DNA of 60,649 bases, counting the filler, from Sphacelaria rigidula (Eukaryota): the NCBI GenBank assembly GCA_964200075.2. It is 10 parts of 10 records of this genome, joined end to end, with 100 filler letters (N's around TTAATTAATTAA, not from the genome) between each part and the next. Parts side by side here need not be neighbours in the genome. Positions count along the whole stretch, not along the records: positions 6,076 to 12,050 come from CAXNAA020023079.1; positions 12,151 to 18,125 come from CAXNAA020023080.1; 8 more parts are not named here. One strand, written 5' to 3'. Shown one piece after another: positions 1 through 60,649 of this stretch. The notes under the pieces are model-generated. The model made no database searches. It was not told the DNA's origin and saw only the letters and a program-made list of their open reading frames with translations. Position numbers and translations under genes: made by a program. Positions within the stretch are counted from its first letter, which is position 1, and every line of letters starts with the position of its first letter.

Positions 1-154
1 CCCACATGAGAGACGTATGGCAGTCCGAAATCAGCTATAACGCCCAAATCAGTCGCGTCGTGCAGCACGAAACCAGCTTTAACGGCAGTTATGATCATCG
101 TCTCCGTGCACGTTTTTGGTCGGTTTGGGGGGGAGGGCTATCTTAGCAGCAGTT
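1..154 (-). mobile_element. MITE family B, partial copy abutting a family A foldback element
   Basis: The reverse complement matches 19271-19520 and 52188-52438, including the TIR ACTGCTGCYRAGATAGCCC. Confidence 0.8.
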
Positions 155-506
155 AAATATGGTTCTATTTCTTCCCCTACTGATAGCTGTTGACAACTGC
201 TACACGCCATAGAACTTTGAATTTCGATCACCGAAATGTTGGGGTCCTAGGTGAAAAATAAACCGGAACCATTTTGGCGTCCGTTCGGACACCCGGAATT
301 CCCGAAAATGGTTTTTTCACCTAGGATCCCAACATTTCGATGATCGAAATCCAACTTTCCATGGCGCGTAGCAGTTGTCAATAGCCATCAGTGGGTGAAG
401 AAATGGAACCATATTTCACAGATTTGGTGTAGATACGAGGAATTTAATTCTCTGGGTTTCTCATCCCCAATAAAAAATCCGTCCCCAGTCTGTAATATAC
501 CGTGTT
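155..506. mobile_element. Foldback MITE family A, left arm truncated
   Basis: Long internal inverted repeat; homologous to 40540-40984 and 42078-42425; ends in ...CCGTGTT. Confidence 0.85.
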
Positions 507-2172
507 GTAAGACAATTCGGCACACTTTGGCGATTTCGCTGCGCACAGTGCGAGTTTTGATCGACAAAAAGAAATCGCGCAAACCTTGCTCGTTCGCAAG
601 GTGATCGTTCCGGGGAGTCAACTTTTTCCGCCATGTAAAGCAAATCATTCCGGGGTGACATTATCCGCGCGGTGGTCTTGTGGAAGTCGTGTTTTTCTTG
701 TTCTTCTCATCTCATTTCTTCGTCTACTGTTTGCTCTAGCTTTTCTGTTTCCCTCACTTTCTTTCAGCGATGGTTGCAGTTTTGTTTTGTCTCGGTTACG
801 TCCGTCATGTGGAAAATGACCACGGCTGAGTCCCTGGGGTATCAGTCGAAGTGCGACGATCAATAAAAAATCAATCAAATGCCGACCACAACACGCACGA
901 TTTCCACGCTACTAGAAACATCCACTTGAATTATCTGCATTTCTGCTCAACAGTATAAGAGTGTATCACCGATGAGTTAGTTGGGCATCGGCGGCTCTAA
1001 TCGCGTCCTTCTTTCCGCTGAACAAGAAGCCAGAAGATCTGGGCTTTCGATTATCCGTGAGCATTGAGGACCACTTGGAGGGTACATCCATCATCACTAC
1101 CGCTAACAGCAAAAACGATGCGCAAGCACTGCGCTGAACGCATGGTGTGTTGGATACCGCAGACACTACAATAGTCCTACAGAAATGGAAATACCGAACA
1201 GCATCAAAACCGTGGAGTGAAACGCCACGCTATATTCTCAACACCGAGCACCCTCGCTGGAAGACATGGCACCGAACCCAACACCAACTGGAGCACACGT
1301 AGCCATCCGTCATAAAAAAAAAGTAACAAATGGTTGTCAAGCGAAATACCTCCAGGCCTACGTACTAACGACCGACCACATGCCACCGAAAATAACGCGA
1401 CCCGAGCCACAGCTGCTTTTCTCAAATTTCTGCCCTCGCAGTAGCCCGTTCCCTACACAAACCCAACACACTGCCCACATAGAAGACACACAAATGGTCA
1501 TCAAGCACAAAATACGAGGGACGCGAGTTGCAAAACTACATCGCTGTGCCGCTCGCACGCTTCCCCCAATGGCACAAGAAGAGCCCCTCCACCTTGCAAA
1601 CATCACAGCCCATCCACTCTCAACAAATTTACTGGACGCCCCACCCCCGGCCCTCCCTCCCCGTCGTCTCCGTGCCCACTCGCGATAACAGCCCATCATC
1701 ATTTACTCCAATAACCTCATTTGCCACAGTACGGTCCACAGTACGGTGAAAAAACACAAGAATTAAGGCATAATAACTCGGCAATTCGGTGCTGCTCGCA
1801 ATCGAAATAACGCTCCCCCCGCCCCCCGCCCCCCCACCCATTATGACCCCTCCCCAGTCAGGTCATCAATGTGCCAGTACCTAAGACGTTAGTCTGATGC
1901 TGATTGGGAGTCAGTGTCGGGAATACTAGCAATTTCATCCCCGGCGACGTGGCCCTCCCTTACGGACTGCAACGCTTCCAGCCAATCCTTGCATACGGTC
2001 AACCATTGGTCCCTCTCCGACCCAAACGACAGAGTGTGCGCCAGGACCGTGGTCGGCATTAGTCGGAAAGTGAGTCCCCGGATCTTGAGGGTTTCCAGAA
2101 CATTCCTGAAATTTTACGAAACATCATAAAAGACAGCGAGGAAGGCACGAGGTTACCATATGTGCCCATATC

Positions 2173-2506
2173 GAGGCGACCTGAGGAAATGTACGTGAAC
2201 AATGGTTGGTACTATGGAGATGCCGCCAATTCTCATGTTAACCCCAACCCTAACCCCGACCAAGGCAAACCGAGAACCCTCGGGCAAGGGGATGCAGAGT
2301 GTTCCCTAGTCAAAATGTGCGTTGCCAGAGCTCAAATCGACGCCTTTCAGCTGATTTTGGATCAAAACACGTTCTGGACGAGCTGGGTCTACTGCTCACC
2401 ACTGCCCACCTGCCCCAGGCCATGAATTTTCTCAGAACTTTCTTGACTCTGAAATCAAGTAAAATCCAGTACCAATCATTGTTCACGTACATTTCCTTGG
2501 GTCTAC
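2173..2506. mobile_element. MITE with ~35-bp TIRs and a 10-bp flanking direct repeat (Mutator-like)
   Basis: TIR core AGGAAATGTACGTGAACAATGRTTGGTACT at both ends; TGCCCATATC at 2163-2172 and 2507-2516. Confidence 0.7.
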
Positions 2507-2921
2507 TGCCCATATCTGCCAGTGTCGACAAACCGTGAAAGCGTTTCCATCATGTACAGATGGATGCATACTGGATCGTACCCTCACTATGCTTCGCGCC
2601 AGGAGGCGGATGAATTACTACCGCTGAAAAGTGCGAAACATGATGCGAGGAGCGTGGCGCGTGTTCAGGATCGTGTCAGCTTTTTTGCAACGGTAATACA
2701 TATCCGAGCGTTTTAGGGAACAAAGCAAAAAAAGTGACCGCACTAGGGCCGTTACGATTGGGATACAGTTTGCCGAGTGCAATTAAATCTCCGCTTCCAA
2801 AGCTGCCATCCCCCCCCCCCGGCAGCCAGCCGGTGGCTAGGCCGTGAGTAGGTGCAGTTGCTCAGCAGGACCGGTCAAGCTACTGCTAACTGGAGCACTG
2901 TCATAGTTGAATATCACTCAC

Positions 2922-3019
2922 TTTCGCTTCATATTAGCGATCTCCTGCCAGAGCATTTGAGAACGCTGCCTTTCACTGTCGAGCTTGGCCTGGAGGTTCT
3001 TCAGCTCCTCTTGAAGACG
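2922..3019 (-). CDS. Probable exon of a coiled-coil protein (RLQEELKNLQAKLDSERQRSQMLWQEIANMKR)
   Basis: TGCAG acceptor and GTGAGT donor (or TGA stop at 2918-2920); heptad-like pattern; phase-0 compatible with exon 4930-5122. Confidence 0.5.
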
Positions 3020-3938
3020 CTGCACTCGCAAACGACCGTCAAAATATCGGGAAAACGAAAATTCAGGGGTGTATTCGTGTTTGTTTTGGACAGGAACTGA
3101 AGTGCGTGGCGGTGCTGAGGTCGGAGCAGACAGGGGGGTCTGGCAAAGCGACATACTTGGAGAAAAACGAAACGCTCGTCGCGAACAACAACAACAGCGT
3201 TGCAGTATGAAGCAAAATAAAAAGGGAGCTCGAATTGCAAAGCAGCCAATCACTAGGTGAGCCCCGTATACGCTGTGCGACAGAATTGTCGCAATTCACA
3301 GAGCTAGGAGCTTGTCGTGTCTGAGGATCCACGACCAAGGAAGAGAGCTATTCCCAGGGAGCACGTATGAAAGTGCCATCATGTCGAAAGTCACACGTGC
3401 TCTTCGTCACGACAGCGGCGCACCAGCCGACACGTGTTCGCAAATATTCCGCCAACGACGGCACACTTTGTTTGTAGAAAGTGTGATCACTTCACGCATT
3501 TGAGTGTTTTTTTCAACTCCGTCGCAAGCTGAACTCCCATGCGTTTCACCGGACCAACTCGATCAAATCTCCCGCGATCACCATATCCCCCCCCCCCCCC
3601 CCTCCCCCCCCCCCCCCCCCCTCCCCCCCCCCCCCCCCCCCCAACCCCCCTCNNNNNNNNTTTTTCACCCCCGTCCCAAGCTGAACCCCCCTGCGTTTTC
3701 CCGGCCCCCCCCCCTCCAACCCCCCGCCATCCCCCTTCCCCCCCCCCCCCCTCCCTACTCCACGGCGATCCGCGTCCCCCTCCCCCGGAATACCAATTGC
3801 CGGGGGGGGACAGTGCACGCACGCGTCGGCGTCCCCCCGTGAAAAGGGTGATGCGGCTCCCGGCACTAACGTCGAACGTCGGTGGGGGTTACTACTACCG
3901 GTCCCCTCTGTGTGTGAGCTTCCATCTGCGAAAGAGCG

Positions 3939-4220
3939 CTTGAGCGGCGTAGGGGGTAGCATTACTGCGTTTGCATGTGGCCTGCCTCGTCCGGCTGCCC
4001 TCGTCGCTGTCCGGTGTTAGCCCCGCGCGGCTTTCGCGTGCACGGACCGCTGGCGGAGGGTCAGCAGCTCGGGACGTTTTCCGCAGACTTGAGCGGCGTA
4101 GGGGGTAGCATTACTGTGTTTGCATATGGCCTGCCTCGTCCGGCTGCCCCCGTCTATGTCCGGTGTTAGCCCGCGCGGCTTTCGCGTACACGGACCGCCG
4201 GCGGAGGGTCAGCAGCTCGA
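3939..4220. repeat. Tandem duplication, ~149-bp unit x2
   Basis: CTTGAGCGGCGTAGGGGGTAGCATTACTG... starts at both 3939 and 4088. Confidence 0.85.
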
Positions 4221-4566
4221 GACGAGAAACTGTCGGATGCCGTATAAACGGTGCTCCGTCTAGAAAGGGATGCGTGGTCAATGGTCGAACGACTAAGGCA
4301 AGCAACAATTTAGTACATTTCACCCTCCCCCCTCCTACTCCCCCCTTTACAGCCCTTCATTATCGCGCATCGAACCACCACTACCGCAATGCGTCGACTC
4401 TCATCAAATATCATGATTCTCACCCTTGTCGACATAAATGACATATCGAAAAAATGTACTCAACCCCAGAATGCTATTCCGTACGAGTTTCGCGATGTTG
4501 ACGGAAATGTTCCGACAGGCGCATCGTACAATACGCCAGACAAGTCTTCACGGAGGCCATATCAAC

Positions 4567-4640
4567 CGGTCGCCCCGGTGACTCAGTTGATAACATCAAA
4601 ACCTTCCGACGGTTGGATCGTGGGTTCGAATCTCGGAGCG
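4567..4640 (+). mobile_element. tRNA-derived SINE head
   Basis: A-box TGACTCAGTTG and B-box GGTTCGAATC; homologous copy at 36288-36350; no intact acceptor stem. Confidence 0.65.
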
Positions 4641-4929
4641 ATCCGGGGTTATTTCTCACACAATGCCTAACAGTGAAAAGCGACTTTGTCGTGGGTACAC
4701 AAAACTCGACTTCAAGGGTCTACGAGGGAAAGGGACCGCTGAACCCCTCTCGCGGTAAGAAATGAAGGCAAGCACCGCAGAAGCAAGGGGGAGACCTTGA
4801 ACGAGAAAAAAAAGACGAATATCTTGTGAAGGCCTTTCTTCTGTATGACCCCGGCTGGTGCGCCCACATATACCGAAACGTTTATAATAGACCGACTTCC
4901 AGAATAAATGGGATGACGAAACATCGCAC

Positions 4930-5122
4930 CTCAACACTTGCGTCGATTCCTTTGACGTCCGCGCTCAGCTCGTCCCCCCTTTTGACGGCGTCATCCCTTT
5001 CCTTGACGCAGTTGCGCAGGGCGTTCGAGGCGCGGCTGCACTTGGCCCGCTCGGTGGCCAAGAGGCTGGGCACGTGAAGCGTCACCGAGTACGACAAGAT
5101 CTTGTTTTTAAACCACGAGTGC
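4930..5122 (-). CDS. Probable exon of the same coiled-coil protein (HSWFKNKILSYSVTLHVPSLLATERAKCSRASNALRNCVKERDD...)
   Basis: AG acceptor downstream of a pyrimidine tract, GAG|GTGCGA donor, GC3-rich codons. Confidence 0.55.
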
Positions 5123-5782
5123 CTTTGGTCGTAGACGTCCCCGTCATCATTGTTTCCATCGCCCAAGCCGCAGAACAGGAGGGGGGGGAAGGAGGAAAGG
5201 AACAGCACACGCGGAAGAACAAAAACGCAAGAAATAATTGAAGGAGTGTTTGAGGGCAAAACCAAAAGTGCAACACAAGTGTACTACTATGGTGTAGGGA
5301 CATCTTCTGTGTTGCTGCTGTTTTCAGAAACGTTATAATTTTACTTTGAATGAAATAATTCGTCTTGCCGCGGCCCGGGAACTTGTAGGGACGAGCAACG
5401 GCGAGGCCACTTCTCAAAGGAGCAAAAAAATCGCACAAAAAAAGCTCTTTTTCGGAGTGATGTTTCTCGAGGGGGGAAATATTGGACATGATTGAGTTGC
5501 GGATTTTATGGGCGCACGGGGCACTAATGTTTTGAGCGGTGGAGTCGTGTATACACCCAAAGAAGTACTGCACGACATCAAACGAGAGCCAGTCGTTGAA
5601 AACTCGATAGCTGCCCAGCCCGACACCACCTTCTCGACCAGGGTTGGCGTTGCTTGAAAGGGCAAGGTCTAGTGTTCGATCAAGACATGTGAAAGCTTGT
5701 CAGGGACTTGCTACGATAGCCCCTCTCAAAACAGAGGCTCGTTTGGGAAGGCACAATCTACACGTGAATCGACATGAACATG

Positions 5783-5975
5783 ACCGAGCACAACGAGCAG
5801 CTGGGAATTCCCACGCTTCGGTTTGTTTCTGTTGATGTGGCCCATATGAGGCGCTTCATGGAGCCTGAAACCCAACATCAGGCGCTGCATGAGCATTTCC
5901 TTCGTGACAATTTTGGCCTGGCTTTGGGGGGGGGGGAGTGTACTCATGATCATGCATGCCATCGTCATAAGACCA
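5783..5975 (+). repeat. Unclassified interspersed repeat
   Basis: Matches 27176-27355 (CGAGCAGCTGGGAATTCCCACGCTT...) and continues into the motif seen at 30065-30275 and, inverted, at 26295-26390. Confidence 0.7.
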
Positions 5976-6075
5976 NNNNNNNNNNNNNNNNNNNNNNNNN
6001 NNNNNNNNNNNNNNNNNNNTTAATTAATTAANNNNNNNNNNNNNNNNNNNNNNNNNNNNNNNNNNNNNNNNNNNN
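5976..6075. other. Artificial fragment spacer (N-run with TTAATTAATTAA), recurring every 6075 bp
   Basis: Identical 100-bp spacers start at 5976, 12051, 18126, 24201, 30276, 36351, 42426, 48501 and 54576. Confidence 0.98.
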
Positions 6076-6506
6076 GGCCCGGTCAGCATGCTCGCCGGAA
6101 CAACGTGCTCGCACTGGTGCTCGTGGCAAGTGCTCTCTACCAGTGCGTCCCGTGTTTCGTTCCCCTACTCTGCAGCCTGCTGCTCGCTACGAAGGGATAC
6201 TGGTGGACAGGTACACGAGCGTGTGCCCCGACAGCGCTGTCTTACTTCGAGCCAACGAGGCGACCAGTCCCCACGCATTGTCGGCACTCCGCGGATTGTC
6301 ATCACACACACATGCGCACGGGCTTCTATTGTCTACTTCTGTCACGGAGACTGGACCAAGAGGTACATGAGCTATCGAGTCCTCCGATCACGACACGCGT
6401 GTTGCTTGCGCGTCCACGAAGACATGATTCATAACCCCACACCGACCAGGCACGGTTTCGCTTGTCGACCATCGCGCTTCACCACATGACCCGTCCCGCG
6501 TCTCAC

Positions 6507-6578
6507 CACTCAGTTGATTCCCCTGAAGATTGACGTCTTCAAGCGAACCGCACTCACCCAGCTCCGGCGGAATGGCAC
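6507..6578 (-). CDS. LRR exon GAIPPELGECGSLEDVNLQGNQLS
   Basis: 72 bp, CAG|...|GTGAGA boundaries, phase 1-1, plant-specific-class 24-aa LRR. Confidence 0.92.
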
Positions 6579-7149
6579 CTGTGGCGGAAACACGCAAGAC
6601 AACAAATGTGTTATGGAGTCTCGGGAGAGGAACCCACAACTCACACGCAAGCTCCGTGTTCCCTATCCACGCGCTTGCAGGACGACTCTTGACAAGCCGG
6701 GCGACCTGTGCTCCACAAGGCCCAGTCAGCATGCTCGCCGGTACAACGTGCTCTCACTGGTGCTCGTGGCAAGTGCTCTTTACCAGTGCGTCCCGTGTTT
6801 CGTTCCCCTACTCTGCAGCCTGCTGCTCGCTACGAAGGAATACTGGTGGACAGGTGAACGAGCGTGTGCCCCGACAGCGCTGTCTCACGTCGAGCCAACG
6901 AGGCGGCCAGACCCCACGCAGTGTTGGCACTCCGACGATTGTCATCACACACACATGCGCACGTGCTTCTATTGTCTACTTCAGTCACGGAAACTGGACC
7001 AAGAGGTACATGAGCTATCGAGTCCTCCGATCACGACACGCGTGCTGCGTGCGCGTCCGCGAAGACATGATTCATAACCCCAAAACGACCAGGCACGGTT
7101 TCGCTTGTCGACCATCGCGCTTCACCACATGACCCGTCCCGCGTCTCAC

Positions 7150-7221
7150 CACTCAGTTGATTCCCCCGAAAATTGACGGACGTTAGCTCACGGCACTTCC
7201 ACAGCTCCGGCGGAATGGCAC
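7150..7221 (-). CDS. LRR exon GAIPPELWKCRELTSVNFRGNQLS
   Basis: 72 bp, canonical splice sites, phase 1-1. Confidence 0.9.
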
Positions 7222-7793
7222 CTGTGGCGGCGACACGCAGTAGGGCAAATGTGTGGCGGGCGCCTTGGGACAGCAACCCGAAACTCACACGCAAGCTCCA
7301 CGTTCCCCACCAACGCGCTGGCAGGACAACTCTCTACAAGCCCGGCGGACTCGTGCTCCACCAAGCCTGGTCAGCATGCTCGCCGGTACAACGTGCTCGC
7401 ACTGGTGCTCGTGGCAAGTGCTCTCTACCAGTGCGTCCCGTGTTTCGTTCCCCTCTCTGCAGCCTGCTGTTCGCTACGAAGGAATACTGGTGGACAGGTA
7501 AACGAGCATGTGCCCCGACAGCGCTGTCTCACGTCGAGCCAACGAGGCGACAAGTCCTCACGCAGTGTCGGAATTCCGACGATTGTCATCACACACACAT
7601 GCGCACGTGCGTCTGTTGTCTACTTCTGTCACGGAGACTGGACCAAGAGGTACATGAGCTATCGAGTCCTCCGATCACGACACGCGTGTTGCTTGCGCGT
7701 CCGCGAAGACATGATTCATAGCCCCACACCGCTCTGGCACGGTTTCGCTTCTCGACCATCGCGCTTCACCACATGACCCGTCCCGCGTCTCAC

Positions 7794-7865
7794 CACTCAG
7801 TTGATTCCCCTCAAGATTGACGGACGTTAGCTCACGGCACTCCCCCAGCTCCGGCGGAATGGCAC
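7794..7865 (-). CDS. LRR exon GAIPPELGECRELTSVNLEGNQLS
   Basis: 72 bp, canonical splice sites, phase 1-1. Confidence 0.92.
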
Positions 7866-8434
7866 CTGTGGCGGAGACACGCGATACGACGAATGTGTCA
7901 TGGGGTCTCGGAAGAGGAATCCACAACTCACACGCAAGTTACACGTTCCCCACCAACGCGCTGGCAGGACAACTCTTTACAACCCAGGCGGACCCGTGCT
8001 CCAACAGGCCCAGTCAGCATGCTCGCCGGTACGACGTGCTCGCACTGGTACTCGTGACAAGTGCTCTCTACCAGTGCGTCCCGTGTTTCGTTCCCCTACT
8101 CTGCAGCCTGCTGCTCGCTACAAAGGAATACTGGTGCACAGGTGAACGAGCGTGTTCCCCGACAGCGCTGTCTCACGTCGAGACAACGAGGCGACCAGTC
8201 CCCACGCAATGTTGGCACTCCGCGGATTGTCATCACATACACATGCGCACGTGCTTCTATTGTCTACTTCTGTCACGGAGACTGGACCAAGAGGTACATG
8301 AGCTATCGAGTCCTCCGATCACGACACGCGTGTTGCGTGCGCGTCCGCGAAGACATGATTCATAACCCCACACCGACCAGGCACGGTTTCGCTTGTCGAC
8401 CATCGCGCTTCACATGACCCGTCCCGCGTCTCAC

Positions 8435-8506
8435 CACTTAGTTGATTCCCCTGAAAATTGACGGACCTCAGCTCACGGCACTTCCCCAGCTCCGGCGGAA
8501 TGGCAC
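8435..8506 (-). CDS. LRR exon GAIPPELGKCRELRSVNFQGNQLS
   Basis: 72 bp, canonical splice sites, phase 1-1; translated by hand because it is absent from the ORF track. Confidence 0.92.
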
Positions 8507-9078
8507 CTGTGGCGGAGACACGCGATACAATGAATGTCTAATGGAGTCTCGGGGGAGGAACCCACAACTCACACGCAAGCTCCAAGTTCCCTACCAACGC
8601 GCTGGCAGGACAACTCTTTACCAGCCGGGCGGACCCGTGCTTCACCAGGCCCAGTCGGCATGCTCGCCGGTACAACGTGCTTGCACTGGTGCTCGTGGCA
8701 AGTGCTCTCCACCAGTGCGTGCTGTGTTTCGTCCCCCTACCCTGCAGCCTGCTGCTTGCTGGGAAGGAATACTGGTGGACAGGTACACGAGCGTGTGACC
8801 CGACAGCGCTGTCTCACTTCGAGCCATCAAGGCGACCAGTCCCCACGCATTGTCAGCACCTCGCGGATTGTCATCACACACACATGCGCACGTGCTTCTG
8901 TTGTCTACTTCTGTCACGGAGACTGGACCAAGAGGTACATGAGCCATCGAGTCCTCCGATCACGACACGCGTGTTGCGTGCTCATCCGCGAATACATGAT
9001 CCATAACCCCACACCGTCCAAGCACGGTTTCGTTTCTCGACCATCGCGCTTCACCACATGACCCGTCCCGCGTCTCAC

Positions 9079-9150
9079 CACTCAGTTGATTCCCCTCAAG
9101 ATTGACGGACCTTAGCTCACGGCACTTCCCCAGCTCCGGCGGAATGGCAC
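9079..9150 (-). CDS. LRR exon GAIPPELGKCRELRSVNLEGNQLS
   Basis: 72 bp, canonical splice sites, phase 1-1. Confidence 0.92.
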
Positions 9151-9722
9151 CTGTGGCGGAGACACGCGATACGATGAATGTGTAATGGAGTCTCGGGAGA
9201 GGAACCCACAACTCACACGCAAGCTCCGTGTTCCCCACCAACGCGCTGGCAGTACAACTCTTTACAAGCCGGGCGGACCCGTGCTCCACCAAGCCTGGTC
9301 AGCATGCTCGCCGGTACAACGTGCTTGCACTGGTGCTCGTGGCAATTGCTCTCTACCAGTGCGTCCTGTGTTTCTTTCCCCTACTCTGCAGCCTGCTGCA
9401 CGCTACGAAGGAATACTGGTCGACAGGTACACGAGCGTGTGACCCGACAGCGCTGTCTCACTTCGAGCCAACGAGGCGACCAGACCCCACGCAGTGTGGG
9501 CATTCCGACGACTGTCATCACACACACATGCGCACGTGCTTCTACTGTCTACTTTTGTCACGGAGACTGGACTAAGAGGTACATGAGCTATCGAGTCCCC
9601 CGATCACGACATGCGTGTTGCGTGCGCTTCCGCGAAGACATGATTCATAACCACACACCGACCAGGCACGGTTTCGCTTCTCGACCATCGCGCTTCACCA
9701 CATGACCCGTCCCGCGTCTCAC

Positions 9723-9794
9723 CACTCAGTTGATTCCCCTGAAGTTCGACGACTTCTAGGGAAGAGCACTTCCCCAGCTCCGGCGGAATGGCAT
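9723..9794 (-). CDS. LRR exon DAIPPELGKCSSLEVVELQGNQLS
   Basis: 72 bp, canonical splice sites, phase 1-1. Confidence 0.9.
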
Positions 9795-10368
9795 CTGTGG
9801 CGGAGACACGCCATACAACGAATGTGTGGTAGGCCCCTCTGGAAAACGACCCACATTCAACACGCAAGCTCCACGTTCCCTATCCACGCGCTAGTATGAC
9901 CACGCTCAACAAACCGGTCGGGCCCGTGCTCCACCAGGCCCAGACAGCATGCTCGCCGGTACAACGTGCTTGCACTGGTGCTCGTGGCAAGTGCTCTCTA
10001 CCAGTGCGTCCCGTGTTTCGTTCCCCTACTCGGCAGCCTGCTGCTCGCTACGAAGGATTACTGGTGGACAGGAAAACGAGCGTGTGCCCCGACAGCGCTG
10101 TCTCACTTCGAGCCAACGAGGCGACAGTCCCCACGCAGTGTTGGCACTCCGACGATTGTCATCACACACACACATGCGCACGTGCTTCTATTGTCTACTT
10201 CTGTCACGTAGACTGGACCAAGAGGTACATGAGCTATCGAGTCCTCCGATCACGACACGCGTGTTGCGTGCGCGTCCACGAAGACATGATTCATAACCCC
10301 ACACCGCTCTGGCACGGCTTCGCTTGTCGACCATCGCACTTCACCACATGACCCGTCCCGCGTCTCAC

Positions 10369-10440
10369 CACTCAGTTGATTCCCCTGAAGGTCGACGACT
10401 TCTAGCGAACCGCACTCACCCAGCTCCGGCGGAATGGCAC
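10369..10440 (-). CDS. LRR exon GAIPPELGECGSLEVVDLQGNQLS
   Basis: 72 bp, canonical splice sites, phase 1-1. Confidence 0.92.
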
Positions 10441-10884
10441 CTGTGGCGGAGACACGCGATACAACGAATGTGTCATGGAGTCTCGGGCGAGGAACCCACA
10501 ACTAACACGCAAGCTCCACGTTCCCTACCAACGCGCTGGCATGACAACTTTCTACAAGCCGGTCGGACCCATATTCCCCCAGGCCTGGTCAGCATGCTCG
10601 CCGGTACAACGTGCTCGCACTGGTGCTCGTGGCGAGCGCTCTTCACCAGTTTGTTCCGTGTTTCGTCTCCCTCCTCTGCAGCCTGCTGCTCGCTACGAAT
10701 GGATATTGGTGTAAACGAGCGTGTGAGACTGCACCAAGAGGTTAATCAGATATCGAGTCCTCCGATCACGACACGCGTGTTGTGTGCACGTCCACGAAGA
10801 CTTGACTCATAGCTCTACGGGGCCCAGACACGGTTTCGCTTGTCGACCATCGCGCTTCACCACGTGACCCGTCCTGCGTCTCAC

Positions 10885-10956
10885 CACTCAGTGTATTGCC
10901 CTGGAGTTTGACGACTTCTAGTGCTTCGCATTCCCCCAGCTCCGGCGGAATGGCAC
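10885..10956 (-). CDS. LRR exon GAIPPELGECEALEVVKLQGNTLS
   Basis: 72 bp, canonical splice sites, phase 1-1. Confidence 0.92.
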
Positions 10957-11399
10957 CTGTGGCAGCGACAGGCGATACAACAAATGTGTTATGGAGTCTC
11001 GGGAGAGGAACCCACAACTAACACGCAAGCTCCACGTCCCTATCCACGCGCTGGCATGACAACTTTCTACAAGCCGGACGGAACCGTGCTCCACCAGGCC
11101 CAGTTAGCATGCTCGCCGGTACAACGTGCTCGCACTGGTGCTCGTGGGAAGTGCTCTCTACCAGTGCGTCCCGTGTTTTGTTTCCCTCCTCTGCAGCCTG
11201 CTGCTCGCTACGAATGGTTTTTGGTGAAAACGAGCGAGTGAGACTAGACCCAGAGCAACATGAGCTATCGAGTCCTCCGATCACGACACGCGTGTTGCGT
11301 GCGCGTCCACGAAGACATGAGTCATAGCCCCACGGCGCCCAGACACGGTTTCGCTTGTCGACCATCGCGCTTTACCACATCACCCGTCCCGCCTCTCAC

Positions 11400-11471
11400 C
11401 ACTCAGTTGATTCCCCTCAAGATTGACGGTCCTTAGCTCACGGCATCTCCCCAGCTCCGGCGGAATGGCAC
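11400..11471 (-). CDS. LRR exon GAIPPELGRCRELRTVNLEGNQLS
   Basis: 72 bp, canonical splice sites, phase 1-1; translated by hand. Confidence 0.92.
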
Positions 11472-11914
11472 CTGTTGCAGCGACAGGCGATATAACAAAT
11501 GTGTTATGGAGTCTCGGGAGAGGAAGCCACAACTAACACGCAAGCTCCACGTCCCTATCCACGCGCTGGCATGACAACTCTCTACAAGCCGGTCGGAGCC
11601 ATATTCCCCCAGGCCTGGTCAGCATGCTCGCCGGTACAACGTGCTCGTACTGGTGCTCGTGGCGAGCGCTCTTCACCAGTTTGTTCCGTGTTTCGTTTCC
11701 CTCCTCTGCAGCCTGCTGCTCGCTACGAATGGATATTGGTGTAAACGAGCGTGTGAGACGGCACCAAGAGGTTTATCAGCTATCGAGTCCTCCGATCACG
11801 ACACGCGTGTTGTGTGCACGTCCACGAAGACTTGACTCATAGCTCTACGGGGCCCAGACACGGTTTCGCTTCTCGACCATCGCGCTTCACCACATGACCC
11901 GTCCCGCGTCTCAC

Positions 11915-11986
11915 CACTCAGTTTATTGCCCTGGAGTTTGACGACTTCTAGTGCTTCGCATTCCCCCAGCTCCGGCGGAATGGCAC
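11915..11986 (-). CDS. LRR exon GAIPPELGECEALEVVKLQGNKLS
   Basis: 72 bp, canonical splice sites, phase 1-1. Confidence 0.92.
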
Positions 11987-12389
11987 CTGTGGCAGCGACA
12001 GGCGATACAACAAATGTGTTATGGAGTCTCGGGAGAGGAACCCACAACTANNNNNNNNNNNNNNNNNNNNNNNNNNNNNNNNNNNNNNNNNNNNTTAATT
12101 AATTAANNNNNNNNNNNNNNNNNNNNNNNNNNNNNNNNNNNNNNNNNNNNTGTAGAGTGGTGCCCAGAATAAATGGGACAACGCAACACACAACACACTC
12201 CATGTCCGTTGCGCCTCTTGTTTTTGTGAAATATTTGGGGAGGAAATCATTCAATGATAGAGGGAGGGGGATTTCAAAGCATCATCCCCTCCGCCTACTT
12301 TGTCAGTGTATCGTTCATTTATAGAGTCGTTGTTTTTCTATAGAATGAACTAGCTAGTAACATGGGTAAGTAAGATTACCTCTAACCTC

Positions 12390-12830
12390 GAAAAACGAAG
12401 CGGGGAAATTCACTCGACCCTGAAAACAGTACACTTCACAAACCCCTTCAGCTCCACGTCACCCTGCGACGTTTTTCATTTCTGAAAGCTTGATGAGATA
12501 GTGAAATGTTTTTCCATCACCGTTCACCTTCCACGAGGGCGAGATTCGACCTTCGACTCAAGCTGTCAACGCCTCAAAGTATGTGCGTAATAGGCAATGC
12601 GCGGAGTTCTGAAAACGAAGCGGGGGAATTCACCCGACTCTGAAAACAGTACACTTCACAAATCCCTTCAGCTCCACGTCACCCTGCGACGTTTTTCACT
12701 TCTGAAAGCTTGATGATATAGTGCAATGTTTTTCTATCACCGTCCACCTTCGACGAGGGTGAGATTCGACCTTCGACTCAAGCTGTCAGCGCCTCAAAGT
12801 ATGTGCGTAATAGGCAATGCGCGGAGTTCT
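12390..12830. repeat. Tandem duplication, ~220-bp unit x2
   Basis: GAAAACGAAGCGGGG...AATGCGCGGAGTTCT starts at both 12390 and 12611. Confidence 0.9.
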
Positions 12831-13271
12831 GATGGTGGCTCTGACACTTGGATGTTGCAAAACGGAAATTTGATTCTTCACACGCATACTCGATGAACAT
12901 TGGAGACACCGGAACTCAAAACCGTGCTTTCGAGAAAATATTTTTCAAATTTTCGAGAACGGTCATCGATCACACGGGTCGCAGAAGTGCACCGTACAAC
13001 ACAGTACAATCAGTACAGTACAGCGCAGTACAGTACAGTACAATGCTATCTTCTCTATGAATCCCGCCGCATTCCTCCCTTCTTCTGTGGGTATCGTCGA
13101 GTATCAGATTACTCCTTTGGAGATCGTCACTGGAGATGGTCGCCTCTTTCTACAAATAACCGGCTTTAAAGTTGAACTGTCTGAACCCCGTTTAGGTCGT
13201 CCGGGTTTTGCACTCATTTTTCAAGTATTCTACACTCTTTCGCTGAGAAGGGGCGCTCTTATTACACCAGT

Positions 13272-14425
13272 GCAATGGCCCGTCCCATCCAGTGCACGAT
13301 GGATGCGCATCAGTAGATATCAACAACAAGTGCACGGTGTGGTCCAAGTCTGAAGCCACCTAGGCGCTCCGACAAATTGTAGCCTTGACGGGATTACCAC
13401 CCCACGTGTTTGCGTTGCGTTCTCTAAGAATTAGGAGCGCTACATGTTGCGCGCCAGGCGAGTCAGAGTGAGAGGGGATGCGCTAGGAAGAATATTTCTA
13501 CGCAATGGCCCGTCCCATCCAGTGCACGATGGATGCGCATCAGTAGATATCAACACGTGGACGGTATGGTCCAAGTCTGAAGCCACCTAGGCGCCCCGAC
13601 AAATTGTAGCCTTGACGGGATTACCACCCCACTTGTTTGCGTTGCATTCTCTAAGAATTAGGAGCGCAACATGTACGCGGCGAGTCAGAGTAAGTAAGGG
13701 GGGATGCGCTAGGAAGAATATTTCTACGCAATGGCCCGTCCCATCCAGTGCACGATGGACGCGCATCAGTAGATATCAGCACGTGGACGGTATGGTCCAA
13801 GTCTGAAGCCACCTAGGCGCCCCGACAAATTGTAGCCTTGACGGGATTACCACCCCACGTGTGTACGTTGCATTCTCTAAGAATTAGGAGCGCTACATGT
13901 TGCGCGCCAGGCGAGTCAGAGTAAGGGGGGATGCGCTAGGAAGAAGATTTCTACCCTACGTTCGTAACTATGACATGGATGAACACTGGGTTTCCGAAAC
14001 CTTCGTGCAACCTCGATATGCCGTAAGACAACCGGGCCAAGGAACTCAGTGAGGAAGTATATTATGTGTGCCTCAATGGTATATTGGGAGAGCGTTCAAT
14101 CGTCGTCATAGTGCGGGAGAAAGACTTTCGTTATCAGTCTTCCTTTCAAACGTAGGGCAGGCAGACCCACGTGGCCGGCTTGGTGCTGCATGCTCTTGGA
14201 AATCCCGCTGAATTTTCATACCTTTTCTGTGTCACGTTGGTATCGGTGTCAAGTCTCAGGCCACCGAGCGAGGCGCTCCGACAAATTGTAGCCTTCGCGG
14301 GATTACCACCCCACGAGTTTGCGTTGCATTCTCTCAGAATTAGGGGTGCCACATGTTTGCGGCAGGCCGTGCATCGCCCAAAGTATTGAAGAGTGAGGGG
14401 GGATGCGCTAGGAAGCAGATTTGGA
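13272..14425 (+). pseudogene. Degenerate DIRS/Ngaro-type tyrosine recombinase C-terminal fragments: three tandem ~228-bp copies plus a fourth diverged copy (~14250-14420)
   Basis: Translates as WTVWSKSEAT.ALRQIVALTGLPPH.FALHSLRIR[GS]AT (the HSLRIGGAT-like HxxR box), followed by ...YPYVRN; contains stops and frameshifts. Confidence 0.75.
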
Positions 14426-17174
14426 ACAAAAGCGCCCATGTTTCCTTCAGGCTGGAGTTTTCTTCAGACCATATATGGCTGTATACATGCGACACACTCA
14501 CGTTGAGGCAGTAACCCGATCAGTTTTCCTTACAGCGTAGGCGTCCGATCAGTGAGAGCGTAAGCAAGAACAAGAAAAAATGCACCTTACCGCGCGGCGC
14601 TTTTTTCTCAGGCCTTTCTTTGTTTCTTAGCTTCTATTTCTCGAAGTTCGAGTAACTTAGAAGTCGCAGTTTTTTTTTTTTCTTTCTCTCTTTCTCAGTG
14701 AATTTAACAGCTGCCGCGGTTCGGTGAATTTTGGAGCTAAAATTTATTGTCTCTGTCCTGACCGTCTATTTTAGCGTCACAGTGTTCCGTTTGAAAGGGA
14801 GAAAAAATGTGCAAACGAACAAGTCAAACATTACGCCATTGCCGGGTCTTCCATCTTCTACTCATCACATATAACATAGTTTCATAACAGATACAGATAT
14901 CCAATCTTTGGCTCAACCTCTTGGTAGCAGGCATTGCCTGTACCATCTCCTAAATTAAATTGTTTCCTTTCCACGCCTATCGTGGAGGACCGGGCCGCCG
15001 ATAGGCAGCCCCGTCCGATCCTTGTACAGGAAACATAGTATTTCCCCCATCTTGTGAAGGAACAAGCCACTCCGACCCTCTTTTGTCGTTGAGTGACTCG
15101 ACGGGCCGGGGGGCGACGTCTCGGAACGAATGGGTATGGGCGCCAATGATGATCTGTGAATAAAAATAATGATATACAGGCGTTATCTATGTTTTTCCTC
15201 CGAGTCTGGCAGGAGACAGGCGGCAGCTTGTCCCGAACGAGGCAGCAACCAAACACAGGAGCCAAATCAGAACGCCGCATCAGTACAAGATACACAACGC
15301 TATTTTCGGTATAAATGTGACAAAACATGCCATCAACCATATACTTCGAAGTATCAAATAACCTTATTGATCCTAAAGTGCATCTTACGTGGATGGGTGC
15401 CCTGTCCAGTACAGCTTAATCCTTAGACCGCGAGGTTCGTCTTCTGTTGACTCGGCATCAATTTCAAGCGATAAAAAGTATGCATGATCGAGAAAGACTA
15501 ATCTCGCGGTCTAAGGGTTGAAGCTGATGTGAAGCGTGGGATGAATGGATCGTAATGTTCTGCCGCATGTGTGCAACGCTTGCAGGTCAACACGTGGCGC
15601 TTCTGAGATATCAACCTATTATTAGGATCAACCGAATAAGGCATACCCTCGATGCACACAACAGTAAACGAGGTTCGTCTCAAGTCGCGTGATACGCGCT
15701 ACGCTTGTTATGAGAAGGTCCGTGATTTGCCTATTTCTTGAATCCAACACACCCCCCAGCCACACCAGCAACAGGGACACACAGCCCGCGTAAATTGGAG
15801 ACCAAACGACCATGACCCTCATATTCACGCTTACTCGTATTACTGTGGGCTGTGCCAGCGTAGATACATTCAATCATATATCCCTCGTGATAACTTCATT
15901 CGTGCAGATCTAGATACTGATTTGTACAGTCTTGTTACGCGTATGCTTCCAATGTTCGTTCGGCACAACAACATAAACGACAGGCCCGCACCCCAGGGAA
16001 ACACAGACCAAGAAACACCCGAACGTATCGCCATGGATGATGAATGCACAGATCCGCATATGCGCGCACACCCAGGCATGGGTGGATTAGGGCGTGCAGT
16101 AGCGTTCCTTCACAAGGAATGCACTTGAGTCTCGGTGCTGGTCGGGTGCGATCTTCAAACTCGCTTGATACCACCATGATGGCCCCCTTGACCGAAGCTT
16201 ACTGTATATATTTGCCCCAAGGTCTTCACGCAAAGCAAAGAAACAGAGACACTCGCAGCAGGTGTTATCCATCTTACTACGGGAGAAGGCGGCAACTCGC
16301 CTTACTGAGGGCACTGCAGTGTGTCGCCAAACGGGATGATGAACGATGGTACCTGAAAAACGAGAATGTTAGCAGACGTGAAACATGGTTGTGCAAGTAA
16401 GTGCAAGCAGCGTGAATGTACCCCAATGCTGACAGAGATGGTCGACCGTAATTATTATTACTTCGTATTATATTATGGTTATATCCATCACATTAGCTCG
16501 ATCTCTCGAACCCGTGGTCACAGAGTGCAAGGAGCATACCACCGATATACCTATAACCGAAACAGCCCGCGGAAGAAGGCAAGAAACCAAAACATCTACA
16601 CGAAAAAAAAGGCATCCACACTACGAAAGATCTTGTTGTAATAGCCTAACCCAAATCTACCTTATTAAATTCCTGAAGCCGTAGGCCATGATTTCTTGTG
16701 GGGCTTCGTGTGAACCTATCACGCACTAGGGCTGGCGTGCGATCGTGCCATACGAGGGGGAGCGGGGGTCTCCTGGTTGGTCTCCTCGTAATTCTTGTCA
16801 TGACTGAAGAAGGAGATGACTGGAGAACGCGACCTGGTGTCGCAAAATATTTGTGCCCTCAAAACAGTTTTAGATGCACTGAACCTTCGTTCACGACGAC
16901 TAGCGACTACGAGCGAATAGGCGCACTTGATCGCTCGCATACGGTAGGGGGGAGGGGGGAGGAGTATTTCATTCAGCGAAATAAGGGGATCTTGTCGTGC
17001 GGACAGGTATGTGCTGATGACAGCTCAAGCTACGGACGGGCACTTTTGATCACGGGTCTGACGAATCAGGCAAATATATAATTGATAATAATTATTGTTT
17101 TTGCTCCAGACCAGCCCACGATATGAAAAAACGGTGGAGGTATCACCACGGACGGCATCACACGATACGATACG

Positions 17175-17276
17175 ATGGCGACGGGATTGGGTAGCAAGAT
17201 GGGGGCATTCGTGAGGAGAAGGCCTCTTCTGGTCACAACTGTTGTCGGCGTTACTGCCGCCAGTATTTACTACAAG
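17175..17276 (+). CDS. Probable first coding exon (MATGLGSKMGAFVRRRPLLVTTVVGVTAASIYYK): basic segment plus membrane anchor, product unknown
   Basis: ATG start, 34 codons, AAG|GTGGG donor; possible 5'-UTR intron at about 17007-17109 (GTATGT...TTGCTCCAG). Confidence 0.45.
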
Positions 17277-18463
17277 GTGGGGTTATTGCAGTTGCGAGCA
17301 GTAGAGTCTGTACTGACAGTACAATACTGTACTGGTTACGAGCCCCCTCTCTTCCCTAGTGAAAAAGAGCCAGTTTGGCGAAGTCGCCGTCCTGTCTGGG
17401 TCTTGCTTATCATTGAGGTTGCCAGTCAAATTGTACAGTCGTTGCCTTGGTTTCGTGCATAGCGTAGCTGTACTGACTGTAGTGTCCTCGGTAGGCGGTG
17501 CAGAGACGAGCCTCACTTAAACGTGGCGTCATGAGCCCATCACACTTGTTGCTCAGTCAGGTTTTGCTCAAGATTTGAAGATTCCTCTGTGACGAACGTT
17601 CCGCGAACTGTTCCTCGAACTACACCCGGGGAGAGGGGGCACCCAACAGCGGGCCCTGGCATCTAAGGCACGCCTTAATTTTTGCCTAAAAGGGGTTGCC
17701 TGAGAGGGGGCATGGCGCCTGAAATACCTTGTTTGGGCAAGGTGAACACATATACTGCAAAATGGAAGTAAGGCACACGAATGACGACGCCAACTCCAAT
17801 TAGTCGGGAAACCGGGGAGGTTGTCTGAGGCAAAATCTGAGGCAAATCAAATCCAGAAACCACGACATCTCAGGCATGGGTTTGACTTATCAGGCATGGA
17901 ATTGGATGTCAGGCATGCCTTAGTTGTTGCCAGGCATGCGGGTTGATATAGTGTACATATATATTGGGCGATGGCCTAGAAAAGGTATACCTACTCGTTT
18001 TTTGCCTAGGAAAGGTACGAAAAATGGCCAGGAAGACAAAAACAGCAAAACACGCCGTTTTGACTGTTTTCGCTCCGAGGTTTTCACGCACATCATTCGG
18101 GGGGGCCATTGGCACTCGGGCCCCGNNNNNNNNNNNNNNNNNNNNNNNNNNNNNNNNNNNNNNNNNNNNTTAATTAATTAANNNNNNNNNNNNNNNNNNN
18201 NNNNNNNNNNNNNNNNNNNNNNNNNATCGTAGGATGACTCATCGGCTTTCGCATGCTCTTCGTCCCGTCTTTGACCCTCGTCCTCCTCGTATCTTGGCAT
18301 GATCTCGTCGCAAGTGAGGAAGCCTTCCTGGGTGAACCCACCCGCGCGCCAGGAGATCGATGGACGCCTCGTTGCTCCTGAGTGCTTTAGGCACCCGCCA
18401 AACACAATCGTACGAACCCGCCGTCCAGTAATAGTGTGGCCTTGACTTTGGAGCTTGCGCACG

Positions 18464-18980
18464 CACACGCGGCCATTTGGCTACCTCCAGAGGGGTCAAT
18501 TTTGTCCGTCGAGGTGTTCAACACCTCTGATTTAGGAAGGCTCCATCTCCCTCCCTCCCGAGTAACTTCGATGAGTTATTCCCCTAGCAGCCGTATACTC
18601 CTTTTGGAGGGGTTTGCTATTCAGCCTCCAGAGGGATTATACGTCCCCAGAGCCTTTTCCCCCTCTAGAGGGGTCAACTTTCGCGTGAAGGGATTTTATG
18701 GGGTAGAGCAGTGCTACGATAGGGGTTGCACTTTTTGTTTCTGGGCCTCGTTTGTGTAGGAGCCCAAATATATGGGGGTTACTGTGCAACCCAATTCTCC
18801 GGGGACAGGACATCGAAATGCACGTAGGGGTCTTTTCGTGAATCCGCATCATTTTCAGTCTTTTTCAAGTGAAAATGATGCCGATTCTCAAAATGATCCG
18901 TGCAACACCCCGAGAAACATTTTCGCTCAAAAGGTGCAACTCTACCGTAGCATCACTCGGTAGACAAATGGCCGCCTGTG
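18464..18980. mobile_element. CACAC-terminated MITE (CMC/CACTA-like) inserted in the pogo ORF
   Basis: TIR CACACGCGGCCATTTGGCTACC / GGTAGACAAATGGCCGCCTGTG; same family as 25708-26039. Confidence 0.8.
18706..18958. mobile_element. GAG-terminated MITE with 4-bp TSD GGTA (Sola-like), nested in the CACAC MITE
   Basis: TIR GAGCAGTGCTACGATAGG / CTACCGTAGCATCACTC; GGTA at 18702-18705 and 18959-18962. Confidence 0.85.
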
Positions 18981-19270
18981 CAGCACGATCAACGAGAGCA
19001 GAAGCAAGCACGTTCTAGCTTATCGTGACGGGCACATCTACCAAAGGTGACCGAGCACCCGGCAGCGCCGGTCGTTGCGACCCACGCCCGCGTAGCCTGT
19101 TCAGAGCCCGGTGCATATCCACAAGCCACAGACCTGCTCCCTGCAAATATGCCTCGGCCTGTGACGGGGTGAAGCTTAGCTGAAATGCATATCTGATCAC
19201 GTTGACCATGTCCAATTTTACCGGCATCTTGCCACCATTACGGCGTGGGAACGTCTGAATATTGACTTCA

Positions 19271-19520
19271 GACTGCTGCCGAGGTAGTCCCCCCTCCGAA
19301 CCGGCGAAAAACGTACACGGAGGCGATGATCTTAAATGCCGTGAGAGCTGCTTTCGTGCTGTACGACGCGACTCATTTGGGCATTTTAGCTAATTTCGGA
19401 CTCATACACGCCTGTCATGTGGGCGAAATCACTGCAAACGAGCCCAACAGTGGGATTGCAGCCGGTTTGTCGGACGGTCTCCGGTGCACTTTTTGTGGAG
19501 GGGCTATCTCGGCATTAGTC
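19271..19520 (+). mobile_element. MITE family B (250 bp) inserted in the pogo ORF
   Basis: TIR GACTGCTGCCGAGGTAG / CTATCTCGGCATTAGTC; copies at 1-154 and 52188-52438. Confidence 0.85.
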
Positions 19521-22366
19521 GTCATTTCCCTCTTAGAGATCCCAAACGCGGCGACGTCCAGAGGCTACGTGGTGTGTGATGAGTGCAACGGAAGCTGAAA
19601 CAACTCACTATTGAGTGGCATCGCCAATTCAATCACTTCGAAGGTGAAGTGGGAGGCGTGCCCATCGAGCATCAGCACGTGCGGCTTCCCGTCAGCCTTT
19701 CCGGTGTCAAGAATGTGCCTGTGGAACGCCTTTATGTAGCTAATGAACACCGGTCCCTGGATGAATGGCGATTCGGTTGAAGCGTACCATGCACCCGGTG
19801 AACCCCCGCCATTAAGCCACGCCAGCTGCACTCGTTGCCCTCTAAAAATTATCAGCGGTGGAGTCACCTCGTCCGCTGCATTGAGGGTGGCGACGACCGT
19901 AACATTTCGCGGGAGTTGTAACGCTTCGTGCCGGAGATCTTTTTTCATTTCTCGGCGATAAGCTTTTTAGTCTTGATTCCTTGCGGAGTAGCACCTACGG
20001 CGAAGATATTCATGATTGATGTGTATAGAGGGGGGAAAGAGGGATGGGCGTACTACGTGATACTGTCTTACGGTACCGAGTAGTGCGTCGAGTTTTGAAT
20101 GGTACGCACAGCATTGGCATCACCTTTAATGACGGTGCTTGCAAGACCTCTACAGACAGTATAGGCAGTACTTCCATAAAGTATAAGTACAAAAAACAAA
20201 ACACGCCGAGAAAGTAGTACGACATGCACAGAGGAACGCCGACTGCTGCGTAGCCTAAGAACGCAGCGAGAATAATACCGTTTCAAGTGCAGCACAATTC
20301 AGAGCAGACAAACGCCACTCTACGGCAACAGCCTCTGGCTCTAGCTCTAGACACATGCGTTGTATCACATAAACAGAACGGCTCTTAAAAGACAGTGAAA
20401 CACTTGTCTCGTCAGTGTTCCATATGTGATCGGTTGCTGGCTTTTCCTTGTCCATGTAGTCCTGCCAAGCCGCATAAAACTCCCGAATGCGATCTTCTTC
20501 TTCAGCAATCACCCTATCAGCCTCGTAGATGCGGCTGCTGCGTTCCGCTAGCCGCGGGTGCCTCTGAAGGAACAAGTCGAGCCACTTCCCGCCTGAGCCT
20601 ACAACCGGGTCCCACGGTACCGGTCGGTTGTCGCTGCAGAGTGTCACAGCCACCTGTTTCAGGTCATCTCTATTCCGGCCGAGTTGATAAGCTGCGGCAA
20701 ATGTCAAAGTATCCTTGATGAAATTTCTTTCCGCCGTCGACAGTACGGTGCCCGGACCAACCCTGCCAGCTATGCCTACGCCACCACTGACACGCTTCTC
20801 CAGCGAACCAACGGAGATGTCAAAGGTCTTTGCAGCAGCACGGAAGGTCATGTGACCGCTGCGTATCGCTTCTGCGGCCTCTGCTGCACGTTCTGGGTCC
20901 ACCCTTGCTCTCTGAATGCTTAGCAGGCGATCGACCAAGAAGCTGGTGTTGGAGAAAGAAACTGTGGGATAGTGTTTTCTGATGCTATAGGCACCTGCAG
21001 TAGCTCAAACGAAGCGCCGTGCTCTTGTGCACATGAAGAGAAAAACAGAACGGAAAATGAACAGTACTTCGCGGAGTTATGGGCGATTAAAAAACCTGTA
21101 TCTCAATTGGTACTCTATGTTGTCAATAGGAACATTTACCACTGCAAAGCGGACGGCATGATGTCTTCAGCACAGGCACCATTTTTGTTGTCGATATTGG
21201 TGATGTTGAAACACACACAAGCGTCAGCTTCGCATTAGTCTTTTCAAGAGCATGTGTAAACACCAGGGATTTCAGATCGAATCAGTTCCTTTTTGTAAGA
21301 AAATCCAACCCGATGCAAGGAGGTTTGTTTGTAGCCGTCGTGAACTGACTCAAGCACCCCTCAACCCCTGGCTGGATTTCACGCCAGTATCTTCAGCCGG
21401 CCCTTCAGAGATTGCTAGTCGAATAGCTAGCCCATCCTCGTACTGACCCTCCACCACTACGCCACGATCCATAACTGTAGTCAATAGCGGGGGGAACCTC
21501 CTTCGGGTACATTTAGGATGCCTGGATTTAAGTCGTAAGACCTGATGTCTCGATGATGCCTGTCGCACGTTTTACTACACCATTAAACTGTGGGGGGTCT
21601 ATGATTGTTTTCTCCTGCTTGATTTTCTCTGTCACACAAATTAGCAAACACACCCTCCGAAAATGTAACCCTGGTCGCCACCATCTCGCTCTACACCCCC
21701 TGTCCCTACCGAAACACACACTCGCCTGCGGTATTGTCGATGGTCGTCTCCACGCTGGTGAATGCCTCTCCCTCTGCATCTAAACACACTGCGGAGTCAT
21801 TGATCTCGTTGACCACGCCTGCCGACATCACCTCATCTTTACCAGCCGCTTGCGATCTCGGACAACCTATGGTTCTGTGTTCATTCTCGCCGTGCTCACT
21901 ACAGTGCCTGTGCAGGCAATCTATTGCCCGGTGCGTCGTCATTTGCTAGCAAATATGCCAACGCAGCAGAGGCTCAGGCACCACTTGGCTGCTCGTTGCA
22001 GATAATAATCCTTGACCTCCGATCTGACTGCCGTCCGTCGAAGATGAGGAACCTGAACTGTTCTAGCCTTGGCTCCCGCTGCTGCCGCGGCCTGATCTCT
22101 GGAGCTTCTCCGTTTTCCCCTCGCGACGCCGGCTGCTCGGCCTGCCGGGTTGGTCCTTGGCGCGTCGCGGGTTGACCCTTGGCGACAATGGCCTGGTCGC
22201 CCGAGGATGCCATCTTCCCCCGAGCGAGCACCTGTTTAAAGGTAGACAATTCGAAGCGCTTGAGAACCGAGGTCAACACGATTTCTCTCCAAAGGGGGCC
22301 TCGCGAGCATCCTTTGGCTGCTTAAGGACGTCGTACATGCACGAATTTTGACAGCATACGCGCGTT

Positions 22367-23776
22367 AACAGCCGATTTCAATCTTTGGGCGTTGAACACT
22401 AAAATAGGGTTCAAGCGGCATATCGTTTTTGCAGGAATGACGCGAAATAGTTACACGAAGGGAAACCATATTTCCCCTGAAGCAAGTGCAGCAGTGAAAC
22501 AGTTGTGGCTAGGTGTATCGGACGAATGCGGTGTACACGCGTGACGAAGAGGATACCACCGGAGGAGTAACAGCGAAGAGGAAGCTCCTCCCCCGTATTC
22601 TTTGTGTGTCCTCGCAGCTCTTGAGAGTCCGTTACATTGTTGCGATGAGCTGGGAAAATGCAAGTGTTTAACTCATACAACCCTTGTCACCTTCGGTGTT
22701 GTTACGAAGTGATTGTACAGAAGCCGCGACAGTCAGTACAGACAGTAGAGCAACCAAAGCTAGCTTTGGCCGGGTTTGTCTGCCGTACTACCGCGAGCAT
22801 TGCTTGAAAGCCACCAGACCCTTGCGGTCGGCGGTTGATGGCGTGGATCGAAAATGCAACGACGAGTGATTGGTCATAGAGCACCCTTCTCCATCGTGAA
22901 ACATATCTCGCCCCAACTTGTAATGAATGACGTCTTCACTTGGGATTTATCGAAAGCTACCGCGACAAATGCAGCGGGTGGGTGGGTGCTCAAGATTGCA
23001 GCATACAGGGACCCCCATGCGCCACGCCAGCAACAGTTAGGTCACCACCATAGGCATCTTTTTTCACTCCGGATGACAAGAGAATGCCCACAAGTGTTTG
23101 AACTCTCATACATCTCCCCAACTGGCACGTGGCACGCTCTTGTCGCGCACACACCGGTACGAGTACACATATCGGGTAAAATCAACGATTAACAACACCC
23201 CCCGAGGTGCGGTTGGATCTGTTATTGCCGCAGCAACGTCCTTGCTGGCATGTGTGTAACAGAGAACAGTAGCGGTGACGGGAACATCGCCCTGCTTTTC
23301 AACAACATGTTCTGCAGCGCACAGAGGCGCGTCCTGTCCAAAAAGAGAGGTAGAGAGGGATCGATATTTGCATTGATAAGCTCTACAGACAATGAGAGAC
23401 GACACCGCGGCACTTCGATGTTCTTTGGGGGGATGTGCAGCAACAACCTGCCTACCGGCACATGGACATCGGAAACATGCTGGTGACATGCATGATGCCA
23501 ATCTCTCGAGCGATCGGGAATCACCGAGCGAGGACACACAAAGACTATGGGGGAGGAGCTTCCTCTCCGCGGTTACTCCTCCGGTGATATCCTCTTCGAC
23601 ACGTGTGTACACCGCATTCGTTCGGTGCACCTAGCCACAACTGCTCAACTGCTGCACTTGCTTCAGGGGAAATATGGTTTCCCTTCGTGTAACTATTTCG
23701 CGCCATTCCTGCAAAAATGATATGCCGCTTGAACCCTATTTTAGTGTTCAACGCCCAAAGATTATAATCGGCTGTT
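22367..23776. mobile_element. 1.4-kb non-autonomous element with ~250-bp TIRs
   Basis: 22367-~22615 is the reverse complement of ~23528-23776 (AACAGCCGATT...AATCGGCTGTT). Confidence 0.85.
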
Positions 23777-24873
23777 TCTTGTGTAGTGTGTTTCGTAGCT
23801 CGCTTTATCTCCGATTCCAAATTTCAGCAAGACACCAATTATCTGTATAAATCGTCTTGCGCAAGCCATGTAGCACCACTGTCACCCTATCACCTCGCTC
23901 CCTCGCTCACGAGACTACAGCAGTACAGTAGTGCTATGAGTCGAACCCTATCTTGTTGCACGACTCAATTGTGCACTATCCCTTACTCGCGCTGCAATGG
24001 GAGGGGGAGAACGGGGCTGAAGACACCGTTCGTCACACCCTCGCGAAAGTCCAGGTGAACGCAAAGACATGTGCTCGTACTCGTGCGGGCTGGTCATGAG
24101 TGATACGTTGATACTCAGTATATAACAGGGTTGCCAGAAGAATGAGCACGTATTTTGAAATGAGAATCAACCGATCCCCGGGATTGTGTCCATTTTTCGG
24201 NNNNNNNNNNNNNNNNNNNNNNNNNNNNNNNNNNNNNNNNNNNNTTAATTAATTAANNNNNNNNNNNNNNNNNNNNNNNNNNNNNNNNNNNNNNNNNNNN
24301 TAATCCTCCGGGTTCTCATCCTCAATGAAAAGCACCATCCTCAACATAGATGATCGGCTGTTTTTACTGACGTCTCTTTGCATAGTACCTTGCACCCCCT
24401 GCTTCCCTTGCGTGACTCTAGCTACAGCACCCTCCTGCCTGGTAGTGCCGTGGCAGTACTGTCTGTCGGTCACAACACACATAGACAGTGCACAAGAATG
24501 CGGATACTTGCTGCCTCAAAAAGATTGTGCCCAAATTTCCGGGTTTCATGAATTCCTGTGAACAAATAATGAGTAGGCACGACATGGCACTGCGTGGGAA
24601 ACCTTCATAAGAAGAGTTTTTTCCGTCAGAACTCCATGAAGAGGCCCACATCCACCCATGGCTACTGTACATGAGGGGTTACGGCGTATTGCGTTGAGAC
24701 GCTAGCCCAGAATGACTGTCCTATGCCGGGACCCCCCCACGATACCGTTGAAGCGCGATTATTTTATATTTCTAAGTATATCAGACTTATGGCTGTGGCG
24801 AAATATGATTTTTACAGCCTTAGCTCCAGGGTGACGCACTTCACTTTGGAGGACAACACCATACACACATATC

Positions 24874-25293
24874 AACGGTGGATTCTCGAAAATGGGGTTG
24901 AAAACAAAATGAGGTTCAACTCAAAATTCGTGATTTTCCTGACCTAAATTCATGACAGATTACTTTCATATAGACGACCTCATCCCTCCCGACCTCCACA
25001 AAACTATTTCGGGGGATTTCTGGCCCTCCGTTCTCCCAAAGGGTGTGTGCAAAAGCACATTTTTGCCTCGATTTCGGGGTGAAAAAAAACGTGTTTTGCC
25101 CCAAAAACCGTGCTTTCGCACATACTCTTTGGGTGAACGGAAGGCTAGAAATCCCCCGAAATAGTTTTAGGGAGGTCGGGAGGGATGTGGTTGTCCATAT
25201 GAAAGTAATCTGTCGAGTTTAGGTAAGGGAAAGTACGACTTTTGAGTTGAACCTCATTTTGTTTTTCAACCCCATTTTCGAAAATCCACTGTT
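24874..25293. mobile_element. Foldback MITE with ~150-bp TIRs
   Basis: AACGGTGGATTCTCGAAAATGGGG... mirrored by ...CCCCATTTTCGAAAATCCACTGTT. Confidence 0.85.
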
Positions 25294-25561
25294 TATATAT
25301 ATACATGTGTGTATACATATGTGGGTCCAAATGTATTGGGCACTCTCCCCCCTCGCTGAAGCATATATATATATATATATATATAGCTATTTCCCTCTGT
25401 TCTCACTTCCAACCCCTCCCATTTCTCTGGAAAAGTCTGTGGTATCAAGAGATTAACCCATCTCTCTCCCGGTACACGCCTCCTTACATTATGGTATCGC
25501 GGATTGGATCATGACTAGCACTCCCGCACCGCGTCGACCGTAGTCTAACAAACTCGCTTAA

Positions 25562-25699
25562 TCTTTTGGGAACTAGACCCCCGGGGAGTGCTGATTTTTG
25601 TTCTTCGAATCGGCATCATTTTCAGTCATTTTCAAGTCAAAATGATGCCGATTCAAAATAATTCACAAAACAAAAATCAGCACTTCAGTTCCCAAAGGG
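25562..25699. mobile_element. piggyBac-like MITE (138 bp)
   Basis: TTAA on both flanks; TIR TCTTTTGGGAACT / AGTTCCCAAAGGG. Confidence 0.75.
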
Positions 25700-25707
25700 T
25701 TAAACAG

Positions 25708-26039
25708 CACACGCGGCCATTTGGCTACCCCCAATATGCCTCCGGAGGGATGCGCGGCCCTCCAGAGGCAAAACGAGCCTTAGGAGGCCTCTAATCCCTC
25801 TGGAGGAAAGTAAACACTACCGACCCGGACGGCCGCGCACCCCTCCGGGGGACTTTGGGGGTATGCGCGGCCCTCCAGAGGCAAAAACAAGCCTCCGGAG
25901 GCGTTCAACCCCTCTGGGGGAAACCATAAAATCTCCTCTGAAGGTCCGCGCACCCCTCCGGAGGCGTTTAATCCCCCTGGAGGCTCGAAAAGTTTACCCA
26001 CCTGGAGGAATTTGGGGGGTAGCCAAATGGCCGCGTGTG
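25708..26039. mobile_element. CACAC-terminated MITE (CMC/CACTA-like)
   Basis: Perfect TIR CACACGCGGCCATTTGGCTACCCCC, 2-bp flanking duplication AG, many internal CCTCCRGAGG sub-repeats. Confidence 0.85.
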
Positions 26040-26479
26040 AGACTACAGTATTTTTGCGATCCACGCCCCCACACTTTCAACGACGAGAATCAGAGTACAG
26101 TATAATTTCGAGAAAAAAACGAAACTAGAGGCATCTATGGGAATCGGACCCACGTCTTTCCCGCCCTACTGGTGGTGTTAGTTATTCTATTGCACCACCG
26201 GCGCGCGGCGGCACTAATACTCACAATATACCGCGGATATTATCCCTCCCCCCCTTCCCCAACACGGCGCTTCGCGCTTGGTAATTATGAGCCTGGTCCC
26301 GCGAAAACTCGGCGTGCTCCGTCCCGGCTTTGTAGGGATGCGAGGTCAATGGTCTTACGACTTCGGCATGCGAGATCATGAGTACACCCCAACTCGCCAC
26401 TCCTTGCTCCCTTTCCCAAGCCCACCGAAGAGCGAACTTCAACTTTTGGGATCCATACGCATGGCAAGTTGAAATAGGG

Positions 26480-27010
26480 GAACTCCTGCCTCTTCTGACG
26501 GTGACAAGCTCGGAATTGGCGTTCGGGAATCGCAAGAACGTGAAGTTCTGTGAGATACCACTTCGAATGGAAGGCCAGAAGAGCTCCTGGTGTAACTGGG
26601 GGGGGGGATCAAGTGTTCGCGGAAACGCACCTTTATTCATCAATTATCTACCACACCAGCCGCCGGTACACGCACTTACACTTGCGGCGCTGTTGAAGCC
26701 GAAGGGATTCAAGACGATGGTGAAAAACTGCGACTTGTAAAGAGATGGGGTAACTTTGGACCTGATCGAAGGACCTTCAGACCGACGTGATCCGCGCGTC
26801 GACCCTCAGTCGGTGGGATACGTCCGACGCGGGAGCGCTACCGTCGACGACTCTGTAGCGGCAACTTCCGAGACGCGCAAAAGCTCACACTGCGTCTGTC
26901 AAGGACACGTACTCATCCGTCGGACAGCGTAGCGCCAGAACTCACCAACCAAGCGATGGAAAGCTTTCGGCGTCCCGAAAATGGCTAGCTAGCAGCGTGG
27001 TGGGGGACCA
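26480..27010 (+). pseudogene. Degenerate C-terminus of an RLE-type (CRE-like) non-LTR retrotransposon
   Basis: Fragments HQPPVHAL, DV.RVDPQ, GSAT.D, SETRKSSH and AMESFG parallel the better-preserved copy at 32430-33100. Confidence 0.6.
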
Positions 27011-28580
27011 AGGGGAAGAGGGGCTGGTCCAGCGAGGTGTCCTTCTAGAGCGCTTGAAAGAAGTAATATTGGCGACCATCCAAAATGTCATCTGATTGAT
27101 GCCGCTATCAACCCCCCGCAAAAAAGTGGCCGGTTTGAGGAGGTAAAATCTATACGAAAATCACAATTACATAAGCCGAGCACACCGAGCAGCTGGGAAT
27201 TCCCACGCTTGGGGTCGTTTTCGTTAATGTCGCCCGTTCATATGAGGCGCTTCATCCAGTCTGAAATCGACTGTCAAGCGCTTTATGACGACTTTCTTCG
27301 TGGCAGTTTTTTAAGCTGGCTTGGGGGAGAGCTATCGCGGGATCACTCATGCCCAGACGGGTACAACGCTACACGAGAAGACTGGCAAAAAAGAGCTCTC
27401 TCTACAGGACTCGAACTGGTCATTGTCGGAGTAAATCCGCTTGCAAGCTGGTTGAGCAAACAGATTTCATCGGGACCGACCAGACAAAGCCGAATAGTTA
27501 CATGCACATTTAGAGAAAAGTAGAAGCGACAAACGAAATGTGCTTGAGCAAACTCGTTTCTAGTTTGTTTACATAATTTCTTGTTCATTTCTATGTGCCG
27601 TACCTTTCTACGTATGTAGACACAACCCTTCTGAACAAACAATGATAGCGGGCCTCGGAAAATGCTCGTCGTATACTGTAGCCTTCTATGCATTCCAATA
27701 TCTATTGTATTTCCCTCCGAGGGATTGCGGACTCAGAATTGGCTTTTGGTGATTAAAAGTAAATTACCTCCCGCAAATAACCGCTTAAATGAAAAAGGTA
27801 GAACTCGTACAGTGCGTTTCGTCCGCCAACTGTACAAGAGCCTCTCGGGGGCAAAACCAGTGTTCCCTCATTTGCATACCCTGCATCTACATACATATGT
27901 CACTGGAGCCATCGAGTTGAAGCAACCGACTCTAAGATATAGGAACGTGACGGCAGGAACAAAATCTCAACCAAGAAAAAACGAAACGCAATCAAGAATC
28001 AAAATCGAAAAAAACATCGAGATGAAAACAATAAAGGCAAACATCGATGAAACAAAAAACGCCTGCCACGCGAAAAACATTAATATATATATATATATAT
28101 ATATATAAGAAAGAACTGAAAATAACAGCACAGACCATAAAACCATAAAACAAAATGAACAAGGAACAAAAAAAACAAAAACTCGAAACCAAGATCAAAA
28201 TAGAAAACACCTGCAACCGCAGCGATTTCGGATGTGGCCAGCGATAACGGCGAAATTTATACTACCGCTAGGATCCAGCCTCACGCCTGAGGATGACGGT
28301 TGTCTCCGGCAGTCCCATGTCTTCTATTTATTGACAATCGGTAGCTATGTACTATTTTCAAGATGGTGATGAGACTAGAAATACGATAATAGTGGACCTC
28401 GGAAAACGGCCAGAGTATGGTATCATGTACGCATATCCTCGCGAGTTCGGAGCTTCGATGGCCCAAAACTGGTTGATGAACATTTTTTGTAGACGGTTTT
28501 GTAGAGGACAAAGACCATGTGTTGAAGAGGACTTCGCCATCACGGCCAAGGGAGGTTAAGGGTTCGAAATATCAGGTAAG

Positions 28581-28839
28581 GATTGATGCTACGGTAGGAG
28601 TGCGCAAATATTTTCTGATGTTAGAAGTGTAAGGAGACCTCTATCTTATCTAAAACACGACTCATGAAATATGTGAGAATACGCCACGGTTACTCTTCCA
28701 ATGTGCTAGGGATATCCCAAATGAAGTTGCAAACGGGTATGCCGAATCCCATATTCTTGTGCGTCTAGAACCGTTATTAGGAGCCCCTGAACCAGACAAG
28801 TTTTTGCTCAAAAAGTGCACCCCTACCGTAGCATTGCTC
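28581..28839. mobile_element. Sola-like MITE with 4-bp TSD TAAG
   Basis: TIR GATTGATGCTACGGTAGG / CCTACCGTAGCATTGCTC; TAAG on both sides. Confidence 0.8.
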
Positions 28840-29692
28840 TAAGTAAGGTGTACATCGCCGTTTGTAAAGAATAGGGGACCAGCTGTTCCAGATCATGACA
28901 TATGTTCGTCGACGTATATTCGTCAATGTAGCCAAGGATTGAATAGAGATAAATATACTTACTATTATCGGCATGTACAGTGGTATCGAGCGCGGCTGGT
29001 AGCGTCGTTGGTGCCAGAGCCGCTTCTCGACTGCTGTAAATGACTCTTTGAGCACTACCTGCCCATGAGTGAGTTGGGGATGTGAGCATCACACTGTCTG
29101 TGGACCATGACTTCGATATTCGTTTTCGCACTTCGTCGTTAGCAAATGGTGCGTAAGGCTACTGGGCGCAGATGTAGTCATTCCTTACCCTCAGTTGATG
29201 GGAATGTCGCCATCGGAGGATATTACAATACTTGCGTTGCATTCGCCTCGTTTTCGGACCTCGATGACGAACGGGTGAGATTTGCGTGGACCGAAAGCAT
29301 CCTTGTTTTCGAGACCATCAATTGCTCCTGAGAGGTCAAGCGTGAACACACGAGCTGAGCTGGGGGTTGCTGGCATAAATTTGTCCAGATTTCGAGAGGG
29401 TTCAAGCAGATTCTCATCGAGAACGAAGAATAACTGTCCCCATTAGATGGGACCGGCGTTTCCACTTAAGAGGTTGCTGGGCGCTCCCTTGGTTGCACTA
29501 CGCTTGATCGAAATACATCTCATCACACTATCGACATCGGAACGCAGTGCTCGCTTGGCCACTGATGCTGCATCTGCTGAAGAAAACGGTAAACGTGAGC
29601 GCATCTTGCTCGTACGTCTCTCTTTACATCAACTGCTCTCGATCCGTTCTCTTCGATCAGCAAACTAATCTTGACAACCTTAAACGTTGAAA

Positions 29693-29969
29693 GAGCAATG
29701 CTACGGTAGGAGTTGTACTTCTTGTTTCTGGGGCTCTCCTTCTTGAAGGAGCACAAATCTATGGGGCTTACTGTGCAACCTAAATCTCCCGGAACCAGAC
29801 TCCCAGAAACATGTGTTCGCACGCAGTTGTTTTTACCTTGAATCGGCATCATTTTCAGTCCTTTTCAAGGAGACATGATGCCAATCCACAAAATGACCCA
29901 TGCAACACCCCGAGCAACCCCGAGAAACATTTTCGCTGAAAAAATGCAACCCCTACCGTAGCATCACTC
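29693..29969. mobile_element. Sola-like MITE, third copy
   Basis: TIR GAGCAATGCTACGGTAGG / CCTACCGTAGCATCACTC; interior similar to 18706-18958; TSD degraded. Confidence 0.8.
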
Positions 29970-30064
29970 ACAAGTACACTGATTCAGATATTTCCGACAC
30001 GCCATTATGGTATATGCAAAACCTCTTAGAGGGGAAAATTGAGGGTTCGAATACCCATACATGC

Positions 30065-30275
30065 GGGGGGGCTTCACTCATGATCATGCATGCCTCAGTC
30101 ATCAGCCGTTGACCTCGCATCCCTACAAACATTAGGGACGAAGCACGCCGAGTTTTCGCCGGACCAGGCTAGTGGGGGTGTACTCATGGTCATGCCTTAG
30201 TCATCAGACCGTTGACCTCGCATCCCTACAAAGCCGGGACGGAGCATACCGGGTTTTCGCCGGACTAGGCTCGCA
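30065..30275 (+). repeat. Unclassified repeat, two tandem ~105-bp units
   Basis: ACTCATGRTCATGC...CCGTTGACCTCGCATCCCTACAAA... occurs twice; inverted copy at 26295-26390. Confidence 0.75.
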
Positions 30276-31429
30276 NNNNNNNNNNNNNNNNNNNNNNNNN
30301 NNNNNNNNNNNNNNNNNNNTTAATTAATTAANNNNNNNNNNNNNNNNNNNNNNNNNNNNNNNNNNNNNNNNNNNNGTCAGCGCTGACTTGTCAGTAGTCT
30401 AGTTGGTTGTCTCTTAGACCGTCACAGACACCATGAGGGTCAGCAACATGTTCAACATCATATTCTTCGTATAAACCAGTTCGCAACCTCTTTTTCAGAT
30501 CTTAATCCTGGACGGTAGCTCTTAGTTTCCTGAAGTTTTGACCCAAACACTGGGCTACGCAGTCACCGCACACTGGGAAAGGTTGAAGCTCATCTTCGTG
30601 AGAACAATACTAAAAAGCCGTGTCTGGTTCGTCGACCCGACAACATCGAGCGAAGCTATAGGGCTCCATCAAATGCTCATGGTGGGCAAGTAGAAGAAAA
30701 GGCCCCGATTTCGTCAGCTCGCCAATTTTAAAGAGACTGCTGTAACTTCGTTGGGTGCTTTCGGATCGACGAAATAGACGTATCACTGTTTGTGGTGGAT
30801 CGGCTGTACACTCCATCGTTCACGCTAAACGTAGCGACTAGAATATAGTACAGGATCTAAAAAAAGGTTACGATTTGGTTTACACAAAAGTTGGTCTTGC
30901 TGTGGAGATCGTAGAGAGTTTCGTGATCAAAGGGTTAAGAAACAGGCGGATAATGAATCACCACTTTGATCGCGAACACCGCGAATACTTGGAGAATCTT
31001 CACTGCAGGAACAGTCGCTCAATATGATCAAGACACCAGCTTATTGCGTGCTTTAACATAGTATACCACGTGGACTTCAATTGACTGCTTCGTAGACGAA
31101 GGATTGAAGCTTTTTTTTCAATGAGAAATTTTGCCGTACGGTTATGAACAGTCAAATCACAAGAATGAGGAAAATAACCTGGGGCTTCGCAGTCTCTGTA
31201 AGGGTATGAGCTGGGCCAGCCTAAAGTCGCGCATACCGCGGGCAAATGATCACCTTTTCACTCTCCCGAATAAGCCCGATATGAGTATACCGCTGTGAAC
31301 TGTAAGTCAACCTGCTAATGTACTCTCTGCCTCAGAACACAAGAGGACAAATGAAGGGGGAAAGGAGAAAAACGTACTGGAAAATATATAATATCAATGA
31401 TGGAACCAGACTCAGCAGAGAAGAATAAC

Positions 31430-31510
31430 ATCTGTCGGGATTCGAACTTGTGACCTCCGTAACTGGAGTCTCCCGTATCATGACTAGGGCTTAGCGGTGT
31501 CACAAGGAGT
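31430..31510 (-). mobile_element. Possible tRNA-derived SINE remnant
   Basis: B-box GTTCGAATCCC on the minus strand; A-box unclear. Confidence 0.3.
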
Positions 31511-32429
31511 TAGTTGAAGGCGCAGCCCAATTTTTTTATTTCTGAGCCGAAAATTTACAAGGGTCTTCTGCGCGCAAGTTAAAAATTCTTCACGGGAGCA
31601 ACGACAGCTCTTGTCATGGAGTTGCGCCATTATAACTTTTTAGCTGAAATTTCAAATCGCTCTAACTTTCTGTACTTTTTTTGTTGCTTTGGCTACTTTC
31701 CGGTCATTGTTGATGTATGTATCGTGTCAAAATTTCAACGAACTCCTAAAATCAAGCTGCACATTACTGTTTAACCGCCAATAGGAACTCTTGGCGGACC
31801 CAGCTCGTAGTTCTTCTACTTGATCTGATGGTTCAAACCGACCACAGGTGGTGTGTTCACACATCTGCTACTTCTCTACAACACGAGATATATTGAGCGA
31901 TGATTACCTTCGCTATACTTCAAGTAATGATAGACTCGGAAATGGCTTTTGGGAAGTCAAAAACATAGAGTTTTACGAATACCAGTTCCATGTACAACTG
32001 CATATCGAATGGCAGGACTCGTGTAGTGCATGGCAATACTCAACAAACCGCAAAAGTATCTCAGACATAAAATCAATGCCCTTGACATACATATATGATG
32101 TTCTATACCTATGTATAGAACCGCCTACCGATAGACAAATCTCCAGATTAGAAAAGAACGATGAGATTCATCAGCGGAGCTAACGATGAAATCATACGAC
32201 ACCGATATAACCGACAGAAACAAAGTGAACAAAAACAAGATAAAAAACTAGGTACTTTGGAAACAGTGATTGGAGAATAGGCAAAATCAATGCGGAGAGT
32301 ATACACTTGCACTTCAAAACAAGAACAAACCGACGCCGAGAAACACCAAAGAAGGAAAACCATCAACCAAAAGGTTGTCAACATTTGTCCGTTGGTAGGC
32401 GGAGTGGTTGCTAGCTAAATTACGCGGCG

Positions 32430-33100
32430 ACCAAACTCCAACCCCACGCCCTTTGGTTTAGACTACTACCTCCAGCAGCCTCTTGTCTCGCTCGCAGCGC
32501 GAAGTTGTAGCGTTGCACCCTCCTTGAGATGGCGATCTGAGTCGTCGCTGAGATCACCTGCGTGATTCTCTCTGGAAATAACTCCCTTCGCAGGCAGCCC
32601 CTCTCCCTCTTCATTTCCCAAGACGCCCAAAGCTTCCCACCGTTACGGTGTCCAGTTCGAAGCAATGGCGGTCCAAGGGCACGTGTTCTTGAATGGCGTA
32701 GTGTGCGCTTTTGCGCGCCTCGGATGTTTGCGGCTATAGAACCATCGATACTGGGGCTTCCCCGTTAATGATATCCCGCCAACTGGGGGTTGGCGTGTGT
32801 CACATCGGTCAGGATACCCTTTTCCCGATATTGGCTGTCGGTGGCGTCACGAGTTTCTCCGGCCGAGACGGCGATGTCCATCCTATAGTCTCGATAGCTA
32901 GTTATGTTGACTAATAAATTGCAGGCCGAGAGAGTGCTGATGATCTTTTACCCACTATCGCACTCCGGTGGTCTTTCGAGCTGGTGCACAAATCACCATT
33001 AGCCAGGTTGGGTGGAGAGGTTTCGGATTCCAAACCTGAGAGTCAAGTAGTTTCGAGCAGAATCTGGTTCTCGCCGTCGTTCAAAACATCAGGACACAAG
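32430..33100 (-). pseudogene. RLE-type (CRE-like) non-LTR retrotransposon 3' end, degenerate
   Basis: Hand translation gives RMDIAVSAGETRDATDSQYREKGILTDVTHANPQ...EARKSAHYA...VGSFGRLGK...QVISATTQIAISRRVQRY, i.e. the restriction-like endonuclease motifs R.D, DVT, K..HY and (E)SFG. Confidence 0.75.
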
Positions 33101-33963
33101 TAGCAAAGCAAGATTCGACGGGAGTTTACGTGGTGCGGGAGAGTTGATCCGATCTGCGGTACCAAAATACCAGGCAGGTACTGGGGGAGAGATAGGTTGA
33201 TCCCACTACACCACTAGACTACGGACGTATCCCGAGGAAAGGGGAGGGGATAAGAGTATGGTCAACCAAGAGGGGCTGCTCGAAAGATGATGAAAGAAAA
33301 GAAGCTTGCGAGTTGACTCAAAGAATAGGTGGTCCTGACGACGGCGTGCCAAGATGGACGATGGCATTTGTGATGGTGGCATTTTCCCTCATGAGCGCAC
33401 GCCAGCCACCTTGAATCAAAGGTATGGGTAGCATGTGCTGTTTAGGTACCTCCACCGTCACGATTGACCGCGAGTACTACTTCGTGGAGATTCGTTTTCA
33501 TGACGCTATCATGCACGTATCGATAAGACACGTAGCTACAGCGCAGAAGATGCCTGACACAGCTGTTCGCCATCAATAGATGAAAAAGGGGAAAATATGT
33601 CTCTCCGAATATTTTGTTCAATAACAAAAAGGAAAAAGATGAAAATCACTGGAAGCGGATAGACCATAAAAACATCGAGGCCTGGCCCAATTTCATGTTT
33701 CTTCGTAGCAATGAGACGCTTCCGTGTTCGTGAACCCCTCTTAATTGGCGTCGCGCAAGATATTGCACCGTCGTTTGCACATGGAATGTCCTCGCCAACT
33801 CAAGAAGAATACAAAAGGTGGCCCGTGTTGCGGCACCGATAGCACTTCTGTTCAGTCTCAGACGATAAATGTGTGACATTATTCTTGTTCCTAAAATACA
33901 CATATTCGGTTGAAATGAATAGCACCGCAAATGACACTACCACTGACGGGCAAAAGAAAATGG

Positions 33964-33995
<32 letters not shown>

Positions 33996-34228
33996 GTGGA
34001 CAGCCGTTCGAGTTTCGAAGGACCAGCCAAACCGATTATACCCAGAGGCTATAGCTTGTGACGATGCAAGGCTCACACATTACGCTATTCCTCTATTTAT
34101 TGAGGCAGAGGCCAGCGTTTTTTTACCACTTCGACTCTGTATTATCCCCATTTGAAACGAGAATTCCCCAGAAATACAACAAAAACGCTCCAATTCTGGC
34201 AACCGCGCGCGGTCACTGTCGCACGCAG

Positions 34229-34834
34229 GCGCAATGGAGTGACATCACCGGCCACTCACCGGCTGTGGTGCTGAGTTTCTCGGAGCCAACAAATCAACCT
34301 GAACTACATAATGCCGTGGACTTGAACAATGCTCTTGTATTGAACAACGGCAGCCTAAAGCTCGGCACCGGGCGAGGAAAATGGAACGGCGACGGCCAGG
34401 AGCTTGTCATAACGGACATTGACGCCGCTGCCTGGGAAATGTTTACCACTTCCATCTCGACCGGTAACTTCACAGCCGAACCAAGGAGCAAGCTGCTCGT
34501 CGGTACGACAGTTGCCCGCGACAAAACCGGGAACGAAGTGGACATGTCGAACCCATTGATTGGAAGTCTACATGGAAACCTCTCCATGCGCGTTTCTTCA
34601 CCGGGAAAGCTGGTGTTTCATCTCTATGTAGGCAGAAAATTAATCTCGACTACTGCCGACAGCGTTGAGGTGGAGGCTTGCCCTGAAGAAGTGACTATCG
34701 CGACATCTCCCGTGGTTCACAACTCCTCACATGCATGCGACAGCGGTGGAGAAGACCTGACCGGAGTAACAAGTTTGAGGTCGTTTTTCGCCGTAAATGG
34801 TGTACTTGCGATGCCGGGAGATAAGTGGCTCAAG
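34229..34834 (+). CDS. Exon A of a LamG/concanavalin-A-like domain protein
   Basis: CAG acceptor, 606 bp open, AAG|GTAGG donor, phase 0-0. Confidence 0.8.
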
Positions 34835-35074
34835 GTAGGATGTCGGGCGGTATAACGTATCGCTCATGTGGGCATGATCACGCGGCTACATCCCTGGTAC
34901 CGGTACGTAGCGCTTGACATCGCTTCGGTTCGTGATAAGGGCCATTTTGGTCGATTCTATTACACCACAGCCGCCGACGACCGCATACGCCAAGCTAGCT
35001 AAGGACCTCCTTTTTCAATCTCTGAGTATGTACGTGTCTCATGTGCTGCATCCACGTCTCTGCTTTTGTGGAAG

Positions 35075-35202
35075 GTTCCACACAGCGTGTTTCCGACCCA
35101 GCTGCCGTCACTTATCGCAGACGGCGGCGGAATTCGTCTGACGAGGCAAGGCTCGTGGAGCCTTGGTTTTTGGATATATCTGCTGGAAGACCCAACTGAC
35201 AG
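35075..35202 (+). CDS. Exon B of the LamG-domain protein (SWSLGFWIYL strand)
   Basis: AAG acceptor, AG|GTACAT donor; splices in frame to exons A and C. Confidence 0.8.
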
Positions 35203-35313
35203 GTACATCATGCCGTATGGTACACTCCCCAGCATTCGGCCAGAAAACCTGAATGTAGGCATGAACTAAGCTCTGGCCGCTTTCCTCTTCTCGATGTGTC
35301 TCACAATCACCAG

Positions 35314-35637
35314 CTATCGACCTCTTTTCTACAAAGGACATGGAGATGAAACGGGTCGCACACCATCGGCGTGGCTATCGCCACACTCCAACCGCATCAC
35401 GTTGCGAGTTACTACCAACACAAACCCAGATATAGGTATTGAGTCGTCGACAGCCTTGGCGTCTCGTTCATGGTACCACGTGGCGTTCTCCTTCAACAAC
35501 AAAACTGAAAGGGCGTTCTCTGCAACCATTTTCGTCAACGGAGCTGTCGATGTGTCCGGCGTGTTCAAAGACATGGATGTGATCGACAACACGGGACCAA
35601 TGTACATTGGGCGAGACCCCAGCAACAAGGGGTCGAG
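35314..35637 (+). CDS. Exon C of the LamG-domain protein (LFYKG...WYHVAFSF...IFVNG...PMYIGRD)
   Basis: LamG_3 motifs W.HVA, ..VNG and .YIG; CAG acceptor and AG|GTGAGC donor. Confidence 0.85.
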
Positions 35638-35857
35638 GTGAGCCGGGAACGTTTCACCGCTTATCGATAGAATATTCGGTACGATACGCCCTATGTTCGT
35701 GATACAACAACCGTTTTACTCGGCTGATCACCTATCGCTTTTATATGTCGCGGCTCATCGACTTGGGAGCAACACGCCCGGTTTGATATTCCACGATTTC
35801 GTTATGACCAGGCTTGCATCAAGCGCATGGGGATCACGGTCTTGCACAATCGTGCAA

Positions 35858-36280
35858 TCTTCATCGGGGATACCATATTCATCTGAGATATTCATCTGGG
35901 ATCTCGATGTCCATCCGGGATGCCCATTTCGGACATGGCCATCCCGGAATGTCCATTTTTGATGTGAATATCCATACAGGGTATCCATCTGGGATCTAAA
36001 CATCCATCTGGGATATGGCCATCACAGATGAAATATGGCTGTCCCAGATGAAATATGGCTGTCCCAGATGAAATATGGCTGTCCCAGACTATGTGATATG
36101 GACACTCAAGATGAACCCGCCAGATGGATATCTCTGATGGACGTCCCGCGTGGACATGATCCCAGAAGCATATTCATATCCCAGATGGACGTCCATATCT
36201 AAATAAATGTATATGTCCCAGTTGAACGTCCCAGATGGATCAGATAACCCAGATGAACGTTTAAGCTGAATATCCATATA
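35858..36280. repeat. Array of CATCTGGGAT/TCCCAGATG motifs in opposing orientations, including three 20-bp tandem copies
   Basis: The left half carries CATCYGGGAT and the right half TCCCAGATG; CAGATGAAATATGGCTGTCC occurs three times at about 36025-36084. Confidence 0.75.
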
Positions 36281-36287
36281 GCAGAAG

Positions 36288-36350
36288 CCGGTCGCCCCGG
36301 TGGCTCAGTTGGTAACCTCGAAACCTTCTGATGGTTGGGTCGTGGGTTCA
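36288..36350 (+). mobile_element. tRNA-derived SINE head, cut by the fragment end
   Basis: CCGGTCGCCCCGGTGGCTCAGTTGG...GGGTTC, same family as the copy at 4567. Confidence 0.65.
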
Positions 36351-36908
36351 NNNNNNNNNNNNNNNNNNNNNNNNNNNNNNNNNNNNNNNNNNNNTTAATT
36401 AATTAANNNNNNNNNNNNNNNNNNNNNNNNNNNNNNNNNNNNNNNNNNNNGGGTGGGGTTGTTATATAAACCCGGAGTAAAACACATAAAACCCCCCCCC
36501 CCCCCCTTTGGGTTTGGGTTAAAGAGTCCCCCCCCCCCCCCCCCCCCCTCCCCCCGTTCCTCCTCACTCCTCACTCCTCATGTTCTCTGGGCGTATCGTC
36601 CTATGGTCGGGAATGTATTGAGCGGGCTTGGTGTTCGTTACTGCATGGTTCAGTGTCGAAGAGGAGAATGCGAATTGCAGCTGTGACGTGTTCGAACCGC
36701 GATCGATAACGAGGTTGTTTGAAGTCGACGTCACACCAAAAAGAGATAAATACCCGACAGACCTGAGCGAGCCGCCAAATACTATATTCCCGGAGCGTCC
36801 ATTATTTGTGTGAACCTTCAGTAGGCTGGACTTTCCGAATTTCGTTGTTCACTGCGTAATTATGGACTGTTTTCAAAACGATACATGCCCTGATCAACGG
36901 TGCAACAG

Positions 36909-37020
36909 ACCCGGGACGGCGCCTGGTTTTGACGAAGACGATATCAACGCCGAACGTACGTACTGGGAGCCTTCTATTGCACCTGGCGGGCTGGTGTCGC
37001 CAGAGATGGTGAAGATCAAG
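36909..37020 (+). CDS. Penultimate exon of a WSD/WHIM-like chromatin protein
   Basis: CAG acceptor, AAG|GTACGT donor, phase-0 join to 37313 giving MVKIK|VEMLALALCLP. Confidence 0.65.
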
Positions 37021-37312
37021 GTACGTTCAATTTGTCTTGAGGCTTTCACTTCTTATCTTGTCGCCGAGCCCCCCTTGCGTTTGTGTGGCTCATAGGCGTA
37101 GGACGAAATTTTCGCTCGCTTCCGTGGCGTGTTGATGTTCCCTTGAGGAACCTGTCCCGTGGTACGGCCCCCCTCTTTGAGCACACTCAGTCGCTTTTTC
37201 GAACGCATACTTGTGGATGTTGCGAAGCAGCCCTCTCTATCGCCAAAAACCGTCCCTTGACGCCATGAACTTATAATCTGACCCCGCTTGTTCGGCGGGT
37301 GAATCGGCACAG

Positions 37313-39298
37313 GTGGAAATGCTTGCGCTGGCGCTGTGCCTCCCTCAGGCGTGGGAACGCGTGGTCGCTCCTCCTTCCCCCGAACGTCATCGAAGCAGGG
37401 TACGACAGAGGCCAACAACTCCGACGCCTGACGCTGGTGTAAGTGAGAGCCGCGCCGCCGTGGAGGGTGCTTCATGGGGGACGCGAAGTTCGTCGCCGAT
37501 AGCATCGGGCGTGAGCAATGATGCGGCATTGGGACAAACAACGGAGACAGGGGTGTCGTCAGAGGCCTCTGGAGACAACGGCGTAGCAGCGATGGTCGCA
37601 GAAACACCAGCGCAATCGCCGCAGCCGAAAGTGGAATTGGCGAACGTACCTTTGAACACCACAGTGCCATCGGACTCGACGGGAACGTCTACAGCGCCGC
37701 CTATCGCGGCCGCCCCACCTGTTGAAGACCAACCGTTTATCAGAAAAACACAGGGGACGTGGGGGACTGTGGACTCCAGTAGTAGTGACGACGATGAAGG
37801 CGATGATGAATCTGATGAAGTTCCGGCAGAAGGCACAGACGTGACGGCGGCAGAGAACGTGCCGACGGAAGGAGAGGCGGAAAATGAGGAAGCAGACGGA
37901 GATGCGGCACGTTGTCGGGCTGTGCCTGTGCCAAGAACTCCTCGTACTTTGGTGGCAGCACCCGCAGCGGAGGGCCCAGTCAGCGAGCAAGTCGCGAGCG
38001 TGTCTGTCGGAGCCCAATACGCTGGGGCAGTCCCTATCGCTGCCGCCGTCGCCTCGACGCCGCCCGCGGCAGTTGTAGCCCTGGGTTCAAGGCCCAATGT
38101 GAAGGTGGTGTCGTTGCCTGTGGACTTGGAAGACTGGCGGGAACGAGTGAGACGCGCAGAGACGACTCCGGAGCTAGCAGAGCTGGCTCTAGAGCTCGAT
38201 CTCGCCCTTCCGCGCGACGAGGGTTGGTTGCAGCCGTGGTACAAGACCGGGAGCTTCGCGGAGCCAAATATTGGTGGAGGCTCTTCGTTGGCCGCCGCGG
38301 CCACACGAGTGTTTGCTCTGGATCGCGCCCTCCGATGGGAGTTGATCCCTCGTCCGCGCCGCGGGGGTACCGGCCTTCCGGGCGATCTCCCTCGCGCCTG
38401 GCCGTTCTTCCTTCAATGTCCCCTGTCGCCGTTGTGCGTGCGCCCGTGTCTACACAAAGGGAAATGCAAGCATCACAGGAGCGGCGTTTCACGGGTTGAC
38501 CATCCTATGGTGGTGCCGCCTATGAGGCATCAAACGCCGTACGGTTCGCCGTACGGTTCGCCGTATGGTTCGCCGTACGGTTCATCGTATGCGTCGACAC
38601 ACAGTCCCGCCACGACCGTCGTTACTCCCCCTGCCACTGCCGCTGCCGCTGCCGCCCCAGCGCCGATGGCTGCGCCAGCGATGGCGTCGACGGCTGCGGC
38701 GGCGGCTTACTACGCTCGCACAGCTGGGTCCGCGCCGACGACGCAGAGCGCCACTTCAACTATCGCCAGTGGGTGGCCGCCAACCCCAAGCGGGGCGGCA
38801 GGGCTCGCGTCAGGGAACGCGGTTGGAGGAACACTCGTTCCACAGCAGCATGTGGGCCAAAGCAATCACCCGGGTTTGGCAGCAACAGCAGCAGCTGCTG
38901 CTGCTGTCGCTGCCACGCATGCGTCAAGGCCGATATATCCGCAGGTGACAGGGCCACCTGTCAGTGCACCGGCACCCGCGCCGATGATGACGGCATATTC
39001 AACGCCGGCACCAGCCCCCCCAGTGCCGCAGCACCAAGGGCAACTGCAGCAGCTACTCCAACCACCAACTTCAGCACCTGTACCTACGCAACCTGCCCCG
39101 CAGGCGTACGTGCCGCCTGTCGTCACCGCCGCGCCAACCGCACCTCCCCCACTAGCAGTGCCAGCAGCGGCGCCGCATATCCATGCCGCTGTTCCTACCG
39201 CTGGTGTGGCCTTGGGTAGTTTTGGAGGTTCCGCGGTGCAACAAGCCGCGGCTACTGACTCTGCCGCTCAGCCAGGGCTGAATGTTCCCCGGGAGTAG
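37313..39298 (+). CDS. Large terminal exon, probably a DDT/WSD(WHIM)-type chromatin protein with acidic and Ala/Pro-rich disordered regions
   Basis: 661 open codons after a CAG acceptor; LEDWRERVRRAETTPELAELALELDLALP resembles the WHIM3 helix pattern. Coding status is well supported, the family is tentative. Confidence 0.75.
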   Translation: MEMLALALCLPQAWERVVAPPSPERHRSRVRQRPTTPTPDAGVSESRAAVEGASWGTRSSSPIASGVSNDAALGQTTETGVSSEASGDNGVAAMVAETPAQSPQPKVELANVPLNTTVPSDSTGTSTAPPIAAAPPVEDQPFIRKTQGTWGTVDSSSSDDDEGDDESDEVPAEGTDVTAAENVPTEGEAENEEADGDAARCRAVPVPRTPRTLVAAPAAEGPVSEQVASVSVGAQYAGAVPIAAAVASTPPAAVVALGSRPNVKVVSLPVDLEDWRERVRRAETTPELAELALELDLALPRDEGWLQPWYKTGSFAEPNIGGGSSLAAAATRVFALDRALRWELIPRPRRGGTGLPGDLPRAWPFFLQCPLSPLCVRPCLHKGKCKHHRSGVSRVDHPMVVPPMRHQTPYGSPYGSPYGSPYGSSYASTHSPATTVVTPPATAAAAAAPAPMAAPAMASTAAAAAYYARTAGSAPTTQSATSTIASGWPPTPSGAAGLASGNAVGGTLVPQQHVGQSNHPGLAATAAAAAAVAATHASRPIYPQVTGPPVSAPAPAPMMTAYSTPAPAPPVPQHQGQLQQLLQPPTSAPVPTQPAPQAYVPPVVTAAPTAPPPLAVPAAAPHIHAAVPTAGVALGSFGGSAVQQAAATDSAAQPGLNVPRE

Positions 39299-40539
39299 TT
39301 GCAAATATTTTCAAGCAGCCAGCCGGTTGGGCACAGGCCCGGTGCTGTGACGGCAGCCAGTATGATACCGAACCCCAATGCACGGCAGAGAGACGTGAGG
39401 AGGAACCGCAGTACCTGCATGCATATGAAAGAGTTCGTTCATGTAGTCGTCGGTACAGACGGCGTAGGTAGGTGGGGGGATACCCCAGCACAAGTTGGCA
39501 AAGCGACGGCGATCGCGGTTACGATTTAGAAGGCGACCGTTGTGGAGATGGTCGCCACTACATCACTGGCTCGACCCACTCGCACAACCGTCACGGCTAT
39601 CCATGAGCGGGGCTGCCGACGGTCTGCGCAGAGAGCGCCGGAGGTCTCGGTACCGGTTTTCAAGCCGGCGTCTTGAACTTGTTTCAATACCCGTGGCCGG
39701 AGGTAATTGCTCCGAGGCTCTGCCGCCCGCTCCACCCTGCAGGCGGTGCAGATTGTTTGTTCATAGTTCTGTCAAGCATTTGAGATGTTTTTGTGCTTGT
39801 TTTGTATTGAAATTGTGCCGTTGTCCTAGCAACCCGTCTCTCTGAGCCGACGGGTTGCTTTTTGAAATGACGCTGGAGGATTTGTTGGATTTGGCCGAGT
39901 ATTCTAAGACGCGAAAACGAAATTGTTCCTTGTGGTTTGTAGACGCACGTTTTGATAGCCGATAAAGGTAAGTCGGCTGGATGAAACGCGATGATTGTTG
40001 TGCTCGTTGCCTGCGTCGTGTAGGCCAGTGGCACAAGCGGGCTCTTGGAGTTTCTGCTGCCTTGGGCGTTACCATCGCAGGTGCGCTGCAAAGTGGCGCA
40101 ACTAACTGCACTTATTCGCGAAAGATTTTCGACGCATTTTTGTGAGTTTGATGTTTCTGGTCCACTCTGCAGTGGCTGCACTTGCCGCCGTGGAGTCAAA
40201 CGGGCCTGTTTTGTTGGGGTGCATGTGAACAACAGCGCGTTGAGATACAACGGGAGTGTGTTCATCCTGTATGTTCGTGTCCGACATCAACATCAACCAC
40301 ATAACAACGCACGTGATCACACTATGCTCCCGCGGAAGATGTACTCGTGCACTAGTCCTATCGTCGATGCCAAATGAGAGCACTGCATGCTTCCACGGTA
40401 TACTGGCTGCCGTGAGGGCTGTGCTCCTGCTGTAGTTGTATAGTCCAGGTTCGTGGATGTCGTTTTGAGTGCAAACAGGTCGTTGGTCCTAGAAAGTGTG
40501 AGTCCCTCGTGGGTACTAGGCAGCTAGCAAACTGCTTTT

Positions 40540-40984
40540 AACACGGTATCTTACAAATTGGGGATGGATATTTTATTGGGGATGAGAAACCCGTAGAATT
40601 AAAATCTTCGTATCCACACCAAATCTTCGAAATATGGTTTCATTTCTTCACCTACCGATGGCTGTTGATAACTACTACACGCCATACAAATTTGGATTCC
40701 GATGACCGAAATGTTGGGATCCCAGGTGAAGAACCATTTTTGGGGAATTCCTGGCGTCCGAGGGACGCCAAAATGGTTCCGAAATTGTTTTTTTTCATCG
40801 AGGACCCCAACATTTCGGTTATCGAAATCCAAGTTGGTATGGCGTGTAGCAGTTGTCGATGGCTGTCAGTGGGTGAAGAAATGGAATTATATTTCGAAGA
40901 TTTGGTGTGGATACGAAGATTTCAATTCTCCAGGTTTCTCATCCCCAATAAAAGATCCATCCCCAAATTGTAAGGTCCCGTGTT
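40540..40984. mobile_element. Complete foldback MITE family A (445 bp)
   Basis: AACACGGTATCTTACAAATTGGGG...CCCCAAATTGTAAGGTCCCGTGTT; arms of roughly 190 bp. Confidence 0.9.
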
Positions 40985-41792
40985 TTTTCATGGAAATGAT
41001 CTCCGTACATAATGTCTAGGGGACCGAAGATAACTCCAGGAATGTTGGGAACGTGCTCTCTGTGTATGCATAATCATGTACCGTATTGCTAGGTGTTCGA
41101 CTCGCAACCCGGGAATATGACCACACCATGCATGATACCCAGAGCTCTGTCACAAAGAATACATTGCACGGTTCTTTTGTGGCCTGCCATTCGAGCAGAA
41201 TTCTCATGGAAAGTAGAGGTATTTTTGTATGATTGTACAAGTGGCGCTTCGTAGGAGACTGGAGATTTGTTCCACATGCGCCCGTACAAAACCCAGAGCC
41301 AGCCTCCACACGGGGGGTCTGAGAAACTTGATGTTGTCGATTTGATATTACTATTATCGCGAAATCCCCCATAGGAATCCTGTCGCGGTCACAAGATAGA
41401 CGTGGATTCAGGGTAAAATAATGGAAACACACGCTAAAAGAGGGTTGAGAAAAGAGGGAAACCGACAGAGAACTGATTTAAGTGAAGAATGAGAAACAGA
41501 GAGCACGCATACACGTGCGTGCGCGCGCGCACACACACACATATACACACACAGTAACCCGATAAACATGTCACATGGAACACAACTGGATTCGCGAGGA
41601 GACACTCTACATTTAGGCCATTCGTGTTGCACATGTTGCTTGTTCTCTCTGCGGATGCGTCCTAATCGCTCCCACCCCCTCAACGCTCAACCATCTCACC
41701 AGCAAAGTTTCGTTAAATCCGGATCGTACCTTTTTGTCAGGTTCTGGTTTATAAGTACTAGTGTCCTGTTAGTTTGGCCAGGACGATAGGCT

Positions 41793-42005
41793 TGTAATGC
41801 GTGAGAGGACCGCGCGCTTAGAGGACCGCATCAGAATTTGAACATCCCTATGGATAGGGTTGAGGTCAGGTTTAGTGTCGGGGTTTGGGTCAGAGGCGTG
41901 GTCCCGGCAGGGACTGGCCTCATTGGTTTAGAAAAAAGTCGATCCTGAGAGGTATTTTGGACTGCGATGCGGTCCTCCAAGCACGCGGTCCTCTCACGCA
42001 TTACA
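41793..42005. mobile_element. TGT...ACA MITE with 4-bp TSD GGCT (Ginger-like)
   Basis: TIR TGTAATGCGTGAGAGGACCGCG; GGCT at 41789-41792 and 42006-42009; right end of another copy at about 48635-48718. Confidence 0.8.
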
Positions 42006-42077
42006 GGCTTTTCAGTCAACATACCACACCGCACCACACCACACCACACCGTGGACAAAGAACGTTGAAATCCTGCT

Positions 42078-42425
42078 AACACGGGATCTTACAAATTGGG
42101 GATGGATCTTTTATTGGGGATGAGAAGCCCGGAGAAATAAAATCCATGTATCCACACCAAATCTTCGAAATATGGTTCCATTTCTTCACCTACTGATAGC
42201 TATTGACAACTGCTACACGCTAAAGAAATTTGGATCTCGATAACCGAAACGTTGGGGTCCTAGGTCAACAACCAATTTTGGGGAATTCTGGGTGTCCGAA
42301 CGGACGCCAAAATAGTTCCGATTTGTTTTTTCACCTAGGATCCCAACATTTCGGTTATCGAGATCCAAATTTCTGTGGCGTGTAGCAGTTGTCAATAGCT
42401 ATCAGTAGGTGAAGAAATGGAACCA
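42078..42425. mobile_element. Foldback MITE family A, cut by the fragment end
   Basis: Starts AACACGGGATCTTACAAATTGGGG; homologous to 40540-40984. Confidence 0.9.
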
Positions 42426-45400
42426 NNNNNNNNNNNNNNNNNNNNNNNNNNNNNNNNNNNNNNNNNNNNTTAATTAATTAANNNNNNNNNNNNNNNNNNN
42501 NNNNNNNNNNNNNNNNNNNNNNNNNAACAACAACACAGGTCCACGACCTCTCTTTCATACAGACCCGCGCGCTGAGTACGAGATTCAGCCCTTGAAGAAT
42601 ACGCCGTGAGGCGTACTTGTGGCTCGAGCGGAGAAGACATTCGGAAACCACCACAGAGCACCACCGCGTATCGCAAGGTGTTTCAATGAACTCTACCTCG
42701 AGTCTCCCGAGGTTCTTTCGTCACAATCGTTGATCTCAACACATGCTCGTTGACACATCTGATGCCCCCTCCCCCCCCCTCTACGTCGAATAAGTTTGTC
42801 CGCCCAGGTACGCTAACAATTACGAGCAGGGTGCGGGGCCTTCCCCGCTTACAAAATACACAAGAAGCAACTGAAAAACAAATGCATGATCCGTACACAA
42901 CGTCTTATTTCTATCGCTACATGATGACAATAATAATACTGTATCGGGTAGAGCTAGGAAATGGTGTAACTGGCCATTATCGTAATTATCGTAACAATGA
43001 TAATGGTTTTACGAAAAGTGTGTATAATGGTTTCAAACCATTATTTACATTTACCGGCATTATAACCCGTTACCGGCTACGTACGCTACATACCGTCCTT
43101 GAAAATTGCCCCAAATTTAACGTATCATGTAGCTCTAGTGGAGCCAAATCGCGTAAAAACGTACCTCCGGCACGGCGCCTCCGGCGGGGGCCCCTCTGCC
43201 GGGGGGGGAAGGCCTCTTGGCTCGCGGCTGTGCCGCTCGATGACCGAACCATTAGGTACCGTTTAACTGGTTAATGGAAAGACAGACCACTTCCGAGCTC
43301 TAGTATAACGACTACAAAATAATCTCGGTATGGCGCGTCTCGAGTCAGCCATAAAAAAACTGTGTATGACCCTGCTACAGTACCCTTTCCCCCCCCTTCC
43401 TTCCCCCCTCTCCTCCGCGCGCACCTCCTCTTGACTCTCTTTTTGGGGACAAAGTTCGATCACGAAACACCGCTCCTGTCACTTCCGGTATTTTGAGACT
43501 CGTGGGCAAGTGCACACACGCTGCAACAGAACCCAATTATGTACGCGCTATTATATATTTCGAAGTATATGATTCACGTGCCTGTATCAACGTACTAATA
43601 TAGTGAAACTCGCGCGTGCACAGGGAAAAAACAAAAATGCGCAACCAAGAAAGGTTGCGTCAATGCGGGGAATGATCGAGCTCGCACGGCGGAAGATTGG
43701 GGACTGGACGATGCAGTGCTCCTGCCATGAACGAATTGGGCACGAACAAACGTCGGTCGGCCAGAACAGCAGCAGCAACAGCAGTCGCAGCAGCAGCAAG
43801 CTCGACGAGAATATCTCGATCAGATTCTCTCGGCAGCTTGCCTTGGTCCAACTCCTTCTTCAAGTGACGTACAAGACAATCTCCTCGAAAAATGTACACA
43901 CACATAGATGTATATATATATACATGTATCCCAACAAAACCGTTCACAGCTAACTCGCTAACGAATGGGGACGGCCGTTCAAGACGATCGTCGAAATTTA
44001 GCCATCGATTGTCCAAGTAGAACATGCGCTCTGATGGGAGCCAAAAATGCGAGGATCCCATGTCGAGACAAGTTCGCATAGTCTACGACAGTATACTCAA
44101 CATGTACAAAGTTTACAGGCACGTGGAGACATGTGAAACGGCATCTCACACTGAACCCCACCACTCCGAAACATCCATCCTTAGCGGCCTCGGCACTAGG
44201 AAACAATCGAGTATTCGCACATGCATGTCGAAAGCTCCCTACAAGACGCTTTCTACGATAGCCCCCCCCCCCCCACACACACACGCACAAAAGGTGGCTG
44301 GTTTGGGGAGGCGCAATCCAAATCTACACGAGAATCAAAATGAAAAAAGAAAGTGTCATACTCCAAAAGGCGATGGATGACGTCACCCGCTGACCAAGGG
44401 ATATCGGAAATCAGCTTCTCCCGAAGTCCTCTATTTTCTTCACCAAAAATCACGAAACTGCATGCCACTCACTGTGTGTGCCTTTCTGTTTTGTGTGTTC
44501 ACTAAAAACGAACACGGGCGCACAGAAAAAAAAAAAAGAGGCATTAAACTGTATCGCAATGTATAATAAACACATGAATGATGACACTTTATCACACACC
44601 AGCCTCATGACATACATGATCTTCGAACAAACCTCACGGAGCAAACATGCATGCATGCTTTTATAGTGGCCTGATTATGTTGTTGTTGTTGTTGTTGTCC
44701 ACGCTTGAAATCGGACGTGGAAAAAAAAAAGCTAAGGTTGTGTTCTGTAGGGTATTTTTTTTGGTTGGCATACTAGACCATACCGAAATGTGCACCGAGC
44801 AATCCCGTATGGTACAGCAGGGTGTCGAGCCCTGCGCCGAACACTCATGTACGGTTCGGAATTGCATTTACCGATAACACCCCCCCTTGATACTTTTGTA
44901 AATATCCTACCTAGCTTCAGTTGGTGTACCCTACAGAACACAACCTTGAAAAAAACAACGTCGAGCAATCTCCCGAAACGAGTTTAAATAGTACCGCAAA
45001 CGACAGGTACAGGAGTAGACGTAGGAAACGGCATATTGCGCATATCGAACAACACTGCAGGCACCAAGGCATGGTCAGGGCAACGACAAGCGTTCCGCTG
45101 AAATCGCCAGTGAATCACAACAATTGGTAATAATCACACTTCGATACACACGAATACCCCCCCTCCAAAAAAAAAAGAGAAAAAAAGAAAAGAAGAAAAA
45201 GAAAAGAAAACAAGCGGAACGTTCAGGTACACTCAGCACCAACATATAGCTTCTCCGAAGAAGACGCAAAACACGGAAAAGAGGAAATTCAAACCGGTGA
45301 TATCCTTTGTAACACTTTCTCACGACAAGAAAAGACGCCGCTGGGCGCCCAGAATATTGAAGAAATACAACACGCAGGTGTGTGTGGTCAGAAAAATGTG

Positions 45401-46780
45401 TGCAAAAATCTAAAAAGGGAAATGACTACAGTCAGCATCACACAATCTACGAGGTGTCTCGCCGACAAGATTAAAAACCAAAAGATACCCCTGGAGTGGT
45501 GGATTAACCGGCACTACATCAACGACAGAATGTTTGGTCGCGGGGTGTTGTAACACGTGCTCTGTCTAACTCGTCTCCGCCATCGATTTTCGCCGCAGTT
45601 GGCTGCAACAGACGGCATTTATTGGAGGCATGTCTCACGATCGCACGAGCATACATTCATTGGTGCCCACATGATATGAAAAACATACTCTTTCTGCTGG
45701 TGTTTATTCGCAGCGCTACGGCGCCCAAAACCTTGCCCGAAGTATGAAAAAAGAAGGAAGAAGGAGTCTATCGGGAAGCAATTGCGAACAACACATACAC
45801 ACGCGCGCGCGCGGGTTGAAAGTTGTGCGGAGCATGTGGCATCAATACGCGGACACTACAGACCCGCCCCGAGGATACCACTCCCATCTGTGCCATTTGT
45901 GCGATGCGCAACCGCCGGCATGAGTGTCTCAACAACAATCAACACATCCCAATCAACCATAACGTGACCACCAGTTCCTTCTGGCGGTGCTATCACCAAA
46001 CGTCGATGACATCATGCGAACATCTAAATATATTTATATATCTGTATATCTGTATGCAATCGGCGCAATACACAGGCTTACTTAAGTGAAGCAAAATACA
46101 ACGGTAGGTATGTAAGGTCAAAAGAGCAAGAACCAACACCCGGGGTGAGCTCCAAAGATGAGCGTCCCCACTCACTGTATAGCTTCAACCGGTACGAAAA
46201 AGTGAGACACTCGTGTCTGGTCTGGTCTAAGCAAAAACTACCGGCCGAAATTGTAAGCCGCGAGCCCCCTTGATAACGCGCGAGTTCCGATGACAGAGAT
46301 ACGGGAGGAAAGACGTGGAAGACGTCACACCCTATGCGCTACCGCTGAGTAGTATACCTTCGGTCGCCGCCAACGAAATTAAAAAAAAAAAGAACAGCCA
46401 TCTGCGGTTTACCATCATAAAAAAAACATGCAATAAAGTTAACCACAGCGTGCCTGAAGTTGACTGCGTAGCTCTTCTTTGACGAGACGCAATTTTCACA
46501 GTCACATCATTGTTGAAGCAGTACGGCTCGTGCGTGCACCGTTGACATCAGGAAACAAAACAAAAAATCCCATGAAACCGAATTACCCTGACTACCCCTT
46601 CCCATATCCCGAACCCGAAATATATGACGGCCCTCCGCTAGATGCCCCTTAAGCCTCCCCCATCCGCCCCAAACTTGTCCGGAAAAATCGCTGCTGCACC
46701 TCCCGACCTCAAAGCTATAGTGAAAATATGCTTCTTATGGGGCGGGCCGATTTCAAGCCCAACGTGTGTAGGGACCGTTT

Positions 46781-47986
46781 TTACAAAACTGCTGCTTCCG
46801 CTCTGTGTGCAGCTGACGCCCCTGGAGCTGCGTCAGCGGCATCCATCACCATCTTGATCTTCCGGGGAATCAAGGCAGGAAAGAGAGGCATGGACCGACG
46901 GAAGTCGTCGCAGTCTTCAATCGAAATAACTCGTCGCTGCACGCGCTTGGGCGTCGCTTCCGCCTTGTTCTGGCCTTGCCACTCCAGCTGCTGCTGCTGC
47001 TGCTGCTGCCGCTGTCGACGGTCCTGTTGCTGCATCGTAGGTTCTCCTCCATGTTGCTCTTCGCCGCCGCCGGTGATTAAAATATCGCCGTAGCCATCAC
47101 CATCACCCTCGCCATCGCCGCCATCATGATCGCCACCGCCGGACTCAGTGTTCTCGCGTTGCGTGTTCTGTTCTTCGTCCCCCAGTACACTCGTCATCCG
47201 TTGTTCTCTTTCCTCCGTCATCTTCTCCTCCCGCCCTCCACTTATTTCCCCCCCCTCTTGCACGTCCTCTCCGTCATTCCCCACGTACCCGCTTCCTTGC
47301 GACTTCGCCCCCTCAATCCACACAGTCTCTGCCTCCTCTCGTTCGTCCCGGCCACAAGAGCAAGAGCAAGAGCATTCCCCCGTGTCACGATTTCCCTCCT
47401 CGGCACCACCACCTTCCGACAACGCACTACTGCTCCAATTACCTGCCGCCCCACCCTCTTTCTCATCTTCCGCGTCACAATCTTCCGCCTCGACGTCTTT
47501 CAGCGCCGCGGTCGTCCATGTCAACGCATCCTTCGTCCCTCCGTCGCCGCCGTTCACATTACCCATTACGTTTTCCTGCTTCTCTATCGCTGAATCCAGC
47601 CTGTTCTCCACCTTACATGCCTCGTCACTGCCGTCTCCAGCACCACCCTTAACATCACGATCGTCTCCACTAGACGCTTCGCTCCCCTGCTGCTTCTCCA
47701 AGAGCGGGGCTGTATACTTAGCGCCGTGGGCCCAGCCGGCGATTTTGCGTCGCTCTGGCGCGTCGATCGCCAGATACAGGTCGAAAAAGTCTATGACGTC
47801 CGGTAGGGTTAGCTCGGCGAGCGCATCGGCGATTCCGACCCGACGACTGAAGTCGTACGTGCGTTGAGAGATCTGCCCCCAGTGCAGGAATGTCTCCGAG
47901 GCCAGGCGCTCGCACTTCTTGAGCATCAGCTGCCGGCGCGCTGAGACGCTGCTTGCGAACATCTCCGGGGTTGTTGCCATCAGGGT
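46781..47986 (-). CDS. Terminal exon of a peptidase M16A (insulin-degrading enzyme-like) protein
   Basis: HWGQISQRTYDFSRR...LAELTLPDVIDFFDLYL...PERRKI and IEDCDDFRRSMPLFP match the IDE C-terminal pattern; CAG acceptor, TAA stop. Confidence 0.8.
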   Translation of the reverse strand, partial: TLMATTPEMFASSVSARRQLMLKKCERLASETFLHWGQISQRTYDFSRRVGIADALAELTLPDVIDFFDLYLAIDAPERRKIAGWAHGAKYTAPLLEKQQGSEASSGDDRDVKGGAGDGSDEACKVENRLDSAIEKQENVMGNVNGGDGGTKDALTWTTAALKDVEAEDCDAEDEKEGGAAGNWSSSALSEGGGAEEGNRDTGECSCSCSCGRDEREEAETVWIEGAKSQGSGYVGNDGEDVQEGGEISGGREEKMTEEREQRMTSVLGDEEQNTQRENTESGGGDHDGGDGEGDGDGYGDILITGGGEEQHGGEPTMQQQDRRQRQQQQQQQLEWQGQNKAEATPKRVQRRVISIEDCDDFRRSMPLFPALIPRKIKMVMDAADAAPGASAAHRAEAAVL

Positions 47987-48716
47987 CTGCATCATCGTAT
48001 TGTGTGCGCGCGCACATGTTGCAAATACAAGAAAAGAAGAGACAAAAATGAGCACCTTCAGTCAAACATTGACTCTTCGGTTCAGCGAAGCAAATTGGGA
48101 ATATTAACAGTGTACGTACCGCCCGAGCATGTCACACACGAAAATCAAAGGCAGAAAAGGGACGCGATAGATGATAACGCCACACACTACTAATATCGGC
48201 CGAATATTTCGCAGTCAATAGAGTACGTGAGTCTGCAAGTGCTAGCTCCTTACGGCATTGTGTAATTCGAGAGACTTTGTCTCGTGATGGTGGCCAGTTC
48301 CGAGGATACGGGTAGCAAAGGCTTTTCTGTCATCACAGCTTCAGTAAAGAGCATGTGCTATACTGCAGATATACACGTTCATTTTTTCTGCCTTACTTTT
48401 ACACCTCCCCCCCCCCCCCCCCCCCCCCCCCCCTCGGGACGAGTCCATGGCGTCAAGGAATCAAGCCCAGTCTCCCCCCGGACCCCCCCAACCATTTTGT
48501 NNNNNNNNNNNNNNNNNNNNNNNNNNNNNNNNNNNNNNNNNNNNTTAATTAATTAANNNNNNNNNNNNNNNNNNNNNNNNNNNNNNNNNNNNNNNNNNNN
48601 CTCAGCGGGTAGGGTATACTTGTAACCTTAACCTTGTTTGGTTTTGAAAAACGTCGATCCTCAGGTGTTTCGAACTACGATGCGGACCTTTAAGCACGCG
48701 GCCCTCTCACGCATTA

Positions 48717-48943
48717 CACTTGCAACCTTGCACTACTGTACCGCCTGGGCTTGCAGAATACAGCCTGTACTCTGTGACGGTTTGCAGTAGTACAAGGTTA
48801 CAAGTATACCCTACCCGCTGAGCATGTTCTCTATGCGTATACCTGTGTTCATGTGGACTACGTGCGTGCTGTTCACCTGCCCTGTCCCAGTACAGGCTGT
48901 ACTCTGCAAGCACGGAGAGTACAGTAGTGTCAGATTGCAAGTG
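48717..48943. mobile_element. Tc1/mariner-type MITE with ~55-bp TIRs and TA flanks
   Basis: TA|CACTTGCAACC...GATTGCAAGTG|TA. Confidence 0.7.
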
Positions 48944-49009
48944 TAAAACATGAGAGGAAAACGGTCAAGCGATAAAAATATAGGGGAAAATTCTGATGCA
49001 AGTGAACAG

Positions 49010-50004
49010 CGATCGCCCACCCCAACACGCAGCTCAGACGGTGGACCATGTCACAAAATTAGATGCCCAAGTTTTCGCCACCAAGAAGAAGCGCCAAAAG
49101 TGTGGTGGTGTCGGTTCAGGCACACGTTTCACTGCAGTAACGTTGATGTGTGGCGACCACGACTGCTGCAGTTCGTGTTTTTGTCTTGTTATGTTCGCAA
49201 TGACGGTGAACGTGGGGTGGCACCTCGATGGCGTGTGCTTCCGTAGGAGTACAGCAGCAGCAGCTGGACAGTATGAATTTTGCAACAAGAGAAAGTAGCT
49301 GATGCATACTGTATACAGTCCGTGTTCAGGTTATAGAAAACACAGCAGAATTTTGTTGTGTTGTGTTCAGTGTAGTAGCCTGTACTCCATGTAATGGGGT
49401 CACGTTTTGGGCAGTTTTTCGAAAAGTTCGTCTCTACTGTGCATGAGCGCTTACGCAATCCGATCGCCCACCCCAACACGCAGCTCAGTCGGTGGACCCT
49501 GCCACAAAATTAGAAAACGATACCGGCAGCAAAGCAGATTTGAACCGCGAGCAGTTTTGCACCGCCTCCACGGTCCACTGTCACAAAATTAGATGCCCAA
49601 GTTTTCGCCGACGAGAAGAAACGCCAAAAGTGTGATGGTGTCGGTTCAGGCACACGTTTCACTGCAGTGACGTTGATGTGTGGCGGCCACGACTGCTGCA
49701 GTTCGTGTTTTTGTCTTATAATGTACGCTATGACGGTATACGTGGGGTGGCACCTCGAGGACGTGTGCTTCCGTGGTAGTACAGCAGCACCAGCTGGACA
49801 GTATGAATTTTGCAACAAGAGAAAGCAGCCGATGCATACTGTATACAGTCCGTGTTTACGTTCCAAAGCTGATGCATGCTAATGCATGCTGTATGTAGTC
49901 CGTGTTCAGGTTCTAAAAAACACTGCAGAATTGTGCTGTGTTCAGTGTAGTAGCCTGTACTCCATATAGTGGGGTCACGTTTGGGGCAGTTTTTCGAAAA
50001 GTTC
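49010..50004. repeat. Direct duplication of a ~420-bp unit (49010-49429 and 49461-50004; the second copy has two small insertions)
   Basis: CGATCGCCCACCCCAACACGCAGCTCAG...TTTTCGAAAAGTTC occurs twice. Confidence 0.9.
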
Positions 50005-52187
50005 TGCATGTTTTGTTCAAGTATTCTGAAAAAACGAGACAGTTTTCTGTCACAGAAATCCAATGCCGAATCTGGAATGGCCTGAGACAAAAACCAATTT
50101 GAAAATTGGAAGTACTGGCTGTTTTCTTCTTCGAAAGACCTCTAAGTTCCAGTACCACTACTGCCGTGCGAACGCCACTGTATTCTTACTCAAGCTTGAT
50201 TACTACGTTCCATTGTGGCATTTTGAGGTAAAGCATGAGGACAAGCATCGAGTCGTCTCGCAAGCACGCTGTGGTCCAGTCTGCTATATGTCGCCTGCGA
50301 TCGACTGCCTCGCGTTGTCCAATGCACTGTTACAAAATAATACGCCAAGCGCTCTGATAGACTCTTATCTACGAGCTACATAGATATAAGACGTACTATT
50401 ATGCACACAGTTCTCTCACTTCGAGTGGGAATACCGTTCTTCACGCTTCAGTAGTGGTTCTCACTTCAGATCCAGTTTGCTTATCTCAACACTATCGATC
50501 ACGCAAACGGATTATCGCCTGCCGAGCTATCCGGAACGATATCAGTATTTGTTGGTATGTACCGATGACGACACGACACACCTCCTGCTGCTCGTCGAGG
50601 CTGAGATGCGTTTCGATCCTTCAAAATCTTTTCACAACTAGGAACCAAGCGAGAAACGACGAGATCGTTGAGCAGTCACCCCACAAAACTTGCCCGCTAG
50701 AAATCGCTTTGAGCTAAACCAACAGCAGACAAAGAATGAGGTATTCGGTTTCCAACTCGACGCCGATCAAGCGAAGCATCTTCGAGTGTCATAATATCCA
50801 GGTCGCGTACTGCAGATTTCAATCCCCTCAGAGAGAAAAACAAAGCCACTCCACCCCTTCAGCGTTTCCATCCCACCATACAAAAACCCCTCGTATTCAC
50901 TGATCTACAACAAGATAACCTTCCATCACGCGACCATCGCCTCTGACTACATAGACGTCGCACCCGCTCTTCCCGCTGTGATAGACAGAGCTTCCACCTT
51001 CCCTTTGGCACCTCGCGTGCTGCAGTAGTACCATCTATTCCCGACTTAATCGCAGTTCCATTAAAATAATGCCTCGCTTTGAGTGACACGCGTAGAACCG
51101 TTCGGTTTCATTGGCAATAGGAAGATCCATTTTCTTGGAGTCGGGCGTTGACTCCTGTTTCATTATCGTCACCATCACCGCCTGCGTTAGACAACACAAG
51201 TCAGTTGTGCTATTAATGGTCACAAGATTCCGCTTCTGCATGCACCCCCACGCAGATACGTACGCTACACTTGCTGCAATATACATCGCAGCCTTCACAC
51301 AACCTCTGCCCGCAAAGGGAGTCGAAGCACCGCTCTACATCTCAAAAATTCACACACCCTTGTCAAAATTACAATGTAAGACAGACATCTGATCGCGGTG
51401 CCCACCTACTCTAGTACCACGCACGTCATCCGACGTAATCCATGGGTTCATGGCAAACAACCTGCGGGCAAATCTGCCCACAGCAACCGTTGATGGTTAA
51501 TACAACATCGTGCGACGGATTATTCTGAGGTCCGTCGACTGTAATTCTGTAAATTATCCCTGAGTATATCCAACTCCGCCCTCTACGTGACTCAACACTG
51601 CCACAGGCGGTACCTCACTCCATATAAACATATACGACATGTGTGTGTATATATATATATATATATTTCGCTCGTTTGCCCCCGTCAGCAGCCTTCGCAA
51701 AAACCAGCTTCAGTACAAAACACAGCTCGCTCCTGATGTTGCATGTTTTTTACTGTACATCGAACTTTCCCTCAAAGCATAAATTTTGCGTCCAGAGCAG
51801 TCGCTGTTATCTACAGCACGCACTTACTGCCCTCGAATCGCAGGCGGATCTCCCGGCGACAAACCAAAAAGACTTTGCGAGAAGGGGAGCAAGGTATACA
51901 TTGGTCCTTGGGACAGATACGAACGGGTGTCTCGAGCAACTTCTCGTGCCCTTCGCAATCGTCTGCAGTGGCATTCTTCTCCGCTATAACTTCACAGGGC
52001 TCACTACTACCGGTGAACCTCATCTGTCACCGCGACCAGCACCTGTGACAGCTCCGCGGAACTTGTTTATGTACAGTTTTTTGTCCTCTCGGCTGGTACT
52101 AGCGATGGCTTCCAACACGGTGCTGCATTGTATGCCTTGCCTCAGCGGTATGACGGCGGTAGAGCAATATCACGATGGAGCACTTCC

Positions 52188-52438
52188 GACTGCTGCCGAG
52201 ATAGCCCCCCGCCCTAACCGGCCAAAAAGGTGCACGGTAGCGGACATCATAAATACCGATAGAGCTGGTTTCGCTCTGGACGACGCGACTCATTTGGGCG
52301 TTATAGCTGATTTCAGACTGCTACACGCCTATTATGTGGGCGAAATTGCTGCCAACGAGCCCAGTAGTGGGACCACAGCCGGTTTGTCGGACGGTCTCCG
52401 GTGCACGTTTTTGTGAGGGGGCTATCTCGGCATTAGTC
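52188..52438 (+). mobile_element. MITE family B
   Basis: TIR GACTGCTGCCGAGATAGCCCC / GGGGCTATCTCGGCATTAGTC. Confidence 0.85.
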
Positions 52439-54095
52439 TTCCCTTCGCCGGAGCCCCGGCCACGACCTCCACCGCCGCCGCCGTCGCCGCAGCCTCCTCC
52501 ACGGCTTGGCGGACGGCCTGACGAACTTTTTTCGGCAGTCCATTACTAGACTTGAGCAGCCTAGGAAACAAAACTATGGCGGCTCTCAGATCTTCTGTTC
52601 CGGTGTCTCGCACGAGCTGGCGCCCCCGTCGGCAGGTGGTCGTGGGGATAAAGTCCCCCGACCAACCTCCCGGTCCATATGTAGCCGCGATCTCTCCTGC
52701 CCGTACCGCTTCAATCGCCGCCGCCCGTAGTCGGCGAGCGGCTGGGGTTGGTACTGAATTGGCGGTGGTGCTGCCGTTACCGTGGACCCCGGCACCACCT
52801 GACGCACGACTCATGGTTGCACCCTGTGTGTCTCCAGCTGACGCAACGCAACCGACTGCGCGCAGCGCACCAGGCTGGCTGATCACCCCAGGATAAACGC
52901 CGGGTTCCACGCCCCCAGTCGCGGTAATTCTGGTCCCTGAGTCGACAGCTCCCATCGCCGGAGCCGCGTCGGCTGCACCAGAGGCGGCCGTGTGGCCATT
53001 ATCAGTGACGTGCAAAGTCAGTAACGCCCCCGAGTTGTTGGCTGCGGACTGCTTCAGCCCCGACGGAACTGTCATATCCAACCTTCCCCCTACCACCGCT
53101 GACCCTGCGACGGGCCCCGGAGGTGACGCTCCTTCTACTACTGCGGACTGTGACGCTTGCGCCGACGTCTTCTTCGGGGAAAACCAGTGCAACAGAATCT
53201 CCGTCTTTTGCGATATGCTGTCCACCGGCGACGGGAATTGAACTTTCCGCTTTTCGAGAATCTTACCGACCACGAACGGGATCGGAGAATTTGCCGGGGT
53301 AGGGAACACGGCGAACTCGCCCACCTCGCAGTTGGGTTCTGGCTTGGTTTGCTGACATTGTGCTTTTGGAGTTTGTGGCAGTCGCGATTGCGAATGCTCT
53401 TGCTGTTTCGCTTCCGTGACCCGATTCTCGTGCGGGCTCTTCTTCGTCGCTGTGTTCTTCTCCGTTTTATTCATGAAGTGGTTTCGGCTTGTTTTCCCCG
53501 CATCGACAGGAGTTCGTCGCGTTTTCTCGTGCCCACCAACCATCGGCTGGTGGTTTATTTCCTCATCACTGGGAGAGGCTCGACGATTGTACACGACCCG
53601 ATCGTGAGCATCTCCACTTTCGTTTTCACGCGGCAACGGCGCCTGCAGCACGCATTTATCCCTATCTTCACTACTTGCAGATGGCAACGGCAGTTGTTGG
53701 CGTTGTGTACCTCGGCTGTTCCCCTCCTCCAACACGCGATTGCGAGAGCGTGTGAGCCGCGTTGGGACCATGAAACCGGCCGCGGGGGTGCTACATTCGC
53801 CAGCAACATCAGCACCAGCATCACCGCTGCAAGCAACGCCTGCACCGAAACTACCATTGTGAACGTTCCGTTGGTATACGCGAGGCTCCACATAGTCAGA
53901 ATCCGAACCTGTGTCAGACTCAGATTCCAACTCGACAGCGTCGTCCTCAGGGCTGCCGTTGTCGTTTTTACCCTTCGTGAAGCTCGAGTTATTGGCGCTC
54001 CTGGTCACGCGCAATCGAGACCCCACCGGCCCTTGTTTCTGCTGACTTGGGTGACGCCGTATTCCGCCTACAACCGCACAACGGTAATACAGCAT
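52422..54095 (-). CDS. Long ORF/exon of unknown function with an SH3/Tudor-like segment (CEVGEFAVF...PFVVGKI...ILLHWF); true start probably a splice acceptor near 54040
   Basis: 557 open codons, protein-like composition; the stop codon lies inside the MITE B TIR. Confidence 0.6.
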   Translation of the reverse strand: MLYYRCAVVGGIRRHPSQQKQGPVGSRLRVTRSANNSSFTKGKNDNGSPEDDAVELESESDTGSDSDYVEPRVYQRNVHNGSFGAGVACSGDAGADVAGECSTPAAGFMVPTRLTRSRNRVLEEGNSRGTQRQQLPLPSASSEDRDKCVLQAPLPRENESGDAHDRVVYNRRASPSDEEINHQPMVGGHEKTRRTPVDAGKTSRNHFMNKTEKNTATKKSPHENRVTEAKQQEHSQSRLPQTPKAQCQQTKPEPNCEVGEFAVFPTPANSPIPFVVGKILEKRKVQFPSPVDSISQKTEILLHWFSPKKTSAQASQSAVVEGASPPGPVAGSAVVGGRLDMTVPSGLKQSAANNSGALLTLHVTDNGHTAASGAADAAPAMGAVDSGTRITATGGVEPGVYPGVISQPGALRAVGCVASAGDTQGATMSRASGGAGVHGNGSTTANSVPTPAARRLRAAAIEAVRAGEIAATYGPGGWSGDFIPTTTCRRGRQLVRDTGTEDLRAAIVLFPRLLKSSNGLPKKVRQAVRQAVEEAAATAAAVEVVAGAPAKGRLMPR

Positions 54096-54675
54096 GAGGA
54101 GAAGGCGAAAAGGAACCGTGTAGTGGGCTTGTGATCAAAATACGTCCCTTTGCTTCTGTGATGTGGCGTGCGCACGGTGGTGGGGAAACGGACAGAGGAA
54201 GGGGAACTTGTGCTTTTGACATTCATACGTTAGATGAAGTACGCAGATCGTACGGCAATTTCAACCAACATAGCGTATGTACGATCGACGTGTAAAGCCT
54301 TCCTTGCGAATGAATGACCAACGTCTAGCACGTGAATCGCCTGCCAACCCCGTGCGCACGTATCGAGCGAGCGAAGGGACCCAGAATCACCAGACCAAAC
54401 CAAACTATAATGACGCTGTTTGGGCTCTCAATCCCCGAAACCTTAGCCTGAACACCATCAAAGAAGCAGGTGGCTATTTAGGAACGACACCACCGGACAC
54501 ACCACCGCACACCCCCAGCGTGTGGAGGCGACATGACACTTTCTACGATACACGCCCCCCCCCCCAACCGCCGCCNNNNNNNNNNNNNNNNNNNNNNNNN
54601 NNNNNNNNNNNNNNNNNNNTTAATTAATTAANNNNNNNNNNNNNNNNNNNNNNNNNNNNNNNNNNNNNNNNNNNN

Positions 54676-56060
54676 CTAATGGTACAGTAACTAAAGCGAA
54701 AGCTAGATTAGTGGCGCGTGGGTTTGGTCAGAGATTCGCGGTGGATTATTTTGAGACGTTTGCAGCCACCCCGGCCATGACATCAATAAAATTGGTCATG
54801 GCCGTGGCAGTACAGAGAGGATGGCCACTCCATCACTTCGACGTTACCCAAGCTTTTGTACGAGCCAAAATGGACACGAACGTGTTCATGAAGCTCCCAG
54901 AAGGGTGTGGCCCCCTGACAGGTAGTACGGTCAGGCTGGAAAAATCTATATACGGAGTAAAACAAGCGGGAAGACAATGGTCCCTCCTCCTTAATAAAAC
55001 ACTGGTGGAGGACGTGAAAATGTCGCAAAGTAAGGCTGACCCGTGTGTGTACAGACTGGTGGAAAAGGGGGAAGTGTGTGTGATACTTGTTGTGCACGTG
55101 GATGACATTCTAATCGGGGGAGACACGAAAAGAGTGGATACCGTATGTAATATCCTCAATAACAGATTCCCGACGAACAACTTGGGTGAAGCACAGTGGT
55201 ACATGGGATGTGCCATAGAAAGAAACTGGAAAAGAGGTACCATGTTTGTAAACCAGACGACTTTTGTCGATACCATGCTGAAGCGCTTTGAGGTTACGGA
55301 ATTCTCTGATATTCCCGCATCAGTGTCGGCAGATTTGGGACCGGTTAAGCGAGGTGATAAGGTTTTAGATAGACCGTACCGGAGTGCCGTGGGCGGTTTG
55401 ATGTGGTTAGCTGGGGTAACAAGGCCTGACATAGCTAACGCGGCCCGAGACCTGGCCCGACAATCACATGACTCATGTGAAAGACACTGGCGAGGGGTGT
55501 TGAAAGTTCTGGCATACCTCAATACGACCAGGAACTACGGTCTGACTTTTAGTTCAGGGGAGAGTAGGGTCACAGTATATTGTGATGCTGATTACGCCAA
55601 GAAATATACAGACCGGCGGTCAGTTTCCAGTGTAGCTGTCATGTATGGGGGAATAGCAGTATCAAGTACTAGCCGAACGCAACACTGCGTGACCCTGTCA
55701 ACCACGGAGGCCGAGTACGTAGCTACGGCGGAAGGAGCGAAGGAGTGCATGTTTGTCAGGTCGGTACTGTCTTTCCTACGACCGAAGATCGTGTTGGGAC
55801 GACAAGTAGAATACGATATTGTTCTCTATGAAGACAATGAGGGGGCTAAGGCTCTAGCCGACAACCGTCTCAGCTCAGGTCGAAGTAAGCACATCGACGT
55901 GAGGTGGCATTTTATTAGGGACCTTGTTAGGACGGGAACAGTAAGGATCGTTCATGTGTATTCGGAGTGGCAACACGCTGATATCCTTACAAAGCCGCTC
56001 CCATTCACGCTGTTCAACAGGCACCGCCGCGCCTTGATGAACGCTGCGGACAGCGAGTAG
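54676..56060 (+). mobile_element. pol: Ty1/copia LTR retrotransposon pol: reverse transcriptase (RVT_2) + RNase H, uninterrupted
   Basis: KARLVARGF, DYFETFA, DVTQAF, KSIYGVKQAGRQW, HVDD, DADYA, STTEAEY, KHIDVR and ADILTKPL. Confidence 0.97.
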
Positions 56061-56361
56061 ACACATATTTTGTTGTCTGTGTGTCTTTCGATTTGTCAGC
56101 TCTAGATGATTCAGGTCATGGTTTCCGTAATGCATCTGCGCTTACATCGGGTGAAGCCGCTCACGCTACTTTGTGGGGCATGGGTTTGTAGGGCGTTTCC
56201 CGTTGTAAAGTGCAGGTGCCCTGGCTTGGGCGTCTGCGAAAAAGGGCTGTTTGTTTTGAGCACAAGCGGTGGAGTTTGTGTGATAGAGGGTTTTTGCTCG
56301 GAAGGCCGAGTTTCCTCCTTATTTTTTTTTTTTTGAGCTTTGAGTGCTGAGGTATCCGATC

Positions 56362-56532
56362 AGGGGGAGTATTCGAGTGATTCAGATACCCTGTGATGCT
56401 GGATCTACGTAGAACCGGGGGTCGGGGTGATGTACGAGTACCGACAGTCAAGTGTGTGCAAATGTGGTACAGTACGGCTGAGAACAGTAGAACAGCCCGC
56501 CACCTTTGATCATTCTCGTTCATCTACCTCCA
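56362..56532 (+). mobile_element. Polypurine tract (56362-56369) and probable short 3' LTR (56370-56532)
   Basis: AGGGGGAG followed by TATTCGAG...CTACCTCCA; the 5' LTR is not in the window, so the boundaries are unconfirmed. Confidence 0.5.
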
Positions 56533-58448
56533 TCTCATCAGCACTCTCCCAAGTTAAAGTAGAACTTGGGTGCTCTCCAATAAAAGATCTGAAACCATTA
56601 CCCTGTGCCTGAGCCAAGGAATACAAGCTTCCGGTGACGATAATGATGCTGTTCTCAACGAGTACGACGAACATCTCACCCACTCGGGCCCCAAAACCTC
56701 ATCCTACTCGTGGTGAATCACCACGACGTGTGGCATTCAAGCCGTGTCTACTCTACACTACACTTGGGGATTTTACCCCTCACATCTGAATCAAAACACA
56801 ACACTCTCGTCTCCTTCCATCAGGACAACTCTCGCACTCCTAAACGAACTGCAGACGTGAGACATACTCACCGACCATTCCGTTGGTTACAGCGGGGGTC
56901 CCTCAGTAGTGCTGGAATGTATCCAGAACGTTTACCGATACTATACTGGACACCGGCACTACTCAGACTGGTGCCTCGATAGCGCCAACGGGCACTATTG
57001 AGGTTTATAGTATCCCTCAATAGTGCCGGACCGGCACTATTGAGGAACTATTTGATTTTATCGTGTGTCGCTTGGCTTTTGCGGGGCCAACCGAGTACCT
57101 AATGAATCGTATAACTTCTGAAATTATTGCGTGGGCGGCGTGGGAAGACTTCCTCGTGACACTTGTGGTTCTAAACCCGTCGAAGGCATAGAATTTGTTG
57201 TAAAAATATTCCTTGCATGTTGAATCGTTTTTCTCTACGCGCCTCAGCAGATATACTGCACAGCCTGAAATGTCGCGTGAAACCTTCAAGTCCATACTAC
57301 TGTACCGCTCTACTGTACCATTTTCCAGAGAGACGCATCTCAAAGCTACTTTTGTTTCTTGTGGGCAAGAATGCAGTAGCACTGGCCTCCCACGCATCAA
57401 ACCATAGTTCGGGCAACCTCAACAGCAAGTTAGAAATTCATACAGCCAGCAATCTAGCTGTTTGTCTTATGTGTGTGAGTTTTTACCCTGTAGCAAATTA
57501 GCGGTATAATATGTTGCGAATCTACTAAGAGCCCCAAATATTGACCAAGGGTGCAAGTACTGTTTTTTTCAATGGATCCTTGAGTTCAATATCCTGTCAG
57601 ACTTGCCACGTAAGCGCGTAGGATAAGACAGTGTGCTGTCATTCTTTGTGAGTGTCGTAGCTTGAGTAAGAATCCAGTCTGTGGGCTGGCAAACCAACAC
57701 GTCAGAGTCAAGGACGCGTTTTAGTCTACGTACGTGTAGAGCTTTGTTTTTTGTTCCAAGGATTGACCAATTGTAGTTGGTGGTCCTCCCTGCCCCTTAC
57801 AATCACTCCCCTTCACCTATAATCAGTTCTTCGCTTTGAGAGGAAATTGTGAGTCCTGCTTTGCTTGGCCAAATACAGAGCCCAATCAACCATTTGTCTC
57901 ACTGATTTTATTCTGAAGCTGCAGAAGCAACTGGTTTGACAACCAGGGTGCAACCTCTGCATGCTACTGTTCGCTGAACTGTAGTTAGCCTGTCGCAAGG
58001 ATAGTGCTACGGACACGAGTTATTCCAACGCAGCACTCGTCAACCGCGAAAGAAGACACACACCATGCACCTGATTCACCTTTGGCGGCAACAAAAAATG
58101 CTTGTAAAGCTCCCGTTCGTACAAATTAATATTACGTATGAAGGAAGATAAATATCACTCCTCGTTGTGCCCTCGTTCGATGTTGCAATATTGAATTAAA
58201 AAAACGGAAAACACGACAGCAAGGAAGCGTACTGCAAGAAAACGGACAGCCACTGTAGCTGTACCCCCCCCGCCCTCACTTCGTCGCGACAAGTTCTCTC
58301 ACGTCTGTTTGGCGCGCTCGCTGAGTGGTTTGCGCTGCGATCATCGCCATCCTCGCTTTCGATAGGTGGAACGCCGCGTCTTCGTTGCCACTCTCCTCCG
58401 CTGCCGCCCCCAGGACGCCGAAGTGAGACGACAGTTCACTGTAAGCCG

Positions 58449-58990
58449 CACTTCAATTTCTCGATTGTTTTTTCTGCCAGTACCATACCCATGCTGTATG
58501 GAGTATATTGTATGTGCGCTATGAAGGCTGTATAGTATCATATTAACAACAATGAACAGTACTCGGGGTGACGAAACCCTGTGAAGCGTACTGTGCGGCG
58601 CAAACAAATGTACAACTCGCCGCACTCCCGAGAGCGAAATCGTGAGTTCAATTCCCACCACTTCAATTCCTCGACCGTTTTTTTCTGCCAGTACCATGCC
58701 CATGCTGTATGGAGTATATTGTATGTGCGCTATAAAGGCTGTACAATATCACATTAACAACAATGGACAGTACTCGGGGTGACGAAACCCTGTGAAGCGT
58801 ACTGTGCGGCGCGAAAAAAAACTGAAGCCAAATCCCCGCGACAAACACTGCACAGTTTCCCTGATACCCTGTGAAGCGTACTGTGTGGCGCGAAAAAACA
58901 TCCTACAGCTAAGTCCCCCCGAGAAACACTGCACAGTTTCCCTGAATGCTGTAGACGTGCCCCACAGGGTGCAATCTGTCCACGTGTGAT
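58449..58990 (+). repeat. SINE-like repeat with an internal 210-bp duplication and short sub-repeats
   Basis: CACTTCAATT...TTCTGCCAGTACCAT at 58449 and 58659; CCCTGTGAAGCGTACTGTG sub-repeats; inverted copy at 60176-60568. Confidence 0.75.
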
Positions 58991-60175
58991 GAATCGTGAG
59001 AGACTGTTTTGGGATGCATACCACGATGTGCGGCGTATATGATTGGGACGTGCTCAAAATACAAACGCATCAATGAGGGGGTTTTTATATTTTCATTCCT
59101 AATGTAGCGAAAGGCTGCTGTGTCGGGGGCCGCTAATCAAAGGATCCTGTCTGCTCATATCGGTTGTTGATTTTATCCTCTGTCGCGGTGGCTCTGCGAT
59201 GCGCAATGGCGTGTCTGTATATCTACTCTGCTGCCCCGAATCCCTTGGGTTTTGCCCGCTTTTTTTTGCTCTTTTCTTTCCTCTTCTATTCCGTTTTTTT
59301 CTTTAGGTCGGTCATTTCTTTCTGTGCTTTTTGTTGACATGTTTATGTTTTTCTTTCACGTCTTAGCCTACCATGTCGTTCTGTTCGACCTTTTCTGTTC
59401 CTTCTTTTTCTTCAGCGAGTGTTTCAGTTTTGCTTTTCTTGGGTACGTGTATCATGTGAACACAGCTGGATCCCTGGGGGGTCAGGTGAAGTGCGCCAAT
59501 CAATCAACCAATCGCAGTTAGGACGACTTAACTCGTGATTCAGCTCATAGAATCATTCCTATCACTAAATCATACTACTCGCACATCATTTGTGATTCAT
59601 ACAGCTTCTCAGCTCGTGCATCGTGCAGTACCTGCCAAAGGTACCTACTTCGTACCTTCCGTGAGTACCGGGGTAAATAATGGGCACATAGTTAACCCCT
59701 GCACTGCAAATTTGAATGCATCGATCGTACATGCCACGCACTTCTTACCATCATGAGTCGGGAACGTCATGTACAACTTGCTTGACCGAGTTGTTCGAGG
59801 TGAACGTATCTATATTTTCCCCACCTTCGGGTTAATGCGGGATCAATAATTTGAACGGGTTGGATCTTCACATCCGATGGGCCCTGAATCTTGCGTAATT
59901 GTCTCCAAGCTATAATGCGCGCAAGATGCCTGCGCTTTCTATGTGTTATCCACCCTCGACTCAGCGGGGCCAACGATTTATATATATATTTTTGTCATTT
60001 CATCAAGAAGAGTCGACTTGTATGAACTCTGATTCGTCCTAACCGTGCAATCATCAAACGCTCAATCAGTCAATCAATATGTTCATGTTAGTTGAACAAA
60101 ATGCATCGTCCCATACTACTAATCGTACAACTAACGACTCTTATTGAACCTGAAATGGGTGCTCCGCAACGTCAC

Positions 60176-60568
60176 TCACACGTGGACAAATAGCACCCTG
60201 TGGGGCACGTCTACAGGGTTCAGGGAAACTGTACAGTGTTTCTCGCGGAGATCTGGCTGTAGTTATATTTTTTGTGCCCCACAGGACGCTTCACAGGGTT
60301 CAGGGAAACTGTGCAGGGTTTCTCGCGAGGATTCGACTGTAGGATATTACTTTGTGCCACACAGGGCGCTTCACAGGGTTTCGTCACTCCGTGTAGAATT
60401 CATCGCCGATAATATGCTGTACAGCCTGTGCAGCGCACATACAATATACTTCCTACAGCATGGGCATGGTACTGGCAGAAAAAACGGTCAAGAAACTACA
60501 GCAGTGGGACTTGAACCCACTATTCAGTGATTAAGAGCGTGTCAGTGTGCGCGTTGAGCTACCTGGCT
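60176..60568 (-). mobile_element. Inverted copy of the 58.4-59.0 kb repeat, with a tRNA-like head
   Basis: Minus-strand head GCCAGGTAGCTCAA...GGGTTCAAGTCCC (A and B boxes) followed by the shared body. Confidence 0.7.
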
Positions 60569-60649
60569 TGTTTCACCGCTCAATGTATAACAATGTTTTC
60601 GTGAGATTGAGAATCTTCGATACGATTGAGAATAGGGTTGAGGCAAGCT

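Follow-up and report, generated by a model that had tools for sequence, protein, structure and literature searches.

The fragment spanning positions 6076–12050 very probably represents an internal stretch of the LRR-coding region of a single nuclear gene that is transcribed and belongs to the type I LRR exon class of brown algae. Its ten 72-nt exons, all intact and all on the minus strand, each encode one 24-residue LRR. The main candidate immune receptors of brown algae, which are not known to possess NLR and receptor repertoires like those of plants and animals, are one-repeat-per-exon LRR and TPR genes. The array is a further example of the architecture already described for such candidate receptors and, with respect to the architecture itself, leaves existing knowledge unchanged; it offers a clean, quantifiable case in which the introns are alike, the exon ends are conserved and the diverged cores of the ligand face have a genealogy of their own. 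Its role in immunity is that of a candidate, drawn wholly from the literature.

Organization of the exon array

The window (the whole 60,649-nt stretch of DNA analysed) consists of ten 5,975-nt fragments joined by artificial linkers, N44-TTAATTAATTAA-N44, and 6076–12050 is exactly one of these fragments. Being confined to one linker-bounded fragment, the array is cut in an intron at both ends, with 64 nt of intron at 12050–11987 and 431 nt at 6506–6076, and the artificial joins mean that the rest of the window provides no genomic context for it. The original prediction was right to place the array inside 6076–12050, subject to two corrections: this interval is the whole fragment, and the exons are carried by the minus strand.

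Exons were located with a script that searched for AG, 72 nt and GT, requiring that the phase-1 frame be open and begin with P..L. The scan returned 11 rows, of which the last, at 9035–8964, was left out because it lacks the LRR motif. A 20-nt exon-start word, allowing up to 3 mismatches, occurs ten times in the window, always inside 6076–12050, versus 0 occurrences in 100 shuffles. The features are listed below in the 5' to 3' order of the gene; runs X1, X4, X6 and X7 are described under transcription.

11987–12050, minus: upstream intron, 3' end, 64 nt; alignable to the final 64 nt of the other introns, ends in CAG, cut by the fragment end
11915–11986, minus: LRR exon E1, 72 nt, core type A; from the exon scan
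11472–11914, minus: intron 1, short class, 443 nt, GT..AG; lacks a segment of about 130 nt found in the long class
11400–11471, minus: LRR exon E2, core type B, between short-class introns; groups with E6–E9 in the exon tree
10957–11399, minus: intron 2, short class, 443 nt, GT..AG
10885–10956, minus: LRR exon E3, core type A; 98.6% identity to E1
10441–10884, minus: intron 3, short class, 444 nt, GT..AG
10369–10440, minus: LRR exon E4, core type C; E4–E5 junction seen in X4 and X7
9795–10368, minus: intron 4, long class, 574 nt; spliced out exactly in X4 and X7 contigs
9723–9794, minus: LRR exon E5, unique core, first base A; 0 nt of its 5' start common to the other exons
9151–9722, minus: intron 5, long class, 572 nt, GT..AG
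9079–9150, minus: LRR exon E6, core type B; from the exon scan
8507–9078, minus: intron 6, long class, 572 nt, GT..AG; RNA fold z −0.06 versus shuffles
8435–8506, minus: LRR exon E7, core type B; unique 3' end CTAAGTG
7866–8434, minus: intron 7, long class, 569 nt; spliced out exactly in X4, X6 and X7, not in X1
7794–7865, minus: LRR exon E8, core type B; from the exon scan
7222–7793, minus: intron 8, long class, 572 nt; most diverged 3' end, RNA-like contigs over part
7150–7221, minus: LRR exon E9, core type B; conserved Gly replaced by Trp
6579–7149, minus: intron 9, long class, 571 nt, GT..AG
6507–6578, minus: LRR exon E10, core type C; from the exon scan
6076–6506, minus: tenth intron, first 431 nt; 88–95% identity to long-class introns, cut by the fragment end

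Every one of the 20 exon borders (10 AG, 10 GT) is intact, and the 9 complete introns all run from GT to AG. From E1 to E10 the introns measure 443, 443, 444, 574, 572, 572, 569, 572 and 571 nt and fall into two length classes (443–444 and 569–574 nt), with pairwise identities of 83.1–95.3%; those of the exons are 72.2–98.6%. The exons are phase 1-1 by the standard convention, in which the phase termed '2' by Teng et al. 2024 (PMC11378527) is phase 1. The codon split across each junction, formed by the last base of one exon and the first two of the next, is GGT (Gly), except before E5, whose first base is A so that the codon is GAT (Asp). Concatenated in silico, the ten exons form one open frame. 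The predicted set of ten one-LRR exons, all phase 1-1 and separated by introns that are close copies of each other, is therefore borne out, as is the claim that exons can be gained or lost in frame: because all are symmetric and of equal length, any gain, loss or exchange preserves the frame, and the number and order of ligand-contact modules is therefore cheap to change.

Repeat register and relation to known LRR exons

The published type I LRR exon is 72 nt long and encodes 24 aa in the register GxxPxxLxxxxxLxxLxLxxNxLx (Zambounis et al. 2012, PMC3341825); the same register is given, with nt 3–71 encoding 23 aa, for the 72-bp ROCO exons of Saccharina japonica, Cladosiphon okamuranus and Nemacystus decipiens (PMC11378527). 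The array exons fit it, with I2, P3, L6, L12, V15, N20 and L22 invariant in their alignment and Val occupying one Leu position, and all ten repeats are 24-residue LRRs of the plant-specific type. This match upholds the earlier suggestion that the architecture is the one known from Ectocarpus LRR-ROCO genes, whose arrays likewise have a 72-nt exon per 24-aa LRR in the G-x-x-P...N-x-L-x register, frame-neutral exons, variable LxxLxLxxN residues and plant-specific-type LRRs (PMC3341825). The exon type is also common to non-ROCO type I loci (46 of the 164 other LRR loci in Ectocarpus, 15 loci in S. japonica), for which a role as a reservoir in exchange with ROCO genes has been proposed.

A profile built from the ten repeats matched 17,144 proteins at E ≤ 0.001, and Pfam LRR_1, LRR_4 and LRR_8 were found in 33 of the 33 proteins scanned from the top 150 profile matches. 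As short single-exon queries, the 23-aa exons gave LRR_4 in 2 of 10 cases (best E 0.056). All ten exons have Cys at repeat position 10, the fourth leucine position, where Cys is rare in a global library (9 of 3,393 repeats) and where L (or V, I, A) stands in the consensus of Teng et al. 2024. The distinct subfamily that the GxC variant was suggested to mark is at most a candidate. A single library protein has Cys there in most repeats (6 of 8 matched): P0085, a 641-aa LRR+SPRY protein from metagenome assemblies with 24-aa IPPELGxC...NQLSG repeats. In P0085, unlike in the array, the repeats belong to a single long predicted protein, whose contigs do not exceed 13.9 kb, and nothing indicates common descent of the Cys variant.

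The array departs from the Ectocarpus ROCO arrays in several respects: its introns closely resemble one another and fall into two length classes, Cys is found at position 10 in 10 of 10 exons, ROC-COR was not observed, and the introns are without inactivated or antisense LRR exons, of which a six-frame motif scan that recovered the ten exons found none. Such intronic exons have been described from 19 ROCO loci and 13 others and are not universal. The scan also produced one chance match, on the plus strand at 11189–11221.

Conserved exon ends and diverged cores

Diversity is distributed very unevenly along the repeated unit. Exon nt 1–22 have π = 0.018, the 34-nt core 0.307 and the introns on average 0.111, so that relative to introns the exon ends are about 6-fold less and the core about 2.8-fold more diverse; the core level is higher than that of any of the 542 intron windows. 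At the intron rate, 25.1 differences would be expected in the exon ends and 8 are observed (P 7e-5), while 22.5 would be expected in the core and 73 are observed (P 3e-17); the neutral probability that all ten copies stay intact is 0.019. These Poisson and simulation P values are approximate because the copies share ancestry. Conservation of the exon ends extends to synonymous sites, and near-invariance also characterizes the initial ~48 nt of every intron.

The hypervariable core comprises residues of the beta-strand face and occurs in about four deep types. Codons 8, 10, 11, 13, 14, 16, 17, 18 and 21 are variable. Sites 14, 16, 18 and 19 are reported as positively selected in brown-algal LRR exons (PMC11378527), and three of the four (14, 16 and 18) vary in the array too, whereas site 19 is an invariant Gly here. 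With a core pN/pS of 0.90, below 1, positive selection on point mutations is unsupported in the array, and the high core pS (0.33) points to cores that are old or imported.

Exons and introns also differ in their genealogy. The exon tree separates {E2, E6–E9} from the rest (support 98/98), and the intron tree separates {I1–I3} from the rest (97/95). AU tests on clades chosen after the trees had been seen reject the grouping of the other data set (p 0.038, 0.0016 and 9e-5), and in a PHI-like test 0 of 2000 permutations were as extreme as the observed value. The check for incongruent exon and intron trees that accompanied the original prediction thus came out as incongruent. The introns are much closer to each other than the exon cores are, 32 of 36 unit pairs being farther apart in the core than in the intron. 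The conflict between the trees implies that the link between cassettes and introns has been broken by recombination, and it fits recombination among similar introns.

Within the introns, no 3-periodicity was detected at variable sites (p 0.45), and no conserved RNA structure able to act as a selector was found; the RNA fold of intron 6 is no better than its shuffles (z −0.06). Long stop-free frames are present on both strands, and none of 10 read-through ORFs scanned has a Pfam match.

Transcription and splicing

Four runs were used, of which X4, X6 and X7 are RNA-like, their RNA nature being a guess, and X1 is DNA-like. Depth in the three RNA-like runs peaks at exon bins and is close to 0 across most intron bins; in X1, 30 of 30 bins are covered. 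The exact E7–E8 joint (7865/8435, 569 nt removed, GT..AG) is present in contigs of all three RNA-like runs and the exact E4–E5 joint (9794/10369) in two of them, X4 and X7; both are absent from the one DNA-like run. Each junction sequence is unique to its exon pair, and the supporting contigs are short, with 22–37 nt on the shorter side. The array thus withstood the proposed refutation by a lack of spliced transcripts at these junctions. No run contig crosses more than one junction, so splicing in series is not seen as a single full-length transcript, and since at most 0.35 of the sampled words are found in any run, the exact order of the array lacks independent confirmation; one of the runs with a partial match is labelled 'algae metagenome'. 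Contigs with 0 differences from the intron 8 region (7193–7689) occur in X4, X6 and X7.

The further idea that exons are skipped or swapped in transcripts found no support, as the two apparent skipping joints are indistinguishable from canonical E6–E7 and E5–E6. Teng et al. 2024 (PMC11378527) report spliced transcripts, as seen here, and alternative splicing, in contrast to the repeat ambiguities that account for the array's apparent skipping.

Alternative readings of the locus

It is quite possible, if short of probable, that these repeats form the N-terminal LRR part of a ROCO GTPase (LRR-ROC-COR), with ROC-COR lying 3', past 6076 on the minus strand. All but one of the Ectocarpus ROCO proteins have type I 72-nt LRR exons (PMC3341825), four brown algae together have 111 ROCO genes with 4–49 tandem N-terminal LRRs, and one of the 33 scanned top profile matches (P0044) combines LRR, Roc, COR-A and COR-B. 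The fragment stops in introns, which puts ROC (PF08477) and COR (PF16095) out of reach, and with the effector domain outside it the array is not assignable to the ROCO family; a COR profile match is found in only 18 of the 111 brown-algal ROCO genes, and an exact 25-mer scan of metagenome contigs gave 0 loci. The same exon type occurs in 5 LRR-kinases and 46 of 164 other LRR loci of Ectocarpus (PMC3341825) and, in S. japonica, at 15 loci outside the ROCO family that are for the most part LRR-only (PMC11378527), and by counts alone ROCO genes make up less than half of the type I loci. These counts speak equally for a non-ROCO gene, be it an LRR-only 'reservoir' locus, an LRR-kinase or a gene with another C-terminal domain such as SPRY, which we place just under an even chance. 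The array is clean, with intact exons on a single strand and without decayed copies or the antisense and inactivated exons reported at the 19 ROCO loci, and Ectocarpus LRR-kinases are likewise clean and showed no exon shuffling (PMC3341825). The Cys-bearing repeats of the LRR+SPRY protein P0085 point the same way, but by eye they are ~60% identical to the array exons, no nearer than ordinary Leu-type repeats, and given the metagenome origin of P0085 the Cys may be convergent; any kinase, TM or SPRY part of this locus would lie beyond the fragment.

A decaying or non-functional tandem repeat (pseudogene or satellite) keeping LRR-like open frames would account for the high regularity of the repeat, the long stop-free frames on both strands and the RNA-like contigs over the intron at 7222–7793, as expected of unspliced RNA. 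This is highly improbable given the ten intact exons with their 20 borders, exon ends far better conserved than introns, and exact spliced junctions in RNA-like runs, together with introns that show neither 3-periodicity nor, in the read-through ORFs scanned, Pfam matches. Diversification within the individual, by regulated exon skipping (Dscam-like) or somatic recombination between similar introns (VLR-like), is permitted by the symmetric phase; alternative LRR-exon use is reported for Ectocarpus ROCO genes (PMC11378527), and somatic recombination was hypothesized in the 2012 paper (PMC3341825). Lamprey VLR cassettes and arthropod Dscam clusters, as treated in both papers, share with the array modular, frame-compatible recognition units in tandem. 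Among the contigs are two apparent skipping joints, across 1,218 and 2,249 nt, as well as loose ends unlike the genomic upstream exon, and a joint, 7886>8475, in the DNA-like run alone. However, over their observed lengths the skipping joints equal canonical E5–E6 or E6–E7 sequence, the loose ends are 8–17 nt long and could derive from paralogues, the introns are without a conserved RNA structure usable as a selector, and the 2024 paper (PMC11378527) knows of no reported somatic recombinants. Unlike in VLR and Dscam, the array exons appear spliced in series, with no sign of somatic assembly or mutually exclusive splicing, and such diversification is very unlikely here.

Possible origin and remodelling of the array

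For an internal piece of a transcribed type I LRR gene, growth would have come from unequal crossing-over between introns of similar sequence, each event duplicating exon-plus-intron units in tandem, with later recombination or gene conversion homogenizing the introns. The cores could have diverged through selection keeping them different, or through replacement from diverged donors. The product would be a curved LRR solenoid for partner binding, and any signalling part, be it a ROC-COR GTPase, a kinase or another domain, would lie beyond the fragment.

A more specific proposal, which we consider unlikely, is that the 34-nt cores are old specificity cassettes swapped by germ-line, and perhaps also somatic, short-tract gene conversion. 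Homology for conversion might be supplied by the two flanks of each core, namely the 22-nt invariant exon start and a conserved block of ~64 nt (exon end plus ~48 nt of intron), and by the homogenized introns, with partners both within the array and in paralogous arrays. If true, short-tract conversion would be the recombination mechanism that the 2012 paper left open (PMC3341825), and it would explain why core synonymous divergence (0.33) is three times intron diversity (0.11). The pattern seen in the array could serve for measuring conversion tracts and for testing germ-line versus somatic exchange.

Anatomy of the exon array

Fragment 2 of the window belongs to a type I LRR-exon gene, of which it is a segment that is expressed and maintained by selection; expression is judged from sequencing runs guessed to be RNA. 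A script scan of its minus strand identified ten 72-nt exons with AG/GT borders, numbered E1 to E10 and separated by introns 1 to 9. The outer limits are:

6076-12050: fragment 2, the whole of which is filled by the array
11986-11915, minus strand: E1, 72-nt LRR exon
6578-6507, minus strand: E10, 72-nt LRR exon

The scan returned 11 rows, and that at 9035-8964 was left out for want of an LRR motif. Repeat units were defined by script because Tandem Repeats Finder is limited to periods of 500 nt; it gave no row in 6076-12050, where the period is 515-646 nt. The exon-start 20-mer, with up to 3 mismatches, has 10 matches in the window, all of them within fragment 2, and 0 in shuffles.

The exon spacings, in order, are 515, 515, 516, 646, 644, 644, 641, 644 and 643 nt. 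All nine complete introns have GT..AG ends; introns 1-3 measure 443-444 nt and introns 4-9 measure 569-574 nt, and the alignment of units shows that the short class is without a segment of roughly 130 nt. A glycine codon is split at the borders, its first base forming the exon end and its last two the start of the next exon, which corresponds to phase 1 in the standard convention. Joining the ten exons in silico yields an open frame in which each exon encodes A-I-P-P-E-L-G-x-C-x-x-L-x-x-V-x-L-x-G-N-x-L-S after the split Gly, and the encoded residue does not vary at 13 of the 23 full codons. Pairwise identities span 83.1-95.3% for introns and 72.2-98.6% for exons. As both ends of the fragment lie within introns, the array must be longer than ten exons. 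The original prediction, of ten 72-nt LRR exons in phase 1 among near-copy introns, is borne out, with the additions that the array lies on the minus strand and that the fragment is artificial.

Relation to published type I arrays

The available text of Zambounis et al. 2012 (PMC3341825) describes a 72-nt exon coding for 24 aa, the 'type I LRR exon', in the same register as the exons of the array. In Ectocarpus, according to that text, such exons occur in all ROCO proteins but one, in 5 LRR-kinases and in 46 of 164 other LRR loci, and exon shuffling, possibly with somatic recombination, was proposed. The portions available of Teng et al. 2024 (PMC11378527) confirm the type I exon in four brown algae (111 ROCO genes with 4-49 LRRs, nt 3-71 encoding 23 aa), report alternative splicing, and list 15 non-ROCO type I loci in S. 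japonica, mostly LRR-only. Since the exon type matches both descriptions, the architecture of the array is already known; what we describe is a new example of it, in which the uncoupling of exons from introns is clear in quantitative terms. An estimate from the published counts makes membership of a ROCO gene quite possible, if somewhat short of probable.

Transcription and splicing

Nine public runs contain some of the stretch, the best of them with a word share of 0.35; eight carry one organism label and the ninth is labelled 'algae metagenome'. None is on record as RNA. Four are guessed 'RNA?', and three of these (X4, X6 and X7) were examined beside the DNA-like run X1. Coverage in X1 extends over 30 of 30 bins, as expected of DNA. 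In X4, X6 and X7, RNA by guess, depth piles up on the exon bins and is close to zero in most intron bins.

Two introns are precisely absent from contigs of the RNA-like runs and are not skipped in X1:

7866-8434, minus strand: intron 7, 569 nt, skipped exactly in contigs of all three RNA-like runs
9795-10368, minus strand: intron 4, 574 nt, skipped exactly in contigs of two of the three

The ends of both skips read CT..AC on the plus strand and hence GT..AG on the minus strand. The 3' end of E7 is common to other exons over only 4 nt and the start of E5 over none, so that both junctions are unambiguous. In short contigs from runs guessed to be RNA, two junctions show exons spliced in series at the borders predicted, and two more are compatible with this. 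Two candidate exon-skipping joints were rejected. That from E4 to E6 (9150/10369; shorter side 22 nt) is identical to the canonical E5-E6 joint over 22+72 nt, and that from E2 to E6 (9150/11400; shorter side 25 nt) is identical to the canonical E6-E7 joint over 30+37 nt. Neither joint is evidence of alternative splicing, and none of the contigs of X4, X6 and X7, all of which are short, represents one transcript spanning the array.

X4, X6 and X7 contigs with 0 differences extend over 7193-7689 at a depth of 56-91, taking in most of intron 8 and continuing unspliced into the first part of E9. Depth in these runs is 0 over the stretch 7876-8275 of intron 7. The covered intron 8, whose 3' end is the most diverged among the introns, may be a retained intron or a separate transcript. 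In X1, 7886 and 8475 are brought together in one contig (depth 73, side 36), which leaves out 588 nt whose ends, CG..TC, are not splice-like; the joint is absent from the RNA-like runs, and could be due to a structural variant, to a paralogue or to an artefact of the graph.

Pattern of diversity along the repeat unit

Diversity was calculated from an alignment of the ten exon-plus-intron units. Nucleotide diversity (pi) is 0.018 at exon nt 1-22, 0.307 in the core (nt 23-56) and 0.069 at nt 57-72, against an intron mean of 0.111, and the value of the core is not reached in any of 542 34-nt windows of the introns. At the intron rate, 25.1 differences would be expected in the exon ends, where 8 are found (P 7e-5), and 22.5 in the core, where 73 are found (P 3e-17), and the neutral chance that ten copies all remain intact is 0.019; all three probabilities assume independent copies, an assumption that does not hold. 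The pN/pS ratio of the flanking codons is 0.28-0.30; codons 8-18 have a pS of 0.33 and a pN/pS ratio of 0.90. The variable codons are 8, 10, 11, 13, 14, 16, 17, 18 and 21, and they include three (14, 16 and 18) of the four positively selected sites in the available text of Teng et al. 2024 (PMC11378527).

We read this pattern as pointing to purifying selection on structural residues and splice-proximal sequence, synonymous sites included. The ligand-face core would, on the same alignment, represent old or imported diversity; fast point evolution is not demonstrable. Over the first 48 or so nt of every intron (for example 9031-9078), pi is 0.033-0.047, resembling the exon ends rather than the intron mean of 0.11, a hint of a splicing signal or of a block of recombination homology.

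Uncoupling of exons and introns

The exon tree separates E2 and E6 to E9 from E1, E3, E4, E5 and E10 (support 98/98), whereas the intron tree separates introns 1-3 from the rest (support 97/95, with the common deletion not counted). These splits place E2, which has a core of the same type (B) as E6 to E9, between introns of the short class that it shares with neighbours of another core type (A; E1 and E3). AU tests, for clades chosen after the trees were seen, rejected the grouping of the other data set, with p values of 0.038 for exons and, among introns, 0.0016 for the downstream and 9e-5 for the upstream ones. In a PHI-like test, which covered nine units with 71 informative sites, incompatibility between neighbouring sites was 0.272, versus 0.347 ± 0.015 in permutations, 0 of 2000 of which were as low. 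None of 57 intron sites shows the partition defined by the exon cores, which is present at 4 sites in the exons. In 32 of 36 unit pairs the exon cores are more distant from each other than the introns are. The incongruence of exon and intron trees to which the original prediction had looked is thus found in the AU tests, the PHI-like test and the partition counts, and shows that recombination uncoupled exons from introns. The data do not choose between homogenisation of the introns around cores that persisted and the swapping in of cores.

Other readings of the introns

The plus strand of 6076-12050 contains 99 stop trinucleotides versus 154.6 ± 8.9 in shuffles, and stop-free frames of 170-201 codons occur once per repeat unit, in 2-3 frames. 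A coding gene on this strand was rejected, as stops are depleted in all three frames and the ten unit copies are not independent. Variable intron sites show no codon periodicity (3-periodicity p 0.45), and Pfam matches were found for 0 of the 10 plus-strand stop-free ORFs scanned. Composition probably accounts for the depletion (GC skew about -0.14). A conserved intron RNA structure, of the selector/docking kind, was likewise rejected on three sets of folds: a single intron is no more stable than shuffles (z -0.06), folding the intron alignment gives a covariation term of +2.27, compensatory pairs numbering 5 of 148, and the duplex of intron 5' and 3' ends is some 1-2 sd better than shuffles, with 8 to 92 of 300 shuffles equalling it. 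Fragment 2 has 0 Rfam matches, and the introns hold no decayed or antisense LRR exons.

Relatives and the cysteine variant

An exact 25-mer scan of metagenome contigs returned 0 loci. A 112-aa in-frame read-through ORF used as query (region 42-81, longer proteins) gave 4 matches at 52-63% identity among 9 candidates scored; these combine LRR Pfams with PQQ, cadherin or fn3 domains, none has Roc/COR, and the search was uninformative. A profile was built from the ten repeats, with 4+3 intron codons added to each for the size limit; it matched 17,144 library proteins at E<=0.001. The library is apparently without close relatives of the array. Pfam analysis of 33 of the best 150 hits found Roc and COR together in one, a kinase domain in one and bacterial-type domains in many.

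Among 3,393 regex-matched repeats in the best 150 of the 17,144 proteins, the position occupied by Cys in the array is Leu in 3,228 and Cys in 9. The Cys variant is globally unusual and fixed in the array (10/10), and may mark a brown-algal subfamily. Six of the nine Cys repeats belong to P0085, a 641-aa LRR and SPRY protein from metagenome assemblies, which is the only one of the best 150 hits with the GxC variant in most repeats.

Make-up of the window

Ten fragments of exactly 5,975 nt each, with N44-TTAATTAATTAA-N44 linkers between them (5976-6075, 12051-12150, and so on), make up the 60,649-nt window. As the fragments are joined, adjacency in the window is not genomic adjacency, and the other fragments are unusable as context for the array. 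The following features were noted in them:

12392-12832: one of two unrelated tandem repeats in fragment 3, 220 nt x 2.0, 94%
13272-13954: the other of the two in fragment 3, 226 nt x 3.0, 92%
37277-39298, plus strand: stop-free frame of 673 codons in a GC-rich stretch of fragment 7, no Pfam match at E<=0.001
52422-54134, minus strand: stop-free frame of 570 codons in a GC-rich stretch of fragment 9, no Pfam match at E<=0.001
20255-21004, minus strand: HTH_psq ORF (E 3e-8), transposon-like
54678-56060, plus strand: copia-type reverse transcriptase ORF (RVT_2, E 1e-39), transposon-like
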